Below, one piece after another: positions 1-39,140 of a stretch of 39,140 nucleotides of DNA. Source of the stretch: an uncultured Fidelibacterota bacterium (GTDB lineage: Bacteria > Fidelibacterota > Marinisomatia > Marinisomatales > UBA1611); NCBI GenBank assembly GCA_913040915.1, contig CAJWHW010000021.1:1-39140 (forward strand), given 5' to 3'. The notes under the pieces are model-generated. The model was given only the letters and a program-made list of their open reading frames with translations. It had not been told where the DNA came from and did no database searches. Each line of letters opens with the position of its first letter. Position 1 is the first letter of the stretch. Made by a program: the position numbers and the translations under genes.

Positions 1-27
1 GTGCCGGTTCGAGTCCGGCCTTCGGCA
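1..27 (+). tRNA. 3' fragment of a tRNA (T-arm, acceptor 3' strand, discriminator), probably tRNA-Leu; CCA not encoded
   Basis: T-stem GCCGG(3-7)/CCGGC(15-19) around loop TTCGAGT, then acceptor strand CTTCGGC(20-26) and A27. This implies a 5' end GCCGAAG, typical of tRNA-Leu. The anticodon is outside the window. Confidence 0.85.
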
Positions 28-76
28 CATACAAAAAGAGTCCTTCATTGATGGTTTTTTTTTATTTTCTTCATCA

Positions 77-105
77 TTGCTCAAAAGTATTGCTTGATTT
101 AGATT
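77..105 (+). promoter_or_regulatory. putative sigma70-type promoter
   Basis: TTGCTC(77-82), 17-bp spacer, TAGATT(100-105), upstream of ATGs at 118 and 130. Confidence 0.45.
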
Positions 106-117
106 CTCAGAGTATAC

Positions 118-1179
118 ATGCCAACTGAGATGATTAAAATATTCAAAAATCTTATTCTAATTATATTTTGGTTCTCGGTATTGAGTGCCCAGGATATTTC
201 TATATTCTTTTTAAATGATGGGTCCATTGTTCAGGGAAAGGTGGTGAATGAAAATCAACACCGTATTTTTGTAAAAACAGATCAAGGAACTATAAAAATA
301 TTGCCTAAAGATATTATAGGCAGAGAAGATCTGGCAAAAAAAGGTGATTTGACCTTTATGACTGATCGTGTGGATTATCTCCACAAAAATATTGATCGTC
401 TTACTGGTCAATTAAATTATATGAATGATTCATTGAATATGGCACTGGAAGATCTCTATGATTTGGTAAAAAATCTGGAAGTGCTGCAAAATGAATTTGA
501 AATAGATTTATTGAGATTACACTCTCAGGGAAGAGAACAGAAAAATCAAATAAAATATGTCCAAAATGATTTAGTTAATCAAAGGGTGGATATTGCTGTA
601 AATAGGCAAGAAATGGGTGGAATTGATGATACAGTGACAACGCTGAATAAGCAGCTTTCCCTAGCAAAGAAAAAATTAGAAGCAACAGCAAATCAATCTT
701 ATCTTATTTCTGGGACAATATCTAATATCAATCATGATATATCAGAATTGAAATTGGGACAGCAAAACCAGCAAAATCAAATTGATATTATGGCTGGTTC
801 TTTAGCAAATATCATTCAAGAAGTTCAGGCAGTAAGGGAAAGTTTTGGTGAAATCAAATCTGGTATTCAAAACAATAAAGAAAAACTTAGTCAAGTAAAT
901 GAACAATTAAACATTAAGACAGATGAATTAGGCACTCTAATCATAAATAGCCAAAATGATTTCAATCAACAAATGGAAGTATTTCGAAATTCATTTGAAG
1001 ACTCAGAAAATCAGGCTATGAAAGAGAGAAAAAAAATCATAGCTGATATGGATGACTATAGTGATGAATTAATGAAGATGAAAAAAACGATTGATAATTT
1101 AGAAAATGATATAACTACCTTGAATGTTCTAGAAAAAAAGATCAAATCATTGGAAGCAAGTATCACCACTGATAATTAA
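118..1179 (+). CDS. secreted protein with small N-terminal beta domain and long coiled coil (start may be ATG 130)
   Basis: Signal peptide ending LSA-Q; segment FLNDGSIVQGKVV...IFVKTDQGTIKI; then ~270 aa of Q/N/E/K/L-rich heptad pattern without prolines. Confidence 0.8.
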   Translation: MPTEMIKIFKNLILIIFWFSVLSAQDISIFFLNDGSIVQGKVVNENQHRIFVKTDQGTIKILPKDIIGREDLAKKGDLTFMTDRVDYLHKNIDRLTGQLNYMNDSLNMALEDLYDLVKNLEVLQNEFEIDLLRLHSQGREQKNQIKYVQNDLVNQRVDIAVNRQEMGGIDDTVTTLNKQLSLAKKKLEATANQSYLISGTISNINHDISELKLGQQNQQNQIDIMAGSLANIIQEVQAVRESFGEIKSGIQNNKEKLSQVNEQLNIKTDELGTLIINSQNDFNQQMEVFRNSFEDSENQAMKERKKIIADMDDYSDELMKMKKTIDNLENDITTLNVLEKKIKSLEASITTDN

Positions 1180-1276
1180 TGAATCAATTCTGCTTTCTTT
1201 TAAGATTATTTATTAAAATCCAAACCAATTCTAATTCAAAAATTATTTAATACATTTGATTCAAAATGAGGTAGTT

Positions 1277-2575
1277 ATGATGCTTTATTCACGAATTTTT
1301 ATACTTTTATGCACAACCGGTTTTATATATAGTCAAGACCCTGAAGTTTTATTAAGTACAGGTGAAGATCAGCTTGCATCTGGAGATTATGCCAGTGCAG
1401 AATTATCCTTTAATTCTGCTCTTCAAGTCGACCCTTCCTTTGCACCAGCATTGCAGGCATTATCAAAGCTTTATTTACATAAAGGTGATTTAAAGAAAGC
1501 AAACGAATATTCAATCCAAGCTGTTCAGGCAGACGAAGAATTTCGTGATTGGGCAACTCAAATTGGGAAAATCACTGAACATATACAAAATGGTAATAGG
1601 AATGTGCAACAAGGTTTGTTTGATGAAGCTATTAAAGAATACGAAGTTATTTCCACTGCTCATCCTTATTTCCCGGATGCTGAGTTCTATAAAGGTCTGA
1701 CCAGATTCCGGCAAAAAGATATTGAGGGGGCAGCGCAACATTTTAGTGCAGCAATCAAAATTTATCCTGAACATCCTAAAGCTAGAAAGGGACTGGATAA
1801 TGTAACCAAACAATTTTTAAATGCAGGTAATAAATCTTACAAAATGGGAGATTTGGGAAGAGCAACATCTTATTATCAAAAAGCTCTCAAGTATGATCCA
1901 AACTTCTACCTTGCTTATTTTCAATTAGGTGTATTAGAGAAAAAACAGGGAAACTCAAAAGCTGCAATTGAATATCTACAAAAAGTTTTGGAGATAAAAC
2001 CTGATCATGATAAAACATGGTTTACCTTGGGAACTGCTTATGAATCAGATGGTAATACAAATGAAGCTATCTCTCATTATAATAAAGCAGTTGAGATCAA
2101 TCCAGGATATTCAAAAGCATATGGAAATCTGGGTAAGCTATATACAGAAAAGGAAGATTATAAATCAGCGGAGGATGTTCTAAAAATCGTTACACAGATT
2201 GATCCAAATTATGCAGATGGATTTATGAGGTTGGGTATTCTGTATATAGAACAGGAACAATATAAATTTGCGGCAGAAAATCTGGTTATGTCCACAAGTT
2301 TAGATGACAAAGATTATTTTAAATATTTTAACCTTGCATCAGCATATAACCGGTTAAAAAAATATAATGAAGCGGTAGCAGCTGCTCAGTCCTGTGTAGA
2401 TCTTAAGAAGAAATTTGGTGGAGGTTGGATGGAATTAGGTATGGCCGAGCTTGGGAAAAGAAATAAAACACGTGCAAAAAGACATTTTGAAGAAGCCAAA
2501 AAAGATCGGGATTGGAGAGAATTAGCTGAGAGAGAAATAGATAAAATCCTAAATCCAGCAAAATACGAAAAATAG
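1277..2575 (+). CDS. secreted tetratricopeptide repeat protein
   Basis: SD-like GAGGT at 1268-1272 before ATG 1277; signal peptide; about 10 TPR units (e.g. YQKALKYDPNFYLAYFQLG, YNKAVEINPGYSKAYGNLG). Confidence 0.9.
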   Translation: MMLYSRIFILLCTTGFIYSQDPEVLLSTGEDQLASGDYASAELSFNSALQVDPSFAPALQALSKLYLHKGDLKKANEYSIQAVQADEEFRDWATQIGKITEHIQNGNRNVQQGLFDEAIKEYEVISTAHPYFPDAEFYKGLTRFRQKDIEGAAQHFSAAIKIYPEHPKARKGLDNVTKQFLNAGNKSYKMGDLGRATSYYQKALKYDPNFYLAYFQLGVLEKKQGNSKAAIEYLQKVLEIKPDHDKTWFTLGTAYESDGNTNEAISHYNKAVEINPGYSKAYGNLGKLYTEKEDYKSAEDVLKIVTQIDPNYADGFMRLGILYIEQEQYKFAAENLVMSTSLDDKDYFKYFNLASAYNRLKKYNEAVAAAQSCVDLKKKFGGGWMELGMAELGKRNKTRAKRHFEEAKKDRDWRELAEREIDKILNPAKYEK

Positions 2576-2584
2576 TCTGAATGG

Positions 2585-3280
2585 ATGAAAGAAATAATTA
2601 AGGGCGTTGTATTTGATTTAGATAATACACTTTTAGACTTCATGAAAATGAAGGAGTTTGCTGTAAAAGCTGCAATAAAGGGTATGATAGAAGCTGGGCT
2701 CATGATCGATGAAAACCAGTCCTACAAAGAAATCATCTGGATTTATGAAGAATTTGGATGGGAAAACCAAAAAGTTTTTGATGTATTTATTGAAAAACAA
2801 ATTGGATATGTTGATAATAAATTTTTAGCTGCTGGTATAGTCGCTTATCGCAGAGCCAGAGAAGCAAATCTAATGGCATATCCAAATGTGAATAAAACAT
2901 TAATGGCACTAGCAAAGGCAGGAATAAAACTTGGAGTGGTTTCAGATGCGCCCAGTAGAGAAGCCTGGATGCGAATCTACTATCTTAATCTGTATCATTT
3001 TTTTGATGTTGTGATCACTTTTGATGATAGTCAGGAGAGAAAACCATCTTCAAAACCATTTCAGATGGCCCTTGACTCAATGGGCTTAAAACCTCAAGAA
3101 ACCATTATGGTCGGCGATTGGCCTGAAAGAGATGTGGTCGGTGCAAAGCAAATAGGTATGAAAACAGCTTTTGCACGATATGGAGACACTTTTGGTACTG
3201 TTCATTCTGGAGCAGACTGGGACTTGAATGATATTTTTCAGTTAGTAATGATTATCAACGATCATAACAGCAGTGTCTAA
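2585..3280 (+). CDS. HAD-IA hydrolase, TIGR02253-like
   Basis: Motif I FDLDNTL, motif II VVSD, KP, motif IV MVGDWPERDVVGAK. Confidence 0.9.
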   Translation: MKEIIKGVVFDLDNTLLDFMKMKEFAVKAAIKGMIEAGLMIDENQSYKEIIWIYEEFGWENQKVFDVFIEKQIGYVDNKFLAAGIVAYRRAREANLMAYPNVNKTLMALAKAGIKLGVVSDAPSREAWMRIYYLNLYHFFDVVITFDDSQERKPSSKPFQMALDSMGLKPQETIMVGDWPERDVVGAKQIGMKTAFARYGDTFGTVHSGADWDLNDIFQLVMIINDHNSSV

Positions 3281-3635
3281 TATATATATCGGCACGGATT
3301 TGGTGGAAGTCACCAGAATTCGTTCTGCTATTGATGATAATGGCGTAAGATTTCTCAATCGAATATTTACTGAATTTGAACAACAATATTGTCAGTCTAA
3401 AGCCAATCCTGAAATACACTATGCCGGACGTTTTGCTGCGAAAGAAGCTGTGATGAAGGCACTAAAATCATCCGGTATTAATGATCCCATTCCATTTGAT
3501 TCAATTGATATTCAATCATCTGATACAGGAGAACCTTTGGTGGTGATGAAATTAAAATTTGGTGGAATTTGTAAGGTTTCCATTTCACATACTGCAACCC
3601 ACGCTATCGCTTCAGCAATTTATACACCTAAATGA
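3273..3635 (+). CDS. acpS: holo-ACP synthase
   Basis: IGTDLVE, RIFT..E, AGRFAAKEA, VSISH motifs; GTG start. Confidence 0.95.
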   Translation: MSNIYIGTDLVEVTRIRSAIDDNGVRFLNRIFTEFEQQYCQSKANPEIHYAGRFAAKEAVMKALKSSGINDPIPFDSIDIQSSDTGEPLVVMKLKFGGICKVSISHTATHAIASAIYTPK

Positions 3636-5164
3636 GGCTGTTGACACCAGATCAGGCCCGTGAGTTGGATCAAATTTCAATGGATGATTTGGGGATATCT
3701 GGAACAATGTTAATGGGCAATGCTGGTTCCAAAATTTCGGATGTAGCATTAGAAATGGTTGCAGATTTCCATAATCCATTTATTCTTATAATATGTGGCA
3801 AGGGTAATAATGGTGGAGATGGATATGCGGCAGCCCTAGAATTATCCAAAAGTAATATCAATGTAAAAGTACATTCACTTTATAGTATAGATGAATATAA
3901 AGGTGATTTATTAGATTATTACTTGAAGTGTTATAGTTCCGATATTTCCATAACATTTGGAATTGATTTGCCAGATTTTACACCACCGGATTTAATTATT
4001 GATGGATTACTTGGAACAGGCTTCAAAGGTAAATTGAAAGGAATTTTAGTACCATGGATAGAATGGATCAATAATACAAAATCTGCAGTACTATCTATAG
4101 ATATTCCATCTGGTCTAGATGGTAATTCTGGCACAGTCATTAATCATGCGATAAAATCAAAAGCAACTGTTACCTTTGGAGCTCCAAAATTGGGTAGTGT
4201 ACTTAGGCAGGGGAAAAAATATTCTGGATTGATTTACACGAAAGATATAGGTTTCCCAAATTTAAATACAATTCAGATTCAAGGGCTTGATTGGGAATTG
4301 TTTGAAGAATTTGATGTACATGATATTTTAAAGAAGCCTGATTTAAATACGAATAAATATACTGCCGGAAAAGTATTAGTCATTGCAGGGTCAAGAGGTA
4401 TGACAGGGGCAGCTATATTATCAACTTATGGTGCTCTACGCTCTGGTGCAGGATTAACGATAACAACCACACCAGCTTCTCTCAATGAAATCATGGAAAG
4501 ATCCATTTTAGAAGGCATGACATTACCTTTAGAAGATGGGGGAAGTGGATATATTGGTTTTAATCATTATGATGAAATCATGAATACAGTTGAATGGGCT
4601 GATACCATTGTATTAGGTCCAGGCCTTGGTAGACAAAGAGAGACACAAAAATTAATTTGCAAGTTAGTTTCAAGCATAGAAAAACCAATTATATTGGATG
4701 CCGATGGACTTTATCCTTTTTCTGATCAATTAGAAAAATTAAATAAAAGAGAAAATCCTTTGGTTATTACTCCACACTTAGGTGAACTATCAAATCTAAT
4801 CGGAAAGAATAAAAACGATATAATTTTCAATTTCCCAATAATAATGACGAATTTAATGAAGGATTTCCATCATGTTGCTTTGGTAAAACAAGTACCTAAT
4901 TGTACCTTTTATAAGAATCATGCAGTTGTAAACTCTTCAGGAAACCCTGGCTTAGCAACTGGTGGGACGGGCGATATTCTAGCTGGGATGATAGGAAGTT
5001 TGATTGCACAGAATTATACTCCATTTAATGCTTCATTTCTTGCTTCTTTTCTCCATGGTAAAGCTTCTGATATTCTTGTGAACGAAAAAGGATATCGTGG
5101 GCAAATTGCTTCTGATTTATTGGATAAAATTCCCAGTACAATTGGTTGCTATGAAAGATTCTAA
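3632..5164 (+). CDS. nnr: bifunctional NAD(P)H-hydrate epimerase/dehydratase
   Basis: YjeF_N motifs GKGNNGGDG, DGLLGTG, DIPSG; carbohydrate-kinase motifs GPGLG, LDADGL, TPHLGE, GGTGDILAG. Confidence 0.95.
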   Translation: MRLLTPDQARELDQISMDDLGISGTMLMGNAGSKISDVALEMVADFHNPFILIICGKGNNGGDGYAAALELSKSNINVKVHSLYSIDEYKGDLLDYYLKCYSSDISITFGIDLPDFTPPDLIIDGLLGTGFKGKLKGILVPWIEWINNTKSAVLSIDIPSGLDGNSGTVINHAIKSKATVTFGAPKLGSVLRQGKKYSGLIYTKDIGFPNLNTIQIQGLDWELFEEFDVHDILKKPDLNTNKYTAGKVLVIAGSRGMTGAAILSTYGALRSGAGLTITTTPASLNEIMERSILEGMTLPLEDGGSGYIGFNHYDEIMNTVEWADTIVLGPGLGRQRETQKLICKLVSSIEKPIILDADGLYPFSDQLEKLNKRENPLVITPHLGELSNLIGKNKNDIIFNFPIIMTNLMKDFHHVALVKQVPNCTFYKNHAVVNSSGNPGLATGGTGDILAGMIGSLIAQNYTPFNASFLASFLHGKASDILVNEKGYRGQIASDLLDKIPSTIGCYERF

Positions 5165-5498
5165 AAGTCAATTTGTATTGTATTTGGTTTTAATTATTTT
5201 TGGCTCAAGTATCCCAGGGAACTCTGTCCCACATTTGGTCGCACTTACATGGGATAAATTATTACATATTATTGAATATTCTATTCTTGGTTGGCTGGGA
5301 TACCGTGCCTTTAAATCAGATATTGAAAATCCAGCATTCTTGGTTGTCCCATTTGGTATTTTATTTGGGTGTTTCGATGAGGCTTGGCAATCAATAATTC
5401 CAGGTAGATTTCCAAGCCATTATGATGTGATTGCAGATGGAATTGGTGTAATATTCGGAAGTATTGTAAGTTATTTTATATTTAATAAACCTAAATGA
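5151..5498 (+). CDS. VanZ family membrane protein
   Basis: DKLLH..EY, DEAWQSIIPGR, DVIAD motifs; ATG 5151 preferred over 5097. Confidence 0.88.
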   Translation: MKDSKSQFVLYLVLIIFGSSIPGNSVPHLVALTWDKLLHIIEYSILGWLGYRAFKSDIENPAFLVVPFGILFGCFDEAWQSIIPGRFPSHYDVIADGIGVIFGSIVSYFIFNKPK

Positions 5499-7102
5499 TA
5501 CAGCATCTTTATATTAAAGATTATGCCATTATTGATGAGGCTAATATCAAATTTAATCCTGGATTAACGGTTATAACCGGTGAAACGGGTTCAGGTAAGT
5601 CTCTTATTCTTGAAGCTCTTACCGTTTCCATGGGTGGAAAAGCAGACAAAATTATGGTTAGAAATGGAACACCACGAGCAGTTATTGAAGTGACTTTTCA
5701 TGATCAACAATCTTTAAGAAGAATTGTATCTAATGAAGGTAGGACAAAAGCATATATCAATGAAGAACCAACCAATATAAAAACTTTAAAAGAATCAAAT
5801 AGTACACAAATTGATTTTCATGGTCAGCATGATCAACAACATATATTAAATATTGATACCCATATTGAATATTTAGACCGCTATTGTCATCATGATGATC
5901 TTGTTGAAAAGATTGGATTAGTATTTGACAAAATCCAATTTCTCAAATCTCAACTGATATTATTACAACAATCGAAGCAGGAAAGAGCAGATAGAATAGA
6001 GTATTTAATGTTTCAAGCAAATGAAATTGACACTGTTAATCCTACAATCAATGAAGATGAAAAAGTTGAGCAATTATATAAAAAATTAAGCCACCTTGAT
6101 GCAATACAATCATGCTTGAATGGCCTGCAATCTGAATTAATTAATGGTGATTCATCTATCTCTGATGTTCTAGAAGAAAAGTCTCGCCAGATACAAGGCG
6201 TTATAAAATATGATAAGGAATTAGGGACTATTGATGAATTAATTCGTTCAGCAATTATTCATTTACAAGAGGTAAACTCAGAAATTTCAGTTCAATTGTC
6301 CAGTGCAGATTATAACCCGGAAGAATTATCTAAAGTTGAAGAAAGGTACCATTCTCTAGAAGAAATGAAACGTAAATATGGTGGTTCGATCGAATCGGTA
6401 ATTGAGTACCGGAAAACAATAAAAAATGAAATAAAATCTTACTCAGACCCAGATCAATCAGAACGAAAATTAAAAGAACAATTAAGAAATAAAGAAAAAT
6501 TATTTTCTAATTATGCTCTTCAACTTAACAAAAATAGAACTAAGATGGCACGAACCCTTTCTCATAAAATTGAAGAAGCTATGGTAGAGCTCAATATGCC
6601 TGGTTCTAAATTTGAGATTAAAATAAGTCAGGATTTAAATGAATCTGGAATTGTACCATTCAATAATCAAATGGCTCAGGGAAACAGGAAAGGTATTGAT
6701 CGGATTGAGTTATTCTTGTCAGCAAATCCAGGGCAGCCTGTAAAACCATTAGCTACAATTGCTTCAGGTGGAGAAATATCTAGAATAATGCTTGCGATCA
6801 AAACTGTTTTTCAAGAACAAGATCCCGTGTCAACATTGGTATTTGATGAAATTGATTCAGGTATTTCGGGATTTACTGCAGAAAAAGTAGCAGAACTATT
6901 ATTAAAACTTTCAAAAAGAAAACAGGTATTATGTATATCACATCTTTCACAAATAATGAGAAAAGCTGATTATCATTTGAATGTTGAAAAAATAGTTCAG
7001 CAAAACCAAACATTTGTAAAGGCAAATTATCTTACTAAAAAGGAAAGTTTAGAATTAATAGAAAATTTATACATGGGTAAAAAAGCAGTACATTATGGAT
7101 AA
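5495..7102 (+). CDS. recN: DNA repair protein RecN
   Basis: Walker A TGETGSGKS, HGQHD, SGGEISR signature, FDEIDSG, CISHL. Confidence 0.95.
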   Translation: MIQHLYIKDYAIIDEANIKFNPGLTVITGETGSGKSLILEALTVSMGGKADKIMVRNGTPRAVIEVTFHDQQSLRRIVSNEGRTKAYINEEPTNIKTLKESNSTQIDFHGQHDQQHILNIDTHIEYLDRYCHHDDLVEKIGLVFDKIQFLKSQLILLQQSKQERADRIEYLMFQANEIDTVNPTINEDEKVEQLYKKLSHLDAIQSCLNGLQSELINGDSSISDVLEEKSRQIQGVIKYDKELGTIDELIRSAIIHLQEVNSEISVQLSSADYNPEELSKVEERYHSLEEMKRKYGGSIESVIEYRKTIKNEIKSYSDPDQSERKLKEQLRNKEKLFSNYALQLNKNRTKMARTLSHKIEEAMVELNMPGSKFEIKISQDLNESGIVPFNNQMAQGNRKGIDRIELFLSANPGQPVKPLATIASGGEISRIMLAIKTVFQEQDPVSTLVFDEIDSGISGFTAEKVAELLLKLSKRKQVLCISHLSQIMRKADYHLNVEKIVQQNQTFVKANYLTKKESLELIENLYMGKKAVHYG

Positions 7103-8345
7103 ATTACTTATTGAAGGGAAGAACCCACTATCTGGAAATGTAAAGATAAGTGGTGCAAAAAATGCTGTATTGCCAATTATGACGGCAGCATTAATGTCTG
7201 ATGGTAAATCAACAATCACGCGAGTTCCCGATTTGAGAGATACACGTACGATGATCCAACTTTTGGAAATTGTCGGGGCTAGGTGTGATTTTGGCAATGG
7301 CAGTTTAGTAATTGATGGGACCACAGTTGATAACCCTGAAGCTCCTTATGATTTAGTGAAAACAATGCGTGCCTCCTTTTATGTTCTCGGTCCATTAATT
7401 TCAAGATTCGGAAGAGTGAAAGTTTCTTTGCCGGGTGGATGTGCTTGGGGTCCAAGACCTGTAGATTTTCATCTCAAAGGATTGGAAAAACTTGGAGCAA
7501 AAATTACGCTAGAAAGCGGATATATTCTTGCTGAAGCGGATCGACTAAAAGGGAATGAGATTAGTTTTGAATTTCCATCTGTTGGTGCGACCGGCAATAT
7601 TGCAATGGCTGCTGTTACAGCAGAAGGAACAACAGTTATTGAAAATGCAGCACAGGAACCGGAAATTGTGCAACTGTGTGAATATTTGAATAAAATGGGT
7701 GCCCGCATAAATGGTATTGGTACAACAAGAATACAAATAGAAGGTGTTGATAAACTTTATCCGGCAGATGTAGAAGTTATTCCTGATCGAATTGAAGCTG
7801 GAACTTTTCTGACTGCTGGTGCTATCTTAGGGGAAATTACTCTTGTTGATGTGAATCCTCAAAATCTGGATGCTGTTTTATTAAAACTTAAAAAAGTAGG
7901 AGCTGAAATTTCTACAACAAAAGATTCTATTACTATTTCTCCAGCTGATAAAATTCAAGCAGTTGATATGAAAACTGCTGTGTATCCGGGGTTTCCAACA
8001 GATCTACAGGCACAATGGGTAGCACTTATGTCCCTGGCAGATGGATCTTCTATGATAACTGATACGGTATACCATGATCGCTTCAGTCATGTGCCCGAAT
8101 TAAATCGTTTTGGTGCAAACATAAAAGTTGACAATAATACAGCAATTGTCCGTGGTGTGAAGGAATTAATTGGTGCACCTGTAATGTCTACAGATATTCG
8201 AGCTAGTGCATCATTAATTGTTGCAGGTTTAGCTGCAAATGGTGTTACAGAAGTGAGCCGGATCTATCATATTGATCGTGGATATGAACAAATAGAACAG
8301 AAATTTCGATCCTTAGGAGCTAAAATCAAGCGGGAAAGGATGTAG
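7095..8345 (+). CDS. murA: UDP-N-acetylglucosamine 1-carboxyvinyltransferase
   Basis: SGAKNA, MRAS, LPGGCAWGPRP (catalytic Cys), DRIEAGTF, PGFPTDLQ, HIDRGYE. Confidence 0.98.
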   Translation: MDKLLIEGKNPLSGNVKISGAKNAVLPIMTAALMSDGKSTITRVPDLRDTRTMIQLLEIVGARCDFGNGSLVIDGTTVDNPEAPYDLVKTMRASFYVLGPLISRFGRVKVSLPGGCAWGPRPVDFHLKGLEKLGAKITLESGYILAEADRLKGNEISFEFPSVGATGNIAMAAVTAEGTTVIENAAQEPEIVQLCEYLNKMGARINGIGTTRIQIEGVDKLYPADVEVIPDRIEAGTFLTAGAILGEITLVDVNPQNLDAVLLKLKKVGAEISTTKDSITISPADKIQAVDMKTAVYPGFPTDLQAQWVALMSLADGSSMITDTVYHDRFSHVPELNRFGANIKVDNNTAIVRGVKELIGAPVMSTDIRASASLIVAGLAANGVTEVSRIYHIDRGYEQIEQKFRSLGAKIKRERM

Positions 8346-8414
8346 CTTTAATTGCTTTTTTATGTATTGAAATGAAGTAACTTTTTAATCCTATATTTAT
8401 TAGAGTATCAGAGT

Positions 8415-9767
8415 ATGAAGGTAATAATAATTGGTGGTGGCGAAGTGGGTTTCCACGTTGCAAAAGCATTAAGTGAAGAAGATTACGATATAACTGTTAT
8501 TGATATTGATCCATTCAAGTGTCGTCGCGCTTCCGAAAACTTAGACGTCATTGTTGTGGAAGGAAATGGTGCTAGTCCAAAAACACTGACAGAAGCATAT
8601 GTAGGTGCAGCAGATTATGTGCTTTGTTTGACACGTGTTGATGAAGTAAATCTTATTGCTTCGCAACAAGCCCACAAATTAGGTGCAAATAAAATTATTG
8701 CCCGTTTACGGAATCAGCAGTACACGGCGAAAGATTCAATTATTCGTCCTGAAAAATTTGGTGTTGATGTGGTCATACATCCAGAAAAAGCGGCTTGTGA
8801 AGAAATAATACGACTTGTAAAACATCCCTACGCTGTCCAAGTGATGGATTTTGAAGCAGGCAGATTAACCATGTTAGGCATCAATATTAATGGAGAATGT
8901 GAAAACATAAAAGGGAAGCATCTTGGTGATATATGCCTTGAGAACAGTCATTTTCGTTTTGGTACCATAGCAGTTATAAGAGGTCAGGAAACCATAGTCC
9001 CATGGTCTGATTTTCAATTTCAGGATGGTGATATCGCATATTTTATCATCAAAACTGAGGATGTCCAAAATTTACTGAGGTTGCTTTGTAAAAAAGCCAC
9101 AAAAACTCATCGTGTTATGATTATTGGTGGATCAAAGATTGGTCGTTCTCTTGCTCAAGAATTACCAAGTGAAACTGTAAATGTACGCTTGGTGGAATAT
9201 AATAGGCCTAAAGCTGGGCGGATTTCTCACAATATTGATCATTCCATGATCCTTTTTGGAGATGGGACTGACCTAGAATTTTTAAAATCTGAAAATATTC
9301 AAGATGTAGACAGTTTCATTTCTGTAACAGAAAATGAAAAGACAAATTTAATTGCTGGTTTACTTGCAAAACACTTAGGAGTAAAACAAAGTATCATTCA
9401 CGTATCAACAACAGAATATATCCCAACAATACAGGAAATAGGTGCAGGAGCTGTCATTAGCAAAAACCTGTCCACAGTAAATTCAATATTGAGAGAACTA
9501 TATACAGATGTAACTGAGATTCCAGTTCTTACTTTTGATGAAATTGATGTTGATGTAATTGAATTCCAACCAGAGCCTAATAGTCCGGTTACTCAACGAC
9601 CCTTAAAAGAACTTAATTTCCCAAAGGATAGTATTGTTGGGATGATAAATCATCATGGAAAAATTAGAATTGCCCATGGTACATCTATTTTGACTGAAGA
9701 TGATACAGCGTTGGTATTTGCAAAACCTAAAGCGATTAACAAATTGAAAAAATTATTCGGCTCATGA
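8415..9767 (+). CDS. trkA: Trk potassium uptake NAD-binding subunit
   Basis: Two RCK N/C pairs with IIGGGEVG and IIGGSKIG; adjacent to trkH. Confidence 0.95.
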   Translation: MKVIIIGGGEVGFHVAKALSEEDYDITVIDIDPFKCRRASENLDVIVVEGNGASPKTLTEAYVGAADYVLCLTRVDEVNLIASQQAHKLGANKIIARLRNQQYTAKDSIIRPEKFGVDVVIHPEKAACEEIIRLVKHPYAVQVMDFEAGRLTMLGININGECENIKGKHLGDICLENSHFRFGTIAVIRGQETIVPWSDFQFQDGDIAYFIIKTEDVQNLLRLLCKKATKTHRVMIIGGSKIGRSLAQELPSETVNVRLVEYNRPKAGRISHNIDHSMILFGDGTDLEFLKSENIQDVDSFISVTENEKTNLIAGLLAKHLGVKQSIIHVSTTEYIPTIQEIGAGAVISKNLSTVNSILRELYTDVTEIPVLTFDEIDVDVIEFQPEPNSPVTQRPLKELNFPKDSIVGMINHHGKIRIAHGTSILTEDDTALVFAKPKAINKLKKLFGS

Positions 9768-11233
9768 GAGTAAAGATCCTATTAAATACGCTAGGAGCAC
9801 TTTTATCAATTTTAGGTATCACTATGGTGATACCTATTTTTATTTCTTTGAGTTATGGTGAATCTGATTTAAATGGTTTCATTATTTCATCTATTTCCTG
9901 CCTAGTATTAGGACTTCCATTATGGTTATTAACGCGCTATAATCAGACAATTACGAATCGTGATGGGTTTGCTATTGTAACTTTTTCATGGATAGTGGCC
10001 GCCATTGCAGGATCAATACCTTTTTATTTTTCTGGTACTATTCCAAATATTACAGATGCGTTTTTTGAATCTATGTCCGGTGTGACAACAACTGGTGCCA
10101 CAATAATTGGTAACCCTGAGACATTACCTCATTTGCCAAATGGCATTGAGAGTTTACCTCATGGAATATTATTTTGGCGTTCATTTCTTCAATGGATTGG
10201 TGGAATGGGAATTGTTGTTTTCTATATTGCTATTCTTCCTTTATTAGGTATTGGAGGAGTACAATTATTTAAAGCGGAAGTTCCTGGGCCGGTTGCTGAT
10301 AAAATTAAACCGCGTGTTCGTGAAACTGCCAAGTTTCTTTGGATTATTTATGTCGGAATTACATTAGCAGAAGTAATAGCTCTTAGAATAGCAGGAATGA
10401 GTATTTTTGATTCAGTTTGTCATGCTTTTACAACAATGCCAACCGGAGGTTTTTCAACAAAAAATGCTAGTATTGCATATTATGATAATTCTACGATTCA
10501 TTATATAATCATATTTTTCATGTTTTTAGCAGGAATAAATTTTTCTTTACATTTTCGTGTTCTTAATGGTGATATAAAAGCATTCTTAAAGGATGCCGAA
10601 TTTCTAGTTTATGTCATGATTATAGCTTGTGTTACTTTTATTGTTTTTCTATCATTGACAAGTCAAATAAATGTTATAAAGAATTCAAATTTTAGAGAAT
10701 CTTTATTTGGTGTGATTGCTATTCTAACTGGTACTGGTTATGTGCTAGGGGATTATGAGATTTGGCCCGTATTTGTTCAAATTTTATTGCTTACATTGAT
10801 GTTTATTGGTGGAATGGGAGGATCAACTACCGGTGGTATGAAAGTTATACGTGTAATGTTATTGGTTAAATATGCAGCTCTTGAAACTAGAAGGATGCTG
10901 CATTCAAGAGCTCTAATCCCCATTAGAATTGGAAAACAGCTCATAAAAGAAGATGTAGTACGTAATACATTAGGATTTTTCCTTTTTTTCATGTCAGCTT
11001 TTATTATATCAACAATTTTACTTTCCACTATGGGATTAGATTTTGAATCATCAATTGGTGCAGCAGCCAGTGCAATGGGAAATATAGGACCTGCACTTGG
11101 TGAATTTGGACCAACAGATAATTATTCCACACTATCGGATCCAGGAAAATGGGTTTTAACATTTTGCATGTTATTAGGCAGATTAGAAATTTTTACAGTT
11201 ATGGTATTATTTAGTCGAACATTTTGGAAATAA
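9764..11233 (+). CDS. trkH: Trk potassium uptake membrane subunit
   Basis: FESMSGVTTTGA, QWIGGMG, TGGFS, GGSTTGGMK, GNIGP, MLLGRLE. Confidence 0.96.
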   Translation: MRVKILLNTLGALLSILGITMVIPIFISLSYGESDLNGFIISSISCLVLGLPLWLLTRYNQTITNRDGFAIVTFSWIVAAIAGSIPFYFSGTIPNITDAFFESMSGVTTTGATIIGNPETLPHLPNGIESLPHGILFWRSFLQWIGGMGIVVFYIAILPLLGIGGVQLFKAEVPGPVADKIKPRVRETAKFLWIIYVGITLAEVIALRIAGMSIFDSVCHAFTTMPTGGFSTKNASIAYYDNSTIHYIIIFFMFLAGINFSLHFRVLNGDIKAFLKDAEFLVYVMIIACVTFIVFLSLTSQINVIKNSNFRESLFGVIAILTGTGYVLGDYEIWPVFVQILLLTLMFIGGMGGSTTGGMKVIRVMLLVKYAALETRRMLHSRALIPIRIGKQLIKEDVVRNTLGFFLFFMSAFIISTILLSTMGLDFESSIGAAASAMGNIGPALGEFGPTDNYSTLSDPGKWVLTFCMLLGRLEIFTVMVLFSRTFWK

Positions 11234-11242
11234 AGAAATTTT

Positions 11243-12013
11243 ATGTTTATAATAAAGGAAGTGAAAGATCAAATAGGATTATTAACTATTGATAGGCAGG
11301 ATGCACTTAATGCGATGAATCCTGATGTCTTACTTGAATTAGATCAGTCTATCAAAAGTATGATTGCAGATAAGCAAGTAGGTGTTATTATCCTAACAGG
11401 AGCGGGTGGTAAAGCCTTTATTGCCGGTGCAGATATTAAAGCTATGCAGCGATTAGATAATAAAGGTGCGTTAGATTTTGGGAAATTAGGGCAAGAAGTC
11501 ACTATGACCATTGAAGATTCACCAAAGCCCATTATTGCTGCTGTGAATGGATTTGCTTTAGGAGGTGGCTCAGAAATTGCCATGGCTTGCCATATTCGAT
11601 TTGCAAGTGAGAATGCAATGTTTGCTCAACCGGAGGTTAAACTAGGTTTAATACCCGGTTGGGGTGGAACACAGCGTCTTCCAAGAATCGTTGGTAAAGG
11701 GAATGCTACTGAACTTATAATTGGTGGTCATATGATCAACGCAAAAGAAGCCTTTCGAATTGGTCTTGCAAATAAGGTTTTTCCATCTGATCAATTAATG
11801 GCTGAAGTAATAAAATTTGCCAAAATTATATTAGTAAATGGTCCAAATGCTATTGCCGAATCTCTTCATTGTATTAATGAATCTGCAGGAAATTCACTTA
11901 TTGAAGGATTAAACCTTGAAGTAAAAGCATTCAGTGATCTTTTCGGTACGGAAGAAACAGTAGAAGGCCTAAATGCATACGTTGAAAAAAGATCACCAAA
12001 TTTTCGCACCTAA
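11243..12013 (+). CDS. enoyl-CoA hydratase (crotonase family)
   Basis: AFIAGADI, ALGGGSE, QPEVKLGLIPGWGGTQRL; both catalytic Glu present. Confidence 0.92.
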   Translation: MFIIKEVKDQIGLLTIDRQDALNAMNPDVLLELDQSIKSMIADKQVGVIILTGAGGKAFIAGADIKAMQRLDNKGALDFGKLGQEVTMTIEDSPKPIIAAVNGFALGGGSEIAMACHIRFASENAMFAQPEVKLGLIPGWGGTQRLPRIVGKGNATELIIGGHMINAKEAFRIGLANKVFPSDQLMAEVIKFAKIILVNGPNAIAESLHCINESAGNSLIEGLNLEVKAFSDLFGTEETVEGLNAYVEKRSPNFRT

Positions 12014-13051
12014 ATGCCAAGGTATGCAATTCTTGCCATCGAGGCTTTTGACTATATTTTAAATAAAACTGGGAATGCATTGATTCGATATTACCCTGAT
12101 GATGTAATAGGTGTAATAGACCCTGAACAGGCAGGGAAAACAGCAGAACAGGTACTTGGTTGGGGAGGAGATATCCCGTGTGTCTCTACATTCAATGAAT
12201 TATTAGAATATTCACCAACTACTTTGGTGATTGGGAGTGCCCCTCAAGGCGGAAAAATAAATAAAGCCCATATTAAGGAAATTAAAGATGCAATCTTAGG
12301 AAGTTGTGATATTGTGAGTGGCATGCATGTATTGCTCAATAATGATCCTGAAATATCTGAATTAGCTTTAAAAAACAAAGTAAAGATTACTGATCTCAGG
12401 TACCCACAAAATCCTCCAAATTTTCCAATGGGTTCATGGAAAAAACGAAAATTTCCAGTCTTATTAGTCGTTGGTTCCGATTGCGATACTGGAAAAATGA
12501 CAACAGCATGGGAGTTGTCGGAAGCATTAATAAAAAGGAATAGAAAAATAGAATTTGTAGCAACTGGACAAACTGGAATATTATTATCTGGAAATGGCGT
12601 ACCAATTGATGCGGTTATCTCTGATTTTATGGCAGGGGAAATTGAACGATGTTTGGATCAATTACCAGATGAAACGGAATTAGCTATTGTAGAGGGTCAA
12701 GGTTCATTAAATAATCATCTTTATTCTGGAGTGACTTTAGGATTACTGCATGGCACTATGCCAGATTACCTTGTTTTCACTCATGAACCAGGGAGAAAAT
12801 TGGATGTTGCGGATCATCCTATTCCTGACTTGGACTATCTTATGAAAATGCATATTGATTTAATGAAGCCGTTTAAATCAGCTATTTTTATTGGTATGAA
12901 TTTTTTAACACTTAAACTGCATGATGATTTGGCAATGGAAACTTGTATTTCTGCACAAAATAGATATGGCATTCCCGTAACAGACTTGATTCGCTTTGGC
13001 GGGAAAGATTTGATTGATAATATTGAAAACACTTTGGATGAATGGAAATAA
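12014..13051 (+). CDS. DUF1611 family protein (DgcN-like, putative D-glutamate N-acetyltransferase)
   Basis: IVSGMH, GSDCDTGKMTT, ATGQTG, VEGQGS, LGLLHG motifs; overlaps the downstream epimerase gene. Confidence 0.85.
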   Translation: MPRYAILAIEAFDYILNKTGNALIRYYPDDVIGVIDPEQAGKTAEQVLGWGGDIPCVSTFNELLEYSPTTLVIGSAPQGGKINKAHIKEIKDAILGSCDIVSGMHVLLNNDPEISELALKNKVKITDLRYPQNPPNFPMGSWKKRKFPVLLVVGSDCDTGKMTTAWELSEALIKRNRKIEFVATGQTGILLSGNGVPIDAVISDFMAGEIERCLDQLPDETELAIVEGQGSLNNHLYSGVTLGLLHGTMPDYLVFTHEPGRKLDVADHPIPDLDYLMKMHIDLMKPFKSAIFIGMNFLTLKLHDDLAMETCISAQNRYGIPVTDLIRFGGKDLIDNIENTLDEWK

Positions 13052-14082
13052 AATTCGCTAAATATAGAATTCATCTTAATCATACATTTGGTATTGCAAG
13101 AAGTGCTAATGACTGGTATGATATTATCTTTATTTATATTGTGGAAGGACGAATTATTGGACGAGGAGAAGCTGCCCCTTCTTTAAGATATAATGAGACC
13201 ACCGATAGAATTATATCATTGTTAAACCAAAAAGTAAAACTACCTGAAGATTGTTCTGACAGAAAAAAAATCTGGAATCACATATTACCACAATTAAATG
13301 GGATTAAAGCATTGGAGGCCGCTTTTTCAATGGCGCTATGGGATTGGTGGGGGCAAAAATGTAATCAACCAGTTTATAAATTATTAGGAATGGAGCAATC
13401 ATCTCTTCTATCAACCAGTTTTACCATTGCAATTGGAGATTTGAAAGAGATTGAACAAAAAGTAAATGAAGCATCACCATATCATATTTTGAAAGTCAAA
13501 TTAGGTACACCGAAAATGGATAAGGAGATTATGAAGGAAATTCGGTATCATACGGATAAATTGGTTCGAGTCGATGCTAATGAAGGCTGGCATCCTGATT
13601 TCGCCCTAGAGATGTGTAAATGGCTTGCAGATCGTAATGTAGAATTTGTAGAGCAACCATTCCCTGCAGATCAATTGCGCAAAACAGCTGAATTAAAGGA
13701 AAAATCACCAATGCCGCTTTATGCCGATGAAAACAGTATAAACTCATTGGATATACCAAAAATTGCCCATGCATTCAATGGAATTAATATTAAGCTTATG
13801 AAATGCGGATCTTTAGACGAAGGAAAACGTATGATTAATAGGGCCCGATTTCATGATTTGAAAATTATGTTAGGCTGTATGGTGGAATCTTCAGTTGGAA
13901 TCACAGCAGCTGCCCAACTTGGTAGTGGTGTAGATGTTGTAGATTTAGATGGAAATTTGCTTATAAATAACGATCCTTATGATGGAGTTTTAGTGGAAAA
14001 TGGGAGATTAAAAGTTGGAATTAGAGATGGATTAGGATTAGAGTTAATAAAAGATATCGAAAAGGGTTTGGAGTTATTATGA
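13042..14082 (+). CDS. enolase-superfamily dipeptide epimerase (L-Ala-D/L-Glu epimerase / DgcA-like)
   Basis: GRGEA, KVKLG, DANEGW, EQP, ADE, NIKLMKCG, GCMVES, DLDG. Confidence 0.9.
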   Translation: MEIKFAKYRIHLNHTFGIARSANDWYDIIFIYIVEGRIIGRGEAAPSLRYNETTDRIISLLNQKVKLPEDCSDRKKIWNHILPQLNGIKALEAAFSMALWDWWGQKCNQPVYKLLGMEQSSLLSTSFTIAIGDLKEIEQKVNEASPYHILKVKLGTPKMDKEIMKEIRYHTDKLVRVDANEGWHPDFALEMCKWLADRNVEFVEQPFPADQLRKTAELKEKSPMPLYADENSINSLDIPKIAHAFNGINIKLMKCGSLDEGKRMINRARFHDLKIMLGCMVESSVGITAAAQLGSGVDVVDLDGNLLINNDPYDGVLVENGRLKVGIRDGLGLELIKDIEKGLELL

Positions 14083-14495
14083 AAATATTAGGAATAGAGC
14101 ATTTAGGCATTGCGGTAGAGGACCTAGTAAATGATGCGCCATTTTGGAAACATATTTTGCAATTAAAACACCTATCGACTGAAGTGGTAAAAGATCAAAG
14201 TGTGACTACAGATATTTATGAAGCGGGACAAGGAAAAATTGAATTATTAGAGGCAACAAATAATGAATCTCCCATTGCCAAATTCATCGAAAAACGAGCT
14301 CCAGGTATTCATCATGTATGTTTTGAAGTAGATAATATAATTACTGCAATAAAAGAACTTAAAGAAAAGAATATAAATGTTTTATCCGATAATCCATCAA
14401 TAGGCGCAGAAGGATATAAGGTTATTTTTATTCACCCAAAATCTACAGGAGGTGTTTTGGTGGAGTTGGCTGAAAAAGCCAAGCCCAGTTTGTAA
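14079..14495 (+). CDS. mce: methylmalonyl-CoA epimerase
   Basis: EHLGIAV, IELLE, SPIAKF, GIHHVCFEV, FIHPKSTGGVLVEL. Confidence 0.93.
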   Translation: MKILGIEHLGIAVEDLVNDAPFWKHILQLKHLSTEVVKDQSVTTDIYEAGQGKIELLEATNNESPIAKFIEKRAPGIHHVCFEVDNIITAIKELKEKNINVLSDNPSIGAEGYKVIFIHPKSTGGVLVELAEKAKPSL

Positions 14496-14522
14496 AGTTC
14501 GTACTAAATAATTAGGAATTGT

Positions 14523-15920
14523 TTATTGGCCTCTAAACTTAAATAATCCTTTATTCTTTTTAGCTTTTGATTTGTTTCGTTTTTTACTCTTCTTTATAGC
14601 TGTTTCTTCCATTGGATTTTGAGTTACCATATTTACTATGAGATCTTTAATAATTCTTCCATTTTCGTAAGATGTTTTACGAAGTTCTATCCCATTTTTA
14701 TCATAAAATATCCATAGTCCATTTCTTTTTCCATTCTTTAAAAGACCTCTTTCACGAACGTTACCATTGGGGTGATATCGAATTGTGAGTTCATGACCCG
14801 GTGGAGTCATACGTGCCACAATCTCTCTTCGCTGTGTAATTTTAGAAGTATCGACTTGCAGGTATGTTTGCCTATATAAATCACGTACAGTGTCCTTTAC
14901 TATTGCTGTATCAAAAGATAAGATTTTCAATGTGTCAAAAACTACTGACCTATATTGTAACTCTGGGCCAATAAACTCACCGCCTGTTTTTGGTCGATCC
15001 AATATTTTTTTGACCACATTAGTGGAATAAATTTTTTGAAGTTTTTTATACTCATCACTAGCCTTTGACCAGTCGCCATTAGCTTCGTAAACAGCTTTAT
15101 TTATCCATTCTTGAGCAGTACGATCACCTGTGTCACGAGCTCGGACAGCATCTTCCAATGTATTCCACCTTGGATATTTTGACCGTTGTGTTTCTGAAAT
15201 ATCGGGAGGTAGTCCGGTAGAATGAGTATGTATAGTTATAGTATCATTATTATATATGTATAAAGTATCATAAACTACGGTAGAATCAAATGCAAAGAGC
15301 CATAGTGAGTCACGAAAAATTGTAGTATCATACGCAAAGACCCAACTTGTATCATAAATAAATGTAGAATCATAGGCATAAGCCCAAACAGTATCATGTA
15401 CTACAGTCGTATCATAATTATAAATAAATGTAGTATCAAAGACTACAGTTGTATCATAATTAGTTTGGACTATTGTTGTAGTGTCATAGTTATTAATATA
15501 TATGCTATCAATTACAACTACTGTATCATAAACAGTGGTCGTAGCATTTGTATATACAAATGAAGTATCATAGACTGTTACAGAATCATAAATTGTCGTA
15601 TAGACAAATACTGTATCTGTAGGGCGATTCATTGTGAGAATATACAGTTCATCAAGCCTTGATTTCATTGCATCTAACTCTTCATTATATTTTAATTCGA
15701 TTCTCTCAAGTCTTGCCTTCTCTTGTACTTGCTCTAATGCACCCTCGAATTTTTTATTGTCTCGATTAAAAAGAGGTTTTGGTGCTTCTATAATCGATCC
15801 AGTTTGAGTACGATAAACTTTGCGTTTATTATTTTTAGACTCCGTTTGTGCAACGAGTGTAACAAAAAGTGCTACTATAATGACTATCAGTGATTTTCGC
15901 ATAATATTTGATAAAATCAT
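14523..15920 (-). CDS. secreted protein with periodic D(S/T) repeats and C-terminal MORN-variant repeats (start may be 15902)
   Basis: 465-aa ORF; signal peptide ending LVA-Q; short coiled coil; 17 D(S/T) units at aa 102-227; YHPNGNVRERG...NGKRNGLWIFYDKNG; Lys-rich tail. Confidence 0.85.
   Translation of the reverse strand: MILSNIMRKSLIVIIVALFVTLVAQTESKNNKRKVYRTQTGSIIEAPKPLFNRDNKKFEGALEQVQEKARLERIELKYNEELDAMKSRLDELYILTMNRPTDTVFVYTTIYDSVTVYDTSFVYTNATTTVYDTVVVIDSIYINNYDTTTIVQTNYDTTVVFDTTFIYNYDTTVVHDTVWAYAYDSTFIYDTSWVFAYDTTIFRDSLWLFAFDSTVVYDTLYIYNNDTITIHTHSTGLPPDISETQRSKYPRWNTLEDAVRARDTGDRTAQEWINKAVYEANGDWSKASDEYKKLQKIYSTNVVKKILDRPKTGGEFIGPELQYRSVVFDTLKILSFDTAIVKDTVRDLYRQTYLQVDTSKITQRREIVARMTPPGHELTIRYHPNGNVRERGLLKNGKRNGLWIFYDKNGIELRKTSYENGRIIKDLIVNMVTQNPMEETAIKKSKKRNKSKAKKNKGLFKFRGQ
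15231..15620 (-). repeat. degenerate coding repeat (x-D-[ST]-hydrophobic), 14-aa / 42-nt super-period
   Basis: Asp at aa 156,162,170,176,184,190,198,204,212,218,226 (strict 6/8 alternation); recurring GTATCATA/GAATCATA words on the + strand. Confidence 0.9.
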
Positions 15921-16156
15921 GTTTTCCCTTAATTAAGCTTTTGGATTACCTAGCAAGAATGATTTTCAAGCCTCTGAGAATAATCATCTCAGCTTATATA
16001 AATCAATCAATATTTTGATCTATATTTTTAAAGTCCTAACTTAAAATTTACACAAAAAATAATAGAAATCGAGAACAGATTATCTTTATCAATCAAGTTT
16101 TGGTAAAGTATACTGTAAATTTAATTTTAACTTTTTAACTCTTTATTATTATAAAT

Positions 16157-18004
16157 ATGGTATCGAAGAATAGTATGAATGAAGTTGTCCGGGAAAAACT
16201 TAAACACCTTCCTACGGATCCAGGTGTTTATGAATTCTATAATAAAGATCAAAAAATCATTTATATTGGCAAAGCAAAAAATCTACGAAATCGAATTCGG
16301 TCTTATTTTCATAGTAAAAAACATCAACGTGCGAAAACAATATCATTGGTTAGAAACATAAATGATATTCAATGGATTGTCGTTCGAAATGAAGTAGAAG
16401 CACTCATGACAGAAGCGAACATGATAAAAACTCATCGTCCAAGGTATAATATTGATTTAAAAGATGATAGAACCTATCCATTTATTAGGATTACAAAAGA
16501 ACCTTATCCACAAGTTTTAATTACTAGAAAAATTATTAGAGATGGTTCAAAATATTATGGACCCTTTACCGATGTTACAGGATTAAGAATAACTCTCAAA
16601 GCATTATATAAGGTTTTTCCAATCAGAAGTTGTAGTTTTTATTTAGATGATAAGGTTGTGCATGAAAAGCGAGTTAAATTATGTTTGGACTATCACATAA
16701 AAAAATGTGAAGGTCCTTGTGAAGGATTAGTTTCCCTTGACCATTATAATCATATGGTAGATCGAGTCGAATCTTTTATGAGAGGGAAAACAAAAGAAAC
16801 TGAATTATATATTACTCAGCTAATGGAAGATGCTTCAAGTAAACAGCAATATGAAGAAGCAGTTATTTATAGAGATCAATTAGATGCAATTCGGTCATTT
16901 CGCGAAAAACAAAGTCAGGTAGCTACTGATTTTGAAGAACGTGATGTTATTGCATTGGCACGAGAAGATAATATAGGTGTTGCTGTAATAATTCGAATCC
17001 GTAATGGACGAATTTTCAGTCGAGAAAAATTATCTCTGCAAGGACTTAGTGACAAGGACGGGAAAACAATTCAGACTGTTATTACTCGGTTTTATTTAGA
17101 TAGTGACTTTATTCCCAAGGAAATTTCTTTACAAACAAAACCGGATAATATATCTGAACTAAAATCCTGGTTAAAAGAGAAACGTAATGGAGTGGTCTCT
17201 TTTCTCTATCCACAAAAGGGTGAAAAAGCAAAAGAATTGAGGATCACAATGCAAAATGCAAAATTGCTATTGGGTGAATGGATCATTAATAGACGGAAAC
17301 GAAAAGAACAAATCCCAAAAATTCTGGGACAACTACAGCGAGACTTACTTTTGGATGTACCTCCAAAACGGATAGAAGCTTTTGATATTTCCCATTTAGG
17401 TGGAACTAATACAGTTGCATCTATGGTATGTTTTATTGATGCAAAATCAAGGAAAACAGAATATAGGAAATACAATATAAAAAATGTTTCAGGTATTGAT
17501 GATTACACAGCTATGAGAGAAGTTGTATTTCGTCGCTATAAACGCCTAAAAGAAGAAGAGAAACCATTCCCAGATTTGATCCTAATTGATGGTGGAAAAG
17601 GGCAGATAAGCATGGCCCTATCAGCTTTGAGAGAATTAGGATTAGATTACATACCAGTAATAGGATTGGCGAAAAAATTAGAAGAAGTATTCGTTCCAGG
17701 TAACCCAGAAGCTCAATCCATTCATAAGCAAAGTCCAGGTCTCATATTATTGCAAAGAATTCGGGATGAAGCTCATCGGTTTGCCATCACTTTTCAGAGG
17801 AATAAAAGAAATAGAGATTTGGTGATGTCTATTTTTGCTGATATTCCAGGTATGGGTAAAAAACGACTAAGCAAACTTCTACAACAATTTGATGGACCAA
17901 GGGCTATTGCAAAACTTACTCCCAAGGTTATTAATCGCAAAACCGGAATTCCAATTAAGATTGGACAAGAAGTTGTAAAAGTTGCCAAAATGTTAAAGAA
18001 GTAA
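16157..18004 (+). CDS. uvrC: excinuclease ABC subunit C
   Basis: GIY-YIG (PGVY...YIGKAKNLRNR), 4-Cys cluster, UVR domain, FDISH, LIDGGKGQ, RDEAHRFA, HhH. Confidence 0.98.
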   Translation: MVSKNSMNEVVREKLKHLPTDPGVYEFYNKDQKIIYIGKAKNLRNRIRSYFHSKKHQRAKTISLVRNINDIQWIVVRNEVEALMTEANMIKTHRPRYNIDLKDDRTYPFIRITKEPYPQVLITRKIIRDGSKYYGPFTDVTGLRITLKALYKVFPIRSCSFYLDDKVVHEKRVKLCLDYHIKKCEGPCEGLVSLDHYNHMVDRVESFMRGKTKETELYITQLMEDASSKQQYEEAVIYRDQLDAIRSFREKQSQVATDFEERDVIALAREDNIGVAVIIRIRNGRIFSREKLSLQGLSDKDGKTIQTVITRFYLDSDFIPKEISLQTKPDNISELKSWLKEKRNGVVSFLYPQKGEKAKELRITMQNAKLLLGEWIINRRKRKEQIPKILGQLQRDLLLDVPPKRIEAFDISHLGGTNTVASMVCFIDAKSRKTEYRKYNIKNVSGIDDYTAMREVVFRRYKRLKEEEKPFPDLILIDGGKGQISMALSALRELGLDYIPVIGLAKKLEEVFVPGNPEAQSIHKQSPGLILLQRIRDEAHRFAITFQRNKRNRDLVMSIFADIPGMGKKRLSKLLQQFDGPRAIAKLTPKVINRKTGIPIKIGQEVVKVAKMLKK

Positions 18005-18238
18005 TTTTAACTACTTTTTCTATTTTTGATTCATTGTAAAGTAAAAAAATCCTTCACAGTAAAACATTAGCATTGGGCGAATAGTTTTCTTTACGATAAA
18101 AATAAGTCTGACTAAAAGGCTTCAAATAATGGATTTAAGTTTTAGTTGCCCTATTACAGTCTAAAGAAATCAGAAATGGCTTAATTTTCTTTCAAGAGAC
18201 TAATAATAGTTAATTTTTTATAACCGTAAGAGTCTGAC

Positions 18239-18269
18239 ATTGACCATCGTCAATAAAAGTCCGTAATTT
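18239..18269 (+). promoter_or_regulatory. putative uvrB promoter with palindrome over the -35 element
   Basis: TTGACC(18240-45), 18 bp, TAATTT(18264-69); perfect inverted repeat ATTGAC-CATC-GTCAAT at 18239-18254. Confidence 0.55.
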
Positions 18270-18276
18270 AGACATT

Positions 18277-20280
18277 ATGGCAGAGTTTAAAATCTCATCC
18301 GAATTCACTCCACAGGGAGATCAGCCTCAAGCAATTGAAGAATTAGTTAAGGGTGTCAACCGTGGTGATTTGTATCAAACTTTATTGGGTGTTACAGGAT
18401 CAGGAAAAACATTCACTATGGCTAATGTGATTCAAGCGGTTCAAAAACCAACATTAATTATGAGTCATAATAAAACATTAGCAGCACAGCTTTATGGAGA
18501 ATTCAAACAATTATTTCCTGATAATGCAGTAGAATATTTTATTTCATACTATGATTATTATCAGCCTGAAGCTTACCTTCCTGTCACTGATACTTTTATT
18601 GAAAAAGATATGTCAGTTAATGAAGAAATTGATAAACTTCGATTGAAAGCCACCAGTTCTCTCATGGCGAGAGAAGATGTTATTGTGGTTAGTTCTGTAT
18701 CCTGCATATACGGCATTGGTTCGCCTGAAGACTATAACAAAGGTTCTGTTACGATATCCGTTGGAGATTTATTAGACCGCCGTTCCTTTTTATCCAGTTT
18801 AATCAATATTCATTATTCGCGTAATGATAAAGTTTTAGAACGAGGAAACATTCGTATTCGCGGGGACGTATTAGAAATATTTCCTGCATATGAGGATAAA
18901 TGTATTCGTATTGAATTATTTGGCAATGATGTTGATTCTATTACAAAATTTGATCCGATAACTGGTGAAATAAAGGAGACTCTACATACAGCAGTGATTT
19001 TCCCGGCTAAACATTTTGTAACAGACAAAGAAACAATCCTTCGTGTCATTGGCGAAATTCGAAACGAATTGACTGATCGATTGGATTTCCTTAGGTCCAA
19101 TAATAAGCTATTAGAAGCACAGCGTTTAGAACAAAGGACTAATTTTGATATTGAAATGATGATTGAATTAGGTTATTGTTCAGGCATCGAAAATTATTCA
19201 AGAATTTTTGCCAATAGAAAACCTGGTGAAACACCATATACTTTACAGGACTTTTTTCCGGAAAATTCTCTTACGATTTTAGATGAATCTCATGTGACCT
19301 TACCCCAAATCCAAGGCATGTACAATGGCGATCGGGCAAGAAAAGAAACCTTAGTTGAACATGGGTTTCGTTTGCCTAGCGCCTTAGATAATCGGCCTTT
19401 AACCTATAATGAATTTTTCAAAGCACAGAAACAAATTATTTTTACATCTGCCACTCCTTCGGAACGTGAATTGAAACTGTGTAAGGGCATTATTATTGAA
19501 CAGATTATCCGTCCAACTGGACTACTAGACCCGGATGTGGATATACGTGAAACCAGAGGCCAAATTGATGACCTAATCGGTGAAATTAGATTAAGGGTAA
19601 AAAGGAAAGAGCGAACCTTGGTTACAACTCTAACAAAACGAATGGCAGAAGATTTGACTGAATATTTAACCGGATTAAATATTCAGGTTCGATATCTCCA
19701 CTCAGATATTGATACTTTAGAGAGAGTACAGATTTTGCGAGAACTTCGAATAGGGGTATTTGATGTTTTGGTTGGCATCAATTTACTCAGGGAAGGTCTG
19801 GATTTACCGGAAGTAAGTTTGGTAGCTGTTTTAGATGCGGACAAAGAAGGATTTTTGAGATCAAAAAGTTCTTTACTTCAGGTGGCAGGCCGTGCTGCTA
19901 GGAATGAACAAGGCCTTGTAATTTTGTATGGGGATAAATTGACTGATGCGATGAAAAATCTAGTCTATACCACTGATAAAAGAAGGAAAATACAATCTAA
20001 ATTCAATAAAAAGTATGGTATAAAACCAAAAACCATTCATAAGTCTGTTGATGAGATAATAACATCAACAGTTGTTGCAGACTCAATGACTGAAGAAGAT
20101 GATGTTTATATTCCAGGATATGATACAGATTATTTGCCTGACACTGAAAAACAAATGATACTGGTGGAATTAAGAAAAGCCATGTTAGAAGCGGCCGAAA
20201 AATTAGAATTTGAGAAAGCAGCAAAGATTAGGGATGAAATTAAAAAATTTGAAAAAGAATTAGGAGTGACTGTAGAATGA
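18277..20280 (+). CDS. uvrB: excinuclease ABC subunit B
   Basis: GVTGSGKT, YYDYYQPEAY, DESH, GINLLREGLD, GRAARN, C-terminal UVR domain. Confidence 0.98.
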   Translation: MAEFKISSEFTPQGDQPQAIEELVKGVNRGDLYQTLLGVTGSGKTFTMANVIQAVQKPTLIMSHNKTLAAQLYGEFKQLFPDNAVEYFISYYDYYQPEAYLPVTDTFIEKDMSVNEEIDKLRLKATSSLMAREDVIVVSSVSCIYGIGSPEDYNKGSVTISVGDLLDRRSFLSSLINIHYSRNDKVLERGNIRIRGDVLEIFPAYEDKCIRIELFGNDVDSITKFDPITGEIKETLHTAVIFPAKHFVTDKETILRVIGEIRNELTDRLDFLRSNNKLLEAQRLEQRTNFDIEMMIELGYCSGIENYSRIFANRKPGETPYTLQDFFPENSLTILDESHVTLPQIQGMYNGDRARKETLVEHGFRLPSALDNRPLTYNEFFKAQKQIIFTSATPSERELKLCKGIIIEQIIRPTGLLDPDVDIRETRGQIDDLIGEIRLRVKRKERTLVTTLTKRMAEDLTEYLTGLNIQVRYLHSDIDTLERVQILRELRIGVFDVLVGINLLREGLDLPEVSLVAVLDADKEGFLRSKSSLLQVAGRAARNEQGLVILYGDKLTDAMKNLVYTTDKRRKIQSKFNKKYGIKPKTIHKSVDEIITSTVVADSMTEEDDVYIPGYDTDYLPDTEKQMILVELRKAMLEAAEKLEFEKAAKIRDEIKKFEKELGVTVE

Positions 20281-21239
20281 AATATTTAGTAACCGGTGGC
20301 GCTGGTTATATTGGCTCTCATATTGTTTATGAATGTATTGACCAAGGACATGAAATCATCATCTTTGATGATATGTCACATGGGTTAGAAGAGAACATTG
20401 ACTCAAGAGCAAAATTTGTCAAGGGCAGCACTCATTCTGATTACGATCTAAATAATGTAATGGCTGATGGTTTTGACGGTGTTATACATTTAGCTGCATG
20501 GAAAGCAGCGGGGGAGTCTATGACACATCCAGAGAAATATGCAAAGAATAATGTTTCAGGTTCTTTGAATTTATTGAATGCTTGTGTACGTCACGGGATA
20601 AAATATTTTGTCTTTTCATCATCATCTTCTGTATATGGGAACCCTATCTACATTCCTATTGATGAAAATCATCCTGTAAATCCTGTCAGCTATTACGGAG
20701 AATCAAAATATCTAGTAGAGCGTAATTTAAAGTGGTATAGTAAATTGAAAGGAATCAGGTATGCATCTTTGCGATATTTCAATGCAGCAGGGTATGATAT
20801 TAAGGGTAGAATTAAGGGGCAGGAGCGGGATTCATTAAATTTGATTCCAATTACAATGGAAGTTGCAGCAGGAATCCGTGATAAAATAGAAGTATTTGGA
20901 AATGATTATGATACAGATGACGGAACCGGTGTTAGAGATTATATTCATGTTAATGATTTAGCAAGTGCACATGTAAAAGCCATTAATTACATTTATGAAC
21001 AAAATAAAGATTTAACTCTGAATCTTGCTACTGGTAATGGGTATTCCGTTTTAGAGATTATTCAAAAAGCCATTGAAATAACGGGAAGAAATATTTCTTA
21101 TGAAATTGTTGCGCGGCGAGATGGAGACCCAGCTAAAGTAGTCGCTATTTCAAAAAATGCAGAAGAAATTTTAGATTGGAGAGCCGAAAATTCAGAACTG
21201 GATACTTTAATTCACTCCGCCTGGAAAGTTTATCAATAA
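20277..21239 (+). CDS. galE: UDP-glucose 4-epimerase
   Basis: TGGAGYIGSH, GES, YGESK, LRYFNAAG, DGTGVRDYIHV. Confidence 0.93.
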   Translation: MKYLVTGGAGYIGSHIVYECIDQGHEIIIFDDMSHGLEENIDSRAKFVKGSTHSDYDLNNVMADGFDGVIHLAAWKAAGESMTHPEKYAKNNVSGSLNLLNACVRHGIKYFVFSSSSSVYGNPIYIPIDENHPVNPVSYYGESKYLVERNLKWYSKLKGIRYASLRYFNAAGYDIKGRIKGQERDSLNLIPITMEVAAGIRDKIEVFGNDYDTDDGTGVRDYIHVNDLASAHVKAINYIYEQNKDLTLNLATGNGYSVLEIIQKAIEITGRNISYEIVARRDGDPAKVVAISKNAEEILDWRAENSELDTLIHSAWKVYQ

Positions 21240-21266
21240 AAAACAATTTATCTAAAAGGATATGTA

Positions 21267-22484
21267 ATGATTGAAATCGATCGATTACAAAAAAAATCTG
21301 GAATTATTGGAACTTCTGATGGTATACGGCAAGTTCTAGAAATGATTACACAAGTAGCACCAGTTGATATTTCAGTGCTTATCACAGGTGAGTCAGGTGT
21401 GGGGAAAGAAGTAGTTACCAAAGCACTTCATCAAGCAAGTAATCGATCAAACAGTCCATTAGTTGTTGTGAATTGCGGTGCCATACCGGAAGGTATTATA
21501 GAATCAGAATTATTTGGGCATAAGCAGGGATCTTTTACTGGTGCCGGGCAAGATAGAAAAGGATATTTTGAAGAAGCAAATAAAGGCACAATTTTCTTAG
21601 ATGAAATTGGTGAGACCCCTTTAGAAACTCAGGTAAAATTACTTCGTGTATTAGAAAGCGGCGAATTTATGCGGGTGGGAGAAGCAAAAACACGGTATAC
21701 AGATGTTCGTGTAATTGCTGCCACAAATAAAGATTTGAGTGAATTAGTAAAAAGGGGTGATTTTAGGCAAGATCTTTATTATCGATTAAAAACAGTAACG
21801 ATAAATGTTCCCGCGCTTAGAAACCGTGTTGAAGATATTGGCCCCTTAGTAGAGAGATTTGCGTTAGAATTTACTAGGTCAAATGATTTTCTTTACCGTG
21901 GGTTTATGCCAGAGGCAGTTCGCGTATTAAAACAATATGAATGGCCTGGTAATGTGAGGGAGTTGAAGAATTTTGTAGAAAAAATCATCGTAATGAAGAG
22001 AGGAGAACGAATCACGGTAGAAATGGTTCAAAATGAATTGATTGATGTTTTACCATCGGAGACAGTTAATAATCCGGCATTACCTGTTTTAGTTAACCAA
22101 TCTTCAGATAAAGCAGAAATTGATTTGATTCTTCGACAACTATTTATGCTGAAGCAGGATACGGAAATGATCCAAAAATTTCTTCTTAGTGGACAGGTTT
22201 CCAAGAGTGGGACTCCTGTTAATGTAATGGATAGCACTAATCTCGGAATGCCGATTCCGGAAAAATCCATGGAGATTACTGAAGATGGTCAAAAACTTAT
22301 TCGGGATGACGCCATAGGAGATATGGCAATTAAAGATTTGGAAGAGGAAGCAGTAAAAAGAACATTACAATTTTTTAATAACAATCGACGTAAAACTGCT
22401 AGATCATTAGGTATGAGCGAGAGGACACTATACAGGAAAATCGAAGAGTTTGGTTTAGAACCAAAAATTAAACGGAGAAAGTAG
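21267..22484 (+). CDS. sigma-54-dependent activator (AAA+ plus Fis HTH, no N-terminal sensor domain)
   Basis: GESGVGKE, ESELFGH..GSFTGA, FLDEIG, FRQDLYYRL, WPGNVREL, TARSLGMSERTLYRKI. Confidence 0.93.
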   Translation: MIEIDRLQKKSGIIGTSDGIRQVLEMITQVAPVDISVLITGESGVGKEVVTKALHQASNRSNSPLVVVNCGAIPEGIIESELFGHKQGSFTGAGQDRKGYFEEANKGTIFLDEIGETPLETQVKLLRVLESGEFMRVGEAKTRYTDVRVIAATNKDLSELVKRGDFRQDLYYRLKTVTINVPALRNRVEDIGPLVERFALEFTRSNDFLYRGFMPEAVRVLKQYEWPGNVRELKNFVEKIIVMKRGERITVEMVQNELIDVLPSETVNNPALPVLVNQSSDKAEIDLILRQLFMLKQDTEMIQKFLLSGQVSKSGTPVNVMDSTNLGMPIPEKSMEITEDGQKLIRDDAIGDMAIKDLEEEAVKRTLQFFNNNRRKTARSLGMSERTLYRKIEEFGLEPKIKRRK

Positions 22485-22485
22485 A

Positions 22486-23046
22486 ATGAAAAAAACCAAA
22501 ACTATTTTACTTTGCATTTTATTTTTATTTCATACATCCTGCGGGTTTTATTCGATGGCTGGCTCAATTCCTCCCCATATCAAATCTATTGCAGTCCCGC
22601 TGATGGATAATGAAACAGCTGAATTTGGATTAGCTGAAAATATTACAGATAGTATTTTAGCACAGTTCAACGAAGCAGGGATATTAAACGTAACAGACGA
22701 ATCGTCAGCTAATTCTATTTTACGTGGAACAATTAAAAAAGTAAATGAAGGACCATACACATATAGCAAAAAAGAGTCTGTATCAGAATTCCGTTATAAA
22801 ATTGATGTGAAAGTTTTTTGGTATGATATTTCTCAAGATAAAAATATATTGGAAGGTACTTATTCAGGATTCGGTGCATATGGTCTGAGCGGAGATATTG
22901 GATCAGATGGGATTGATAACGATAATGATGGTAAAATCGATGAGGAAGATGATGATGAATTTGGTGAACCGCGTGCTTTTGCAACGAAGGTTGCTGTGCG
23001 TAAAATTGCGGAAGATATTTTAAATGATATAATGACAACATGGTAA
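22486..23046 (+). CDS. lptE: LptE family lipoprotein with acidic insertion
   Basis: Lipobox HTS-C19 followed by G.YS.AGSIPPHIKSIAVP..DNET; A...LRGTI; C-terminal helix ending in W, as in FCB-type LptE. Confidence 0.8.
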   Translation: MKKTKTILLCILFLFHTSCGFYSMAGSIPPHIKSIAVPLMDNETAEFGLAENITDSILAQFNEAGILNVTDESSANSILRGTIKKVNEGPYTYSKKESVSEFRYKIDVKVFWYDISQDKNILEGTYSGFGAYGLSGDIGSDGIDNDNDGKIDEEDDDEFGEPRAFATKVAVRKIAEDILNDIMTTW

Positions 23047-23049
23047 TAT

Positions 23050-24345
23050 ATGAAAACAGTTACAATAAATAAGCTTGGTAAATATTTAGATCAGGAAGTC
23101 CAACTTAAAGGTTGGGTTTATAATACGAGAAGTGTGGGTAAAATTTGGTTTCTAATTTTTCGAGATGGTACAGGTCTACTCCAAGGCGTAGTTGTTAAGG
23201 GTGAAGCAACTAATGAAGCATTTGACCTTGAGCAATTATTAAATCAGGAAGATTCCGTGATTGTAACAGGAATCGTCCGAAAAGAATCAAGATCCATTGG
23301 AGGGTATGAGTTAGCAATAAAAACAATTTCTGTAGTTAATTTTGTGTCACAAGAATATCCTATTACTCCTAAAGAGCATGGCGCAGATTTTCTTATGTCT
23401 AATCGTCATTTATGGTTACGATCCAAACGTCAAAATGCTATAATGCGTGTTCGTCATCAGGTGGTAAAAGCCATTCGTGATTTTTTTGATAATAATGGAT
23501 TTACTTTAATTGATTCACCGATTTTTACGGGCAATGCAGTTGAAGGAACTACGAACTTGTTTGAAGTGGATTATTTTGGGCGATCAGCATATCTTACTCA
23601 GAGTGGCCAACTATACCAGGAGGCCGGTGCTTTTGCTCTTGGAAAAACTTATTGTTTCGGACCAACATTTAGAGCAGAGAAATCAAAAACTCGTAGACAT
23701 TTAACTGAATTTTGGATGGTTGAGCCAGAAATGGCATACGTTGATTTAGATGAAAATATGACCTGGGCTGAGAATCTTGTTGGAGCAATAATTACTAGAG
23801 TTTTAGAACAATGCCAAAATGAATTCAAATTGTTGGAAAGAGATATTGCAAGGTTAGAAACCGTTGTACCTCCTTTTCCAAGAATTACATATGATGAAGC
23901 GTCTACATTATTGAAAGAAAATGGTAGAGATTTCAAGTATGGCTCAGACTTTGGAGCTCCAGATGAAACATTACTTTCGGAACAGTTTGATAAACCTATT
24001 ATGATTCACCGTTGGCCTGCAGGAATAAAAGCTTTTTATATGAAGCGAGATGAAGATAATCAAGATTTAGCTTTAGGAGTGGATATGATTGCTCCTGAAG
24101 GTTACGGAGAAATTATTGGTGGTGGTCAAAGAGAGGATGACCTTGATGTTTTGGTTAATACTATTCGACATCATGATTTACCCCTGGAGCCATTTAAGTG
24201 GTATTTAGATCTTCGTAAATATGGCTCTGTTCCTCATTCGGGTTTTGGACTTGGTTTAGAGCGAACTGTGGCATGGATTTGTGGTACAAAACATATCCGT
24301 GAAACTATTCCCTTTCCCAGAACAATGTCACGGTTAGAGCCATAA
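23050..24345 (+). CDS. asnS: asparagine--tRNA ligase
   Basis: OB fold GWV...FRDGTG, RHLWLR, LTQSGQLY, FRAEKSKTRRHLTEFWMVEPE, GFGLGLER. Confidence 0.97.
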   Translation: MKTVTINKLGKYLDQEVQLKGWVYNTRSVGKIWFLIFRDGTGLLQGVVVKGEATNEAFDLEQLLNQEDSVIVTGIVRKESRSIGGYELAIKTISVVNFVSQEYPITPKEHGADFLMSNRHLWLRSKRQNAIMRVRHQVVKAIRDFFDNNGFTLIDSPIFTGNAVEGTTNLFEVDYFGRSAYLTQSGQLYQEAGAFALGKTYCFGPTFRAEKSKTRRHLTEFWMVEPEMAYVDLDENMTWAENLVGAIITRVLEQCQNEFKLLERDIARLETVVPPFPRITYDEASTLLKENGRDFKYGSDFGAPDETLLSEQFDKPIMIHRWPAGIKAFYMKRDEDNQDLALGVDMIAPEGYGEIIGGGQREDDLDVLVNTIRHHDLPLEPFKWYLDLRKYGSVPHSGFGLGLERTVAWICGTKHIRETIPFPRTMSRLEP

Positions 24346-24806
24346 TGGGATTTAAGGCAAGAATATCGGTCTTTGGAGGTCGCGAAATTTCAAAAGATAT
24401 TTATATAAACACACTTGAGATCGGGCGAAAATTAGCTGAAGAAAATTTTCTTGTTTTCTGCGGTGGCGGAGATGGAGTGATGGAAGCTATCTCAAAGGGA
24501 GTTCAAGAAAAGAATGGAACGGTAATTGGAATTCTAAAAGGACGAGAATTAGATGAAGGGAATGATTACTTAACCTTTCCGATTGCTACAGGGATTGATA
24601 TTGCGCGAAATGCTATTCTTGCTTATAACTGTGATGTAGCGGTGGCAATTTCAGGCAAATACGGAACAATGAGTGAAATTGCGTATGGATTGCAACTTGG
24701 TAAACCAGTGATTGGTTACAAAACCTGGGATATTAATAACATGATAATAGCTCAATCACCTACTGATGTAATTTCTAAAATAAATAAGGAGATACTTTAT
24801 GTTTAG
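24345..24806 (+). CDS. TIGR00725 / LOG-like (SLOG) nucleotide-binding protein
   Basis: CGGGDGVMEA, ATG...ARN, G.YGTMSEIA, GKPVIG. Confidence 0.85.
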   Translation: MGFKARISVFGGREISKDIYINTLEIGRKLAEENFLVFCGGGDGVMEAISKGVQEKNGTVIGILKGRELDEGNDYLTFPIATGIDIARNAILAYNCDVAVAISGKYGTMSEIAYGLQLGKPVIGYKTWDINNMIIAQSPTDVISKINKEILYV

Positions 24807-25071
24807 AATTCATGTTATGGTTTCTGGAAAAGTACAAAATGTCGGGTTTCGTAAATATACTCAAGATAAAGCAATGGAATTGGGGATTACTGGCTGGGTA
24901 AAAAATTTATTTGACAACGCAGTAGAAATTATTGCTGAAGGAGATATAGATAGTTTAACAGAATTAACTGGCTGGCTGCAATATGGTTCGCCTTTAGCTA
25001 AAGTAAAAAAGTTAAGTATTGAGTGGTATCCAAGTGAAAATAAGTTTGAATCTTTTGAGATTACTCGATGA
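24799..25071 (+). CDS. acyP: acylphosphatase
   Basis: GKVQNVGFR, GWVKN, VEIIAEG, GSPLAKV. Confidence 0.92.
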   Translation: MFRIHVMVSGKVQNVGFRKYTQDKAMELGITGWVKNLFDNAVEIIAEGDIDSLTELTGWLQYGSPLAKVKKLSIEWYPSENKFESFEITR

Positions 25072-26678
25072 AAATTACTCTTTGCCAAGTGAATCCCATT
25101 GTTGGTAATCTTCAAAACAATACAGATCTTATATTAAAGTATTACAGTAAATGCTTAGAGTCTAATGCAAATATTATAGTATTTCCTGAGATGGTTATTA
25201 CTGGCTATCCCCCTCAAGATCTTTTGTGGGAACCTGGTTTTATTGATCAAAACTTATCTTATGTAAGTCATATAGCAGCAAATACGTCAAAACCGCTTAT
25301 TTTGGGTTACGTTAGAAAGAAAGATGATAAACTATACAATTCTGCTGCAGTTTGTTTTGAAGGAAAAATACAAAGTGTAATTGATAAAATACTTTTACCA
25401 TCCTATGATGTATTTGATGAAGATAGATATTTTTCCAGTGGAGAATCTCCAAAGATAACATCCATTCCTTGCAATGGAAAAAATGTCAATATTGGTATAC
25501 AGATTTGTGAAGATTTATGGGACCATGAATACGATTGTAAAGTAAGCCAAATACAAAAGAATATGGGTGCTGAAGTGTTGATAAATATTTCTGCATCGCC
25601 ATATCATGATGGACGTTTAATTAGAAGAAAGGATTTAATTCAGGAAAAAGTAAAAGAAACAGGACTACCAATTTTGTATTGTAATATGGTCGGTTCTCAA
25701 GATGAATTGATTTTTGATGGTGAATCACTAGCATTCGATGCTAATGGCAATTGTTTAGGACAAGGTAAACCCTTCAAAGAAGATATTATATCTGTAGATT
25801 TAAATTCTAATAAAAGGGTTGAGATACAATCTGCACCTCGAGAGGAGAAGATGTATCGTGCTTTATGCCTTGGCGTCTCAGATTACTTTTTCAAAACTGG
25901 ACATAAGGAAGCTGTATTAGGGCTTTCCGGGGGTATTGACAGTGCTTTGGTTGCATCAATTGCCGCAGATGCACTGGGTCCAGAAAATGTTCATGGTATT
26001 TCTCTCCCTTCCAAATATTCTAGCGACCACAGTTTATCCGATGCAAAAGGATTGGCACAATCATTGGGTATTGATTACCGTATAATTCCCATTCAGGAAG
26101 CAGTGGAAGGAATCGAGACCGTTCTACATCCTCATTTTTTAAGACAAAAATCTAATGTTACTGAAGAAAATATTCAGGCACGTGTTCGTGGAAATTTGCT
26201 CATGGCACTATCAAATAAATTTGGCTGGATGGTTTTATCCACAGGGAATAAAACTGAATTGGCATTAGGATACTGCACTTTGTATGGAGATATGAGTGGT
26301 GGGCTTGCAGTAATTTCTGATTTAAGTAAAACCGATGTATATGCTATTGCTAATTGGGTAAATACTCAGCAACCTGAAAGAATTCCTGAAGGATCTATAC
26401 TTAAACCACCTTCAGCAGAATTAGCTCCAAACCAGGTAGACCCATTTGATTACGATATAGTGAGTCCATTAGTGGATGCAATTGTTGAAGAAAGAAAATT
26501 ACCATTGGAATTGGTTCAAAATGGAGCAGAATCTGAATTAGTAAATTCATTATATCAAAAAATTCGTTTCAATGAATATAAGAGAAGGCAATCTGCGCCA
26601 GGACTTCGGGTTTCTTCCAAAGCATTTGGTGCGGGAAGGCGTGTTCCGATTGTAAACCATTATAAGGGTAGGTTTTAA
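25068..26678 (+). CDS. nadE: glutamine-dependent NAD+ synthetase
   Basis: Nitrilase domain (FPE, K..LP.YDVFDE.RYF, ICEDLW) fused to a synthetase domain (GLSGGIDS, ENIQAR, TGNKTE, GYCTLYGD, PSAEL). Confidence 0.97.
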   Translation: MKITLCQVNPIVGNLQNNTDLILKYYSKCLESNANIIVFPEMVITGYPPQDLLWEPGFIDQNLSYVSHIAANTSKPLILGYVRKKDDKLYNSAAVCFEGKIQSVIDKILLPSYDVFDEDRYFSSGESPKITSIPCNGKNVNIGIQICEDLWDHEYDCKVSQIQKNMGAEVLINISASPYHDGRLIRRKDLIQEKVKETGLPILYCNMVGSQDELIFDGESLAFDANGNCLGQGKPFKEDIISVDLNSNKRVEIQSAPREEKMYRALCLGVSDYFFKTGHKEAVLGLSGGIDSALVASIAADALGPENVHGISLPSKYSSDHSLSDAKGLAQSLGIDYRIIPIQEAVEGIETVLHPHFLRQKSNVTEENIQARVRGNLLMALSNKFGWMVLSTGNKTELALGYCTLYGDMSGGLAVISDLSKTDVYAIANWVNTQQPERIPEGSILKPPSAELAPNQVDPFDYDIVSPLVDAIVEERKLPLELVQNGAESELVNSLYQKIRFNEYKRRQSAPGLRVSSKAFGAGRRVPIVNHYKGRF

Positions 26679-27103
26679 TGAAATATCAAATTTTAATTAT
26701 ATTTATTTTGACCAGTATTTTTGCACAGGAGTCCACTCCGGCAGAGTTTTGGAGCAGTTATTCACAGGAAGAAAAAATCGCATTTATAAATGGAGCATAT
26801 GGCGCCATTGCCAAATTAAAAGCTCACCATCAAGCTGAATTAAGGAAGCAATTTCTTCATGAAGAAAATTTTGTAGAACCATATTATATTGAGAGGTTTT
26901 ATGATATTGCAGATGAATATCGATCAAAAGAAGTTGGCTATAATTTGAAAATTATAGCTTTACACATGGACGCATTTTATACAAACTCTGATAATTTAAA
27001 TATACCTGTATTAGAAGCATTGCGAGTAGTATCCTTAATGCAGGATGGTGAACAAAGAACAGCAAACGTAAGATTACTTAGGGCTCAGCAAAAGTATCAA
27101 TAA
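26678..27103 (+). CDS. hypothetical secreted alpha-helical protein
   Basis: Signal peptide ending IFA-Q; TAATG coupling to nadE. Confidence 0.8.
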   Translation: MKYQILIIFILTSIFAQESTPAEFWSSYSQEEKIAFINGAYGAIAKLKAHHQAELRKQFLHEENFVEPYYIERFYDIADEYRSKEVGYNLKIIALHMDAFYTNSDNLNIPVLEALRVVSLMQDGEQRTANVRLLRAQQKYQ

Positions 27104-27372
27104 TACTTTTATATCTATTTCCCAACTGACCAAAGATAAAATAATAGAAAAAAAATATTGAATCTTGGCCGATTTGGTCTTGCGAAATATCTGAATTTCC
27201 ATGGACTTATGGACAAAAGGAAACATGGTTAATCCTAAAAGGAGAAATTATAGTCATTACAGAAACTGAAAGAGTTACCATTCACACTGGTGACTATGTG
27301 ATTTTTCCTAAAGGATTATCCTGCCATTGGAATGTTTTAAAGCCAGTGCGGAAATATCATTCATTTGGATAA
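27096..27372 (+). pseudogene. DUF861/cupin_3 family gene, frameshifted and lacking a canonical start
   Basis: 27160-27372 reads ESWPIWSCEISEFPWTYGQKETWLILKGEIIV...GDYVIFPKGLSCHWNVLKPVRKYHSFG*; in-frame TAG at 27145; the N-terminus joins via the A8 run 27148-27155. Confidence 0.8.
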
Positions 27373-27405
27373 TCAGATTTTGTATCTATAAACACCACAT
27401 TTAAC

Positions 27406-27415
27406 TCCGTAATTT
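27406..27415 (+). promoter_or_regulatory. putative -10 element of lepA (leaderless)
   Basis: TCCGTAATTT ends 6 nt before the ATG; identical 10-mer ends 7 nt before the uvrB ATG; no SD. Confidence 0.45.
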
Positions 27416-27421
27416 CGTCGG

Positions 27422-29224
27422 ATGAAAACAGTACATATCCGCAATTTTTGTATTATTGCTCATATTGATCATGGCAAATCAACTCTGGCTGATCGCCTTT
27501 TAGAAGAAACAGATACACTATCCCAAAAAAAAATGAAAGCCCAGGTTTTGGATAGTATGGATTTGGAAAGAGAGCGTGGAATTACAATAAAAAGTCATCC
27601 GATTAGAATGGAGTATAAACATAAAGATGGTGTTACTTATGTTTTAAATTTAATTGATACTCCAGGACACGTTGATTTTTCTTATGAAGTGTCTAGATCT
27701 TTAGCAGCTTGTGAAGGGGCATTGTTATTAGTAGATGCAGCTCAAGGTGTTGAGGCACAGACTGTTTCAAATACATATCTAGCAATTGAAAATAATCTTG
27801 CCTTAATTCCGATAATAAACAAGGTGGATCTTCAATCAGCTATGGTAGAAGATGTAAAAATTCAAATCATGGAATTAATTGGTTGTGATGAAAGTGAGAT
27901 TATTGAAGCAAGTGCTAAGAGTGGTAAAGGTATCCAAAATATTTTTAAAGCTATAATCGATAGGATTGATCCGCCAAAGGATAATGCAAATGACCAAAGT
28001 CGAGCATTAATATTTGATTCTATGTACGATAATTACAAGGGTGCCATTCCTTATATCCGTGTATTTGACGGTATTTTAAAACCGGGAATGACTGCTCAAT
28101 TTTTTGCTCACGGAATAGAATATGAGATTACTGAAACTGGACACTTTGTCTTAGATAAAATTAAATCAACAGAATTACGTTCTGGTGATGTGGGATATAT
28201 AGTTGCTAGTATTCGGGATATGGGTCATATCGAACCAGGAGATACAATTACTACAAAAGAGAATAAGGCTGATAAACAGCTTCCTGGATATAAAAAAGTT
28301 AAACCCATGGTTTTTTCAGGTCTTTATCCTGCAGATGCGGATGATTATGATCAACTAAGGCAAGCTTTGGAAAAACTTCAGTTAAATGATGCTTCCCTTG
28401 AATTCACTCCAGAAACCAGTGAAGCATTAGGCTTTGGATTTCGATGCGGATTTTTAGGATTATTACATATGGAAATTATCCAAGAACGATTGGAGCGGGA
28501 ATTCGACTTGGATTTAGTGACAACAACTCCAAATGTTATATATGAAGTATTATTTAGGAATGAAGAGATAATTAAGGTAGATACACCTGCAAAAATGCCG
28601 CCTATTGGAGAAATTAATTCAATTTTTGAACCAATTGTTGCTGCTGAAATATTAACACCCAAAGAATACATTGGCAGCATAATGACACTCTGTCAAAAAA
28701 AGCGAGGATCTTATAAGAATACTCAATATTTATCACCTGAAAAAGCTGTACTCCATTATGATTTACCTCTAGGTGAAATTATTTTTGATTTTTATGATAA
28801 ACTGAAATCATTATCAAGTGGATATGCATCTTTTGATTATGAATTCAAAGAATTTGAAAAATCACAACTTCAAAAACTTGATATTTTAATTCATGGTGAA
28901 CCTGTAGATGCTTTATCTATTATATGCCATAGTGATGATGCATATCACCGTGGCGTGGCCCTTTGTTCAAAATTAAAAGAACTGATCCCAAGGCAAATGT
29001 TTGAAGTTGCAATTCAAGCTGCCATAAATAACCGGATCATCGCCAGAACGACTGTTAGAGCATTAAAGAAGAATGTTACTGCAAAATGCTATGGTGGTGA
29101 TATCACTAGAAAAAGAAAATTGTGGGAAAAACAAAAAAAAGGTAAAAAGCGAATGAAAATGATTGGTAAAGTAGAAGTACCGCAAGAAGCACTTTTGGCA
29201 GTTTTACAAGTAGATTCCGATTAA
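27422..29224 (+). CDS. lepA: translation elongation factor 4
   Basis: [48 protein letters not shown]. Confidence 0.98.
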
Positions 29225-29228
29225 TTCA

Positions 29229-29939
29229 ATGCATTCCTATTGGCGATCCACCCGTTCTCCGCTGTATAGTTTTTTGTTTACAATCCCATTGTTTCTTATC
29301 TATGAGATAGGAATCATTATTTCAACGTCTGATGAAATGATGGTTATGCGGAATGGAGCAGATGCTTTAATGAGGCAAATATTAGAAATATTTGGTGTCC
29401 ATGGGCATCATTGGATTGGAGCAATATTTTTTTCAGGTTTTATAATTACGTTTATACTCCATAGAAAATATTGGGAAAATACAGCCATTCACGGCGATTA
29501 TCTTTTATTGATGATAGGAGAAAGTATATTTTGGTCTGTTTTAATCTATTATTTTATGGCAAATGTATACTTGCTACTTATGAATCCAACTGGTTTTAGA
29601 TTGATCCAGCAGGTCACCCTTGCAGTGGGAGCAGGTATTTATGAAGAATTTCTTTTCAGAGTATTATTGATAGCAGGGGTTTCTGGAATATTTGGTTTCA
29701 TCTTTCAGTGGTCAAATAAAATGAGAAAATGGATGGCAATGGTTTTTGCCGCAGGAATCTTTTCTTATTTTCATTTTATCGGTGAATATGGTGATTATTT
29801 CTCTTTCAATATTTTTATGATCCGGTTTTTGGCGGGCATTATTTTAGGGACTATCTATTTTTTCAGGGGCTTTGGGATTACTGCCTGGTCCCATGCTATA
29901 TATGATCTTATTGTTCTTACAAGAATAACAACTGAATAA
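29229..29939 (+). CDS. CPBP (Rce1/Abi) family intramembrane glutamic protease
   Basis: YEEFLFR, FSYFH, HAIYD motifs; several TM helices. Confidence 0.88.
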   Translation: MHSYWRSTRSPLYSFLFTIPLFLIYEIGIIISTSDEMMVMRNGADALMRQILEIFGVHGHHWIGAIFFSGFIITFILHRKYWENTAIHGDYLLLMIGESIFWSVLIYYFMANVYLLLMNPTGFRLIQQVTLAVGAGIYEEFLFRVLLIAGVSGIFGFIFQWSNKMRKWMAMVFAAGIFSYFHFIGEYGDYFSFNIFMIRFLAGIILGTIYFFRGFGITAWSHAIYDLIVLTRITTE

Positions 29940-29961
29940 GTAAATCTTTTTAAATTTAACA

Positions 29962-30771
29962 ATGAGACTTCGTTTAATATATCTATTCTTTATTTTGGTT
30001 AAAATCACAAATGGGGAAATCACTAATGGAAGACTTTCTATAATACCAGAATATGACCAAAATCTTGTAACCATCTTATTTACTGCTCAGCGTGGAATTA
30101 AAGATCAAAAATCACCAATATATTTTTCAGTACCTGATGATGTGGATAGTGTTTCTAAAATCGAGACACTTCCTAATAATCAAATTAATTTTTATGTGAT
30201 TCCAACAAAAACTATTGATGGGAAAACTTGGGTAGAAATATCTCCTGATTTAGTTGAATTTGCATATTTGATCAATTCATCACCTTTTTCAAAACCAGGA
30301 CCAAGAGAGTTTGAGTATAATCTTTCTTTCTCCCAACAAGTAACCAATTTAAATTTAGAAATTCAGAAACCACTGGCAGCAGAAAAATTCAGATATATAG
30401 GATTTGATGGTCAGAAATCTAGTGATTCTAACGGGCAAACTACTTATTTTGTTGAACTGGACAATATACCAACTGGATCAAGTCGTCTAATTAAAATTTC
30501 TTATGAAAATCCACTAGGTATAACCACGAGAGACGCTTTACAAGAATTAATGTCCATTTCTGAGCAGAAAAAACTCCCACAAAACCCTGTAAAACAGATT
30601 AGGCGCCATAAACTTTATATATGGGAACCACTTTTTGCCTTAGGAGTTCTAAGTGTTATAATTGCCATCGTAATAATGAATAGTAGTGTACAATCTTTAA
30701 ACTGTTCAAATTGTGAACAAAAATTAAATTCCAATGACAAATATTGTCCGAAATGCGGAGAGAAAATCTAA
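29962..30771 (+). CDS. membrane protein with exported beta domain, one TM helix and C-terminal zinc ribbon
   Basis: N-terminal hydrophobic signal; TM LFALGVLSVIIAIVIM; CSNC-x10-CPKCG. Confidence 0.85.
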   Translation: MRLRLIYLFFILVKITNGEITNGRLSIIPEYDQNLVTILFTAQRGIKDQKSPIYFSVPDDVDSVSKIETLPNNQINFYVIPTKTIDGKTWVEISPDLVEFAYLINSSPFSKPGPREFEYNLSFSQQVTNLNLEIQKPLAAEKFRYIGFDGQKSSDSNGQTTYFVELDNIPTGSSRLIKISYENPLGITTRDALQELMSISEQKKLPQNPVKQIRRHKLYIWEPLFALGVLSVIIAIVIMNSSVQSLNCSNCEQKLNSNDKYCPKCGEKI

Positions 30772-31580
30772 TGTTTCCAGTCTTATTTGAAATAGGTCCT
30801 ATAAAAATATACTCATATGGCTTCATGTTGGTAGTAGCATTTTATACATGTTATTTTCTATTACACCATGATTTGAAGCGTTTGGGCCACGATGATAAAT
30901 TAGCGTCAGATATGGTATTTTGGGCAGCTGTCGGTGGTATATTGGGATCTAAAATATATTATTTATTGGAAAACCTGGGCCAAGTAATCGAAGATCCTAT
31001 TGGGATGATATTTAGTGGTTCTGGGTTAGTTTTCCTTGGTGGTTTAATGGGTGGCACATTGGCTGTAACTATACTATTACGAAAAAATGGACTGCCTTGG
31101 TTGAAATTCGCGGATATTGTTGCACCACTTTTAATTTTAGGATATGGAATAGGTAGGATTGGTTGTTTTCTTGTGGGCGACGATTATGGAATTCCTAGTA
31201 ATTTACCTTGGGCAATAGCATTCCCCAATGGGCTTCCACCATCAACCTCCAGTGTTTTTGGATTGTATTATCCTTGGATAGATATTTCTGATTTTGAATC
31301 TGGTTTACTTAAAGTTCATCCTACACAGATATATGAATCTGTTACGTGTATTTCATTATTTTTCTTTCTCTGGTTCAAACGTTCTACTATAAAAGTAACA
31401 GGTAGTCTTTTCTTCCTTTATTTAATCTTGGCTGGAGTTGAAAGATTCGCAGTCGAGTTTATTCGAACGAATGAAAAATACTTATTCGATATCTTTTCAG
31501 GCTCCCAAATAATTTCAATAATTATGATTATTATAGGTTCTTATTTTCTGCTTTATCCTTTATCAGATATGGAGCAATAA
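30771..31580 (+). CDS. lgt: prolipoprotein diacylglyceryl transferase
   Basis: MFPVLF.IG...YSYG, GL.F.GG, GRIGCFLVGDDYG, HPTQIYE, RF.VEFIR; TAATG-coupled start at 30771. Confidence 0.95.
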   Translation: MFPVLFEIGPIKIYSYGFMLVVAFYTCYFLLHHDLKRLGHDDKLASDMVFWAAVGGILGSKIYYLLENLGQVIEDPIGMIFSGSGLVFLGGLMGGTLAVTILLRKNGLPWLKFADIVAPLLILGYGIGRIGCFLVGDDYGIPSNLPWAIAFPNGLPPSTSSVFGLYYPWIDISDFESGLLKVHPTQIYESVTCISLFFFLWFKRSTIKVTGSLFFLYLILAGVERFAVEFIRTNEKYLFDIFSGSQIISIIMIIIGSYFLLYPLSDMEQ

Positions 31581-31581
31581 C

Positions 31582-32409
31582 CTGCTTATTGTTTTTATAA
31601 TATTAATTTTATGTTCAACACCGACTTTTGGGCAGGTTAACCTTTATATCACCGAATTTCGGCCGTTCCCTGAAAAACTGAACCTTTTAGATTTAGAACC
31701 ATCCAAATTGAGTTGGTCAATTGCAAACCACTTTTTATTACTGGATGAAAAAAAAAGAGAATTGATAGCACTAGATCCATTTGGTGAAATGAATTTATCA
31801 AGCGGATTAGGGCAAAAGCGTTTTCATTTTGGCGATTTAGTTTGGATAGGTATGTCACCGCAGGGAATTAAAGTTGTAGATCGATTAGAAAATGAAATTA
31901 TTATTCTAGATTATCATTTAAATACCATACGTAATATTACATTGAATCAACGTATTTTCCCTGAAAACGTCGCTATAGACCCATGGGGAAGACTATTTCT
32001 TTATACTAGGACTTACAATTGTATCTATATTTTTGACAATGGAGAAATGTATCAGACACCATTTATAAATTTATCAAAGGAATTTTCACCAGCTTTTTGT
32101 ATGCAAAAGATGGAAATAAACCAGGATGGTGAGATTGCCATATTGGAATGCAATGGGAGTATTCATTTTTTTAATAGAAATGGACAAATAAAAATTTCAT
32201 TAACAGCACTGTTAGAAGATCCAACTTTTTTAATCCCTTTACGTGATGATTGGTTTATTTTTAATCAAAATGGAGTTGGTATTTCAATTCAAACACGGGA
32301 TCATGTAATAATACCAGTTGCAAGCCTTCCTATAGTAGATATGGTATCCTTAAATCGTTCCATTGCAGTTTTATCAAAGGATCATATACTAGTTCTTGAT
32401 GTCAAATAA
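31582..32409 (+). CDS. secreted beta-propeller (NHL/6-bladed-like) protein; probable CTG start
   Basis: Frame open from 31537, with signal peptide LLIVFIILILCSTPTFG-Q upstream of the track's TTG 31708; blade-like segments IKVVDRLENEIIILD, VAIDPWGRLFLY, MEINQDGEIAIL. Confidence 0.7.
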   Translation: MLIVFIILILCSTPTFGQVNLYITEFRPFPEKLNLLDLEPSKLSWSIANHFLLLDEKKRELIALDPFGEMNLSSGLGQKRFHFGDLVWIGMSPQGIKVVDRLENEIIILDYHLNTIRNITLNQRIFPENVAIDPWGRLFLYTRTYNCIYIFDNGEMYQTPFINLSKEFSPAFCMQKMEINQDGEIAILECNGSIHFFNRNGQIKISLTALLEDPTFLIPLRDDWFIFNQNGVGISIQTRDHVIIPVASLPIVDMVSLNRSIAVLSKDHILVLDVK

Positions 32410-35400
32410 AATTAGGCTGCTTTATGGTCTTTATTTATTATGTAATTGTGCAATTATCGCACAAGTATCTTCTACAGTAGATACTATTTTTCAGGTTGGG
32501 TTAGGAAATACGATTCAATTAAGTAATAGTTTTATACTAGAATCATCTGTTAAAGTAGATTATTTAGGTGAATCATTAACTATTGAATCGATTCAATCTA
32601 TTGAAGGAATAATAACACTTTCTGATTCCAAATATGATTTTCCCATTGTTGTCCACTACGATTATTTAAATAAAGGTTTACCAATTTCTGTTGGTCCAAA
32701 GTGGAAAACCTTACCTGCTCTTGGTACAAAAATATCTCAATTAAACCAAGAAATATCATCATATGCTAAACCTAAAAGTAATACCGAGTCCAATCTCTTT
32801 TCATCAGGGAATATCTATCGCCAATTAACTATTTCACCACTAGGAGGCTCTGATTTTACTGGCGGCCTTCAAATGCAGTTGAATGGGAAGTTGACAGAAA
32901 ATTTGATTGTCAGTGGTGTACTAACAGATCAGGAGTTAACAATACAACCTGAAGGTACTACAAGAGAATTGGAAGAAATAGACCTAGTTTATCTTAAAGT
33001 AACTCATCCTAATTATACAGTAGATGCAGGTGATATATTTTTTGAAAATAATTTAAATAAAAAACAAAAAATTGATAGAAAGTTGATAGGTTTAAAAAAT
33101 AGTTTTAATATAAATAACTGGACTGGTGCTGGAGTGTTTGCTAATTCAAAAGGGAATTTTAAATCCATGGAATTTAAAGGCAGGGATGCTGATCAAGGGC
33201 CGTATCAGTTAACTGGTAAAGACGGGAACAGGGACATTATAATTCTATCTGGTACTGAGAAAGTTTGGGTGAATGGTAAAAATTGTATAAGAGGTCAAAA
33301 TCAAGATTATATTATTGATTATTCATCAGGTGAAATTCAGTTTACACCTAAAACCTTAATCCATTCTGATTCTGATATATTTGTGGAATACCAATATTCC
33401 AATTTTGAATATCAAAAAGAATTTATTGGCGGATCCATGAAAAAGGTCTTTGCTCATAAAGGCTTATTTAGCTATGGATATTTTAGAGAATCTGATGAAT
33501 TCAATGGCATGAATTGGAGAGGTGATATAAAGGATTCGTTGAATGTATTAGATGCAGGAAAAATAAAGATAAGTACGGCAGTTTTAAATGATAAAGGTGA
33601 TTATATCAAAAAGAATAATATTTTTGAATATTATCCAGAAAATATATCATCTGATTCATTGAGATATACAGTAACCTTTGAGTATAATGAGAATGGAAAA
33701 TATGCTCGGAAAATTTCAAATAAAGGGCGAATCTATTATAAATATATTACCGGTGACATAAGTCAAGAAAGTGATCAGGATAGATACAGTCCATTTCGAC
33801 TAATTTATGCTCCACAAACACATAGTCTCGGATATTTTGGTGGAGAGTATAAAATAGGAAACAATTTGAAAATTTCTTCTAATTTGACCACTTCTATGGT
33901 TAATAGAAACAGTTACAACTTATCAGGGAATACTTCAAATGGCTCCGCATCTATGGTTGAGATTATTCTAGATTCATTAGAATTCAGTAGAGGTTTATTT
34001 TATCTTTCAATTTCCGATTGGACAAGAGGTTTGAATTATTATGCGCTTGGTCAGGAAAATGATGTACAGCAAAGAAGATTTTGGAACTTAGATTCTTCAT
34101 TGAATAATAATATTAAAGAATCAAAGGTGAATTCTACATTGATCATTCATGAATATGGCACCACTAATATTGAAATTGCCCAATTGAACCATCAAAATTT
34201 CACTCATTCCAGGTTCTTTTTTAATCAGGATATCACTCATTTAAAATTTACCAATACATACATAAATCATAGATCAATTCGAAAACCAAAAGGAATATTT
34301 AATCGATCTGATGGAAGATTTCAAATACATTTCAAGGAATTTTCACCATTTATAAAGGTATTATCAGAAACAGAATCAAATGTAGCTCGTTTTCGTAATG
34401 TGGGCAGTGGAATTCAATTCCAAAATTTGAAGACACATATCGAAACTGGAGTTGATTTGCGAAAAGATGAGACATTTAATGATTCAACGACTTGGGAATC
34501 TATTTCTGAAGATTTTATTGGATTTATTGATATGAAAGCACAGTTTCCATCAGGGTGGTCACAGAATATAATATATAAAAAACGGATTAAATCTTTTGAA
34601 TCTAGTTTACCATCCCTTGATTATTCTTTGGCAACACTAGCTTTTAGTTATAATCGTGGACTCCATCCACTTCAATGGGAACTCCAAATTAACAAAGAGG
34701 AATCCCTTTCTGAAGAAAGAGCTGTTGTTTATGATTCTGTAGGTACAGGTTTAGGACAGTATAGATATGATCCAGTTTTTAATACATATGTATCAGACCC
34801 CAATGGTGCCTTTATTGCACATTCCATTTCAACCGGAAAACGTGATCCAACATCGAACTTTGAAGGGTCACAGCGTTTTATGTTTGATTTTGGAAAAATC
34901 CCTGGTTTACCAAAACTTTTAATTCGAAGTCATAGTCGTCTAGATTATAGTGCACTTAAATCAGATATCAATAAAATATTAAGGCCTGAAATAACAGATT
35001 CGACAATTTCTCGTTCAAGATTAGAATCGAGACTAGAGATTATATATTCTGGGAAAAGAAGATTACTCAGTTGGATAGAAAATCAACATGAACTAAATGG
35101 TCTTGATCCTCGAGGAAATGATTTACATAAAACAAGTTCATTTGGTCTTGATATTGAACAATCTATCTCAAATATTTTGCAGGTTAAACTAAATACAAAG
35201 CATCGTACAAAAATAATTAAATCAACGGTTTCTGATTTGAGAAATCGAAAGATGGCTGGCTGGTGGAATGAAACCCGATTCCATGTATCGATAAATTCGT
35301 CATTTGATTTTGATATTGGTTTCTTGACAGGTTTTGATTCAGGTGAACAGCAAGAAAATTCTTTTACTGGTCATGCTCTTGGCTATTTAGTAAATGGTCG

Positions 35401-35653
35401 GTTTTTTTTCAAAAAAACTGGACGGTTGCAGACAAGTATGAGTTGGATAAATGCATTTGAAAAGAATTATGGATATAAGTTACCACCTGAAGCACTGAAT
35501 GGATATCCTCTTGGTAAAAGTTTTCGTTCCAATACACGCCTACAGTATTTCATTAACCGATCAATCTCAATGATTTTCACCTTAGATACAATAAATGATA
35601 TTCGTTACAAAAATTTTATCACATTTCAGGGAGAGATTCGTGCGCATTTTTAG
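32399..35653 (+). CDS. large putative outer-membrane beta-barrel protein (~1084 aa) with SprA-like internal modules
   Basis: Signal peptide; many amphipathic strands; C-terminal beta-signal FQGEIRAHF; segments GLQMQLNGKL...LTDQ...IQPEG and GTEKVWVNG...DYIIDYSSGEIQF. Confidence 0.75.
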   Translation: MSNKIRLLYGLYLLCNCAIIAQVSSTVDTIFQVGLGNTIQLSNSFILESSVKVDYLGESLTIESIQSIEGIITLSDSKYDFPIVVHYDYLNKGLPISVGPKWKTLPALGTKISQLNQEISSYAKPKSNTESNLFSSGNIYRQLTISPLGGSDFTGGLQMQLNGKLTENLIVSGVLTDQELTIQPEGTTRELEEIDLVYLKVTHPNYTVDAGDIFFENNLNKKQKIDRKLIGLKNSFNINNWTGAGVFANSKGNFKSMEFKGRDADQGPYQLTGKDGNRDIIILSGTEKVWVNGKNCIRGQNQDYIIDYSSGEIQFTPKTLIHSDSDIFVEYQYSNFEYQKEFIGGSMKKVFAHKGLFSYGYFRESDEFNGMNWRGDIKDSLNVLDAGKIKISTAVLNDKGDYIKKNNIFEYYPENISSDSLRYTVTFEYNENGKYARKISNKGRIYYKYITGDISQESDQDRYSPFRLIYAPQTHSLGYFGGEYKIGNNLKISSNLTTSMVNRNSYNLSGNTSNGSASMVEIILDSLEFSRGLFYLSISDWTRGLNYYALGQENDVQQRRFWNLDSSLNNNIKESKVNSTLIIHEYGTTNIEIAQLNHQNFTHSRFFFNQDITHLKFTNTYINHRSIRKPKGIFNRSDGRFQIHFKEFSPFIKVLSETESNVARFRNVGSGIQFQNLKTHIETGVDLRKDETFNDSTTWESISEDFIGFIDMKAQFPSGWSQNIIYKKRIKSFESSLPSLDYSLATLAFSYNRGLHPLQWELQINKEESLSEERAVVYDSVGTGLGQYRYDPVFNTYVSDPNGAFIAHSISTGKRDPTSNFEGSQRFMFDFGKIPGLPKLLIRSHSRLDYSALKSDINKILRPEITDSTISRSRLESRLEIIYSGKRRLLSWIENQHELNGLDPRGNDLHKTSSFGLDIEQSISNILQVKLNTKHRTKIIKSTVSDLRNRKMAGWWNETRFHVSINSSFDFDIGFLTGFDSGEQQENSFTGHALGYLVNGRFFFKKTGRLQTSMSWINAFEKNYGYKLPPEALNGYPLGKSFRSNTRLQYFINRSISMIFTLDTINDIRYKNFITFQGEIRAHF

Positions 35654-36977
35654 TAATTTAATTTATTTAGCTTTTGGGATCCTTATTGGGCAAGATCCCA
35701 TGATCAAAATTCCATCTATTGAATCAAGTGTTATTTTAGACTCTCTCTATAATAAAAAAGAATATGATTCAAACATAGCATTGGTTTATAACCTAAAAAG
35801 ATTTCAACTAAACCCTGACTATTCAATCTATTCTATTGTTGAAAATAGAAAATACATAGATTCATTAGTGATAGATGGTGTTATAAATATCCAAAATCCG
35901 ATTATGGATCGAATTATAGCTCCATTAAAATCTAACCCTATAAATAATGGATTTGAGAATATTAAGAAAAACTGGGTTCAACGTTATTACTTTTTTAGGC
36001 AAGAACCTTTAATTGAACTTGGTCTAATTAATGAAAGCCATTTAGGGGCTATTCTTCAATTTTCACCAGAATTTGAAAGTTATTTTTCTGGAATATTTGG
36101 ACTAAGTCAACAAGGAAAGAATTGGTATCTGAATGGAGAAATTGATCTTCATTTTGAAAATTTGATTCAAACGGCCGGTATTTTAGATTTATATTGGAAG
36201 CGAACTGATTCATTATCTCAGAGTATTCAATTTGAAATACTTGAGCCACATCCGTTCGGATGGGAATTAGGTACTCACATTCGATATCACCATGAAATTA
36301 TGAGTGGTTTGTATACAATTATTAAAACAGAATCAATGTTACGGCTATATTCCCCATGGGTAGGGCATTTAAATTTGGGTTTCATATCTGGAAGGACACA
36401 TCCCACAAAAATTGGCCAAATCAGCGGTTTTGAAAAGGTATGGTTTAAAGCTCTCTCAATTTCAAAGAATACAGATACAAGAAACCAACGTTATCTACCA
36501 ACTAAAGGGAAAAAAATCAATATTAGCATTGATGCAGGTCTTCAGAAAAAGACTGAATACATTGAAACAGAATTTGATATTCAGCAGTATTTTGAAATTT
36601 GGAAAAAATTTAATGTAATGTTGCGGTTGCAGGGGAAGGGGCTACATGATTTTAAAGTAATAATTCCTAAATCAAGGTATATGATCTATGGAGGTAGTGG
36701 TACTTTACGAGGGTTCAAAGAACAAAACTTTTCCGCACCACAATTTCAAGTGGGCACAATTGAACTAAATTATAAACCGGTTAATATGATACAAACAGGC
36801 ATTTTTATAGATTGTGGTACAGATAAATTGAACTTATTTAATAATAATAATGTTGGTTATGGTTTAGGCTTTACACAAGTATCAAATAAAACCATAATTA
36901 AAATTCAATATGCAATGGCAAAAGGCCAAAATTTCAGTGATGGAAAGCTACATATTAATTGGATTTCTCGTATATAA
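35640..36977 (+). CDS. Omp85 (BamA/TamA-like) outer membrane protein with reduced periplasmic region
   Basis: GTG start after GGAGAG; signal peptide; DTRN...PTKG, GG..TLRGF (loop-6 VRGF-like), VGYGLG, terminal strand KLHINWISRI. Confidence 0.8.
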   Translation: MRIFSNLIYLAFGILIGQDPMIKIPSIESSVILDSLYNKKEYDSNIALVYNLKRFQLNPDYSIYSIVENRKYIDSLVIDGVINIQNPIMDRIIAPLKSNPINNGFENIKKNWVQRYYFFRQEPLIELGLINESHLGAILQFSPEFESYFSGIFGLSQQGKNWYLNGEIDLHFENLIQTAGILDLYWKRTDSLSQSIQFEILEPHPFGWELGTHIRYHHEIMSGLYTIIKTESMLRLYSPWVGHLNLGFISGRTHPTKIGQISGFEKVWFKALSISKNTDTRNQRYLPTKGKKINISIDAGLQKKTEYIETEFDIQQYFEIWKKFNVMLRLQGKGLHDFKVIIPKSRYMIYGGSGTLRGFKEQNFSAPQFQVGTIELNYKPVNMIQTGIFIDCGTDKLNLFNNNNVGYGLGFTQVSNKTIIKIQYAMAKGQNFSDGKLHINWISRI

Positions 36978-36981
36978 GAAA

Positions 36982-38019
36982 ATGAAATCAATTTTTAAAA
37001 TATCAGTATATAAGAAAATATATTATTTACCAATATTGATTCTTGGAATCAATAACCTGAATTGTAGTGGGAAAAGAGAAGCATTAGGTGCCGATAATGA
37101 AATTCGAGTTATTTGTTCTGATATTGATAAAGATATTGTTCGAAAATATTTAAAATCGATTTTCACTGATACTATTTTCACACCAGAGCCTGAACCTTAT
37201 TACTATTTAAAGTTTTCCGATCCTGATACATATAATGATTTAAAGGAACAATCCCATGTTATTGTTGCAGCCTTAGACCGTAATAAGGGAAATCCTGGAT
37301 ATCAATTAATTAAGAGATTGTTGCCTGAAGAGCAGTTTCAAAAAACTGAATTAGGAGATCCTCTGATTTTGGCTAAAGATGTGAATGCACGAAAGCAATT
37401 ATTTATGATAATTAATGGAAGTTCAGAAGATCAATTAATGTCGACTATTGATTCAAAAAGAAATTTTATACGGAAACAATATTTTGATCAATTTGTTGAT
37501 CGACAAAGCAGATTTATTTTCGGTTCAGACCGAAACAAAAAGTTAGAAGATTCTCTGGCGAATGCATTTGGATGGCAAATGAAAATTCCATGGGGTTGGG
37601 AATTGATCAAAAGTGATAAAGAGTCTCAATTTGTTTGGATTGGAAAAGAAAGACCTTTTCAGTGGATTGGAATCGGGTGGGAAGATGGTAACCTGGTAGA
37701 GGATGAACTGAAAGTAGGTGAATATATTTGGAATTGGCCGATGAGTCATTACGGATTTATTCGGTTAAACGATTATAAATTTGAAATACAAGTTGCAGCT
37801 CATAATAATAAAAAGGCATGGCGTGCCCAAGGGATCTGGGAAACTATTGATGTGAAAGAAGCTAAAGGCGGTCCATTCCGTTCTTATATATTATATGATG
37901 AGAAGCAAAACCGATCTTATCATTTAAATTATTTAATTCATCATCCTGGTAATGACAAATCTATATTTATGAGACAACTTGATTTAATTGTTAAAACATT
38001 TACCCCCTTGAATTCATGA
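36982..38019 (+). CDS. DUF4837 family lipoprotein
   Basis: Weak lipobox NLN-C then GADNEIRVI; P.PEP.Y; G.WE....GGPFRSY; K...MRQL. Confidence 0.72.
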   Translation: MKSIFKISVYKKIYYLPILILGINNLNCSGKREALGADNEIRVICSDIDKDIVRKYLKSIFTDTIFTPEPEPYYYLKFSDPDTYNDLKEQSHVIVAALDRNKGNPGYQLIKRLLPEEQFQKTELGDPLILAKDVNARKQLFMIINGSSEDQLMSTIDSKRNFIRKQYFDQFVDRQSRFIFGSDRNKKLEDSLANAFGWQMKIPWGWELIKSDKESQFVWIGKERPFQWIGIGWEDGNLVEDELKVGEYIWNWPMSHYGFIRLNDYKFEIQVAAHNNKKAWRAQGIWETIDVKEAKGGPFRSYILYDEKQNRSYHLNYLIHHPGNDKSIFMRQLDLIVKTFTPLNS

Positions 38020-38882
38020 AAATTTTGATTACTGGTGCTTTCGGTCAGTTGGGTACTGCTATTTATAATAATTTTACCGAAGATATGGAAATAATTCGTA
38101 CAGGTCGGGTTGTGCCTAAATCAGAAACTGGGATTGTTTTGGATATAAGGGATAAGATTTACCTAAAAGAATGTATTAACGCCGTTTCACCTGAAATAAT
38201 ATTAAATCTTGCTGCAATGACTGATGTAGATAGTTGTGAATTAAACCCTAATATTGCAAAAGAGATTAATATTGCTGGCGTACAGCATCTTTGTGATTCA
38301 TTTGATGGAAAAATAATTCAACTATCTACTGATTATGTCTTTGACGGTGAAAATGGTCCTTATTCTGAATGTGACAATGTGAATCCAATATCTATCTATG
38401 GTAAAACTAAATTAGCTTCTGAAAAGATTTTAATGGATAAAGATCCAAATCATCTTATTGTTCGAGGAAATGTAATTTATGATAACACTCCAAACACACA
38501 ATCAAGTTTTTTAAATTGGGTGGTGCACTCTTTAGAAAATAATAAGCAGATAAAAGTTGTTGATGATCAGATTAATAACCCAATATGGGCGCAATCCATG
38601 GCTGAAATACTTAAACTTTGTATTGAAAATAATATGTCAGGTATAGTGCACTGGGGAGGTGCAGATTATTTGAATCGTTACGAATTTTCCTTAAAAATAG
38701 CAAAGAAATATGAATTAGATGAAAAATTAATAGAACCCATTAAAACAACTGACTTAAAACAGGCAGCACCAAGACCCTTGAATTCTGGTCTCAAAACCGA
38801 TAAGTTGAATGAGTTAATCAATGTAGTCCCACCTACAGTTGATGATTGTTTAAAAGCAATAATAAAAACCACTGATACATGA
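38016..38882 (+). CDS. rfbD: dTDP-4-dehydrorhamnose reductase family SDR
   Basis: TGAFGQLG, AAMTDVD, STDYVFDG, YGKTK, VDDQ, APRP. Confidence 0.88.
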   Translation: MKILITGAFGQLGTAIYNNFTEDMEIIRTGRVVPKSETGIVLDIRDKIYLKECINAVSPEIILNLAAMTDVDSCELNPNIAKEINIAGVQHLCDSFDGKIIQLSTDYVFDGENGPYSECDNVNPISIYGKTKLASEKILMDKDPNHLIVRGNVIYDNTPNTQSSFLNWVVHSLENNKQIKVVDDQINNPIWAQSMAEILKLCIENNMSGIVHWGGADYLNRYEFSLKIAKKYELDEKLIEPIKTTDLKQAAPRPLNSGLKTDKLNELINVVPPTVDDCLKAIIKTTDT

Positions 38883-39140
38883 AAACATTAGTTATATCGC
38901 CTACATATAACGAAAGTAAAAATATTCAGGCCTTGGTAGAGCAAGTGCTTGACCCTAATCCTGATTTTCACTTACTTATTATTGATGATAATTCTCCTGA
39001 TGGCACAGCACAATTAGTAAAAGAATTACAAAAAAATTATAATAATTTGTTTCTTGAAGAGCGTCCTGGCAAAGCAGGTTTGGGTACAGCTTACGTATAT
39101 GGGTTCCAATGGGCCTTAAAAAGAAAATATGAAGCAATTG
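38879..39140 (+). CDS. polyprenol-monophosphomannose synthase (DPM1-like GT2), truncated by the window end
   Basis: Not in the ORF track. Reads MKTLVISPTYNESKNI...IIDDNSPDGTA...RPGKAGLGTAYVYGFQWAL; ATGA overlap with rfbD. Confidence 0.88.
   Translation, partial: MKTLVISPTYNESKNIQALVEQVLDPNPDFHLLIIDDNSPDGTAQLVKELQKNYNNLFLEERPGKAGLGTAYVYGFQWALKRKYEAI

Follow-up and report, generated by a model that had tools for sequence, protein, structure and literature searches.

The window, by which we mean the whole 39,140-nucleotide stretch analysed, carries a gene for a predicted exported protein (P0001) that is the sole minus-strand gene between uvrC and a glyoxalase-family gene, presumably encoding methylmalonyl-CoA epimerase. 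The features of the gene and its product are collected in Table 1. The second methionine codon (15902) may be the true start. At the predicted signal-peptide site, 59 of 60 aligned family sequences have Ala, Ser or Gly at -1 and 58 of 60 have Gln at +1. Throughout the genome, a small residue followed by Gln occurs within the first 36 residues of 112/324 predicted exported proteins and 103/710 cytosolic ones by a crude count, an excess hinting at a Bacteroidota-like Q-rule. The basic motif at residues 31-52 has no significant paralog within its own genome, the coiled coil keeps its heptad core (Y78, L82, L/M85, V/L89 and L92), the helical domain at residues 245-312 has no Pfam match, and Foldseek matches of the MORN-variant region to MORN proteins were weak (E about 0.2-2). 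A promoter scan returned 14 sites against 8.9 expected, an uninformative result. RNA-library contigs fell inside the open reading frame (14589-15873) in 4 runs from 4 studies, the runs having been picked using this same stretch, and we regard them as a weak sign of expression. Elsewhere in the window, a plus-strand ORF of 1,085 amino acids (32396-35653) without a Pfam match at E<=0.1 sits directly upstream of two genes, one with an Omp85 domain (35595-36977) and one with DUF4837.

Table 1. Features of the P0001 gene and its product, in window coordinates.
Feature	Residues	Positions	Strand	Basis
Exported-protein gene P0001	465 aa	14523..15920	-	ORF call
Predicted Sec/SPI signal peptide, end L-x-A↓Q	1-24	15849..15920	-	hydrophobic; predicted cleavage site
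Conserved basic N-terminal motif	31-52	15765..15830	-	mean column conservation 0.85
Predicted coiled coil, running directly into the repeat	55-99	15624..15758	-	AF2 helix 61-97
Main repeat, 17 evenly spaced D-(S/T)-hydrophobic units	102-231	15228..15617	-	motif count and family alignment
Small helical domain	245-312	14985..15188	-	pLDDT about 85-90 over residues 251-290; conservation 0.82
Second short D-T tract (D329, D337, D343, D357; spacings 8, 6, 14)	323-365	14826..14954	-	D-T near-invariant in 60 sequences
MORN-variant repeats	372-430	14631..14807	-	Pfam MORN_2 (PF07661) E 0.00098, below cut-off; pLDDT 87-92
Lys-rich variable tail		14526..14630	-	in some relatives the chain continues into TonB_C and further domains

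The main repeat is built from 17 D-(S/T) units at residues 102-226 (15617-15240), spaced by 10, 6, 14, 6, 8, 10, 6, 8, 6, 8, 6, 8, 6, 8, 6 and 8 residues; all 16 spacings are even. Each of the 17 Asp residues between positions 102 and 231 is followed by Ser or Thr, and this span contains no Gly and no Pro. On the face that carries Asp the remaining residues are V, I, A, T, N and L, and the Ser/Thr residues lie on the opposite face together with Y, F and W. According to the available portions of two studies (PMC12871550, PMC10897501), D-(S/T)-(A/I/L/M/V/T) is the motif of the general protein O-glycosylation of Bacteroidota. Fifteen of the 17 units match this sequon, the other two being D-T-S, and the extended motif D[ST][AILMVTSCGF] takes in 17/17 units and all 22 D-(S/T) dipeptides of the whole protein. 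In 200,000 composition-preserving shuffles no sequence reached 17 units (best 14), and among the 1,650 ORFs of the genome the tract has the top sequon density. Our recount thus agrees with the initial annotation, which had listed 17 evenly spaced units, 15 of them strict sequons, in a tract devoid of Gly and Pro. It had also described the DNA repeats as diverged, and this holds: Tandem Repeats Finder has no entry at 15231-15620 and five 42-nt units are pairwise 48-74% identical, so that the repeat DNA is diverged and is no recent tandem array. The repeat is a real and strongly selected feature. The spacings of the second tract mirror those from D118 to D146 in the main tract (15483-15569), the residue numbers of all four Asp pairs summing to 475. 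This mirrored spacing could mark an antiparallel register; covariation gave no support for it in a noise-dominated analysis of low depth (136 unique sequences, Neff about 33 at 80%).

A homolog search with P0001 returned 75 matches: 73 members of the family, and two that have the repeat alone in common. The members of the family cluster carry Marinimicrobia/Fidelibacterota labels, and the whole protein matched unnamed Fidelibacterota clusters alone in the ESM Atlas. Among other genomes of the same taxonomic family, a profile of the tract matched 14 of 25; among the genomes searched from other families of the phylum, it matched 0 of 275. At about 55% identity, 63 of the 73 homologs retain the exact 17-unit spacing. 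The ten that deviate have a two-residue insertion (1), 14 units (2), 21 units (2) or one Asp replaced (3), or are N-terminal fragments (2). Repeat number, which the initial annotation had singled out as a feature to compare among relatives, is therefore largely fixed, and the deviating homologs, those with 14, 16 and 21 units included, keep even parity throughout the tract. Conservation of the tract (0.84) is on par with that of the folded domains of the family; Trp is invariant at 14-residue intervals, and Gly and Pro are absent. A uvrC-like ORF flanks the gene in 18 of 20 loci (the motif test being positive in 16) and a glyoxalase-family gene adjoins it in 17 of 20. The retention of these neighbours indicates a vertically kept chromosomal gene. 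Neither tblastn of phage records nor a pattern scan of viral contigs found a relative of the family.

Some relatives extend through a TonB_C domain to 1,400 residues, with extra MORN repeats. TonB_C (PF03544) is present in four relatives (P0065, P0066, P0068 and P0077) and absent from P0001. In two long relatives of 1,403-1,445 residues (L021:2986-7323 and L023:1191-5402) the MORN repeats are followed by TonB_C, then an unnamed domain present in duplicate, then another MORN array; both are encoded upstream of genes that we take to be moaA/moaC-like and have no uvrC neighbour. P0001 resembles TonB/MORN periplasmic proteins in its MORN-variant repeats and in the TonB_C domain of these relatives, some of which their sources name 'TonB family protein'. 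It differs in having no TonB_C of its own, in an N-terminus that is cleavable and not anchoring, and in a sequon-bearing beta tract where TonB has a Pro-rich spacer. With TonB_C absent and no uncleaved membrane anchor, we set aside the possibility that P0001 is itself a TonB.

The tract matches nothing in Pfam or NCBIfam, a PDB sequence search gave 0 matches at E<=10, and the unnamed phrog_5070 matches it weakly (E 0.0011). No description of the repeat appeared in the literature searched, with subscription journals outside its coverage. The suggestion that the repeat is new relative to described families thus stands, and what the initial annotation overlooked is that it is a module common to many unrelated exported proteins. 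Searching 1.84 billion representatives with a profile of the tract, we obtained 33 matches at E<=0.001, seven of which were family members or fragments. The set used for statistics holds 23 proteins: P0084, P0088 and P0097 (other repeats or noise) and the near-duplicate P0105 were left out, P0102 and P0094 were kept, and P0076 was added. It includes type IX secretion system (T9SS) cargo with LamG, LRR, PKD or InlB-B heads, a Fibrobacterota cluster (Hallerella), lipoproteins and a fibre-like protein. In this set 430/471 spacings are even and Pro favours the Thr face by 23:1, figures biased towards the P0001 tract, whose profile found the set. Because of this bias, we assembled a second set using DNA patterns in which the third residue was unconstrained (37 metagenome and 19 viral loci). 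After removal of six family members and two loci without an open match it comprised 42 distinct ORFs, a few low-complexity or probable off-frame matches being retained. Spacings beyond the searched pattern were even in 207/230 cases, and the Thr face exceeded the Asp face by 29:0 for Pro and by 167:12 for aromatic residues. This sorting, with aliphatics on the Asp face and aromatics, Pro and acceptor Thr opposite, points to beta structure. By contrast, ordinary sequons in the exported proteins of this genome have no parity (35/89 spacings even), so parity belongs to the repeat module. Unrelated carriers mix spacings of 6, 8, 10 and 12, or use 6 alone or 8 alone. The P0001 tract thus exemplifies a repeat module, as yet unnamed, of exported FCB-type proteins.

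Two further kinds of D-T-rich sequence came to light. Three other exported ORFs are rich in strict sequons and have no strict parity: one on C30 (start 22672, minus strand) with 25, one on C14 (start 45896, minus) with 49 and one on C26 (start 14035, minus) with 31. In a DNA scan of the genome collection, 75 of 80 loci among the matches listed were low-complexity (Asp-Thr)n and none among them was of the beta type. These long, hydrophobe-free tracts (L026-L105) are a different type of repeat and very common in Myxococcota/Deltaproteobacteria records.

The carriers fall into several contexts. In 9 of 14 T9SS cargo proteins examined the tract ends 83-100 residues before the C-terminus; P0001 has no Por_Secre_tail match and is not among the 22 proteins of its genome with a CTD-like C-terminal motif. 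One carrier has a tail-fibre motif, and one is labelled Patescibacteria at NCBI. A MAT-like fibre carrier matches Bdello_MAT_N (E 5.9e-5, below cut-off) and Gp53-like_C (E 0.04), both weakly, and the unrelated carrier P0107 weakly matches Gp5_trimer_C over its own tract (E 0.043). Four exported, fibre-like proteins (P0081, P0086, L283:2-868 and L306:911-2098) combine a MAT-like N-terminal domain with the 6/8 repeat and with C-terminal tips that vary. Among the 19 viral loci, twelve code for a protein with a lipobox, the tract, a helix and a membrane segment at the C-terminus; L319 and L330, which were inspected, have this unimolecular-spanin (u-spanin) layout with an M15 peptidase alongside. 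These u-spanin-like phage proteins (L317-L321, L324, L328-L331, L334 and L335; for example L319:2354-2800 and L330:2276-2800) have a conserved Cys immediately before the D-T tract and no Pfam or PHROG name, and are candidates for host-glycosylated lysis proteins. As in the unimolecular spanin T1 gp11, to judge by the available part of its description (PMC6139136), they combine a lipobox, a beta-rich periplasmic part and a C-terminal membrane segment. P0001, in contrast, is chromosomal, lacks both anchors and is no spanin, and it has the repeat module alone in common with them. A u-spanin identity for P0001 was accordingly rejected: it has no lipobox and no C-terminal membrane segment in a lysis cassette.

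Several observations bear on O-glycosylation of the module. For Bacteroidota, R, H, K, W and Y are reported never to occupy the third position of the sequon (PMC10897501, available portion), and PMC12871550, in the portion available, describes near-complete modification of such sites by a system whose function and transferase are still undiscovered. We compared the third residue of the units with other positions on the same face. It was A, I, L, M, V or T in 985/1011 units of the P0001 family, against 81% at the other positions, and in 404/425 units of the 23-protein set, against 66%. In the latter set R, H, K, W or Y was third in 0/425 units and present at 142/756 (19%) of the other same-face positions. 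In the set collected without regard to the third residue, the corresponding counts were 271/312 and 131/198 for A, I, L, M, V or T, and 7 of the 312 units had R, H, K, W or Y third. At the level of the genome, the observed/expected ratio of the sequon was 1.46 (95% bootstrap 1.30-1.63) in 323 proteins predicted to be exported by a crude hydropathy rule and 1.08 in 710 cytosolic ones, and control motifs (Glu, Asn and reversed) gave 0.89-1.04. Small comparison samples (27-73 proteins) gave no enrichment in two other Marinimicrobia families (0.86 and 0.85 for 49 and 36 predicted exported proteins), 1.11 and 1.18, with intervals spanning 1, in two same-family genomes without a tract match, 1.25 (0.87-1.72) in Shewanella and 0.75 in an alphaproteobacterium; co-occurrence of the gene and the enrichment rests on one positive genome.

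P0001 resembles the Bacteroidota O-glycosylation substrates in motif, third-residue preference, export to a predicted non-cytoplasmic location and genome-wide enrichment of the motif among exported proteins. It differs from them in its Marinimicrobia (Fidelibacterota) host, in having 17 sites within 130 residues in strict even register, and in that no glycan locus is linked to metG: when the N-termini of ORFs beside metG were read in this 85%-complete genome, we found no flippase/glycosyltransferase cluster of the metG-wzx-glycosyltransferase (LFG) kind. The literature searched, with subscription journals outside it, holds no report of O-glycosylation in Marinimicrobia, and Fig. 2A of PMC12871550, a partly available source that plots enrichment across GTDB genera, may include them.

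Structure prediction was consistent with beta strands in the tract. The AF2 monomer models it as a single-chain meander of 14-residue period at low confidence (pLDDT about 28-61), and a single-sequence AF2 model of the fibre-like P0081 had a mean pLDDT of 41. A complex prediction with three copies of residues 60-240 scored 0.02, which counts neither way on oligomerisation. With the P0001 model, its tract at low confidence, Foldseek gave no match at E<=0.001 and the best VIA-align hit (Z 4.9) covered mostly the long helix. The known structures that come closest are triple-stranded beta-helices, of which the repeat in T4 gp5 is VxGxxxxx. Like the T4 gp5 C-terminal domain (Gp5_trimer_C) and the Bdellovibrio MAT fibres as described in the available part of PMC10769870, P0001 has repeats that would form short strands of even length, preceded by a predicted coiled coil. 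It departs from them in that the tract has no Gly-containing corner motif and no match to them in Pfam, NCBIfam or PDB sequences; a trimer is what we propose here. We favour a parallel, intertwined oligomer because the coiled coil enters the tract directly, units of 6, 8, 10 and 12 mix freely, and some carriers are fibre-like. The confinement of Pro to one face and the span that a spanin needs speak for a ribbon; with Pro on the Thr face, a two-stranded ribbon is the better fit than a stacked beta-helix.

We favour, at a probability of roughly 0.55, a reading in which the tract is a two-faced beta-strand rod that serves as a periplasmic spacer and in which a Bacteroidota-type system likely O-glycosylates the Ser/Thr of every unit. 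Counting in its favour are the parity and fixed length, the face sorting, the third-residue rule, the genome-wide enrichment, the contexts of the carriers and the AF2 beta call. Counting against it are the low-confidence single-chain meander, the metG neighbourhood, the two unenriched families, the Patescibacteria carrier, the ratios in the same-family genomes and Shewanella, the 7/312 exceptions at the third position, the bias of the profile-found set and the crude export classifier. In the proposed sequence of events, P0001 would be exported by Sec and cleaved at L-x-A↓Q, and glycans would then be transferred in the periplasm onto each D-(S/T)-hydrophobic site. The coiled coil would hold the chains parallel as they wound around one another into a beta rod, most likely trimeric. 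Its interior would contain V, I, T, A and N, its corners Asp, and its exterior aromatics and glycan-bearing Thr, so placed that the sugars could have aromatics stacked against them. Such a rod would keep the N-terminal basic motif at a set distance from the C-terminal helical and MORN interaction domains, and in relatives also from TonB_C. The periplasm is the likeliest location, since P0001 has neither a T9SS tail nor a lipobox and relatives are fused to TonB_C. The initial annotation had weighed a beta fibre against a glycan-coated surface stalk; parity, face sorting, the third residue and the enrichment support both indirectly, neither directly, and the two are probably one thing, although with a cleavable signal peptide and the features just named 'surface' is doubtful.

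Three other explanations deserve weight. The glycosylated tract might fold as one chain by itself or as an antiparallel pair, giving a single-layer sheet in a 14-residue beta-meander or a long two-stranded ribbon. The AF2 monomer strands, with their 14-residue period and turns at Y-D-T, speak for this, as do the restriction of Pro to one face, the palindromic 6/8 spacing and its mirror image in the second tract; by a general estimate, the ~115 residues that u-spanin-like proteins place in the periplasm would also be better matched by an extended ribbon than by a compact helix. We nevertheless consider it unlikely, though the strongest of the three: the model is of low confidence, the mirrored register drew no covariation signal at low depth, the mixed or uniform spacings of other carriers would be hard for a regular meander, and the coiled coil and fibre-like contexts point to parallel chains. 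Slightly less probable still is an unglycosylated Asp-Thr beta-helix, with D-(S/T) corners or ladders that possibly bind Ca or mineral, in which the sequon match is a side effect. Beta-branched residues at +2 are indeed expected on a core face, as the 81% background illustrates, and the lack of a glycan locus adjacent to metG, the unenriched Marinimicrobia families and the Patescibacteria label fit such a structure. However, the exclusion of R, H, K, W and Y is limited to +2 among same-face positions, isolated sequons are enriched in predicted exported and not cytosolic proteins of this genome, and many carriers are T9SS cargo or otherwise exported, a class of site that Bacteroidota modify nearly fully (PMC12871550, available portion).

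For the ice, mineral or Ca binding raised by the initial annotation we found nothing in support. Large aromatics are interspersed along the Thr face, which, set against what is generally known of such surfaces, forms no flat Thr array; ice or mineral binding was therefore set aside. The tract might, lastly, be a mucin-like bottle-brush, disordered and densely glycosylated, with no regular secondary structure. The low AF2 confidence over the tract speaks for it, as does the placement of the module immediately ahead of the T9SS tail in many cargo proteins, which suits a flexible stalk. We think this improbable, since a family tract that lacks Gly and Pro, keeps strict parity and a fixed length, sorts its aromatics to one face and has an invariant Trp at 14-residue intervals is unlike a disordered linker.

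Beyond P0001, the glycosylated rod might be a portable structural module, previously unnamed, in the FCB envelope: a beta rod that depends on its glycans, consists entirely of sequons in even register and acts as a molecular ruler in adaptors of the periplasm, adhesins of the T9SS, trimeric fibres and spanins of phages; we advance this broader proposal tentatively and think it somewhat less likely than not. T9SS adhesins and u-spanin-like proteins of phages both carry the repeat module, which is missing from Pfam and NCBIfam, and its presence in the latter implies that hosts may glycosylate some phage lysis proteins. With every unit a sequon in strict register, the module offers a direct test of whether Bacteroidota O-glycans are structural, folding or stiffening a beta rod, and the P0001 tract provides a 17-site reporter substrate for the transferase search. 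If the reading is true, Bacteroidota-type O-glycosylation operates, patchily, in part of Marinimicrobia, an abundant uncultured marine lineage.

Follow-up and report, generated by a model that had tools for sequence, protein, structure and literature searches.

The window, a stretch of 39,140 nucleotides from an uncultured Fidelibacterota bacterium, encodes a protein of 1084 amino acids which profile comparison shows to be homologous to SprA over strands 2-9 and an inserted module, which is predicted to form a single-chain outer-membrane barrel of about 38 strands in the same size class as SprA, and which is kept or lost together with one Omp85 subfamily. The same genome encodes a separate, full SprA (463 and 293 bits to TIGR04189 and PF14349), so the protein is a SprA paralog and not SprA itself; it is likely to be an undescribed export channel. 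A first-pass annotation had called it a compact SprA-related wide-pore translocon: the relation to SprA and the wide pore are supported, while translocation is kept as a proposal, given the separate SprA of this genome.

The barrel gene and its product

The features of the locus are collected in Table 1.

Table 1. Features of the barrel locus in the window
Feature	Residues	Position	Strand	Basis
Secreted NHL-type beta-propeller gene, upstream, overlaps barrel start		31567..32409	+	Synteny, co-occurrence
Barrel gene	1-1084	32399..35653	+	ATG start at 32399, in-frame TTG at 32396
Likely Sec signal peptide (mature Q22)	1-21	32399..32461	+	Judged from sequence
Degenerate N-terminal module copy, precedes strand 1	36-90	32504..32668	+	HHalign
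Predicted strands 1-7	134-252	32798..33154	+	AlphaFold2 model
SprA-shared module, small beta-sandwich inserted after strand 7	253-334	33155..33400	+	Model and profiles
Second large insert, after strand 9	368-470	33500..33808	+	Model
YDSVG...NGAF hairpin insert, between predicted strands 25 and 26	778-805	34730..34813	+	Model
Last strand, C-terminal Phe, beta-signal-like		35615..35650	+	Model and homologs
Short Omp85 (BamA/TamA-like) gene, downstream, overlaps barrel stop		35595..36977	+	Pfam Omp85 (E 1.3e-12), synteny, co-occurrence

The open reading frame spans 32396-35653 (+) and the product of its ATG, which has the 1084 residues announced earlier, ends in ...QGEIRAHF; the C-terminal Phe recurs in 143 of the 157 full-length homologs examined, and the hydrophobic stretch of the signal region and the Q after it are conserved in the family consensus. 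Neither this protein (E <= 0.1) nor its Flavobacterium-like orthologs matched any family of Pfam or NCBIfam, and the PDB, searched by sequence and by the profile search that had been advised, returned nothing significant for it. The closest clusters in the ESM Atlas are unnamed, that of SprA (at 0.87) being a lead only, and no description of this barrel family was found in the literature searched.

The internal motif, GPYQL...IIILSGTEKVWVNG...RGQNQDYIIDYSSGEIQFTP...IFVEYQY, begins at Q266 (nt 33194), where it had first been placed, and 24 of the 82 columns of its module are conserved at more than 80%. The N-terminal copy noticed at the same time aligns with this module in HHalign (probability 95.9, E 5e-9) and is absent from some family members of ~1020-1050 aa. 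The most conserved loop (residues 177-195, conservation 0.71) lies within the region of strands 1-7. As for the YDSVG...NGAF segment, previously described as a non-barrel insert, it exists and is modelled as a short hairpin between two elongated strands; it weakly resembles the second insert (E 7e-5, 13 columns), and neither it nor the second insert (HHalign E 0.28) matched the SprA profile.

Sequence relation to SprA and to a second barrel family

Since BLASTP against the N-terminal part of the SprA of the same genome gave only E 0.02, a comparison of profiles was needed. Against 20 SprA sequences, the family profile reached a probability of 96.7 (HHalign, E 3.4e-10), with four colinear segments at E 3.4e-10, 9.6e-5 (the N-terminal module copy), 1.3e-3 (the region of strands 1-7, on SprA 190-303) and 0.065; the controls (reversed SprA alignment, Omp85 and SusC) remained at E >= 0.31, the six SusC sequences giving E 0.44. 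In the C-terminal half of the barrel, homology to SprA does not reach significance (best E 0.028). SprA of Flavobacterium johnsoniae carries GSVVV...DYSVDYQLGRV from residue ~699, which bears out the likeness of the module to SprA noted in the first-pass annotation; the position of the module within SprA rests on this motif, the profile match and the comparison of module folds. Both the colinear homology of the early strands and a DYxIDYxxG module, the two marks by which membership of a SprA superfamily was judged, were thus found, and many genomes contain frames of ~2100-2400 aa that the profile also matches, at positions 281-382 (best E 2.5e-9).

SprA/Sov (TIGR04189, PF14349; PDB 6H3I, 8GL6, 8GL8) is likewise a very large single-chain barrel, the largest identified in the outer membrane according to PMC7463736. 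It differs from the present protein in its length (1973-2727 aa in 20 SprA proteins, about twice as long, as had been estimated) and in an insertion of ~350 aa before the module; the barrel, for its part, matches neither TIGR04189 nor PF14349 (E <= 0.1), ends in Phe, accompanies an Omp85 rather than PorV and is dispensable in many SprA-positive genomes. No SprA paralog was described in the literature that we found.

The longest continuous profile match is to an unnamed barrel family of ~1030 aa (P0262 family, locus L121), over 206 columns (aa 157-371, probability 97.9, E 3.8e-13) and in a second segment (aa 470-627, E 4.9e-4). This family itself matches SprA (E 1.7e-10) and is distinguished by other neighbours, by an Ig-like N-terminal extension in P0262 and by the lack of the second insert. 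At the one locus examined it adjoins genes for DUF11/SdrD_B/OmpA Ig-like proteins, so that both relatives of the barrel are tied to surface proteins; no characterisation of it was found in the literature searched. A further profile match, at locus L120, was dropped as it falls outside any barrel gene.

Predicted fold

The AlphaFold2 model covers residues 125-1084, the N-terminal module copy lying outside it, with pLDDT 89.1 and pTM 0.81 (the five models span pLDDT 85-89). About 38 long barrel-type strands were counted from its DSSP list, compared with 36 in SprA and with the more than 26 named beforehand as support; reading the alternation in the family alignment by eye gave the same count, and barrel strands continue to the last residue. 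Because 38 strands are predicted, the lumen may be at least as wide as the ~7 nm of SprA. Lumenal domains had been named there as well; strand parity would instead place the internal module in an extracellular loop.

SprA was the first match of the model in Foldseek (8gl6, E 7.5e-9, TMq 0.38), and in VIA the alignment with SprA covered 658 residues (Z 15.8, rmsd 9.2) versus at most 356 for the other listed folds, although ushers and porins equal or exceed SprA in VIA score. PapC/FimD ushers also have a large barrel, of 24 strands, in which an early loop holds a beta-sandwich, and they gave the highest VIA Z (FimD, 17.3, 345 of the 960 modelled residues). An usher identity (24-strand barrel with a plug and periplasmic domains that bind chaperones) was nevertheless rejected: there is no sequence or family match, the strands of the barrel extend to the end of the chain, and chaperone and pilin genes are absent from the loci examined. 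Also rejected were a TonB-dependent transporter (22 strands, N-terminal plug), as no plug or barrel family matched and SusC gave the E value above, and LptD (26 strands, periplasmic beta-taco), as no family matched and TMq was 0.14-0.15; about 38 strands speak against both, and the absence of a TonB box or plug noted in the first-pass annotation agrees with this.

When the module was folded alone and compared with 48,161 chains, SprA ranked tenth (Z 7.5, rmsd 6.5, 88 residues aligned, 22% identity), but phage tail adaptor domains have the fold equally (Z 8-8.9); Foldseek gave no match for the module at E <= 0.001.

Distribution and gene neighbourhood

The family was found in 122 of 151 genomes of the Marinimicrobia, the phylum of the window, always alongside SprA, and in 138 of 201 Bacteroidota genomes, all 138 with SprA. 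None of the 40 SprA-negative genomes carries it; these appear to be mostly one lineage, so the nesting within SprA carriers does not represent 40 independent events. As the family is missing from 23/161 (Bacteroidota) and 29/151 (window's phylum) SprA-positive genomes, it is dispensable for type IX secretion. The specific Omp85 is present in 136/138 carriers versus 0/63 non-carriers among the Bacteroidota, and in 119/122 versus 0/29 in the phylum of the window: barrel and Omp85 subfamily are kept or lost together. No cargo gene was linked to the barrel across the 79 loci examined.

This invariant Omp85 and the upstream propeller gene had been overlooked in the earlier reading of the window. 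The start codon of the propeller gene, which is reminiscent of BamB, is uncertain (the frame is open from 31537). At this locus the trio sits in an envelope operon with lgt, followed by RmlD-like and glycosyltransferase genes, and in Flavobacterium-like genomes the Omp85 gene precedes a SusC/SusD operon; these neighbours are not conserved beyond the phylum of the window. In the genome of the window, which is 85% complete, GldM had no match, an uninformative result as the control search was equally silent.

A predicted complex of barrel residues 22-570 with the Omp85 scored 0.38 versus 0.00 for the best of 3 controls, with a partner pLDDT of at least 79 and at least 40% of contacts common to the runs. 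Of the reference pairs, 116/157 solved and 2/215 mismatched ones reach the mark applied, and those that do so with a score of 0.60 or less are 18 solved pairs and both mismatches; the prediction lends weak support to a barrel-Omp85 complex. It may stem from the exposed sheet edge of a half barrel, which would pair with Omp85 in the way known from the hybrid barrels solved for BAM.

Likely counterparts in Flavobacterium johnsoniae

Gene order indicates that the orthologs in F. johnsoniae are likely Fjoh_0539 (A5FMK1) for the barrel and Fjoh_0402 (A5FMY6) for the Omp85. A first candidate for the barrel, Fjoh_0537, came from counting genes onward from fbp (Fjoh_0533) in locus L134; Fjoh_0539 is preferred on two grounds: its listing is that of an SPI outer-membrane integral protein, and the next entry is a 'colicin import membrane protein', in keeping with the small gene, weakly similar to TolA, that lies 3' of the barrel gene at three loci. 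Fjoh_0539 is uncharacterized and has been detected in the outer-membrane proteome. In PMC12045153, Fjoh_0402 is named 'TamA', has three POTRA domains without flanking tamB, and can be deleted with growth unaffected. The function of the pair is therefore directly testable, in a genetically tractable species with an existing mutant and a barrel candidate in the outer-membrane proteome.

Proposed function

The reading that we favour, though at somewhat under even chances, is that this half-length SprA paralog works with its own Omp85 to export folded macromolecules, most likely proteins, through a second pore capped by loops. The barrel, of ~38 strands and free of an internal plug, would equal or exceed SprA in the width of its lumen and would carry its three inserts on the extracellular side. 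The module and the conserved loop at residues 177-195 may recognise cargo or a partner; the Omp85 would fold the barrel, remain at its wall where PorV sits on SprA, or both, and the propeller, where present, could close or feed the periplasmic mouth. More speculatively, it might exceed in width every single-chain outer-membrane barrel identified so far and stand at the centre of an ancient, FCB-wide machine for export, not described before and made up of the barrel, its private Omp85 and the propeller. SprA and the barrels of DUF11/OmpA clusters would belong with it to one superfamily of giant translocons, and its compact form would be near an ancestor that insertions enlarged into SprA. A conserved SprA relative of half the length, predicted to be wider and carried by the majority of the genomes sampled in two phyla, would show giant barrels to be a superfamily and would bear on the origin of the type IX translocon; it would also offer a possible job to an orphan Omp85, the F. 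johnsoniae 'TamA', which has neither an adjacent tamB nor a known role.

The most serious alternative, rather unlikely in our view, is that the Omp85 does the work, in outer-membrane biogenesis, with the barrel permanently at its side. The two would be a TamB-free counterpart of TAM that, instead of secreting cargo, helps with the insertion or remodelling of certain large proteins or lipids of the outer membrane. The near-perfect co-retention, the overlapping genes, the operon with lgt, the domain layout of Fjoh_0402 and the predicted complex would all suit it, and as in TAM/BAM (TamA-TamB, BamA-BamB) the partner is a short non-lipoprotein Omp85. Against TAM/BAM, however, the co-retained partner is a giant barrel and tamB is not adjacent; a dedicated assembly factor for the barrel explains co-retention equally well, the two relatives known for the barrel suggest protein export, and no growth defect is reported for the tamA deletion (PMC12045153).

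Less probable again is an alternative type IX translocon that would share its carriers, of the PorV or PorP/SprF type, with SprA and serve some of the CTD cargo. It would account for the restriction of the family to SprA-positive genomes in our samples, the barrel gene adjoins sprA in one genome (G335), and the genome of the window encodes type A CTD cargo as well as PorV-like proteins. But the barrel lacks most of the length of SprA, it is not named as a component in the portions of the T9SS literature examined, and a search of the supplements to the paper on the extended SprA translocon, two scanned files excepted, turned up neither Fjoh_0539 nor its accession.

We rank below this a wide, loop-gated channel importing or exporting large non-protein molecules such as polysaccharide, which the RmlD-like, glycosyltransferase and SusC/SusD neighbours would favour; those genes are not kept outside the phylum of the window, the barrel lacks the plug and TonB box that energised import would call for, and no polysaccharide-export family of Pfam or NCBIfam matched. 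That the model overestimates the strand count of an ordinary usher-like or tandem smaller barrel is very improbable: ushers fill the top rows in VIA, but their matches reach only ~345 residues, and the pTM, the agreement of the five models and the homology to SprA in sequence argue for the large barrel.

The barrel gene and its homologs

The first-pass annotation had proposed an ORF for a barrel of ~1084 aa ending in Phe; this ORF is confirmed, and Phe is also terminal in 143 of the 157 full-length homologs examined. No Pfam or NCBIfam match to the barrel was obtained at E <= 0.1, and neither a single-sequence query nor a 65-row profile recovered a sequence relative in the PDB. Searched against 1.84 billion representatives, the barrel profile retrieved 3025 proteins at E <= 0.001, of which 1962 passed E <= 1e-30; homologs are labelled as hypothetical protein, Marinimicrobia or Fidelibacterota. 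We found no description of the family in the freely available full texts searched, nor in the available text of the LPS-translocon preprint 10.64898/2026.10.03.756453 and of the OMPdb paper PMC9581022.

The degenerate N-terminal copy of the 'DYxxDYxxG'-type module, also proposed earlier, is borne out by the alignment of aa 36-90 with the internal module (probability 95.9, E 5e-9). This copy has apparently been lost or has diverged in some lineages, several members aligning only from ~residue 94-98, and most of these have shorter frames of ~1020-1060 aa (L014, L016, L017, L019, L029-L031, L033, L034, L041). The barrel gene is split in two frames in three assembled genomes (L010, L011, L044), by a frameshift or an assembly error.

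Coordinates of the barrel, its predicted parts, its SprA matches and related loci
Feature	Position	Strand	Remarks
Barrel ORF	32396-35653	+	1084 aa counted from ATG 32399; last residue Phe
Module	aa 253-334		after strand 7 (model)
Second insert	aa 368-470		after strand 9 (model)
YDSVG hairpin	between strands 25 and 26		model
HHalign segment	aa 280-366 = SprA 649-735		probability 96.7, E 3.4e-10
HHalign segment, repeat copy	aa 36-88 = SprA 641-699		E 9.6e-5
HHalign segment	aa 146-262 = SprA 190-303		E 1.3e-3
HHalign segment	aa 488-524 = SprA 783-820		E 0.065
True SprA of the window's genome (G000; loci L082, L083)	C14:3-3287 and C25:28843-31953	- and -	split over two contig ends
Third family (G225)	L121:6134-15001		1049-aa unnamed barrel, 1395-aa DUF11/SdrD_B/OmpA protein, 527-aa DUF11 protein

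Relation to SprA

Using HHalign, we compared a 150-row alignment of the barrel family with 20 SprA proteins. Apart from the repeat copy, the matching segments are colinear in the two families, but the stretch from strand 7 to the module is about 350 residues longer in SprA than in the barrel. None of the controls run against the barrel profile (a reversed SprA alignment, an Omp85 alignment and six proteins of the SusC type) scored better than E 0.31, and the C-terminal half of the barrel had no significant match to SprA (E 0.028). When the module was folded alone (pLDDT 87), SprA 6h3i ranked 10th among 48,161 chains, with Z 7.5 and 88 positions aligned (chain range 259-787); phage tail adaptor and tailspike docking domains scored within about 1.5 Z of it, Z values of this order being middling. 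The protein is a relative of SprA but not SprA itself, because the same genome also encodes a true SprA, the two halves of which overlap by a short common peptide; two PorV/PorQ-like genes and type A CTD proteins lie downstream of it.

Besides SprA, the solved folds nearest to the module (window 33140-33433) are small docking beta-sandwiches (Z 7.5-8.9) from phage necks, tail-fibre adaptors and tailspikes.

Distribution and partner genes

In the window's phylum, the barrel family was found in 122 of 151 genomes, the negatives comprising 16 with module-only or weak matches and 13 blanks, and SprA in all 151, including 13 genomes of 0.8-1.1 Mb without the barrel family. In the Bacteroidota phylum, with 5 weak barrel matches dropped, the barrel was present in 138 and SprA in 161 of 201 genomes. 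All 138 carriers were SprA-positive and none of the 40 SprA-negative genomes had the barrel; these 40 are probably mostly one lineage, so that a Fisher p-value for this nesting is too strong. In one genome (G335, L114:6519-17864), alone among those with listed positions, the barrel gene has sprA as its immediate 5' neighbour in the same orientation, with a gap of about 600 bases.

The barrel gene is followed by a short Omp85 gene in 43 of 79 loci; the remainder are truncated by contig ends or are, for the most part, Ignavibacteria-type loci with Omp85 unlinked. In the Bacteroidota phylum, where this Omp85 subfamily separates cleanly (best E <= 1e-41 vs > 1e-23), it occurs in 136 of 138 carriers and in none of 63 non-carriers, the 23 SprA-positive ones included, and the two genes are mostly unlinked despite their co-retention. 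The corresponding figures in the window's phylum are 119/122 and 0/29 at E <= 1e-30; in some families BamA, too, falls within this threshold. The propeller was detected at E <= 1e-20 in 90 genomes, every one a carrier, and went undetected in the other 48 of the 138 carriers. A complex prediction for barrel residues 22-570 with Omp85 scored 0.38 (best control 0.00), weak support to which we give little weight because half a barrel leaves open edges.

Positions 27422-39140 of the window carry, in this order, lepA, CAAX protease, zinc-ribbon protein, lgt, propeller, barrel, Omp85, DUF4837, RmlD-like and glycosyltransferase genes, an arrangement conserved with occasional losses in many Marinimicrobia loci. 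The propeller frame (31537-32409) is open from 31537, contains a signal-peptide-like stretch resembling that of its homologs and has no ATG, GTG or TTG before 31708; ATA 31567 and CTG 31582 are possible start codons, an assembly error being the other possibility.

Candidate orthologs in Flavobacterium johnsoniae

In Flavobacterium-like genomes the Omp85 partner is flanked by the fusA cluster on one side and by genes for SusC, SusD and further lipoproteins on the other; six Flavobacteriaceae-like loci (L126-L131) have it between the fusA cluster and a SusC/SusD operon. This setting fits Fjoh_0402, a candidate by gene order rather than sequence; according to the available text of PMC12611786, it precedes the Fjoh_0403-0405 Sus operon, among the most abundant outer-membrane components. 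The Flavobacterium-like barrel gene lies near fbp (Fjoh_0533 in published tables) and lysC and is followed 3' by a small Lys/Ala-rich gene. In tables of PMC11885536, Fjoh_0540 figures as 'colicin import membrane protein'. The entry for Fjoh_0539 (A5FMK1) there is an uncharacterized SPI outer-membrane integral protein, down to 0.32 in the lolA1 mutant and bearing no essential mark. Fjoh_0539, with values in all five replicates in two tables of PMC12045153, is by gene order the candidate barrel ortholog; neither its locus tag nor its accession appears in any searchable main text.

Predicted fold and possible function

Structure prediction for residues 125-1084 with 64 alignment rows gave a model with pLDDT 89.1 and pTM 0.81, with about 38 long strands, as counted from the DSSP list (short strands of three inserts excluded) and not from coordinates. 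Foldseek ranked SprA (8gl6) first (E 7.5e-9, TMq 0.38), in the comparison that the first-pass annotation had suggested. With VIA-align, FimD reached Z 17.3 over 345 residues and SprA Z 15.8 over 658 residues (rmsd 9.2); Z does not decide among folds, since ushers, porins and SprA score within about 1.5 Z, and only SprA aligned across most of the chain. If both chain ends are periplasmic, parity would turn outward the long loops that follow strands 3, 7, 9, 13, 25, 27 and 35 of the model. A strand-counting preprint of 2026 retained, in its available text, counts of 8 to 26 only (10.64898/2026.03.07.710327).

The earlier reading of a compact SprA-related wide-pore translocon stands as to kinship and a predicted strand number above 26, and is partly supported as a whole. 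SprA has 36 strands, a lumen of about 7 nm, an extracellular cap and a lateral opening sealed by either PorV or a periplasmic Plug (available text of PMC10994853, PMC7463736 and PMC12398890). We tentatively favour, at somewhat below even chances, the barrel as a second pore, one that exports macromolecules (probably proteins) in the folded state and for which Omp85 would be the dedicated assembly factor and possibly also a standing wall partner. As such a barrel is too wide to stand open and its own chain has no plug domain, it would have to be closed by partners or by the outward inserts.

A TamB-free biogenesis module is an unlikely alternative that touches on Fjoh_0402, named TamA in the available text of PMC12045153. 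According to that text, it is a protein of 566 aa with an SPI signal and three POTRA domains, lacks a flanking tamB, has homologs in 11 of 30 species and can be deleted with growth unaffected. An alternative T9SS translocon is rather improbable in our judgement. Slightly less probable still is a channel for something other than protein. That the strand number is a modelling overcount seems very improbable. Hydrophobic alternation judged by eye on the 150-row alignment gave the same 38; the 52 windows that the script lists in raw form include non-barrel segments.

A third related family

A third family, of about 1030 aa and adjoining DUF11/SdrD_B/OmpA genes, came to light through a weak match in one genome (G225). 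Over 206 continuous columns it aligns with the barrel family (42 of 109 matches used) with probability 97.9 and E 3.8e-13 (reversed control 0.31), and with SprA at E 1.7e-10. This third barrel family, homologous to both, may mark another undescribed export system.
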